DNA of 64,000 bases from Oculina patagonica (GCF_052425735.1 NC_135762.1:13578001-13642000), one strand, 5' to 3'. Counted from the stretch's first letter, positions 1 through 64,000 are shown. The notes: generated from the letters alone by a model not told the origin. Program-made: numbers and translations.

Positions 1-3000
1 TTCTAAAAATACGAAAAAGAAGTTTTATTTCTGCGCAAAGTTATTGCACATGAAATCTTGTCTAATAAATATATTTTTTATTTATAATTGGCTGTTCACG
101 TTTCTGTTATGCTTCCCGCCATACTCCCCTTAGCATCACGTGGCACTATTTCACATTCTTCATCATGTTTCCCTTAGATTTAGGGAAGTGATCTTAACTA
201 GTGCACTCAGGGAGGACCCACCTACTTCTGATTAACATTTTCTGGTCTTAATAATATGAGATGAGCCATAAGTATTTTGTATGCATGAAGCTTTCACAGC
301 TCTAAGAAAAACATAGTGAGGAGTTAGTAATACAGTGGGCCCTGTCCGAGTGGCGCGTATTAAATTGTATTATTATGTTTTATGTCATTCCAAAGTAAAA
401 ACGCCGAGCTCGACCGATTTGTCATCCAGGTTAAAGCCCAAAGAAATCGAAAAGTAAGAAATCCTGAGTAAACAGTATGCCGGCCCGGGAACGATTAACA
501 GGAATGGCTAAAATGACTAAACAAAGACCCATTTCGGCTGCTAATGAACCATATGATAAAAACCGCATTGCTGAGCAAATTGCCACTGGCGAATTGCTTC
601 AAGAGGTTGTTTTGTGTTGCTTTTGACAGTCGGGGCATCGAGTTATTGTTAAGATATTTAGTAAATAAACCCCTTCAGGGTGATTTGGAGAATGCGGGTA
701 AATTGAAAAGGGGGGGTTTTTTATGGGTCTCCAACATAATCTCTGGCAGCATAGACTGGTTCTCGAAGCGAATTCTCTTTGGCCTGTTTGTGGACAATTT
801 TTCTCGATTTCCACTGTCTCTGGCTTGCGAAAGTATGATTTTAAATATTTTCTACGTATTTTTTTTAATCTGCAACAGCAGAACACGAAAACAGAACTTC
901 AATTACAAAATGTTTGTCTAGGGATTCACTGTCTTTGACCCAAGACTTCTTTAAAATTCAAAATGTCATATTTTGCGTTATGGTTATTTTGTTGTTTTTT
1001 TTTTTAATTTGAGGTATTAACAAACTGTTTTCAGGTTTAACTACTCTTGACGTCAAAAATGGTGGAATTTAAAAGCTTTTAATTAAAGATATGGTATTAG
1101 TTCATCATTTGTGACGTCATAAATTGACATACCTCTGTTCTTTGTTTACTTGCCAAGATTGATGACGTCATATGCTTTTTTCGACGTTTTTGCTTGTTTA
1201 CAAGCTAAAAACATGGAATAGGGGTTATGTGGACAAAATTTGGAACCACATATTTGTAAACTCTCAGGGGACTTTTTAATTTCTCAAGGGACTGTTTTAA
1301 TTTCTCAAGGGGATTACTTTCCGCTGTGGGTGATCCAGGAAAAAACGTGACTTGTCACATTTACAAACGTTATATAACAATTTTAAAAGTGACATGTCAG
1401 CTTTCTTATCTCAACGCACGTGTGTCTGAAAGGCGATCTATAAAAAGCGTCGCACAAACAATGGATTGCGTAACTAAAACACGAATAAATAAACACTAGC
1501 ACTTACATCGTTTAAAAATTACAAACGTCAAAAATAAACCATACCAAAAAACTCGCTCTTTTCAAAGATATTATTGAAGTTAAAACAATTGCAAGAGATG
1601 GGGGCTTCTTTTAGCTTAGGAGCGGTTAAAAATTAGGCAAAATTTGGTCGCTACATCAGCCTAGGTCGTTAGGGACGAGACCTCGCGTTGAAGAAATGTT
1701 GCATGAATCGGCTTTACAACATGCGATCGTATCTACGCAGTTCGAGTGGAATCATAAAGACAGCATTCTTCGTATTCACTTCAAATATAATTCGAAAGCA
1801 TTCACTGTATATATGGCTTTGTTTATCCTGATTTTGATATCCGACCCTCGCAGAGCCTAGACAAAACGCAGCTTGAGTGTAACGATTTGTTTACGCCGCA
1901 ATTATATGCGCAATTTTTCTCCGACAGTAGTCGGAAATTCCGTATTTTTCGTGCTTTTTCGTGGAGCAACGTAACGATACGACCTGAACACATTGAACAG
2001 CGGTCACCTATACATCAAATATGGCGTCGCAAAAATAAAGCGTCGAACACATATTTTGCTATTTCATTTGCTAATTTCGCTGCCGTAATCGACGCCTCGA
2101 AAGGTCCTGCAATTTTAAAGTATAGAATTGTCAGATCTCGGTAAATTTGCACTGTTTATTTGTGTAATGTTACGGAATATGTGTATAAATACCCGGCGCG
2201 GACGAGCCATTTTGAAATTATATGGCTGCATTTCCTCCGCGAAGATAGGAAATTGTTAAACTAAACTACAAAGAAACTGTAATGATAAGTTCGAAGAACA
2301 ATGCACAGGATAAACCTTCGACTCATACTTCATGCAAAAACGTCGATATCTCGAAGAGACTTTGATTACATTTGGAGTTCTTATGCTAAAATACATGTTC
2401 TGATGTCACTTTTTGGAGGCCTTTGGCCCTGGCTTGATACCATATATTTTGTTCTTTCATTTATACTACGAGTCTTACGCGGTTTAACTATTATTTATTT
2501 GTGCATTTACATGTTGATTTACCGCGACATAACGTCGGCTGTCCACGTTCTGCCGCCATCTGGCCTCATAGCTTACTCCGGGTTTTCGTTCCCTTGGCTG
2601 TGGGGTTTTCTAATTTTTCCATGTCTTACTGACGTTATCTGTGACTAAAACAAGGAGGTTTTCTTGATCTCTTGTGTGGTTTTATATTTTTTCCTCGTCT
2701 TACTGATGTTAAATGTGATGTATTTAGAGGGCGTTTGCTTATTAAGAGAAGTTCATTTAACCGCATCTAATTTCTGCGAATAGTACTCGAACTTATCCCT
2801 ATTCATTTGATTTTTTTCCTTTTTTGAGAGGGGTACTATTCGTTATCGAGAAAGCTCAAATGCAGATCATGCATAACAAAAGTTTGATATCATTGCGATG
2901 TGCATTACAAAACTGATGTAAGTCTTTTGTAGGAAACTGCAAATATCCACTTTTTTGGCGTGTTCATTTTCAAAATGCCATTTGAGTAGCAGAACGACAC

Positions 3001-3256
3001 CAAACCAAAGCATTGTTACATATCAGTGTCATGCATTCGGTGACTTTAATTCCAATTACCCTTGATCCATTCCTTGAAACAATCGCCAGGGTAACACAGA
3101 ATCTTCCTGTATAACAGCTGTGTAAATTCATTAAAACTTCCATAATATTAGCCGTCATTGAAGCCAAACAACAACTGGAAATAACATTCGAGCTAGTCAT
3201 TCGCAAAATCATTCATCCCAAGTTCCTGAATACCCGAGCATCCGTCTCTCGACGAT

Positions 3257-6200
3257 ATGGCGCTTGCACGAGTCTTAACGGTCCTCGTTCTCGCGAACAC
3301 CTTTAACGTCGTGTCGTCTTGTGGTGGAGGCGGTGGACCGTCGCCGCCGCCGCCGTGTTCTTGGACAACGTGTAGACACGAATGGAGAAACGACTGGGGT
3401 CCCGGTATTTCGCAGGGACGGTGCGTTCAGCAGCACCGAAATGCACACCATATAACCTCGTCTCATAGTGGCTCGGGATCTTGTCCAGCGCCATCATACT
3501 GCAGTTCTTCGACACAGTACAGAACAATGTGTGAGTATGACAGCAGCAACGTTTTATCGAAGCACGCTTTGATGTTGGTTGAAACTTTCGAAAGATATAG
3601 AAAATATCCAGACAAAACTTTTGCGCTCGAAATGGTGTTTAATCTTTAGGGATTCCTGTTTATGATAACGATTTCACGGTATCTTGAGGACATCTATCCA
3701 TTTATTGTTTAACTCTTTCTATTACCAATACAACAATAGATTTGCGTAAACAATTTTTTTTTGAACAATTTTTTGAACAAGTTTAAAATCAAACCGATAA
3801 AACCTCGAGATCGAAGACGCGAAGATCACCGCGGAAAAACGGAAGATTTCAAGATTGAAGCGAAGATCTGAAATTGACCAAAATCCACGTGATCAAATTG
3901 AACACTGAGATATAAAATTGTCAAAACTCCTAATTATAAACACTACAGAAAATATCTGTAATTTCTGAATTTTGGCATTTCACTACGTTTCACTGCGGTT
4001 TCAACAACAGTGGTTTACAGTTACTGCCGCGACACCACATGAAGCCGTTACAAGGCTCAATCGTTTAAACCGTTTCAATCCGTTAAGGGAATATCTGCTT
4101 TAAAAAAAAACGAAGATTTGCAAAAAAATTGCGAAGAAAACGAAGACCGTGGGTAACGATAGAGAAGCTCAGATAACGGACTCGTATATAACGAACGTAT
4201 GGACTACTGACCGGTTATAAATGAGAGCAAACCATTTCATCAATAACGATAACGTTACTAGCGAAACGTTTTCACATGCTTTAAACAATTTTTAAAACGG
4301 GGTAGATTCCGAACCAGAATTGCACTGTATGGGAGTAAAAATAGCAATGATTGCGGAAGAGTCACGCAGTCGTTAATCAATTAATTTCTGCATTGTATTA
4401 ATTTTCTGTGAGAAGTTAAATGACTGTAAATTAGAAAGAACAGTGAAAAAGCTCATGTTCTTCTGTCACCATTTAATCAGAACGTTTTGTATAGCTATGT
4501 TTGATTATTTGTAACTGAGCAGTTTCAAAACCACAAAAAACCGCCACTTTAATTACCTTATTGTTACTTATTTTCATGGGAATTAATTTTCGCGATTTTC
4601 GAATTATCGCGAAATTAAAGACCCGAGAAAATTAATTCTTAACGTTTCTGACGTATTTTTAATAATTTTAACGTATTTTCTGGCCTAATTGCGAAAACGT
4701 TCCATGAAATATGTACGTTTCATTTTCGCGAAATAAAGCTCCCGCGAAAGTAAGTAACCATAAGGTATCAAGAAAAATGTTTAATTTAGTGTGTCGGATC
4801 GATATTGATATTTCAATGAACTTATTTAGCATTAGTTCATAGGTAAACCTGAATTCACAAGTTCAGTTTACTATTTCGCACTTGGTAATCATGACTTTAG
4901 CCAATGATACTGCTTTAAAAGATCACCCACCTACGCACAGAAAAAAGTTATTCCATTGCAAAATAAGCACGTATTTCCTCATCAAAATTGTATTCAGAAC
5001 ACTGCCATTTTCTAGAATTTTCCTTTTCAGTCATATGTCTTTGCGTGGACCGTCATTTGAAAAAATTGCATTCCTCCAAATGACGTCAATGAAACGACGT
5101 CGTAGATCAGTGATTTATTCGTCAAACAATGTAGGTTTTTGTAAAAATTATGATTTTCCGCTTTACCTGTCGCTTACATTTTTAACTATCTCTTGTTTTT
5201 TGAACACAAGAAAAACGACCAATATTATTAGATATTGGTCGTATAAGATTTCCGCGCGCGTAAAAGGAAAAATTTTCAATGCATATTCAAGTTCGTTTGC
5301 ACCTGTTTATACAAAAGTAAACACAAATGTCAAGGTCTCGGTAATATGTGATATTGATACGTACAGAAAGAGAAATACGATATTCCTGTTTTAAAAGAAA
5401 ATGCATCATTCATATTATATCAGATCCATTCCACTATAAATTAAATACTGTAACTTTTAATTTTTGATGCACAAAAACGCAATTTTTCCTTTCGTAAAAG
5501 CAACAATTTTTTCTCATTAAATCAACATTTTCTTCCAAATAAAACAATAAACTGTGTTGAAAGCAAACCGCACAGTCTTTCAGGGAACGGCTGTGTTTAA
5601 ATTAATACAAATGAAATAAATTAGATCAACAAAACGTTTGCGGTGTTTCTACCGTAATTACCAATTGAAAATTTATACTAAATTAGTTGATTTTATGGGT
5701 CTAGAATTTCTCCATACTATCGAGCGTGTATCTTTTTCATGCTTTAAAAATTCATTTAATAATTTTAAGATACCTGTGAAGAATAAATATTGCGATTATA
5801 AATCTCGTGGAAAGGTATATAGATAATGAAATTGACAATTCATGATTTGGTCGCCCTTTACGTTTGCTTTCTTTTTTTCTTTTTTGTTTTTTTAACTTTG
5901 TTTTACGGTAATTTGCAAAGTAAAAGTCGTTTTTTCCGGTTTGATTGCAAAATTGTTTTAAGCCTGCAACCTACAACACACTGGCTCATAAACGTAAAAT
6001 GCTGTATTGATGCTGCGAAAAATTCTCATTACTCGTACTAAGAGAAATATATAATATATAATAAGAATAACTATATTTATAGCTTTCCAAAATCAAGAAG
6101 TTAAGTGTTATCTCATTCCAAACCAATGAGGCTTAGGGCATGAGATTACGCACTTCCAGTTACGCAGCTTTTGGAAAACACAATTCTCAAAAACAGTTTA

Positions 6201-9200
6201 AGAAGTCAGGTTGATCTGAGTTTTATGATTTTACTTTAATTGTACCTGGGCTTCTCGTACTTAATCAGAAGACAAATTTGTTTAGGCGTGTGACGTCAAT
6301 CTGTCAGAGACAAAATGCGTCCAAGTAATGAAGTCGCCTGTGATAACAAAATAAACTCTGTAAATACTCAGCGGTAACTTTATAAGAAAATTTCTTTTTT
6401 TATTCATTTTACATTCATTTTAAGAATATAAAAATGATTTTAGGCGTTATCAGTTGGATGATATTTTATTTTATTTTGTTTTATCTTATTTATTTATTTA
6501 TTATTATTATATTTTATTTTTTGCCGTTACTTTCGACATTTTTTTGTTCTGAAAAGAAATGTCAAAATCGTTTAGCTGGAATAATCGCTATTCGTCTTCC
6601 AAAGTAAAAACAAAAAAGAGAAAAACAGTTTACATAAATGCTCTACAACTGTCAAATTGCGCAATTCTAACTATTAGTTTACAATTTTCTGATGCACAAA
6701 ATTACATTAAAATTTCAAAGTTCAAAATTCTCATAGTGGTTTCTTAATGTAAAAATTCATCAAAGAAGTAATAATTAACCGAAATTAAACAATGGTTACC
6801 AAGACTGAGGAAGATTAACTCGGGTAAAAATCAACAAAAAAAAATTAGTCAGTAGAACCTTTTTACCGATGCGGCGGCCATTTTGAAATCTATTGTTTAA
6901 AATAGCTATTAACCCGGGTATTAAGGAATGCCCAGGGGGTGAATATATAAGACAATTGGCCCCCTGAGCACCCCATCATGTCTTTTAAAACAATAGTAAT
7001 CAAAATGACTGCCCTATCAGTAAAAAGGTGCTACCTTTTTTCAAGCTTTTTTAAGATTTCTCTGTAGAAACACATCTTGCATTGCAGGCTCTTGTACGAA
7101 TGCATACTACTGTCCGTTCCACGGGTGGTCTGGTTGGTCAGGATCCGTATCCGCGGGGACATGCGGACGTCAGAGTCGTTACCGTGACTACAATCAACAC
7201 ATTCGTTACGATATACGGGAGCATAACTGTAACGGAATCTCAAGCTCGTGTGGAGCAAGACAGTACAACTATAGGGACTGGTGTAAGTACATTTACATTG
7301 ACGCTTTGAAGGGACATTGTCCCGAACTGACTATCGAAAGTCCTCTTTCCTCATTTCAGATTATATTGCCAAAATCCACGAAATATAAAAATACATTGGA
7401 TGAAAAGATTCGACAGAGCAAAATAAAACAATTATTTTGGGGAAAAAGTAAAGGATAATCGAATACTAGGATTGCAATAAGTGGATTATAGTTCGTCAAT
7501 TTTGATTATGAAACAAGATGTCAAGAAATGAAACGTTCCATTCTAAGGACATTTTGAATCTTTAGTGAAATATGTTTCTTTTTAGTTAATACTTTTTACT
7601 TGTGTAAATTTTGGTGTTTTGTCTTTCAATTTCAAGATAATAGCGCAAGTTTAAAGGCAGTTGGCGGCCAAAATTACAAAAACAAGATATATCAACCGGG
7701 ACCCTTTTATCAAAACGAAACAACTAGGATGAACTTTCCCAAATCATCGTTCCGTTTCTCTCTTCCTCCTATATGAACGTGTTTCTAGACTGAAGTGTTT
7801 TGTAACAGACCGAATAATAAATTATTTAACACTGATAATTTAAGAACTTTAAAGTAAAAGTGAATGCAAGAAATGGTTGACTTACTTTATTTTGTGTTCA
7901 ATTTTATTGCACCTCCACTTGTCCCAAAAAGGTACACACTAACAGGGTAGCCGCGTTATTACTGAGTGTACGGTACTTGTCTCAACATCATTTTCGTACT
8001 GTAAACTCGGTTATAAAAAAAAACGTTACAAAGTTTTAATCTGAAAAAGCCTTTATTCTGCTGCTCTAAAAACTAATAACTTCCTGTTGTTGTTCAAGGA
8101 ACCAAACAGTTCTTATAACATTAGCAAAAACCACCAATAATTCAATCACAGGTTCGTTACTACAAAAATTATTTTGAGTCAAACTCCTTTTCCACAGGCT
8201 CGTGCAAGTACGCGTCATGCTCCCTCGGGTCGTGGAGTTCGTGGGCAGATATGGCATCACCTGTCAATAACCACTGCGCCTCTCAGCAGCGGACCAGGAG
8301 CTATGCACTGACCTGGTTATATACGCAAAGGGAGAGCAATTGTAACGGCATAGGACCACAGTCCTGCCCAGCTTCTCAAAGCGAAACCAGAGAAAAGGGT
8401 AAGGGAAGAAGGCTTTTGATTACGCCGTTCTTATTAAAGCTAAAACTCTATCCCTTCTAAGCATGCAGTCCGTAATGCAGGCTGTATTTACTGTTTCTGT
8501 TGTTGTCTTCGGCATCATCGTCGTTGTTGTTGTTGTTTGCTGGCGCTGCTGCCTCCGGTACTTTTGCTGTTGAAGTTGCTGTTCTATTTAAGTCAATGTT
8601 ATCGTTACTTTTGACTCCTTCTCCTTCCCTTCATACCTAACTGGACAGTCTCCCACCAGTTGAGATTTTTTGGGAATATTTACAAAATTTGTTTGTTTGT
8701 AAGCTACTGGAACCTGCATTTATATATACCCTACCTCCTCCTTCTCCTCCTCTTCTTCTTCTTCTTCTTCTTCTTCTTCTTCTTCTTCTTCTTCTTCTTC
8801 TTCTGCTCCTTTTCCTTCGTCTTCTTCTTCTTTGTCTTCCTCATCGTCTTCTTGATTTTACCCTATAGCTTTTAATCTGTACATCTTCAGAACAGTTCAT
8901 GATTCAAATGAGCCGTACAATGCACATCAAATAAAACTAACAAGATTTTATCTCAACTTTTCCACCAAAGTTGTCACATGTCCAGCGCTGTCAAACCCAG
9001 CCCATGGGAGCTGGGACCGAGATGACTGTCGAGCAAACGCCCAAGTATGCCGCTCTGTTTGTCTACTTAACTGTGATGTCGTCAATGGTTTTCAGTTGGA
9101 AGGTCCAGGTCGGCGCGAGTGCCTAGCGAGTGGTCAGTGGTCAACGCCATGGAGTTCATACTGTAAAGGTACGATGTCACTTACCTTAGCTTCTTTTTGT

Positions 9201-12200
9201 ACAAAAAAGTACTGTAAAATGGTGTTTGTAACCCTGTTCATAGGAATTTTGGGTGGCCTAATATTGGGGTGAATTTATACTCAGTGGCATAAACCTGCAC
9301 AGCACTACACTTGCAAATGCATTCACTGCCTATTTCAATTCAATATACAATAGTAAAGTCGAGCGGAGGAGAGCCAATATCTGGGGGAAAGGGTGGGGGG
9401 CCCATAACGAGAGTACGTTTTCTTTGACAGAAAACAGATCGACCTTAACCAGAGGGGCTTTTAAGCGGGAGGTTTTATTGAATGTAAATAACGGTTTGTT
9501 GCCTAAGTGAGCCGCTTTCCTTTACAACTTTCAGACGTTCGTCCTCCGACTATCACTTGTCCCAAAGCCATTTCCGTTCCCACTGATCCTGGAAAACCGA
9601 CGGCAAAGGTATGCATTCCCAGGGCAACCGCCACGGACAATACTGGCCAGCCGCCGTCGATCACTAATGACGTAGGCGCGGACAGTAAAGATTTTGCAGT
9701 CAGTTCTGTTCCACATCAAGTGAAATATACTGCTACTGATGCCGCTGGCCTGACTGCTACGTGCACGCTTCAAATAACTGTTTCAGGTAAGTAGTTATCT
9801 CGGTGTGTTTGCATGATAATTTTTGTTGTTTCACTCTTATCAAGTGGGTGGCGGGCCGTGTCGCAATGGTTAGGCAGGACTCGGATTCAGCGGTCTGTGT
9901 TTGAGCCCTGTCTAAGCGGCATTTCGTTGTGTTCTTGGGCAAGACGCTTTATTTTCACAGTTGGTCTCTCTCCACTCAGGGGATTAATGCATTAATGCTG
10001 GGAGTAACCCTGCGATGGACTAGCAGTAAGAGAGTAAAAATACTCCTAGTCGACTAAATGATTCAGAAACCGTGATAAAACTCATAAGGCATGGGACACT
10101 TTGTTATGTTGCACTTTTTTGAACTTGAGATCTTATAAAATTTATATTAAAAAAAGAACAAATCTTTTAAGGCTAAAACTTCCATTGTCATCAATCTTCA
10201 CTACCCATGTCCAGCTTTGATCTGTAACAAGTTTGACAAAAACAAGATTTCTGTTTGCATATTTCTTTGCATGAAGTTTTCCTCCAAACGAGTTTTCCTA
10301 CGTTGCCAAGAAGTCGTATTACTTCAGAAACGCGTTTGATTTGAAAAACTTGTGGTTGCTACATGTAACTCTGTTCGTTAATTCTTTTCCTTTTGGCCTG
10401 CAGATAAAGAACGTCCTCGTGTGGCCTCGTGTCCAAAGGACATCAAGAAACAAACCAATCAAAATGAGATCCGCGTCACCTGGGACTATCCGGTGTTCGA
10501 GGACAACGTCGACAAGCCCCCAGCGCATCAGCTGCGAATTTCGAGTAACAAGAACCCGGGTGTTCTTTTCCCGTGGGGCAGAGTGCAAGTCGTGTACGAG
10601 GCCAGCGACAGCGCTGGTAATAAAGCAACTTGCGAATTCATGGTGGAAGTTGGACGTAAGTTGCAATGAAATAAAAATGTTGTCCAATTGGTCTCACTTC
10701 AAGCACAGAATATTATTATTAACACTTCAAGCACAGAATGTTATTATTAACACTTCAAGCACAGAATATTATTATTAAGACTTCAAGCACAGAATATTAT
10801 TATTAAGACTTCAAGCACAGAATATTATTATTAACACTTCAAGCACAGAATGTTATTATTAACACTTCAAGTACAGAATATTATTATTAACACTTCAAGT
10901 ACAGAATATTATTATTAAGACTTCAAGCACAGAATATTATTATTAACACTTCAAGTACAGAATATTATTATTAAGACTTCAAGCACAGAATATTATTATT
11001 AACACTTCAAGTACAGAATATTATTATTAACACTTCAAGCACAGAATATTATTATTAACACTTCAAGTACAGAATATTATTATTAACACTTCAAGCACAG
11101 AATATTATTATTAACACTTCAAGCACAGAATATTATTATTAACACTTCAAGCACAGAATAAAGATTTTGCGGTTGTGACAAAACGTTGAGTAGATATTTT
11201 ATTGACCAAGGAGCAGCTACAGGATCAAATGAATATGGTGAACCTGTTTGCTAAAGAGAGTTTTTGGTTATTCTCAAGCCATTGTAGTCTCTTACTTTTG
11301 TAATTAAAAAAGAGGGAAGGCCAATCAAGCCTGCGTGCAGACGTCTCATATTCCCTTTGCTTCTATTCTATTGACCAAGGAGCAGCTACAGGATCAAATG
11401 AATATGGTGAACCTGTTTGCTAAAGAGAGTTTTTGGTTATTCTCAAGCCATTGTAGTCTCTTTCTTTTGTAATTAAAAAAGAGGGAAGGCCAATCAAGCC
11501 TGCGTGCAGACGTCTCATATTCCCTTTGCTTCTATTCTATTGACCAAGGAGCAGCTACAGGATCAAATGAATTTGGTGAACCTGTTTGCTAAAGAGAGTT
11601 TTTGGTTATTCTTAAGCCATTGTAGTCTCTTTCTTTTGTAATTAAAAAAGAGGGAAGGCCAATCAAGCCTGCGTGCAGACGTCTCATATTCCCTTTGCTT
11701 CTATTTCCTCTTTCTGCTAGCGTGAACATCAGACATCTTCTCTGGTCGCAAGGAAGTGACCCAGAGAAGACTTCTGAAATTCTGTGTACTATTCCGGGCG
11801 ACGCAAAGCCGAACAAGAGAAGTCTGTACGCTGGTCAGCCCCAAGTAGAATGTTATCCACAGTGATTTCGACATGAATCGGATCAAAGACTGCAGTCGTT
11901 GCCCCCGCAGGGTTTTGGCCCAGAGGCCAAAACCCGAGGAGGCACCCTAGGAGTCCCCGGGTGTATACATACAAGGAAAATGAATATTTGTTGAAAAAGG
12001 AAAAAAATGTGTCTGTAGTGGGCGAAGCGTTCTCGATTTGACGAAACTATAGGACTGAAAATACTGGAAGCGGTATTGCGATCGGTATAGGACATTTATA
12101 AAATGAAACGGTTTTTTTAAGCCGATCTGTCGTCCTGTTTAAGAAATGCGTCCGGGACAGAGCCAGAGAAAGGCGCACGCAAAAAAAGACCACTGGGGCT

Positions 12201-15200
12201 CGCAGTCATTCGTACGTAAGAGGCACATCGAGTGGGTCGTGTCCTCCAGAAATCCCACATTCGAACGGCATTCACGCTTGTAAGAACATTGGGCCATGTG
12301 TTCAGAAAGCCGAAGGATCGTCCAGCAGCTAACCGATCGCGAATAGCTGGAATCGTTTACAAAGTAAAGTGCCACGACTGCCCCTTAACGTACATCGGGG
12401 AAAGCAAGCGCTCATGGTCATCGCGCGGAGCCGAACATGATCCAGGCCGCGCGAACAACAGCGAATCTTCGATAAAATAGCATGCCAAGTCAACGGAACA
12501 CAACACCCATCCGAAAGACGCCCAGATCCTCGAGCGTGGCATAAGCAACTACAACAAGGAGTCGTTGCACTCCACTTTGGACAGCGAGAGAGGGGGGGGA
12601 AATTTAGGTTGCATAAAACAGATCGGCATAAAAAAACCGTTTTATTTTATAAATTGTTTATAGGACATACTAAATATCTTTTTGGCCATGTCATTGGCTG
12701 GGTACGTGGCTAAGCAGTTCAGGGTTGGATGAACAACAGTATAAATTTTATGTCCAAATTTTCTGTTCGACATCAATTTGCAGTTCACGTATTGTCCAAT
12801 GACTGCTCCTTTTCCACTAAAACCAATTAGCTCAATACTCCATCATTCTTCGTGAACACTCCTAACTTTGTTCATTCATTTCTTTCAGCTGTCGCATGTA
12901 CATATTTTGACCCCCCTGCCTACGGAATAAGGGCGTGCAATAAGAAGACGCTGAATTCTAATAATGTTACTTACGAAATGGTTTGCGTGATACAGTGCAA
13001 GGATGGCTATGCTTTCGCCGATCAGGCAGCGCCAAATACCTACATGTGTCAGTCAGATGGTACGTGGAACAAGCTTCTATTCGGAGCAGCTCTTGTCCCA
13101 GTCTTTCCCAAGAGTCAGCGACCGTGGCCCGATTGTGCACGTAAGTAAATGTCCTAAAGATGTGCAGGAGTATTGCCAGTTTCCTAGGAGGGCGTAGTGT
13201 AAGTTGAAATTTATCTCTTTAATTAGATGCAGTCTCTTTCTCGTTTTAGATATGAAATGGGAAGTGGCAATTAAAGGAACGTGTTGTTGCCGAAGCCAGA
13301 CCCGCAATCAAGCTTTCTATTAATTATAAATAACGAATCAATCAATCAATGAATCAATCAATTTATTAATGTCATGGCGCGGGATGAGGTTGCCATCTAT
13401 ACCCGAGCCAGAGGCTCATGTAAAAAGCGCATGACAATAATTAAAATACATTATAAAAACAATAGAAACTAGTATAAGTAAAAAATAATAAAACTAACCT
13501 GGTCTCAGGTTATCGTTTCTGGGCAAGAAAAACCAAGATTTTTGGAAACATATTATTTTACATTAATGCCCTTGAATTTCTTCAACAGCCGAGCAAAACG
13601 TGAACGCCGCCAAGAAGAACTTCACTTTCTACACAGGCTCGTGTTCTGAAAACGAGCAAGAGGCCTTGGCACGAATCCGACAGAACTTCTTGGCTGCTGT
13701 GGTAAACAGTCCGCTGGCCAACTACGCCTTGTGTACCGTCAGTCAGGGCCAGGACTGTATCGTGGAAAACGTCAAAGTCTACTGTGGGGCTAACTCCAGA
13801 CGAAGGAGAAACGTGGATTTCGATGATTCCAGTGAGCGAGTCATCACGTTCGATTTTGTCATCAACGACAAAAATGCCTCGTCTGATCCCAAAGTGGAAG
13901 CTGCTAAGTAAGTAAAAGAAGCACATTTGTCGTGTCCGTATATATTTTTGTAGGACGTATTATATACCTGAAGCAGTGCTGTATCAACCCCGAGAACTAG
14001 GAGTAATTAGCCAACGACAGGCCTAGCTGGAGAAGTGCTGTTCATACCAGTGTGGCGCACAGTGAGCAACAGAGGCAGGAACACAGTTCGCTTGGAGAGA
14101 AAAGAGAGACAACAAGATGCCAGCACAGTTCCATCCTCTACTGAAATCAGATGTCCAGTCTGTCAGAGAGTTTGCTCTTCCCGAATCGGACTGCATAGTC
14201 ACCGGCGAACTTATGTACACTAATTTAATTAAATTTAATTTAATCACTGCGGCCAAGTGGACATCTTACTCGATATATCATTTCGAGGGATTTCCAAGAC
14301 ATACACCCAGAGGAAAGAAGAAATTCTACTTGTCCCCCGCTTCATGCTACAGAAACCAGGATAAGCTCCGACAGTTAAGATGGGCCACTAGGCTCGACGC
14401 AGAGTTTACTATTTATTATATTGGAAGTTAGGTCAAGTCTGCGTTTGAGCCTCGTGACCCAACAAGCAGGTTCTAATCTCCAGTTTCTTTAGCATGAAGT
14501 GATAAAGAGTAGTTCTACTTCTCCAAGGAAAGGCTCTAGTACATCGCAGGTTACCGAAGCATTTACTTCGCTGGTGCTCGTTTATACGCCTGGGTGGATG
14601 AAAGAGGAACTGTGAGAATAAAGTTTCTCGCCCAAGGACACAACGCAATGACCACGGCCAGGGCTCCAAACTGGGCCGCTCAATCCTGATTGAAGCGCAC
14701 TGAATTTTAGGCAAACGCGCCCCTTACATTGGCAAGGCTGCAGTAAACAATGACGAAAACGCACGCAATTTTTTTCCCCATAATCAGTCGTACATTGGTT
14801 TGATTGGTATTTCCTTGTAGGCTTCTAAAGATGATGCAGGACTTGGACACCTTAGAAAAGTTTATAAAGGAGAACTTTCCCCAAGATGCTAATATGCCTG
14901 GACTGACAGTTTCAGCGGCTGGGAGCTCCGCTGCTTGTCCTGTTGGAAAAGTAGTGGTGGTTGTACCTGGTAATAATTCTGAATTGGAAAGGACTATTTG
15001 TGGTAAGTAAGGGCCCATTTACATGGAAAGAGGATGATCCTAGCACAAGGATCATCCTCCTTTCATGTAAAATGGAATGATCTTAGTGCTAGGATCATCC
15101 TAGTACTAGGATCATCCGACCGCCATATGTTTTCAGCTTTTAGTTTACATGTGAATGGTTGCATTTGGCCCTAACGCTAGGATCATCCTAGCGCTAGGAT

Positions 15201-18200
15201 CATCCCTCATCTCAGATAGGATGGTCCTAGCGTTAGGGCCAAATGCAACCATCCACATGTAAACTAAAAGCTGAAAACATATGGCGGTCGGATGATCCTA
15301 GTACTAGGATGATCCTAGCACTAGGATCATTCCACTTTACATGAAAGGAGGATGATCCTTGTGCTAGGATTATCCTCTTTCCATGAAAATGGGCCCTTTT
15401 TAAAGCGATGTAGGGTTGGGTGCAAGAACTGATTGGAAGTTTTCATCTGACGTCTTTAAACTTTAAATCCTACAACGCTATTCTTTTCATATATTCTAGA
15501 CAAAAAGAACATAAACCCCTCTGCAAAATTTTGGTATTGACTGAGTGCTTCAATAAGAAGAAAAAAAAATTTCGAATTTGTGATGTCCCGAATGAAAATT
15601 TCTTAACTTTCGCAAAACGGATTATTTTATCACATTTTAAATTTTCAGACATGATAACAATTTAGAAGTGGTATCTGAAATGATTTTATAATTAACTGTT
15701 ACCGAACCCAAATTCGCAAGTAGCCAATCAGAAGCGCGATCTACTGTCCTGATATCCGACGATATCAAGTCACTGACCTGATATGCCACCATATCATGGT
15801 CACTTTGAAGTAAAGTAGTGTTACCGTACGATGAAATTGAAAAGAGGTTTTACCAATAAAACAGAAACTCGTAATTTAAATTTAGCTGGTGTTTACCGGT
15901 CGTAAAATGAGAAAAATTTTCCCGCCAAAACTAAACTTAAGCGCGCTCGGCATGTTTGCCGACGAGTACCGAAACATTCAGACTTAAACAATGGAGTCAA
16001 AGTTTCCAAATGTTTCGCTAATTTGGATTTTGAAAATTTAGAAAATGAAACTCCTGATTGGCTACAAGTAAAAAAAAATTTAGAAGAGGAACTTGATGAA
16101 AGTGTTAAAGACAAAAAAGTATCAATACAAGCAGCTCAACACAATTTACGCTACGATCGTGGCAAGCATGGCTTCAACAGAACGATTAATATTACCGGAT
16201 TTCTGGCTGAATTTGGGTACGGTAAATACCTAATCGTACCTTTTTGGTACGCTTTGGCGGCATATCAGACTCGTTTGGTCTCGCCATGGGTATTTTGGCT
16301 CGACTGCGTCTCGCCAAAATACGAACCATGGCTCGACCAAACTCGCCTGATATGCCGCCGAAGCGTACCAAAAAGGGACGATTAGGTATAAAAAGCGAAT
16401 AATATTAACGGTATAACCTACTTCACTGATTCTACAATTATATGCATGGCCGTCATATTTGTGTCCCCCAAAAACACACAAACATGGTGGTTGCATAATT
16501 AACCCCATTCAGACTGGGGAGGCTTTTGAGGCCCGCCCCAACTTTGAAGATTTGTAACTTCGAAACGACTATAGCTACAACCACCAAACTTGGCTAATTT
16601 TCCTAAACTCTTTTTGGCAACATTTTGAAACAAGTAGCACGTGACCGCGAACGATGATGTTGCCATGACAACAATTTTTGACAGCTTTGCAAAATTTGCA
16701 TTTCGGGTGTTTTAATCAGCATTATTTCTCTGTTTTATGATGACATTTGTAGTTTTATACTAAATTTAGAAACAGTTTAGTTTAGTTTATTTAATACAAA
16801 TTTGACGTAAATATTAACTTTAAAGTTCTAAATGTCCCCAGACAATTTTTCTCTGTAATTTTATTATTTCCTTATATTTTACCCATCGTGAAGCATAAAC
16901 TGGGATTACGGTATCACAACGTGTGTAAAATTACGATAATTTTGACATGTGTTTGATATCACCAATCACGTGCTGATAAATTTGCCATGTTTCAAGAGTA
17001 AATGAGGCAAAGTTTATCGATATTAAGTCGAAACATCTTCGCTTCTTCCTCGGCAATCTTCGGAAATTTTCGGAAATGTTTGGAAAATGTTCGGAAGCAT
17101 TCGTTTGAGCTTCGGACGACATTAATAATACATGGTTGCTTGGAGATATGACATTTCTCTTCTCGTCTTCAAATCGATATCGCACGAGTGAGATATCTAG
17201 TTAGACACTCGAAAAGAGATTTCACATCTACGCGCGCCCATGTATTATTCTCTATTTAATAAAGGAATTAAGTTTAACAGTCCACATACTTATTTACGTA
17301 CATACTGATTTTTACGTGTCTCTCTTTTCCTTCAGTCGAATGTCCCGCTGGTACCTACTACAACACGGACAGTCAAACCTGCGAGAACTGTCAGGACGGA
17401 ACATTCCAGAACCGTACAGGGCAATCATCCTGTGATCCATGCCCCGCGGGCACATGGACTGTGGGCGGTCATGCCAAGAACTTTACTGAGTGTTTTGGTA
17501 AGTTCATCTTTGTGAATGAGAGGCGCGATGGCCTAATGGTTAGCGCACTGCACTCCGGATCTAGCAATCAGGGTTCGGGCCCTGGCCGGGGTCATTGTGT
17601 GGTGTTCTTGGGCAATACACTTTACTCTTATAGCGCATACCTCTTTTCACCCAGGTGAATAAATGGGTACCGGTAAAATATTGCTGGTGGTAACTTTGGA
17701 TGGACTAGCATCTCATCCAGGGGGGGGGGGGGTAGTTAATATTCCTAGTTGCTTAATGCTACAGAAATCTGGATAAGCTCCGGCAAGTATGGGCCATTTG
17801 GCTCGACGCAAACTATACCTTTTTACCTATTTTTGTGAATGTGCAGATTTAGGTTGGCGTACTATTCCACCTTGATTACGGAACGTTCTGACTGAACCTC
17901 GATATTGAGATATTTTGAACACCGATTTCGATATCATTCACCTTTCAAAATCTTCTTAAATAATAAAAAGATCACTAAATGCTATTGAACAATCGCAAGC
18001 CCAACAGTTGTTAAATGTTTGCAACGTATTACGTTTGTTTCGCTAGAAAAATAACAATAAATAATGTAAATAATATATAATACACCTTATTATAGGAAAT
18101 TAACGATACATGTTATAAACGCGAATTTCAAAAATTCGCGTTAAGTTTATTGATGTTAGTTAATATAAACACGTTTACTATAGGCACTTAACCAGAACTT

Positions 18201-18500
18201 ATCTTAAATTCGCGTTAATTTTATTACGTTGCTAAAATGCCTCGTTATATTCCTATAATAAGGTATACTGACATCCATGGTGACAATCAGTCTTCTAGAA
18301 TTTTCTATGCATTAATTTTTTTTCCAGAAATCTGCGAGCCAGGCGAGTACACAATGCAGGAAGAATCTGGAGTTATTAACTGTTTGATGTGTCCAATTGG
18401 AACTTATCAACCGAAATTCCGCGCCACCAAATGTGAGGCTTGCCCTCCTGGCACCACCACGGCACAGAAAGCTTCAACTTCCATCAACAACTGCCAGTAG
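3257..18500 (+). CDS. Secreted SVEP1-like extracellular matrix protein (SP - 3x TSP1-like - sushi - 2x HYR - sushi - furin/SEA-like linker - GCC2/GCC3 repeats), 11 coding exons, 819 aa
   Basis: Manually spliced GT-AG exons: 3257-3530, 7088-7282, 8198-8398, 8971-9168, 9535-9786, 10404-10655, 12889-13140, 13589-13907, 14821-15002, 17336-17497, 18328-18500. Total 2460 nt, phases all compatible, no internal stop. Hydrophobic N-terminus MALARVLTVLVLANTFNVVSS. WSGW/WSSW..C..QxRxR TSR motifs. Sushi CPALSNPAHG...CLASGQWS. HYR DVRPPTITCP...YTATDAAGLTATC and DKERPRVASCP...YEASDSAGNKATC. CPAGTY/CPIGTYQ..C..CPPGTTT repeats. Confidence 0.9.
4554..4767. mobile_element. TA-flanked MITE (Tc1/mariner-like)
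   Basis: Terminal inverted repeats taccttattgttactt ... aagtaaccataaggta, with internal ttcgcga repeats. Confidence 0.6.
6853..7033. mobile_element. MITE with TAG...CTA ends
   Basis: Inverted ends tagaacctttttaccgat ... atcagtaaaaaggtgcta. Confidence 0.55.
8735..8852 (+). repeat. (CTT)n microsatellite
   Basis: Long CTT run with degenerate flanks. Confidence 0.95.
9848..10110 (+). mobile_element. tRNA-derived CORE-type SINE, degenerate
   Basis: CORE-like gttgtgttcttgggcaagacgcttt; same family as 17518-17830. Confidence 0.7.
10695..11160 (+). repeat. 28-bp minisatellite, ~16.5 copies
   Basis: Unit cacttcaagcacagaatattattattaa repeated head-to-tail with few variants. Confidence 0.95.
11200..11705 (+). 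repeat. 169-bp tandem repeat, 3 copies
   Basis: attgaccaaggagcagctacagg starts at 11201, 11370 and 11539; copies near-identical. Confidence 0.95.
12190..12585 (+). mobile_element. Penelope-like retroelement fragment (GIY-YIG endonuclease), decayed
   Basis: AGIVYKVKCHDCPLTYIGESKRSWSSRGAEH...SSIK*HAKSTEHNTHPKDAQILERG, with an in-frame stop. Confidence 0.85.
14010..14300 (+). mobile_element. RTE-like LINE 3' end fragment
   Basis: DRPSWRSAVH..., then a frameshift, then RKERQ...CPVCQRVCSSRIGLHSHRRT; this C2H2 finger is typical of the RTE-clade ORF2 C-terminus. Confidence 0.7.
14305..14720. mobile_element. Two tail-to-tail CORE-SINE copies (+ 3' fragment 14305-14412; - copy 14433-14720)
   Basis: Both match the SINE at 17518-17830 (gctacagaaaccaggataagctcc...gggccactaggctcgacgcaga and its reverse complement). 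Confidence 0.7.
15011..15396. mobile_element. Near-perfect 386-bp palindromic MITE (PIF/Harbinger-like)
   Basis: gggcccatttacatggaaagaggat ... atcctctttccatgaaaatgggccc, ~180-bp arms, internal ctaggatcatcc repeats. Confidence 0.85.
15699..16225. mobile_element. MITE with short TIRs
   Basis: ttaccgaacccaaattc ... gaatttgggtacggtaa. Confidence 0.6.
16226..16389. mobile_element. Palindromic MITE
   Basis: atacctaatcgtacctttttggtacgc ... gcgtaccaaaaagggacgattaggtat. Explains the mirror-image ORFs 16023+ and 16508-. Confidence 0.75.
16930..17258 (+). repeat. Dispersed repeat, second copy at ~27640-28000
   Basis: Shared blocks tttgccatgtttcaa, cctcggcaatctt, aataatacatggtt, cactcgaa..atttca.atct.cgc. 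Confidence 0.65.
17518..17830 (+). mobile_element. tRNA-derived CORE-type SINE, near full length
   Basis: A-box-like tggcctaatggtt, B-box-like ggttcgggccc, CORE tgtggtgttcttgggcaatacacttt, tacctttt tail. Confidence 0.8.
18084..18264. mobile_element. MITE (accttattataggaaattaac family)
   Basis: TIRs accttattataggaa ... ttcctataataaggt; relatives at 30175-30689 and 57323-57365. Confidence 0.7.
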
Positions 18501-18948
18501 GCGACTGGTAAGAAACACAGCGCATTTTATTCGCATATTTTTTTGTATTTCTCGAAAAATTAAGAGTGATCAGCCGTGGAATGAGATTAAGCCCGCAAAC
18601 ATTTATCGATTTACATTCCTCCCTTTCTCAGTCAATAGAAGAAGCGACATTTTCGACAAGTCTTTGTTGCAGCACTCGAAAGGCTTTTAGTCATTAGCCT
18701 GCTTTTGTGACAAAGAGTTGTCTCTAGTAGGAGGATTGCCCTATCTCTGAAGCCATCTTTTACTGTGCGTTTATAACTAAACATTGGCCCTTCAGGTCTC
18801 ACGCATGCTCTGAACGACCAGTCGTCCCAGGTAGGTGCGTCAACCTTCAAAGAGCGTGACCATCCACCCAGGATCACCCTGTATGCGTGAACTTTGTACT
18901 GTCCAAATTCCTAAATTAAATATTAATACGTTAATATTTTTAGATGCA

Positions 18949-19228
18949 TAGACTGTTCACAGTCCCCTTTTTTTCGGGAAGTCGTAGAGATTGATCGTTG
19001 AGTTCAAAGAGCGCCATCTTGGTTCCTGAACACGACCGAAAACTGGGGAGAGTGCAAAATTGTCCGTGAGTAGGGTTGTGGGGGCGCATTCCTACCCACA
19101 TCCCTACCGACAGGCTTTTTGTACTCTCCCCAGCTTCCGCTCCAATCACGGACCATTATGGCGCCCGCCGAACCTCCACGATTGATCTCTTCGACTTCAC
19201 GGAAAAATAGGGGACTGTGAACAGTCTA
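18949..19228. mobile_element. MITE with TAG...CTA termini (Academ-like); internally deleted copy at ~20722-20967
   Basis: tagactgttcacagtcccc ... ggggactgtgaacagtcta. Confidence 0.75.
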
Positions 19229-19367
19229 TATTAGATGAAAGGCGCCTCTGAATCTCTGGATACCAGCCTACGAGTTGAATGGGCTACCCTAGCCTGCATC
19301 AAATAAAGTTTTACTATACTTACTTACTAATTATATAACACTGGTGTATTTTCTCTTTCTTTTTCAG

Positions 19368-19530
19368 GATCGCGTTTGAAGTCATACAGAACTTCGATCC
19401 AAGTTTCTGAATTAGGATGCATGCTTTATTAGATTTTGGGAGCTATTCTTAAAGTAGAAATAGCTGTAAATAGAATGTAGAACGAAACGGTGGAAATTGA
19501 ACTTGTCAATAAACACAATGACAAGCAAAA
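19368..19530 (+). other. Putative non-coding terminal exon (3'UTR) of the SVEP1-like gene; second copy at 21088-21250
   Basis: Donor G|GTAAGA at 18507/8, just after the stop. Polypyrimidine acceptor ttctctttctttttcag ends at 19367. AATAAA at 19508-19513. Confidence 0.55.
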
Positions 19531-22086
19531 AAAGAAAGTGTGTTTTATATGTGCCTAGTAAGAACTTTATTTACTAAGAATCAGCCTTTTGCAACAAACG
19601 GTCTTATGGTACAAAATCCGCCACTGATTACTGAATAACAAAAAGAGGCGACGGCCTCCAAACCAAAACGACTTCACTCGACGACTTATGCTTGATGTTT
19701 CATCATGTTCTAGTGGGTCTGAGTTTCCATCTAGCCGGCATGGTGGACTTTATAAATGTCACCGTTGCAATAGGCTCAATGAAGAGAACACAAGCAGCTG
19801 GGGCGGAAGCAGTTACTTTTAAAAGGTCAACGGACATATTATTACCAGACATAAGCTAGCAAAACTCCTACCCGCTAAAGGCCGGATAAGCTACAAAATG
19901 GACAGAACGAAGATACACAAAAACTTTGCCAACTGAGACAAACTGCATGGAAAATATCACGGAGAGCTTTAACGGGAAATTATTTCAGTAGTCCTAGCCT
20001 GTGTGCATCCCTTTATTTCTCACGGCGACTTAAACAAAAATAACTATAACCGGTGACTGTCATTAAAAAGCAAAGTAAGCAAAAACCCGATTTTAATAAA
20101 TTTTACTTCACTTATCTGATTGAATTATATTAATTAATTAAAGAGAAAATACACAGATATCCAGTTCAGTCGTTTTGATTGGCTAGACCATCCTACACGA
20201 GTTTCATGAAACACTTATAGCACCCAGCAACCTTAAAAACAAAAAGAAAACATTTGATTACTTCCCACGGTCGATTGGAAAAGCGCTCTAGTCCTGTACT
20301 TGGCCCATGATCATAAAATAACGCTTTAGTGCACTTCTTCAGTAGAACTTCGGTTTTCTTCAGAAACTAAGGTAAGTACACTGTTTCTTTTCTATAAGAA
20401 TATATTTTGGAAAGAAATTATGGCCGAAATTTGCGAAATTTTAAAAATATTTTATGATAAACCCGAGGCTAAGATTTTGAAAAGAATTACTGACTAATTA
20501 AAACTGTATAAAATTATTCCTTTCTCCAAGGCAAAACCAGCCAAAAACAACAAAAGTAGCACTAGCTGGTATGTTTGATGCTATTTCTGCAAGCAGTTAA
20601 ATTCCATACACTTGTCTTTCATACCCCAAATGCATTCTAAAATGCATTCGCAAATGCATTCGCAAATTTTGTGCTATCCCAATTCCCAAATTAAATATTA
20701 ATACGTTAAATTTTTAGATGTATAGACTGTTCACAGTCCCCGACGACGGGCCGCCATCTTGGTTCCTAAACCGAGTGAAAACTGGGGAGAGTGCAAAATG
20801 TCCGTGAGTAAGGTTGTGGGGGCGCATCCCTACCCACATCCCTACCGACAGGCTTTTTGTACTCTCCCCAGCTTCCGCTCCAATCAGGGACCATTATGGC
20901 GCCCGTCGAACCTCCACGATTGATCTCTACGACTTCACGGAAAAATAGGGGACTGTGAACAGTCTATTAGATGAAAGGCCCCTCTGGATCTCTGGATACC
21001 AGCCTACGAGTTGAATGGGCTACCATGCATCAAAGAAAGGTTTCAATATACTTACTTACACTGGTGTATTTTCTCTTTCTTTTTCAGGATCGCTTTTGAA
21101 GTCATATAGAACTTCGATCCAAGTTTCTGAATTAGGATGCATGCTTTATTAGATTTTGGGAGCTATTCTTAAAGTAGAAATAGCTGTAAATAGAATGTAG
21201 AACGAAACGGTGGAAATTGAACTTGTCAATAAACACAATGACAAGCAAAAAAAGAAAGTGTGTTTTATATGTGCCTAGTAAGAACTTTATTTACTAAGAA
21301 TCAGCCTTTTGCAACAAACGGTCTTATGCTACAAAATCCGCCACTGATTACTGAATAACAAAAAGAGGCGACGGCCTCCAAACCAAAACGACTTCACTCG
21401 ACGACTTATGCTTGATGTTTCATAATGTTCTAGTGGGTCTGAGTTTCCATCTAGCCGGCATGGTGGACTTTATAAATGTCACCGTTGCAATAGGCTCAAT
21501 GAAGAGAACACAAGCAGCTGGGGCGGAAGCAGTTACTTTTAAATGGTCAACAGACATATTATTACCAGACATGAGCTAGCAAAACTCCTACCCGCTAAAA
21601 GCCGGATAAGCTACAAAATGGACAGAACGAAGATACACAGAACCTTTGCCAACTGAGACAAACTGCATGGAAAATATCACGAAGAACTTTAAGGGGAAAT
21701 TATTTCAGTAGTCCTAGCCTGTGTGCATCCCTTCATTACTCGCGGCGAGTTAAACAAAAATAACTATAACCGGTGACTGTCATTAAAAAGCAAAGTAAGC
21801 AAAAACCCGATTTTAATAAATTTTACTTCACTGATCTGATTGAATTAATTGAAGAGAAAATACACAGATATCCAGTTCAGTCGTTTTGATTGGTTAGAAC
21901 ATCCTACACGAGTTTCATGAAACACTTATAGCGCCCAGCAACCATAAAACAAAAAGAAAACATTTGATTACTTCCCACGATCGTTTGGAAAAGCGCTCTA
22001 GTCCTGTACTTGGCCCATGATTATAAAATAACGCTTTGGTGCACTTCTTCAGTAGAACTTCGGTTTTCTTCAGAAACTAAGGTAAG

Positions 22087-22168
22087 TACACTGTTTCTTT
22101 TCTATAAGAATATATTTTGGAAGAACATCGAGGCTGAAATTTGCGAAATTTTAAGAATATTTTAAGAA

Positions 22169-22210
<42 letters not shown>

Positions 22211-22577
22211 GTTTAAAATTTGAAATACAATACAATTAAATGCTTTCAACAGAACTGTATAAAATTCTTTTTTTTCTCCAAAGCAAAACTAGCCAAAAAA
22301 CAACAACAAAAGCAGCACTAGGGTATGTTTGATGCTATTTCTGCAAGAAGTTATACATCATACATACATACATACATACTTTATTGACTTTCCCCCTAGA
22401 GGCTTTTCAAAGATCATGCACTTGTGTTTCATACCCCAATACATTCTAAAACTGAAATGTCATACGCCCTAATCTAAGGATATTCACAAGAATATTTCCA
22501 GCCTAAAATTGGCAGAAAAATGAGAATATTCTGCCTGGACCGAAAAACAATATTCTTATAGATAAAAATGAGTGTAG
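22087..22577. mobile_element. MITE complete in duplication copy 2, truncated in copy 1
   Basis: tacactgtttcttttctataagaatat ... atattcttatagataaaaatgagtgta. Confidence 0.6.
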
Positions 22578-22894
22578 TTCACTTCGGCTCTCAGAAAGAC
22601 ACCACCCAGCACCTCTGTCACATTTCATGTGAGCTTTTAATTATTTTTTTGAAATGTGACGTTTATGAACGATCTTTTCATTTTCATTAGAGCTTTTGTT
22701 AATTTTGATGCATTTTCCTGCCTCAAAATTGAAGTTATTAGGTAGGGATATGCATTTCTTAGGATAAACTTAGAAACTTGATTTGAATAGGCGTTCGCCC
22801 TAAATTACAGACATAACAGATAACTCATCCAAGCAGGTAGTTCTTCACCCTAAATTTTTTTTAGTATATTAAATTAATTTTAATTTATATTGCG

Positions 22895-22898
<4 letters not shown>

Positions 22899-22953
<55 letters not shown>

Positions 22954-23210
22954 AATCAATTTATATAGCGCATTTTTCATATGAAATGTTCAAATGCGCT
23001 GTACATATACTGTATTTTTTTTTACTACACAAAGGCCAGACCACAACACCGGGAACTTCGTGCCCTACTCTTTGCGAAAAGTGTGTGGGTTCTTTAACGT
23101 CCCTTGTTATAAGACTGAAGATACAGGAGACGGGACCTACGGTTTATCGTCCTTTTCCGAGAAGACTAGAATGTCTAACCATTTGCAGATGTAATTACAA
23201 AGGCAGCACA

Positions 23211-23251
<41 letters not shown>

Positions 23252-23321
23252 TGGGGTTCGAACCCACGACCTCCCGCACAGCAGTCCGGCGCTCTACCAA
23301 CTGAGCCAACCAGGCGGCGGT
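22899..23321 (-). mobile_element. tRNA-derived SINE with L2-like 3' end and (ATC)n tail
   Basis: Minus strand: A box TGGCTCAGTTGG, B box GGTTCGAACCC, 3' gcgctatataaat, then the (GAT)n run at 22899-22953 on the + strand. Confidence 0.8.
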
Positions 23322-24039
23322 TTTTACTGAGAAGACTAGACATCTAAACACAATTTTTTTATATAGTACTTTACCACTTTTTTTCAAAAGTTGCTAAAGT
23401 GTGAAACCCGATTATTTATACGCTAGAGTTTCAGAGTGTGTTTCACGAATCGTAGTACGAACGCTGCTTGCTTTTGTATTAACCCTCGGACTCACAAGGG
23501 GAGCGTGTGTGTGGGGGGAGGGGGTTGGAAGTCACCCCCTTTGAGGTTCTTTTAAAAATTTTGCAAAGAGGAATTACTCTATAATGCTGAAACTTTTAGC
23601 AACTGTTCATTCTTTCCAAGCAAACATTTTGATATGTAAAACATGTTTCTATGATATTTGACGTTGCCATGAGAACGGCTTAATTACAAGCAGGTCAAGC
23701 CCAAAATCGTCATTTTCAACATTTTTCTTTAATTTTTTCAGTTTTTTTTATATTCCATAAGCATTCTGGCTTGATTTTGCATCAATTTTCTAAGGGCTTT
23801 CTACTCAGTGCAAAACAATTTCGCTGCATCTTAATAGAACGAAAGCCCTGAGGAGGGGCACCATTGAAACCTCAATCCCCCACCCCCCCCCCCTGTACTA
23901 CGTTGGTAGTACGAAGCTAAACCCCGTTAGATTTGCACGGATTTTAGCTGCCTTCAGAGTTTTTCCGTGCATTAATCACAAGATCAACTAAATCAAAGAT
24001 TTTGAAAATATTTCGTTCAAATCGAACATGTCGAACTTT

Positions 24040-24511
24040 GTTGAACCCTCAAATGTGATAAATGCCCCTAAATGTAATATAGGTCCTAAGTGTAATAACG
24101 CGTGATCCTAAATGTAATAAAGGTCCTAAGTGTAATTACTTTTGGTCCTAAATGTAATAAAGATCCTAAGTGTAACAACTTTCGGCCCTCTGTAGTGTAA
24201 TAAAAGTTCGGCTTAACATGAAATCGTGCACGGTGCTTTTCTATACAAAAGCAAGGAAGTAAAAATGTATCATAGGGATCCAAACTATGATCTTCCTTCA
24301 ACAAACAGTTCCCATTTGCCTTAAAGCATGTGCCAAAATTTACTTTATTTTGCCGATGTCTTATTAGACATGGACCAACAGCAATAGAAGGTGATAAGTA
24401 ACAACAGATCCTTCATTACACTACAGACCTTTATTACATTAAGGGCTGAAAGTTGTTACCCATAGGACCTTTATTACATTTAGGGACATTTATTACATTT
24501 GAGACGTCAAC
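24040..24511. mobile_element. MITE with internal subterminal repeats
   Basis: gttgaaccctcaaatgtgataaatg ... catttattacatttgagacgtcaac; repeated taaatgtaataaaggtcc. Confidence 0.65.
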
Positions 24512-24821
24512 AACTTTTAACTACGCACAGTTTAACTATAGCGGCGCTTGTCCACTGAGGAAAAGTCACTGACGCAGTTTCCGAAACTCCACTGATTTAT
24601 CTGTTCGTCGAAAAGAAATAAGGGAAATCTCTGTCAATTAGAACTCTCGGCAAATCCCGTAAATAATGTAAGTTTATTTTACCTGAAATCTTTTGTCTCA
24701 TTATATTCGTTTTCCTTATTTTGTAAAATGATTTTCACTAGAGTTTCACGTTATATTATGCTACGACAATAAAGAAGGTCTGACCCTGTATTGTCGTGTA
24801 ACCCGTGTAAATCTCTGTTTC

Positions 24822-25142
24822 GAACAATACATATATTTAGGCTCATCTAAATCCGAATGCTTTAGTACTTAATTTAGTTAAATTAAAAGGTTAGTCGAGA
24901 CGTGTGTGGCGTTTTATCCACCTTTCTGCGCCGTTAAGAAGCGTTATTCACTGAATCGCTTTCGACCGTTGGCTTAATATGTAAGAGGAGACGTATAACT
25001 AAGCTAAAGGAGATTCAGTCAGTGAAATAACGCTTTTAAAAGGCGCAGAAAGGCGGATAAAACGCCACACACGAGTCGACTAACACTTCATTTACCTTAC
25101 CTGAAATATTCGGATCGAGATGAGCTTAAATATGTATTGTTC
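24822..25142. mobile_element. Palindromic MITE
   Basis: Long inverted arms (gtggcgttttatccacctttctgcgcc / ggcgcagaaaggcggataaaacgccac). Confidence 0.7.
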
Positions 25143-25983
25143 AGTACTTTATTCGTATATTTTTATTAAAAAATTGTATAGTTCGTCGATCTCGTATAGT
25201 TCGTCGATCTCGTATATCAACAGATATTTTTAAATGGTGGCCTCCCTGTGGTGACCCTAGTCGACATGATAATGGCGGCATGTTGACTTGCATGCACGAG
25301 GGTTTCAAATGACTTTGTAACGTGCGAGGCGGAACACCCTGTGTGACCGAAAAAAGGGTTGTAGACAGTTAGTATGGCAATGTTTATACGTTTTACCAGC
25401 AGAGCACATGGACCCATTGGGGCCCTATTTTAAATATAATCCAGGTGAGAAGACAGTTCCATAGTATAGGTGAGGAGAAAGAACATAACTTTAACACAAC
25501 TTTAACATAACTTTACGGTGGTGGAAAGCTCTGGTAAAGCTGGCGCAAATGTGTAATTTAATCAGCTTTATGCTATCTTTACATCTTTTTAAAGCTCACC
25601 TTTATGCCAGCTTTCCAATCAAATAGAAAGGAAGATAAAGAGACACCTTTACACCAACATTAAATCACATTTATACACGGTAGCGTAAAGGTCGATTTAA
25701 CCACCTTTAACAACATTTAATTGATGGTGTAAAGTTGGATGACCAACTTTACACCAGATTTAACCACCTTAAAGTTCACGTAAATCCCAATTTTCATATT
25801 GTGGTTCACCGTATTGTGAAAAAAAAAATCCGCTCTGTGGGGGACAGGGTCAACAGAAAAACATGACAAAAGTCAGCACCGAAAAGTCGTATAAAAAAAT
25901 TGCATGACATATTCTCTCTTGCATTTTTCATTTGTGTTCGGCATCTTTAGAAGCTACGTAGGAAGTCACAAGACTGCTGATAA

Positions 25984-26884
25984 ATGGGTCGAGTTCATTA
26001 CTTTGTACTTCTGCTGTTGGTGCTGTATTATCCGTTACGTGTCAACCCTGGGCCCGTAAAGGATGGTGATATTACAAGTGACCTCACGACAGACACAGCT
26101 GATCCGTTCAACGCTGTGGATATGATTAACTTACACAGGTAAAAAACAGTTGGCAGACACTTTAATGCAGTGCCGTAGCAAGGGGAGGGGCCGGGGGGCG
26201 TGCCCCCCCCCCCCCGTTTTTCCCCAAAAAGTAAAAACAGACCTGTATAAAATGTTGAAAATAAAACTTTATCTCCAGAGAGGTTTAAAACAATAACATT
26301 TGTACTTCTTTTCATTTTTTAACGTACGTAGGGTGATGCACAACAATATTAAACAGCCAAAAACTAAAACAAACCAGAAATCATGACTCTGAAAGGTGAA
26401 ACATTTGCTGGTTTCAAGATACAGAGACAGTGACGTTGCAAGTGTTATACTCTCTTCAATGTGCATTGGTTTGCATTGGAATTCGCGATATGCGTAAATC
26501 ACAAATAGCCCTTGGAGAACACTGGAAGTAGCATTTCCAAGCCTCTAGATTTCAAAAATTTTTTGGGGGGAATGCCCCCAGACCCCCCTAGCGGCTCGTG
26601 CCTCCGGCGCTCGCTTGCCCCCCCCCCCCCCATTTATTTTACTCTTGCTACGGCACTGCAATGTCAGCTCATCTGAGCACCAGGTGTTATTTCAGTAGAC
26701 AACTAGCCTTCGAGCGAGTTGTTCTACTCTTTAGCTGCTTTACCGTGCTGACAAGTCAAGTTGTTACAGCTGTCCACGGTTGCATTTTGGCTATCGATCA
26801 GTTTGAGCTCTTTCATGCCGATGTCACTTTAAGTGTTCTGCGTAGTATCAGCCTTGCCTATTTCATCAGTGTAAGATCTCATTT

Positions 26885-26917
<33 letters not shown>

Positions 26918-28394
26918 TTCTTTTTTTTTTGTATAATTTTTATTTGCATAACACATAGTTACATACACTATTTACAATACAAGCTACTACTTATACCACT
27001 AACAATACTTAACAACATTACGAGTTTTTACATTAAATCTTAAACCTACTTACCCACTCGCTCGCTCACTCATCACACAATCACACAATTACATACAAGA
27101 ATTCCAATAGCAAAGTTACACCTGTTTGAGCCTTATACAATGTATATCTAAGTTAACAACTTAGCAATTACATTTCCCATTTCTTCTTTAATAAATCTAA
27201 TGTATTATTTTTAGTACAAATGTATTTCTCTGTTTCATACTTTAATGCTACTTTTAATTTATAACCTCTTATATTCGGAAGTTCATTGTTTCTTCTGCAA
27301 CCCCATAAGTAAATTTTTCCTACAAGTAATAGATAATTTAGATCTCATTTTCTTAGACTGTCCAGGTTGACTAATACCATCTGCAATTGGCAATTTCCTC
27401 TCTCCCTTTACAATGTAGCGTGAGAAAAATGCTTCCTCGTCATGCCTGTTACAGTAGTTACGTTGTGTACACGTGCGTTTGGAGGTCTCTCATAACAGCA
27501 CTCGAAAAATATGCTGTAAAGACTTTTGGATCTGTCCAAACGTCAGCTGGAAATCTGCATTTATTTTCGCAATACTTTACTTTTTGTCAATTATAATTAA
27601 TATAAAAGAGAAAGAAGGGAGAAAAATAAAAATGGTATCACACATGTGTGGATAAAAATGATATTCACACATGGGTGATATCATTTTTAACCAATCAGTT
27701 CGCAGTTTGCCATGTTTCAATGCTCAATAAGCCAATTAAGTCTAAACATCTTCAGATCGTCCTCGGCAATCTTCCAATCTTCGGAAATTTTTTGGAAAGG
27801 TTCGGAACCATTCGTACGACTTTGGACAACATTTTTAAAATCTTCGGAAATCTTTGGAAACTCGTCAAACCCTCGTTATTAGTAGGTTTTATTAAAAGCA
27901 AAATAATACATGGTTTCTTCTCGTGTTCAAATCGATATATCGATTTGAACACTCGAAGATAAATTTCATATCTCCGCACAACCATGTATTATCCTTTATG
28001 ATCAACTTGTTCTTTGTAAAAAAGTAACGCATGTAGTCTCCACTGTCCAATCTTGGTTGTTTCCTTTCTTTTTTGGTTTCTTAGATCCCGCTGCCTGGCT
28101 TCCAATTCATGTTACCTTGTGTTTTCTTTTAGATCGTCTAACGTCCCTGCAAAGAGAAAATCACAAAGAATGAAGGCAAAGAAGAAATCGACGAATTTTC
28201 CTGAGCGGCTTGATGATAGTAGTTGCTCCAGCGAATCAGAACGCTCAGATCACTCCGACGACGATTTCGAACACTCGGAACTCTCCGATGATGCCCCCGA
28301 AAACCACTCGGACTGGGACGATGATTCGTTGATGTATTCCTCGGGTTCTGACCGGTGCTGTAGTCAGGCGCAGTACTCGGACGAGTCAGATTAG
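25984..28394 (+). CDS. Small secreted acidic (Asp/Ser-rich) protein, 2 coding exons, 138 aa
   Basis: Exon 1 25984-26138: MGRVHYFVLLLLVLYYPLRVNPGPVKDGDITSDLTTDTADPFNAVDMINLH, in-frame TAA immediately before the ATG, donor AG|GTAAAA in phase 2. Exon 2 28133-28394: acceptor gttttcttttag, phase 2, RSSNVPAKRKSQRMKAKKKSTNFPERLDDSSCSSESERSDHSDDDFEHSELSDDAPENHSDWDDDSLMYSSGSDRCCSQAQYSDESD*. Confidence 0.72.
26168..26658. mobile_element. hAT-like MITE in the intron of the acidic-protein gene
   Basis: TIRs cagtgccgtagcaag ... cttgctacggcactg. Confidence 0.75.
26874..27354 (-). mobile_element. 5'-truncated L1/Tx1-like LINE insertion with poly(A) and 15-bp TSD
   Basis: TSD agatctcattttctt at 26874-26888 and 27340-27354; long poly-T on the + strand; minus strand encodes NYLLLVGKIYLWGCRRNNELPNIRGYKLKVALKYETEKYICTKNNTLDLLKKKWEM*. 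Confidence 0.85.
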
Positions 28395-30174
28395 ATTTCT
28401 TTGTGTATATCAGTACTCTAGAGACTTGGGGGATGATAATTATTTCCATTCTATTCTTTATTATGGTTTTTTTTTCACTTACTTACGCCATTTCACTGCT
28501 CTTTGCTCGAAATAGTATAAATTTATAGCTAATATTTCTGAAACATAATTCCGATTTGTATGAGGAGGTTAACATATCTGGCAAAATAGTTTACTGGATT
28601 TGATGTCATGGACAGTGCTTTTAAGTGTATTTCCGGTTTTTGGACTATTTACTGTCGGAACAACTGGGAAAAGTTATCAGTTGACAAATGTAGGGAAATA
28701 ACGTGGAACTCGCAACTTTGGTGGGGGTCGGGGGTGGGTGGTTTATAATTCTGGGTAGCGAAACGTCCAACCTTAAAGTATATAGGAAACATCATGTGAA
28801 ACATGCATACGAATTTTATTTAAAAGCATTTTAGTAGCGCTTTTTCGGTTCAGAATAAAAATTTAACAGAATCAGTCTTTGTCCAGTTTTAAGTTTACAA
28901 ATGACCAGAAGTTTATATTTATGGTATAAGAAGCAAATACAGTATGTCACACGATCAGTCAACCGTTGTAGGTAGTAATTATTTACAGACAAGCTGTCGC
29001 TACTACCAAGATTTCACGGCTAACAATCCTAAATTCAGTTTCGTTTTTTTCAGTCGGAAGGTACTTTCGCTACTTATGGTAGAGGCGGGATAGGGGCTTT
29101 ACGTTTTTTGGAAATGCTCATAATCTCCTAACCCTGTGTTGCATAGTTTTTACACAGCCTTTTTTTACGTTTTTTTACCTTCTTCCGCCCTGATTTTAGT
29201 TATACAGCTGTGTAACCGTGCGTCACCGTGCGAACGAAGCCAGCGCTCGGGTCGGAGCGAGGGAAAAGTGCCACGCACTCAGACGACCTTTTTAGAAAAT
29301 TAGAAGGTATGATAAGAAACAGTTTTGAACTTCAAAAACATTGCCAGAAAAAATACGAACTGGTTTATTTAGTTGGAGGATTTTTTAGTAATCATTCCGG
29401 AGATTGCTGGCACAAGCAAGTAACCTAACTGAACTTGACTATTAAAAAGTTATCTAGTGAAGGCGGTGAGGAGGTGGGGGTGATGAAGGAAGGGGGGAGG
29501 GGGGGGGGTGGTTAAGGAATCCTGAAGCTGAACGCATTTTTTGCGGCGCCTTTTTGCTAAGCAGTATTTTGTTTTTAAGGTAAGAGCTCATCTCTTTCCT
29601 GTGTCGGTCGCCGTGCGTAAATTTTTTTGCACAATTTTTGCATGCTAGAAAAAAAAAAGAGCGCTCTTTTTTGTATTTCTTTTACCTCCATAACTTGCAC
29701 GAAGAGAAAATTAATCCATTTATCTGAGAGGGATTATTAATGAAATGAAGCTGATCTGTCAGCTTATAACCTCGTGCCAACAGATTTGTTGAATTAAACG
29801 ATGAAAGAAAAATAAAAGCAACTGATTTAGTGCGACTCCGACAGCAACTTCCTTGTAGTGCACATTAGTCCATGAAAACAGCTGTGTTTAATTTCTAGTG
29901 GTCGTTCCACCATGGATAGTAAATTTTTTACTTATTTTTTTACTATCCATGGTTCCACACAAGTATTATAACAACTGCATTCCCAAATTCATACAAATTC
30001 ATACAAATCACTTCTCTGCCAGTATTTTCTATTATTTTCATTTTTTTTTTTCAATCGGGTGACCCAGTTCTTTAGCGTCGTCAGGCTTCCATTAGCATTG
30101 ACTTTCACGCACAGCTTTAATTTGCCAGACTTTCTGGTAAGTTTCCAGAGTTTCGCGAATCGAAATCAACGGTT

Positions 30175-30689
30175 ACCTTATTATAGGAAATTAACGCTTG
30201 TGTTAATTAAGGTATTGGAAATTAACGCGACTTAAATTAACGCGAATTGAAGGGAAAATTACTTCCCAATAAAGGAAATTAACGCGAGAGAGGGGGTAAC
30301 ATTTCAAAATAAAGGAAATTAACGCGACGTACACAACAGGAACAAGTTTATTTCAACACTTGTAGGCGTGTAATCTTAAACGAAAACAATGTTCGTGGTA
30401 CTTTTCCCACTTTGAGCGTTCTTCACAGTATCAATGATAGTGGCAGATAAAATTATGCTTTTTCCTTGGAGTCAAGAACATCTGGACTGTAACGAAATAT
30501 TGGAGCCAAAACAATGGAAATTACCGTCATGGAAATTAACGCTCCACTTAATTAACGGCGCGGAAATTAACGTTAACAAAAATTAACGCGACTTAAATTA
30601 ACGCGAAAGTTTGAAATTTCGCTCTTCGTTGCGGGACGCGAATGAGAGGCGGCTGTATTCGCAGGCTAGTTAATTTCCTATAATAAGGT
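30175..30689. mobile_element. MITE with aattaacgc subterminal repeats
   Basis: TIRs accttattataggaaattaac ... gttaatttcctataataaggt, flanked by direct repeat aatcaacggtt. Confidence 0.75.
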
Positions 30690-30759
30690 AATCAACGGTT
30701 GCGTTTTTGCTTTTATGTCAATCAAAATTCAATTTCAGAGGGGTAAAATGTATAAAAGC

Positions 30760-31140
30760 CTGCTGTCGATCCTAGTGGCCTATCAAGCCGGAGCTTATCA
30801 CGGTTTCTGTGGGATGAAGAGGCTAGGGGGGGGGGGGACAGGGAGGTATGAACCTCCCGCCTCCCGTACCTTTTACTCCCGCTTCCCGTATCTTTTACTC
30901 CCACCTCCCGCCCCTTTCCGTAGCTGTTATCTCCCGTTTGTTCCATGTTTATTGCGAAATATAATGAAATGTTACGAAATTTCACTCGTTTTCTCCCAGT
31001 TCCCGCCACCTTAAGAATCCCGCTTCCCGCCCTCTCTCCTCCCGCTTCCCGCCCCTTTTCTCCCGGGCTCCCGCACCCCTGTCCCCCTCCACAGGCTAGG
31101 AGTATTTCTACTCTCACCGGATGAGGCGCTAGTTGGCAGT
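30760..31140 (-). mobile_element. CORE-SINE fragment interrupted by a GC-rich TIR element (~30828-31092)
   Basis: SINE tail sequence on both sides; insert ggggacaggg...ccctgtcccc flanked by an aggctagg duplication. Confidence 0.55.
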
Positions 31141-32189
31141 CACCTTTTCTTGCTGAAACCGATTATAGAGCGAGGGCTCTGATGACAGATTTTTTTTTCA
31201 ACATATGGTCTAATTTTAATCAGATTTTCGGTTTTTTTTATCGAGCTGTTAAGGTCTAATTTTAACCAGATTTTCGTTTTGTTTTTTATCGAACTGTTAT
31301 GGTGTAATTTTAACCAGATTTTCGTTGTTGAAATTCCAAGATATAAGAACACTGACAGTGAAAAGACAATGACTGAAGAAAACAAACAAACAAAAAAGAC
31401 AAAAAAAGAACAAAAAAGGAATAAAAATAGACTAGAGGAGATTTCCAATCGAAAATGAGCGAGGGAATAGGGCAAAGGCTTCACTCTGCCTCCTTGGGGA
31501 AGTTGCATGATAGTAGCGGTTTTATCTATATCTGCAAAGTTCGTGTAACGCGATAACTAGGAACTCTGGGGTTACTCCAAGCCGGAACAGCGGCGGAAAA
31601 CGTTGACCCAACGAGGTTATATGTTCTGTTGCCTAGCTGCAGCTAGTTGTTTTCTTAGTAAGACTAATCGGTTTACTTCAGCGCTAAGTAAGACAGAGTC
31701 AAAATGTCTAACTGGATGAAATTTAGCAGAGGGTCCAAAAAATATGCCAGCTTTGTTTCACAGCCTGATCCAATGACAAAAGTGGAAAACTCCCAGCTTG
31801 TCGGCGCACCCTAAACAACTACATCGACTGATTAGGGTTTTTTGGGTAAAGTTAAGAAACAGGACGATCAACACAATCAAGTACAGAACATGAGATGTGT
31901 ATTTGTTTTACGGCTCAAGGAAGCTCTGGGTCATTCTTGAAGAGTCAAACTTGTTTCCGTGACCTCTGAAATCCGTTTACGCTAGACAGTTTCGAAAGAA
32001 CAGCGAGTCGATTTCAGTCAACAGTTGCGCAAATGCATACCAGAAAAATGGACTGTTTAATTCAAATTTGATCGAATTATAGAAAAAAAATACAGTAGAT
32101 TATACGGAGAAATACAGTTAAACCTGTCAAAATTCACTCCGTCGCAATCAAGCTTTCGTTTACACTTCGTAAAATAAACAAAGCAAAGT

Positions 32190-32295
32190 TGATGGCGGAC
32201 TGGGTCGACTAAACCGTTTTATTTGTGAAGGTGGCCAACTCGCGCTGTGATTGGCTAACTCACTGATGAGCGTCAATCAACCAAATTCAAACTTG
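32190..32295 (+). promoter_or_regulatory. Putative MELK cell-cycle promoter: inverted CCAAT box and inverted CHR element
   Basis: GATTGG at 32249-32254, TTCAAA (reverse of CHR TTTGAA) at 32286-32291 and TGGCGG near 32193, all 250-350 nt upstream of the ATG. Confidence 0.4.
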
Positions 32296-32543
32296 TAATG
32301 AGATCCTTGTTGTACCAGAGCAGACGGTCCGCAGACAATTCCAGAGCAAGGTTTGGAGCTTTACGGTTACAAATTTCCTAGTAGTTTTATCGCTGGAGCT
32401 TCAAGTTTCCGAGTTTCTAGTGGAAGAGTTTATTAGCAGTGCGGTTTAGTTCATAACGTAGCGTGTGGTTTGCGTCTGGATATTGAGTGGACACGCCGTT
32501 CAGTCGTTCGATCAGGTTCCTTTCCGTTCGATTTCAATTCAAC

Positions 32544-50218
<17,675 letters not shown>

Positions 50219-51599
50219 AAATGCACGTGCACTACACGCAATTGTGCTTGTAATGGTCAAGGCTTCCATAAATGAAGAGAAATAAAAATGGATGAAAAAA
50301 TGGCACTGAACTTGCGTGGAGATCCGCGAGATCGCGTAACCTGGCCAACAGGGCGTACAAATAGTTGTCCAATGTACAAAATTGGTATTTTAGCAGTTTT
50401 AGTATAAGACTAGTATTAAAATTAATATTTTCATGATGTAAATTTGACTGTAAATGTGAGTTAAAAAGCAATGATACATTTAACAGTACATAATTCAAGT
50501 GTAGGATTGTCATCGTGCCTAGTGTAGATCGTAATTTCTGCGTTTAGAATAGCAGAGTATGGATTAAATACATATTGAAAGAATATACCGTTGAACGCCA
50601 TAAGATCATTATTACATGAAAGTAATCCAACAGAGCGAAAAGCTTGACTTTTTCGTTGTCGTATTTCGCCACATTCAGATTGGGAACAGGACGAAGTGCG
50701 TCGGTTTTCTTACGCAGATATCATATTGGGACGAAATCTTTGAAGCCAGTGTTATTTTTTTATATATGTTGCGGCTGACAAAAATGACTTCCAAGTCGCA
50801 GGAAATCGGAATTTCCCGAAAGTAAGAGAGAGTTGATGTTACAAAGTAGGATTGATTGGTTAAGAAACGAATTTTACTACTTACTTTCTTATACTTGAAA
50901 CGAACTTTGTCCAATGTTAAGTAGTCGTGTTAAGGTCTTGCAGTAAATAAGATCATTGCCTTTTGCTAGGTAGTGAAAAGTTGAGGCACTTGCTTGTTTT
51001 CTTAGAAAGTGGCAACTCTGCTTTTATGGCAATGCAGCCAGGCTCGCAGCCGTGTTTTCCTGCCTAACTTCAAAGTTAAATCTTTGGTATACCGCTTCCA
51101 ATCCTCGCTGAATCTTCTTTGTATACGCGTAGTTGAAAACGTTCAAGAGATATTTCATGATATAACATTCAATAAGTGCGGTATAACATACTGGCCAGTA
51201 GCAAATTCCAGTGTTAATGAGAGAGTGGTAGAAGCGTCTCCTCGTAGATGCAACTCATCGGGCGTTAATTGGAAAATGTACATTTTATAAACTGGAAATG
51301 AACATCTCTGTACAGTAATCAAAATTCATGGGTTATTAGATACATTACAGGAAGTAGTCTTTAGTTTAAGCTGTTGATATTAGTACAGTTTCTGACGATG
51401 TGCAATGTATAGTATTTTCCAAGGGTAATGGGTAATTTAAACAATAGAAGCAAAAAAATGAGTTATATTCCACGCTCGAGAATGCAAATAAATGTACTGA
51501 AATAAGGGTTTCTGCGTTTCCTTGTTTTGTTTTTCGAAACTACTTGCTTCTCATTTATCTAACGACAGTTTTCGTGTAGCTTGCGCCCCTAGACGGGTA

Positions 51600-51915
51600 T
51601 ACCGAAAAAATTCAGGTTATAAGCCCCTCGCTTTATATTTATAGGCCCATTACCTGAAGACAAAAAATACATCTGATTATATGCCCCACTCTGCTGGATG
51701 ACAGTACTGAACAGGGCAAAATGTTGCTTTATTATGACTTAACCTAAAAACGTATTTCAATCAACACTGCCTTAGCTCGTTTCGAAACTTTTTTTTTATT
51801 CCGCTTATAAGCCCTCCAAGTAGGGAGGGAGGGCATGATCTCAGGTTACTATAAGCCTATCCAAAAACCCCTTACGAAGTTGTGTAAGCCCAGGGCTTAT
51901 AACCGGAATTTTAAG
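51600..51915. mobile_element. Tc1/mariner-like MITE
   Basis: taccgaaaaaattcaggttataagccc ... gggcttataaccggaattt. Confidence 0.55.
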
Positions 51916-51917
51916 GG

Positions 51918-52799
51918 GAAGCCTCGAGCCAAGTGGTGCATACTCGACGGAGCATATCCCTGTTTCTGTAGAATAAAGCGGCTAGCATATTTTTTTACTC
52001 CCCCCCCTGAATGGGGATGCTAGTCCATCGCAGGATATCCCCCTCCCCAACATTATGTTGCCGGTACCCATTTATAAGCCTTGGTGGAGAGGGGCACTCT
52101 GAGATAGGCTCTTACCGACAGTGCTAGCACTTTTTTTTTGGCATTATTTGGCTTCGCGAGCATTTTTTTTACATTTTATCCAAAATAGCACTGCTAGCAT
52201 TATTTTGGATTTTCGACTGATTATTTGTATAATTTTGTGTTAAAAAGCACAATCTGACTTCATTTATGGCATCCAAAGATGCATTATGCCCTCATTTTAG
52301 TGAAAGGAGCCGAGGAGGCCTGGGGAATAGGTTTGATCGGTTTGATACGTCAGTGATTGCCTTCTAGAAACCCAGTCCATCACACTCCTTCCAAGATGAC
52401 GTCATCCACGTTGTCATCAAGGAACAATGGAAGTCAGCCAAGGCAGAGATAGCTCGAGAGCGTACTCTGACATCAAACATTGATCGTTATATTTTATTGT
52501 TGAAAAATCTAACTGAAAATCTGAAAAATGTAATATTCTATGTTTAAAAAAACGGGAAAAAGTGAGCATTATTATGTAACCCACGAGCACTTTTTAAAAA
52601 AATTAGCATTATTTTAGCACTTTTTTGGCAAAAAACGAGCACTTCTTTTAGCATTTAATGCTTTTTTACGAGCACTTTCGGTACAAGCCTACTCTGAAAG
52701 TGAAGTGTTTTGCCCAAGAATAACGCAGTGACCGCGGCCAGGGCTCGAACCCGGACCGTTCTAGTCCGGTGCACTAACCATTAGGCCACCGCGCCTCCC
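51918..52799 (-). mobile_element. CORE-SINE interrupted by a TIR element (52106-52690)
   Basis: SINE head at 52799 (gggaggcgcggtggcctaatggttagtgc on minus); insert aggctcttaccga ... tcggtacaagcct flanked by an actctga duplication. Confidence 0.75.
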
Positions 52800-53647
52800 A
52801 TTCCCAAACCCGAACGAAATGGTAAGCTTTCACTGCGAATTGCTTGCGATTCGCTTTTATTTGTTGGTTAGGTTAAGTTTCGTTTCGTTTCGGGTTTAAG
52901 TAGATGTCATATAGACGCAGTTGATTTTTCCCCGCTCGAAAGCCGTCTGTCGGCCAAACAAAATCCATGTTGATGACGTATTTCTACAAAGTCTTGTTTT
53001 GGTAGTTGCAAGCAAGCGAAAGTTCAAAACCAAGCAAAGATCGGCAGAAATAGAGCAAAACAGCGCCAAATAGACCAATTTCGATATAACATTCCAACTT
53101 GGCTTCGAGGGTTTGGCAAATGAAACAAAAGATATTATTTATTTGTCCATTCGTCCTTCAACCTCAATGTGATTGATATCTTTTGTCTGTTTTTTTTTTC
53201 TTTTCAAGCCTCGAAACCAAACTAGCTCGTCCCCAGGCTCGCAATATTAGTTTGACGTCAAAATGGCGGCGTCACAAACTTTTTGGCATCCTCGTTCCAG
53301 GTTCTTTCTATCGAGGGAAGCCGGAAAGGAACTTGGGGTCGAAATTGTCCCTAATTTTTCTGTCGCACTATATAATTTCACTGCTGTCATTTTCGATTTC
53401 CTAAATTGATGAAAATAAATGACTAGTACCTTGAAATGCGTGGGGCGATACAGCCTATATTTTCCTCATTACTAATTTAAAAATTCTCGGGGGGTAATAC
53501 CCTTATGCGCTATAAATTGTTTGCCTGACTGGACGCCAAATGGCACGTCGGGATCGCTGTTCCAAAGGTGGTAGCTGTACTCTCGTAAATAAAAAACCAC
53601 AGATCGCTGATGTGGAAGTCGATGGAAGACTTGCACTCTTTGCAGCA

Positions 53648-53826
53648 AATAGGCCATTTCCGAGTTACCCTTTGCCTCTGTTTCAAAACGAGTCTGCCTG
53701 CGAAACCATTGAGTTTGATTTGCTTGAAAATGGACCTGTAGGTCAAACCCATTTCCATTTAAATGGTTTTGCACGTGGTTTTGCACGTTTTGAAACAGGC
53801 AAAGGGTAACTCTGAAATGGCCTATT
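53648..53826. mobile_element. Palindromic MITE (AATAG...CTATT family)
   Basis: aataggccatttccgagttaccctttgcct ... aggcaaagggtaactctgaaatggcctatt. Confidence 0.8.
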
Positions 53827-55309
53827 CATTTCAAGGTTTGCTGAGAGACGAACAAGAGTCTGATAAAAATAAAATTACGCTGCATTCGCTTTGTAACGCT
53901 CTGTCTCAGGCAAAAGGCGAGTTGAACGGCGAAATCTCGTACCCGCAAGAGCTGTTGATAAATCTCTAAAAAAATGCCATCAAGCTTTGAACAAAAAGGT
54001 ATAGAAAGAAACTCCAATATCGAAACTTCCCTTGATCTTGGTATTCCATTCGTTGTTCCAGTATCAAAAAGGAGAAACGCCTTTACCTTTTGTCGCGATT
54101 TTTATGTTAAATATAAACAAGACCTTGATCGGTCGATTTGTCTGTAAATTTAAAACAACATCGGAAATTAACCTTGCAAGTAATCAAATAATAGCTAATT
54201 GAATGATTATTTTTTAAGAAAACCACTCCCTTAGCTTTCGGTAAAATACAGGCTGGTGCTTTGATCTAAATTATTATTAGTAGCTAAGAGTTTTTATTAT
54301 TTTTAAATGAGTGCACGTTTTCTAGAAGTTTTTTTTGGAGGAAGGAAAAAAACCGTTTACACTTGAGAGCTTTTGGCGAAATTTTAGTTAGCGCACGTAG
54401 ACGGAATATATGTGGAAATCCTTTATATTGTAAATCAGACTTCTTTATTGTGGCCCACGATTTAATTAAACGTAAAGTTTTCATATTCTTTTATACTTTT
54501 GTCGCAGTTGGGGTATTCATGTTGTATCAAGGCTGCATTGCTAGGTGAAGTCCATTAACAATCGTTCTAATCAATTCCTCGGGGCTGTTCGGTGAACGTT
54601 TTTTCAGCTGCTCTTTGAGGCTGTCAAGAATTGAAGGCCATTAACATGTCTTCTGTGTTTACAATAAGTATCTTTGCTTGTTATGGATAACTTCCGAGAA
54701 ATCATCGTTTGTGACATCTCGCACGCTCCAACTTTGAATCAAAAGAAACGTCTGTAGAAGCGTATTCGCTACCGGTACAAAAGAAGCGCTTGTCGTTCCG
54801 TTTTAATTTGATCAAAACCCTCTTGTGGGTTTTTAGCGGTTGCTCAGTCTTATTTTTGCTTGTTGAACGCTTTGCTAGTATGAGGTTTATATTTTTGTCC
54901 TAAAGTTCTAGCTCTTTTAGAGAATTCTCCGTTGGGATGTTATCATTTTTTAAATGCAAATTTATTACCTTTCTATGAGTTGAACTAAAACGAGGTCCAA
55001 TATGCTATCAGATACCACTATTTTTTAATTCGTTTCCACAAATGTTTTCGTTGCTTTTAAATTTCCAAATCTTCCGCTTTTCCATCTGGGACGTATTGTC
55101 CAAAATGTTTTTAAAAACGAACATTCGATCTCGTTTCCTGACATTTCTCTTGGAATTGTCCGCAGACTAATTTAGCTACTTAGCAAGATTAATCTGTTCA
55201 TCAGTGGCTCATAGCCTCGTTGTTCGTATTTAAATTTATCACTATTCTGTCCGCTTTCGGTCTCAAGAGCGTTCACAAGCACAGTTTCTCCTGATGCATT
55301 TGAGCTATT

Positions 55310-55831
55310 TCAGAGCATTTTTAGATCGTACAAGATGTAAGTTGTTGCCAGGAATTTTCGATACTGCCGCAAACTCACTCCCCTGGTCTCAATTTCTCTT
55401 TCCATTTGCTCGCATATTGCATGTCTTCTTTTCTCTGGCTTCACCCAGTTAATTAACCTCTGAAAAGCCGAAGAACGTCTTCGCGTTTGCGTTGGCAAAG
55501 GCTTCATTTGTGTAATTTCTTCCAGTTCCTCTGTAGTCTCTGATTTCCCGCTATCGTTGGAATCCTCGAGTTCGGTTTCCTCGACAGAAAGAAGCCCTCT
55601 TTGAAAACACGGACTATCTGAATTATTGTTGCTATTGTTGTGGTCTGCCTTGAGACAGTTATAGGCGATGGTTTTCTTGGGTGTTGCTTCGCAGTGGGTT
55701 TGTCCGCAATCACTGCTGCTAATCATAGATTCATCGAGCCCATCTCTGTTCTTGTGAACTTTCTTGTAGTGGAAAGGTCGGCGAAGTTTTGACAAGAATC
55801 GATCCTTAAGACGCCCCATTCTGGTCGCCAT
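55310..55831 (-). CDS. Intronless uncharacterised 173-aa protein (disordered/acidic middle, RRRSS and KRRHAI motifs, predicted helical C-terminus)
   Basis: Longest non-repeat single-exon ORF. First ATG at 55831 (MATRMGRLKDRFLSKLRRPF...). Protein-like composition and higher GC than the flanks. AATAAA on the minus strand near 54961-54966. Confidence 0.7.
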   Translation of the reverse strand: MATRMGRLKDRFLSKLRRPFHYKKVHKNRDGLDESMISSSDCGQTHCEATPKKTIAYNCLKADHNNSNNNSDSPCFQRGLLSVEETELEDSNDSGKSETTEELEEITQMKPLPTQTRRRSSAFQRLINWVKPEKRRHAICEQMEREIETRGVSLRQYRKFLATTYILYDLKML

Positions 55832-57365
55832 TTGCGCGCCCTCAGAATACACACTTCAGTTCGTTTGCTTTGGATTTGTAACCTTGGTTATTCAAAACAC
55901 AGTCAGTGTTATGAAAATTGTAGACAATACCAGAATGCTATTTTGGATCGGTAAGCACTGCACGAGAGAACTACCACAGCGTTTCTGATATGAAAGCCAG
56001 ATGACTTCCCTCTTGTTCAAGAGAGTTATTGTTACGTAAATCCGGGCGCTTAAGAATGAATTAAAAAGTTCCTTAAAAGTAATCAAAGGAGGTCTTTCTG
56101 GATGAGTGGCTCCGGGCGAAATCTCGCTTGACAGAAACGGTAACTGAAGCAACAATACCAAAAACCTTTTAGTTTTATCTAATTCGCAAACTTTCTAACT
56201 TTCGCGACGTGACCGAGAACGCTAATTTGACAAGCCCATGTCGCACGACCGGGAGATAAGTTCAGAGACCTAAGTAAATGTTGACTCAAATGTGCGTCAA
56301 CTCTCGTATTTACTTACGTATGTTGTCGAGTAAATAAAAAGCCGAGTTCTGTTCAGGTAGTTGTGATCGAGCAAAGAAATGACAGCAAAAGATATCAAAC
56401 AACTCTTAGTTGTGTTAGGTGGTCCTTCATGTGAAAGACTGCCTTTGTCACCCAAGAACACCAAATTGTCAGTATTTTAAATTTGAAAGAAATTTAAAGT
56501 ACACATCCTTTATAAAAAGTGATCGGCATTTTTTTCTTGCTATATCAATTTTAATCAAATCTGACGGCTTATCACTAATCTAAGAGTACTTTCTCTGACA
56601 CTATATATCACATATCTCTCACCCTGACAAAATATCCTTCATATCTCGCAATTTATCTGTCACCTAGCACTTCAAATCAACGACATACTTTCAGCACTGT
56701 CACTTTAACCGGGCTTTTTCGAATACCCAATCATGACACCCAATCATAATAAACCCAGACATATAGTGAGATGGCTCGATTAAAATTATCTTAAAATATT
56801 TAAAAGTAGGTGTGCGGTGTTTTGTAATTGTAATAACATTTCGCCCACAGACTTGTTTTTACGCGGGCCATAATCCAGATAAACATTTTTGTTATTATTT
56901 CTCGTGACACTATATTTGAAAACAGAATAGTTTAGTTTTTTCTAACCACGCAGTTTCTGTTATCGAAAACTAGAGCAAAAATAGTACATTACCTTTAAAT
57001 GAAGGCTACATTTTTTTTTCAAAATCGCCTTTGTTTTATTGAAGATTTCTTGTTTCTTCATGGCGTAATATTCAAAGTTATTTTAAAAGGCGATGAATCT
57101 AGTTACGTAGTTTTAGAATTAACTGCCCACTTTATTTGTTTGATACTTGGAATTAATAAGGGCTAATTATTTTTTTTTGCCCTGAATCGTGGCAATAAAA
57201 GTGACAAGTGAACATCGGTTTTCCCGACAGACAATCGTTTAAGCCGAGAACTCGCCGAAGATCTGCTTCGACCTCTGTTAGGTGCAGCGAACACAAGCAA
57301 TGAAAATACGTTCAATAAAATTACCTTGTTATAGGAAATTAAAGATACATTTTATTAACGCGAAT

Positions 57366-57510
57366 NNNNNNNNNNNNNNNNNNNNNNNNNNNNNNNNNNN
57401 NNNNNNNNNNNNNNNNNNNNNNNNNNNNNNNNNNNNNNNNNNNNNNNNNNNNNNNNNNNNNNNNNNNNNNNNNNNNNNNNNNNNNNNNNNNNNNNNNNNN
57501 NNNNNNNNNN
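57366..57510. other. Assembly gap (145 N), entered from a MITE end at 57323-57365
   Basis: Run of N. Confidence 1.
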
Positions 57511-59048
57511 TTTATTTGTGTATTTGTTCGCAGTGTACAATCATTGTGGCATGTTGTTTATTTTGTCGATTTATCGTCACTGTTAAAATTCCACGTAAGC
57601 ATGTACATCAATTCTCAATAAAAATGTTAGGCGATTACTCTTTTTTGCAATCGAAGTCTCGAGAATATCATTGTTAAATTTCTGTTTTAAAACTGTCTCT
57701 AACTAGTGGGTAATCGCAACTTCGACTGGCGTTCTCTGTCAACAGCAAAGGACAAACTTTTGTTGTTTTTCTATAAACACGATAAACAAAAAGAACAACT
57801 AGTAATAAAAAAAATATTGTTTTTATTACTTGTTCTGGAATGCTCTGGAATGTGATCACATGCGTTCACCTTTTTTGGTTTGATAAACAAAGCCACGTGT
57901 CCAAAACCGTTAACGTTCCAGTTGCGCTAAAATCAGTCAAAATTTTTGGTCAAATCGGGCTTAACGTTCTTATGTAAGAAAGAGCGCATTGTGAAACGTC
58001 GTCGTCATTTGAAGGTAAATGTGGCTACAGTTTTTCCTTCTACATGAAACCTTTTTCGCTAGAAACCGCGTTGATCAAAAACAACGGACAAGAAGCTGTG
58101 AGTTAAAAATAATTGCGGTTTGATATCGGAATGGAGTGAGTGAGTGAGCCAGAGTGAAATAAATCGTCATTTTTAATACCTCATTACCATGAGGAACTAG
58201 TAGTTCTGGCGTTCTCTTATCTATTAAATTAGCTTCATAAAATCAATTCCTGAAAAACAAAAGACCAGCAACTACAAACTCTCTCGTTATTTGTTCTATT
58301 TCGGTTTCTGTCAGTTCTATACCGATATACCCACGCAATCCGACATGATTTTCAGTCGTTTCACTTCAGAGCGATTTTATTATTAAAGTGACGACAAGAA
58401 AAGCAGATAAGCAAAATCTTTTTTGTTTGGAGCGTGTTTTGTCGCATGGACTAACTGATCAATGTCTGATTTGAGAGCCCTTTGTAGTGGTTACAAACAC
58501 TAGGATATTCTAGATCCTTGCGCTCGACGATTACATCTCAATTAACAAACTTGTTCCTGTACGGCTTTTTTTCCAGGCCTTCACGGTACTGTTGACGTCA
58601 CTACTCGTTTCGGTGTGGTATCCGGGGGCGAACGGACCATATGACCCGAAACGGGTTGACCGCGACGAAAATAAAGGCCTAGAAACTAGAAGATTTAACT
58701 ATACAGCGGGGGTTTTATTGCACAAGTTAATTAGTAAAACGGAAAAAAATTGAATTATTCTTTCTTCAGTCAATGAAAAAAAGTAAAACAGAACGAAGTT
58801 TCCCGAAGGAATTTCTCGCCGGTCGGAAAAAAGCATCTTCGTACTCCTTCCAAACTTGTAAAGCATAACGCCAGCCTTAGAAAATTTTCCGGAGAAATAA
58901 ATTCGACCATCATCTATTTCCATTTTTACTGTTTGAACTTTTTTGAAATTCTGTGATTAGAAATCGATGAAAATTTGAGCATCATGATAAAAATTTTTTT
59001 GAGAAAGCCTAGATTGCTAGTAACAGTAGTAATTAATTAAAATTACTG

Positions 59049-59428
59049 TGTCACGGATTTAAGCCAAATTTAGGCATCCGAAAATGGCAACCAAATTGGG
59101 TGAAATATAAAAATAGCCACTTAGAACAGTTAAGGAACATTTCACAGCAAATACGAAAGAAGGTACGGATGGACAACAATTGAACAAGATTGAAACAGAT
59201 TACGATATGGGCTTTTGAAATACTGTTAGGCTAAACAGTTTTTAAAGTCAGTCCTGGTTGTTTGTAACTTTAAATTATAATGCCCAGGATACATATTTGG
59301 TTGTTATGAAGCTATGGTTTTGTCGATTTAAATCCATAGAAGTAATTTTTTCCTAAAACATTAAGTTTCATAGCGAATATTGGCAAAATTCAATTCAAAT
59401 TCAAAGCAGGCTGAACTCAGCCGTGACA
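59049..59428. mobile_element. TGT...ACA terminated MITE (Ginger-like)
   Basis: tgtcacggatttaagcc ... ggctgaactcagccgtgaca. Confidence 0.55.
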
Positions 59429-62400
59429 CCCTCCCTGTAACTCTCGAATCATTGATAATCCCAACGCCATCTCTTTACCAGATCTCTTACCCGCTCGATA
59501 AAAATGACGGGTAGTCTTCGATGGATTGAAAATTGTTACTCTTTCTAGATGGGAAGCTAGTACTTTAGTTGCTTTTGCGTCGCTGGAGTGTTTAATTTCT
59601 ACTAGAAAATGCCCAAATGTTATCCTAAAAAATGCTAAATGGTAGGAAGAAAAACACGGTTGTAATCAGGACTAACATTTCCGGGACGAAATTTGGCAGC
59701 GAAAATTCCATGATAATCCACCGTGATTTGTTTTAAGTATAAATTATTCGCTAACACGTACATGTGCGCTGAACAGTGCTCCGGTTCTCACTTACCCGAT
59801 ATCCCATTCTGATATTGACGCAATTTCACTTCAAATTGATCAGAATGGAGATCTAAACGCTTTTATCTTAATTGGCGTTTATATTGGCTGGATTCTATAA
59901 GCAGAAAAAAGCGTCTGAAGACGATGGGTCGATTTAATTTGATGTTGGCTTGCTTCAAAAGTAGTTCTGAGGGCACGTATTGTAAAGTTTAGAACTTCCC
60001 GAGTTTAGAAAGCCAATTTGATTAGATATATAATCTTTGCGGTGACTAGAGAAGCAAACATTCAACTGAAAAAAAATTCAACCTCTGAGGGCGGGAAGAG
60101 AGAGACCCTGGGAACAAGGTTGTGTAAAATTCCGGCTCGTGAGGTCTGGTTTCTAGCGCTGGCAGAAGTCATTGAGTCGTGTTTTTAGGCAAGACACTTG
60201 TCTTTCACAGCGCCCTTCGCGGCCATTTTGAATTTTTAACTTGCGGTCTGCTGATGATAGGTCTAGAACCGGAACATTACGGGGACTGGGAAGGCCGAGA
60301 AAATTTGGAAATTCTCTGGACATATGATCACGTGACGAGCCATTTTGAAGATAGCTCGGTCCCAGACCTCGTACCAGCTGACAGCGTATTTAAAATTTAA
60401 AATGGCTGCCTAATAACAAGACAGAGCACAGAAATGTCGGTTCTTCTTTTGTGTTATTTTTAGTGTTCAATCTGCTCGTCACGTTCATGTTCGCGTGCCA
60501 TAATTTCACCCAAAACAACAAAATTAAAATTTAATGACTTAGAACTTCCTCAATTCAGATGAGGATTCCTATTTCCTGTTTTTCTGTTTTCGCCACGTAA
60601 TGATGACTTACTCGTAACAGGATTTCAGATAAGTTGTCGTTTAACAAATTTATGATCCATTCGGTTCATCATGGGAAATATAGCCTCTCACTAATGATAA
60701 AAATTAACCTTATTTTACGCCTGCTTAGTGCTTAGTACAATTCAGCAACATTGACTTGACTTATGCCATAAACCTAAGGGGGGTATATGGCCGGATTCAG
60801 CAACATTACCAAATCGTAATTAACGTTCAAAAATTATTTCGTTACAACATCCGCTAGATGTGGGTGCACAGAACTCTGAAGACGTGTTAACTTCAACCAT
60901 CGCCCGTAATAAAATTGTGAAACTGCACCTTTTAATTATTTATGTACCATTATCTAAAAGGTTTTACCCAATCATGATGCAGAGCGTTAGAAAAACAATA
61001 GATATTATGTCCGGTTCTGTTGCTCAAATTTGTTAACAAGAAGCTTCTGGCTAACATATATGACATTGGTTTCTAGGGACTGGTGCTAAAATGCGCCGTT
61101 TTGTGGTTGTGGGTTGTGTTAGTTTTCTCTCGATTTTTCTTGTCTAAATAGAACGAGAACTTGCCATTTAAGTACTTTTTCTGTCAATTTCAAACATTTC
61201 GACTAACTTTCAAGACAGGAATAATATTCCTCTTTGTTTCTTCTGGAAATTAAAATCCGCGCCTACTTTTTTGTGGGAAGTGCCCTAAAACAACTGTGTT
61301 TTATAATCACTAATCTGGCCGCCATCTTGTCGCGTAATATAATTTTCCGGTTTATTTTCCATTATACAGACAACTCAAAGGCCGTCAATTTTGCATAACT
61401 TGAAGGCAATTTTTCTTTATACTAGTTCCCTAATAAAATAATTCTATCTCGTCGCCTTTCATTGACATGAAATGCCCCGAAGCGCCGATTTTATTTACCA
61501 AAATGGCCGCCATCTCGTCGCGGACCGCAATTCATTAGTGTAATTGCTGTTTTTCTAGCATTTTCTCCGCTAACAGTTCATTAAAATTTCTCGTCAAAAT
61601 AATGTTTTCCCAAACTTTTCTTCCGCTTTTATAGTGATTAAAACCCTGTGAACCCTTTGAGTCATGTTTTCCAATGTGGTTGCCATTTTGCAATCGTCAC
61701 GTATCGCAACCAATTTTTAACAACTTCCTTAGAGGAAATTTTATTGTCCTTTGATGGAGAACTCACGAGATAGGTAACGAGTTTCCTTGAATCTTGTAGC
61801 ATTGATGAAAGAGGAAATAACTAAGTTAATTTCGTGAATGCTGATTATCTTTTCGCGAGGCTAAGTCCCCCGCCACACACTAAATACCGCGCTTTGTCAG
61901 CCAATCAGAATGCAAGAATTATTTGAGCTATTTTGCCTATTAAACAAACATCTCTTGTAAGAATGTTGCGATGGCATAGCTACGCGCGTAAAAAGGGAAA
62001 AAGTTCAGCGCTCTGAGAGTTCAAATAAACGTACAGGAATCGTTGTTTGCCAAGCAAAGTAACTGAAAAGAAATCTCCGCTCGATTCAATTCTATGCTAT
62101 TTTATCCCATCAGCGCTCTTACTCGAATAAAGTGAGCTTACTAAACAAATACCGAGCTCGAGATTACAACGGCAACGAGAACGCCGCCAAACTAAAAACT
62201 GTATGATTAGTTCATAAGCTCCGCCCGTACGTTGTACATCTTGCTACATGTCCGCTTAATTTCAGTTCTCTGCAAAACAATGACGCAAAATAACCAAATT
62301 ACATATTCAACTGGAGCTAGTTCGTCAAGGGAGAGATATTATAATTAGATCTAGATAATCTGAAGATTTTTAACTAAAATACACCGCATTTATTTTTCAC

Positions 62401-62746
62401 TTAGCGTTGTCCTCGGCGGCGGCGTCGTAACCGCTTAAGCTCCCTAATACCAAAACAACGTTTTTCTTAACTATCAGTTTTCCGTAATCAATCCTGCTAA
62501 TCGATTGCAGTAATCTCATTTGGTCTTCAAAAGTAAATACCACAGTCCTAATCCGACCGAAGACAAACAAACTTTTACTAGGGATCGATTCAACGAGAAA
62601 AATATAATTTTTTGACTATAACTGAACCAGGAATAAACAGCTGATTAGCTGCATATAGATAAAATAAACTTTACGGAAATTAAACTGCATGAAATTTGAA
62701 TTTCAGGCTTCCATGATAATGATTTTTAGGTCGCTCGGCCAAAAAC

Positions 62747-62878
62747 GTAAGTGTCCGACTTGCTTGACTGAAGTCGGACTTGGAATGCGAGTACCTTGTG
62801 GGCCATTTTTGGTAAGCAAAACTGGCGATGCGGGATGAACCGAACGCGGAGTTAAGGTGCCAAAGTTGACGCTAATCA
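62747..62878 (+). pseudogene. Dispersed 28S rRNA fragment (~130 bp)
   Basis: gtgggccatttttggtaagcaaaactggcgatgcgggatgaaccgaacgcggagttaaggtgccaaag matches the conserved eukaryotic LSU core with a few substitutions; no flanking rDNA. Confidence 0.85.
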
Positions 62879-64000
62879 AGTTCACAGGGTCTTCTCCGCC
62901 AACTCGCGAATAACCTGGTTTTGCATACTTTAATTGGCCGCGCAGCAAAGCTGGCTGGCTTATTGTTGTTGTTATTTTCAATTTCAAGACTTAAAATAAA
63001 AAAAACGTTAGCATGGTTTCAACTCGCATGCACTGTTTCAAATCCTTTTGCGTTATAGGCATTGTCCGTATCACTAAATAGGCAAGTAGACTGGGAACGA
63101 GGAAGATTGAGAAAGCTTCCAGCAGCTTCAATTAACAAGAAGATAGCGTCAAAGTTATACTACCAAAATTCCCATAACCGACATGGAAAGAAATCTCTTG
63201 AAATTGAGAATAATAATATTCCCAACTGTGTTCGACGTTTGCTTTTCGTCCGTTTACCGAAGAGTTTATCGATTCCTTGCAAACTAGCTACTTAAGCACA
63301 AATACAGGAAGCTTATTGATGTATCTTTGACTCCACACTTTGGCAACATGTCAAATAATTTTCCAAACGTTTCGATAATTACTTCCTGCAAATAGTGTCT
63401 TCGATCTATCTTGTGAAAATATCGAACGCAACTGCACGTACGATATCAAACTTGACGCACGCCATTCCGTGCCGCGTTCATGCTCGTCAGAGGGGCAAAC
63501 ACTCCTTTTTGAATTTTCGTCAGCCAAAATCAATACACAGAATGTATACGCAGTAGTATTTTTTTATTTTTAATACTTTGTACAGACTTCCCGCCTTCGT
63601 TTAATCATTTTATCAAAGTAAATTGGGGCTCAAAGCCGAAAACTTTAACATTTTTACACGAATAATATGTTTAAGTATGAACAATCTATTTTCCTACCTC
63701 GATGAAGAATATGTGTTTATTACAATCTGATTGCAATAAATTTATATAACATTTTCAAGAATATAGTTTTAAAAGAAAAATTGATATAAGGAAATGTCGA
63801 TTTTGTGAATTTTTTCTTTTTTGATTACTTTAATATATAGTTTTTACCAAAAAACCAATGTCTAAAATATTGTTTAACGTCTATGCTTTTTCTCTTTATA
63901 CTTATACCTCCCTCCAACTGCTTCCGACTTTAATCCTATTCAATTTTACCAGCTTAATCAACATATATTTGCAAACAACGCTGTTTCCCTGAAAGATGTG

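Follow-up and report, generated by a model that had tools for sequence, protein, structure and literature searches.

SAP1 and SAP2 of Acropora and other complex corals, reportedly described by Shinzato in 2011, are among the systems closest in kind to the gene described here. Further afield, the substrates of Fam20C (osteopontin, DMP1, caseins) are defined by clusters of S-x-E sites, and prohormones and granins typically have flanks that are acidic and disordered. Asp and Glu together make up 19% of Amil-SAP1 and 21.6% of Amil-SAP2 (PMC3748352). The SAPs are taxonomically restricted, restricted acidic proteins being a known component of the coral skeletome, and an in silico discovery screen for acidic proteins used a cut-off of 9% Asp (PMC6824150). 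Another group, comprising CARP4/5 and SAARP1/2, consists of acidic proteins rich in Asp for which entry into the secretory pathway has been proposed; these proteins are larger than the one considered below and carry two long Asp-rich blocks (about 20% Asp) split by the non-acidic, conserved regions by which the family is defined (PMC3748352).

Here we describe a hidden gene at 25984-28394 on the plus strand of the window (the whole stretch of 64,000 nucleotides that was analysed), whose product is best read as a new, taxonomically restricted, secreted, acidic and disordered protein. Translation starts from the ATG at 25984, directly behind an in-frame TAA (25981-25983) that is itself preceded by a TGA. 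Coding exon A (25984-26138) comprises 51 codons and two further nucleotides, its donor GT (26139-26140) coming 155 nucleotides after the start and thus in phase 2. The phase-2 GT..AG intron (26139-28132, 1994 nucleotides) ends with the acceptor AG at 28131-28132, and coding exon B (28133-28394) supplies one nucleotide, 86 codons and the stop codon TAG (28392-28394). The 155 and 262 nucleotides join in phase into an open frame of 417 nucleotides, or 138 amino acids and a stop. The earlier note had claimed an unlisted 51-codon exon with an in-frame stop before its ATG and a phase-2 donor fitting the acceptor at 28133 to give 138 residues, and the sequence is exactly as claimed.

Transcription and splicing of this gene are seen in public sequencing runs. 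Among the words sampled from 25850-28650, between 5% and 34% were present in 16 RNA-type runs belonging to six studies of a public run index. From three RNA-type runs (X1, X4 and X5, which represent three studies and three organism labels) and one DNA-like run (X21), contigs were aligned to positions 24000-29900. The RNA contigs of X1, X4 and X5 contain a joint 26136->28131 that skips 1994 letters and, with the cut placed two letters on to give GT..AG, is exactly the 26138^28133 junction proposed earlier; it is absent from X21. One X4 contig of 391 letters covers exon A over 188 letters without a difference and exon B over 109 letters with a single difference. The RNA depth of the unique intron sequence at 27349-27545 was 0/0/3 in the three RNA runs, and the RNA contigs lack the intron as a whole. 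Downstream of the stop codon the 3' untranslated region can be traced over 28395-28766 on the plus strand, with the ends of the RNA contigs ranging from 28713 to 28766 and an AATAAA farther on at 28854-28859; the region is conserved with contigs L007 and L001 of two other lineages. Apart from this, X1 and X4 express, alongside the reference form, another version of exon B that differs from it at 12 of 173 nucleotides.

The intron contains terminal inverted repeats and a target-site duplication and has a very high DNA depth. In X21 both coding exons have single-copy depth (about 20-40), and the intronic repeats reach thousands. The length of 1994 nucleotides is due to insertions of transposable elements, orthologous introns measuring 383-817 nucleotides. 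An intron block at 27339-27535 was considered as a further exon and rejected: at about 78% identity it occurs in the nearer lineages only, and no RNA covers it. Paralogues of the gene were not found within the 64-kb window.

The two-exon structure put forward in the earlier note holds for the coding part, but at least one non-coding leader exon, located upstream of 24000, has to be added, so that the gene has at least three exons in all. The RNA contigs of X1, X4 and X5 all cease to match at 25949 and continue with 17, 57 and 94 extra letters that are unlike it. Because they break at the acceptor AG at 25949-25950, which is preceded by a pyrimidine tract, the exon with the ATG starts at 25951 and is not the first one; its portion 25951-25983, on the plus strand, belongs to the 5' untranslated region. 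This exon has stops in all three frames, the frame of the ATG being closed by the TGA TAA, and therefore no upstream exon can lengthen the protein N-terminally. The start context ctgataaATGG is kept in five orthologous lineages.

A candidate for the promoter and the 5' non-coding leader exon lies at 21661-22081 on the plus strand; its last letters are ACTAAG, and GTAAGT comes next, at 22082. Similarity to the syntenic contig L007 runs through the block as far as the perfect donor AAG/GTAAGT and ends there, and the block includes a conserved inverted CCAAT-like GATTGG. The candidate leader ends in AG, matching the two-letter overlap of the RNA contigs into the acceptor at 25949-25950. No more than one or two of its 25 sampled words occur in the RNA runs, and a nearly identical tandem duplicate of the block ends at 20371.

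When either exon peptide was used in a word-based protein search, the matches were exclusively unnamed ORF fragments from raw contigs (two and four orthologue clusters). These searches and an HMMER profile search yielded homologous contigs from six other lineages. Both coding exons are present in L006/L007 (149 amino acids, intron of 710-711 nucleotides), L011-L015 (140 amino acids, 383-384 nucleotides) and L016-L018 (146 amino acids, 662-817 nucleotides), so that with the window four lineages have full two-exon ORFs of 138-149 amino acids. For L001-L005 only exon B is available, with an amino acid identity of 88% by alignment and 81% by tblastn, and the same exon represents L019/L020. In L008/L009 (P0008) both exons occur, but a deletion shifts the frame and closes it ahead of the CC motif, so that the end of the protein from CC to YSDESD is lost. 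L010, which belongs to the lineage of L011-L015, contains exon A alone, with a one-base insertion at the donor. Every contig that has both exons keeps the donor GT, the acceptor AG and phase 2. L007 is located on an 896-kb contig collinear with positions 12.6-32.9 kb of the window, and the orthologues are therefore in conserved synteny, downstream of a TSP1/sushi-type gene.

Selection on the frame was estimated by the method of Nei and Gojobori, at dS of about 0.3-1.2. Exon A, which aligns without gaps to five other lineages at 61-92% amino acid identity, has dN/dS of 0.07-0.28, and exon B 0.16-0.41. For the whole coding sequence the ratio is 0.17-0.25 in the claimed frame, whereas the two shifted frames of the same nucleotide alignment give 1.05-2.1. 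Substitutions are in excess at third positions (e.g., 28/18/52), and all indels among the orthologues are multiples of three, the L008 deletion excepted. An ORF call of 72 amino acids (P0001) had begun at Met65; this residue is missing in three lineages, and translation from the ATG of exon A is therefore required. Taken with the frame-specific dN/dS and the third-position excess, the loss of Met65 means that the protein starting at 25984 is what selection sees. The conservation expected by the earlier note was thus borne out in related lineages, where the frame stays open, the splice phase is kept and purifying selection acts. Spliced transcript, conserved open frame and frame-specific purifying selection are all those of a protein-coding gene, and there is very little doubt that the hidden gene is real, spliced and expressed.

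The protein begins with a segment of 23 residues in which R3 is followed by a very hydrophobic h-region of 13 residues (amino acids 4-16) and then by P17-L-R-V-(K/N)-x-G. The Kyte-Doolittle maximum over seven residues is 3.9 in the h-region, and 15 apolar residues lie between the flanking R3 and R19. A run of 13-15 apolar residues falls short of a typical membrane span and fits the h-region of a signal peptide. Structure prediction places helices at residues 2-19 and 43-48 of the part encoded by exon A, and the signal-peptide-like stretch reported previously was recovered. By heuristic calls, the N-terminal helix is most likely a signal peptide. A cleavage site obeying the (-3,-1) rule is absent near the h-region in most lineages, with K or N at -3 of the likely G23 site and often P at +1; the canonical site TGA/L occurs only in the L016 lineage. 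In this lineage, the most distant one, the sequence of the helix changes freely yet stays hydrophobic. The segment is as strongly conserved as the remaining protein (amino acids 1-23: pS 0.475, pN 0.117).

Residues 24-57 form a mildly acidic stretch in which VDMIN is invariant and RSSN[VF]P conserved, both being parts of the longer motif D[PS]F[NK][AV]VDMIN..RSSN[VF]P that precedes the dibasic site. A basic block follows RSSN[VF]P directly; its first dibasic pair is kept as KR, KK or RR, without a furin-type Arg at P4, and the remainder varies in length. In exon B, RSSNVP and the basic block with the dibasic KR correspond to 28149-28187 and the acidic Ser/Asp tail to 28209-28391. The conserved pieces of the tail are C-S-(S)-E-S/T-E, SDDD[FY], SE[LY], G-S/T-[DE]-R-C-C and a YSD-ESD-like end, with SDW in most lineages; three Cys, including the CC pair, are kept in all sequences that include this part. 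The tail is predicted to be disordered (pTM 0.13, no secondary structure). The whole protein has 15.2% Asp, 20.3% Asp+Glu and a pI of 4.6, the chain that follows the N-terminal helix has a pI of about 4.4 and a net charge of about -15, and the orthologues have 11.6-15.0% Asp and 16.4-22.9% Asp+Glu. Ser equals Asp in abundance; Asp runs do not exceed three residues, and poly-Asp blocks are absent.

The basic block with its dibasic KR and the 61-residue tail with 15 Asp, 6 Glu and 17 Ser had been described in the earlier note, and its description of both is accurate, the pair moreover being conserved among orthologues. Two finer claims stood in part. The three HS[DE] (HSD/HSE) motifs are present here but are absent from the three full-length orthologues that were checked (L006, L011 and L016), and of the S-x-E sites there are two here but one in each of three orthologues, with no clusters. 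Sites of the CK2 type, S/T-x-x-D/E, number three to six.

Scanned against Pfam, both exon peptides and the orthologues gave nothing above noise, and the best scores in protein-atlas feature searches (0.57 and 0.75) were below a useful level. A dockerin- or EF-hand-like look of exon A was weak, and the loop is neither of the two on inspection. The HMMER profile of exon B, run against 1.84 billion protein representatives, matched orthologue ORF fragments and a single other protein, of 1469 amino acids and with BIR and RING domains, whose match runs through acidic low complexity and was judged to be chance; the proposed restriction to a lineage agrees with this result. Homology to CARPs, SAARPs, SAPs, acidic SOMP or SIBLINGs was not found by word-based, profile or Pfam searches, and the Pfam and protein-atlas searches gave no similarity to known cnidarian peptide families. 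The searched protein libraries hold no spliced model of the gene, which supports its hidden status. Neither the motif strings nor the accessions of the homologous contigs occur in the searchable text of any paper. The motif strings are also absent from the supplements of the A. digitifera skeletal proteome, and this absence weighs little because an unmodelled gene would not be in the databases that were searched. In addition, the tail includes a tryptic piece of some 37 residues, which would escape standard searches of spectra.

We propose, with a probability of about 0.6, that the protein enters the secretory pathway and works there or outside the cell as a disordered polyanion, possibly once it has been cut at the dibasic site. 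The Leu/Val-rich helix of residues 4-16, between R3 and R19, would deliver the protein to the endoplasmic reticulum as a signal peptide, and the remaining chain would be an intrinsically disordered polyanion, secreted or stored in secretory vesicles. A cut at [KR][KR]K after RSSNVP, if it occurs, would yield an acidic N-terminal peptide of about 35 amino acids and a Ser/Asp/Glu-rich C-terminal piece of about 70. The three conserved Cys, with their CC pair, could form intermolecular disulfides. A secreted polyanion of this type would be a low-affinity, high-capacity binder of cations or basic partners, and its possible targets include skeletal mineral, mucus or extracellular matrix, and granule cargo. 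Several features speak against this reading: most lineages lack a cleavage site that obeys the (-3,-1) rule, the N-terminal segment is unusually conserved for a cleaved signal, L008/L009 have lost the C-terminal end, the basic block also resembles a nuclear localisation signal, and the tail is rich in CK2-type sites (S-x-x-D/E), which are common in cytosolic and nuclear proteins.

The main rival, which we hold to be unlikely, is a single-pass membrane protein in which the N-terminal helix serves as an uncleaved signal-anchor, e.g., a short span of the endoplasmic reticulum or Golgi type, with the basic block and the acidic CK2-type tail forming a sorting or scaffolding tail on the cytosolic or lumenal side. 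Such an anchor could account for the constraint on the N-terminal segment, which is unusually strong for a cleaved signal and at least equal to that on the rest (pN/pS 0.25 versus 0.34), for LVLY[YF]PLRV being invariant across six lineages, and for the lack of a canonical signal-peptidase site in most of them; acidic clusters containing Ser are, in addition, classic trafficking motifs. However, the 13-15 apolar residues between the charges, with a Pro at position 17, are short for a span, and the most distant lineage, which varies the helix, retains its hydrophobicity and gains TGA/L, behaves as expected of a signal peptide. A precursor of the regulated secretory pathway (neuropeptide-, hormone- or granin-like), with the 35-residue segment ending in RSSNVPA or the tail as the active product, seems improbable. 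A conserved motif runs straight into the dibasic site, itself conserved, and the acidic disordered flanks resemble those of prohormones and granins, but repeated peptide copies and an amidation Gly before the basic residues are absent, known cnidarian peptide families show no similarity, and the tail is itself conserved and so not a mere spacer. Scarcely credible is the reading in which an acidic nuclear protein is translated from exon 2 alone, beginning at Met65 (the 72-residue P0001), or in which the transcript has no coding function or derives from a transposon. The NLS-like basic block, the 72-residue product given by ORF callers and the many repeats in the intron would suit it; the dN/dS of exon A with its many synonymous changes, the missing Met65 and the conserved phase-2 junction would not. 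Both exons are moreover single-copy in DNA and match no transposon, nuclear or Pfam family, so that the suggestion that exon 2 might belong to a transposon or nuclear protein fails, and both readings are rejected and largely refuted by selection, copy number and the non-conservation of Met65.

More specific than secretion as a polyanion is the role of a skeletal matrix protein secreted by calicoblasts, whose tail, perhaps phosphorylated in the manner of Fam20C substrates and released by a convertase, would bind calcium and control aragonite growth; we consider this role doubtful. All the features of the secreted polyanion apply to it as well. The homologues are all on contigs that look like those of stony-coral holobionts, with none elsewhere among the 1.84 billion proteins. 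The contents of Asp and of Asp+Glu are within the range of confirmed coral SAPs (PMC3748352), and taxonomically restricted acidic proteins are known in coral skeletomes (PMC6824150). Nevertheless, acidity and a signal peptide are not specific to mineralisation, the known acidic families of coral skeletons (CARP, SAARP, SAP, acidic SOMP) are not homologous, Asp does not form blocks, S-x-E sites are limited to one or two with HS[DE] motifs that are not conserved, and the motif strings are missing from the A. digitifera supplements and the searchable papers. We give only a small chance to the broader proposal of a new, taxonomically restricted stony-coral family of convertase-processed, secreted acidic phosphoproteins with a role in calcification, in the skeletal matrix or in calcium vesicles, that would have been missed by all genome annotations and hence by all skeletal proteome searches.

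Since lists of coral calcification genes use annotated models, a small gene with two coding exons and a repeat-swollen intron is invisible to them. The gene can now join the search databases of proteomics and the marker lists of single-cell atlases, its composition being the one used to nominate calcification candidates. If the skeletal assignment is true, it adds a family found in stony corals only; otherwise, the gene is still a clear case of an orphan that is disordered yet under constraint and whose signal segment is conserved to an unusual degree. In both cases, genes of this sort are missing from the current coral annotations.

Set against the known systems, the protein has the composition by which a secreted acidic protein is recognized (at least 9% Asp or about 20% Asp+Glu), with 15.2% and 20.3%, respectively. 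The resemblance to the SIBLINGs and other Fam20C substrates, with a putative signal peptide and a disordered, acidic, Ser-rich chain, is a functional analogy only: in contrast to them, the protein has two S-x-E sites (one in the orthologues) in place of a cluster, is not homologous, and lacks RGD and ASARM-type motifs. With the precursors of granins and prohormones it shares the architecture, namely, a putative signal peptide, an acidic disordered chain and a conserved dibasic site, but neither granin motifs nor repeated or amidated peptide units. From CARP4/5 and SAARP1/2, to which it is similar in being acidic, Asp-rich and a proposed client of the secretory pathway, it differs by a single tail of mixed Ser, Asp and Glu with Asp runs of at most three, and neither the paired Asp-rich blocks nor the homology that would mark membership is found. 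The likeness to SAP1 and SAP2 extends over small size, taxonomic restriction, a predicted signal peptide, the lack of domains and a content of about 20% Asp+Glu; there is no sequence similarity, and the SAPs were found in the skeleton by proteomics, whereas the present protein is known from sequence and RNA alone. Judging from the sequences, the resemblance to the secreted acidic proteins of corals is one in kind and not one of family membership. What is new here is the gene, previously unmodelled; its kind, that of the taxonomically restricted secreted acidic proteins of corals, is already known.

The intron that separates the two coding exons of the acidic Ser/Asp-rich protein gene is 1994 nt long in the window versus 383-817 nt in relatives, because it carries a MITE-like insertion, a retroposon, and a high-copy repeat. 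The MITE-like insertion (26166-26660) has terminal inverted repeats, at 26166-26182 and 26644-26660, whose 17 nt match perfectly. A contig of the DNA-like run X21 jumps across it, from 26145 to 26654, which is the empty site of another individual or species; the insertion is thus recent or polymorphic. The retroposon (26889-27339) lies antisense, its poly-T tract being poly-A on the minus strand, and the target-site duplication AGATCTCATTTTCTT flanks it as two identical 15-nt copies, at 26874-88 and 27340-54. The orthologous intron of the related contig L001 lacks this retroposon. RNA contigs at the retroposon continue into unlike sequence, and copies located elsewhere are therefore transcribed. 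The third element, a very high-copy repeat at 27546-28136, directly 5' of the exon-B acceptor, reaches a DNA depth of up to ~39,800 versus ~21 for single-copy sequence, and contains a 22-nt palindrome at 27916-27959.

The second coding exon, exon B, also has a second expressed variant (28210-28382). RNA runs X1 and X4 contain it alongside the reference form, and it is the sole form listed in X21. The two forms differ at 12 of 173 nt, with seven amino-acid changes and three synonymous changes, a ratio near 1. This variant represents either an allele that has diverged or a paralogue of very recent origin.

Several departures from this gene structure were observed in related lineages. In one of them, a frame-shifting deletion (L008, 2502-2740; also in L009 and in the ORF call P0008) gives a protein ending in ...DDDGGY, so that the conserved CC...YSDESD end is lost, still being readable in another frame. 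The deletion is probably real, since it is present in two different sequences, and in this lineage either the protein is shortened or the gene is decaying. One base is inserted at the exon-A donor of L010 (850-860; TACCGG|GTAAC versus TACAG|GTAAC), which would alter the splice phase, but L010 is a single 976-nt contig and the insertion may thus be a sequencing error. The most distant lineage, L016 (2990-3028), has a TATA-like element, gctatataaag, ~35 nt upstream of the ATG and no in-frame stop 5' of the ATG; this lineage may be without the 5' UTR intron.

Upstream of the coding exons, the region of the candidate leader exon is duplicated in tandem (19306-20377 and 21045-22087). Both copies of this ~1.1-kb unit are closed by the candidate leader-exon donor AAG|GTAAGT, and hence the leader exon or promoter of the gene may exist in two alternative versions. 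At the syntenic locus L007 (3726-4900), the same unit is single copy.
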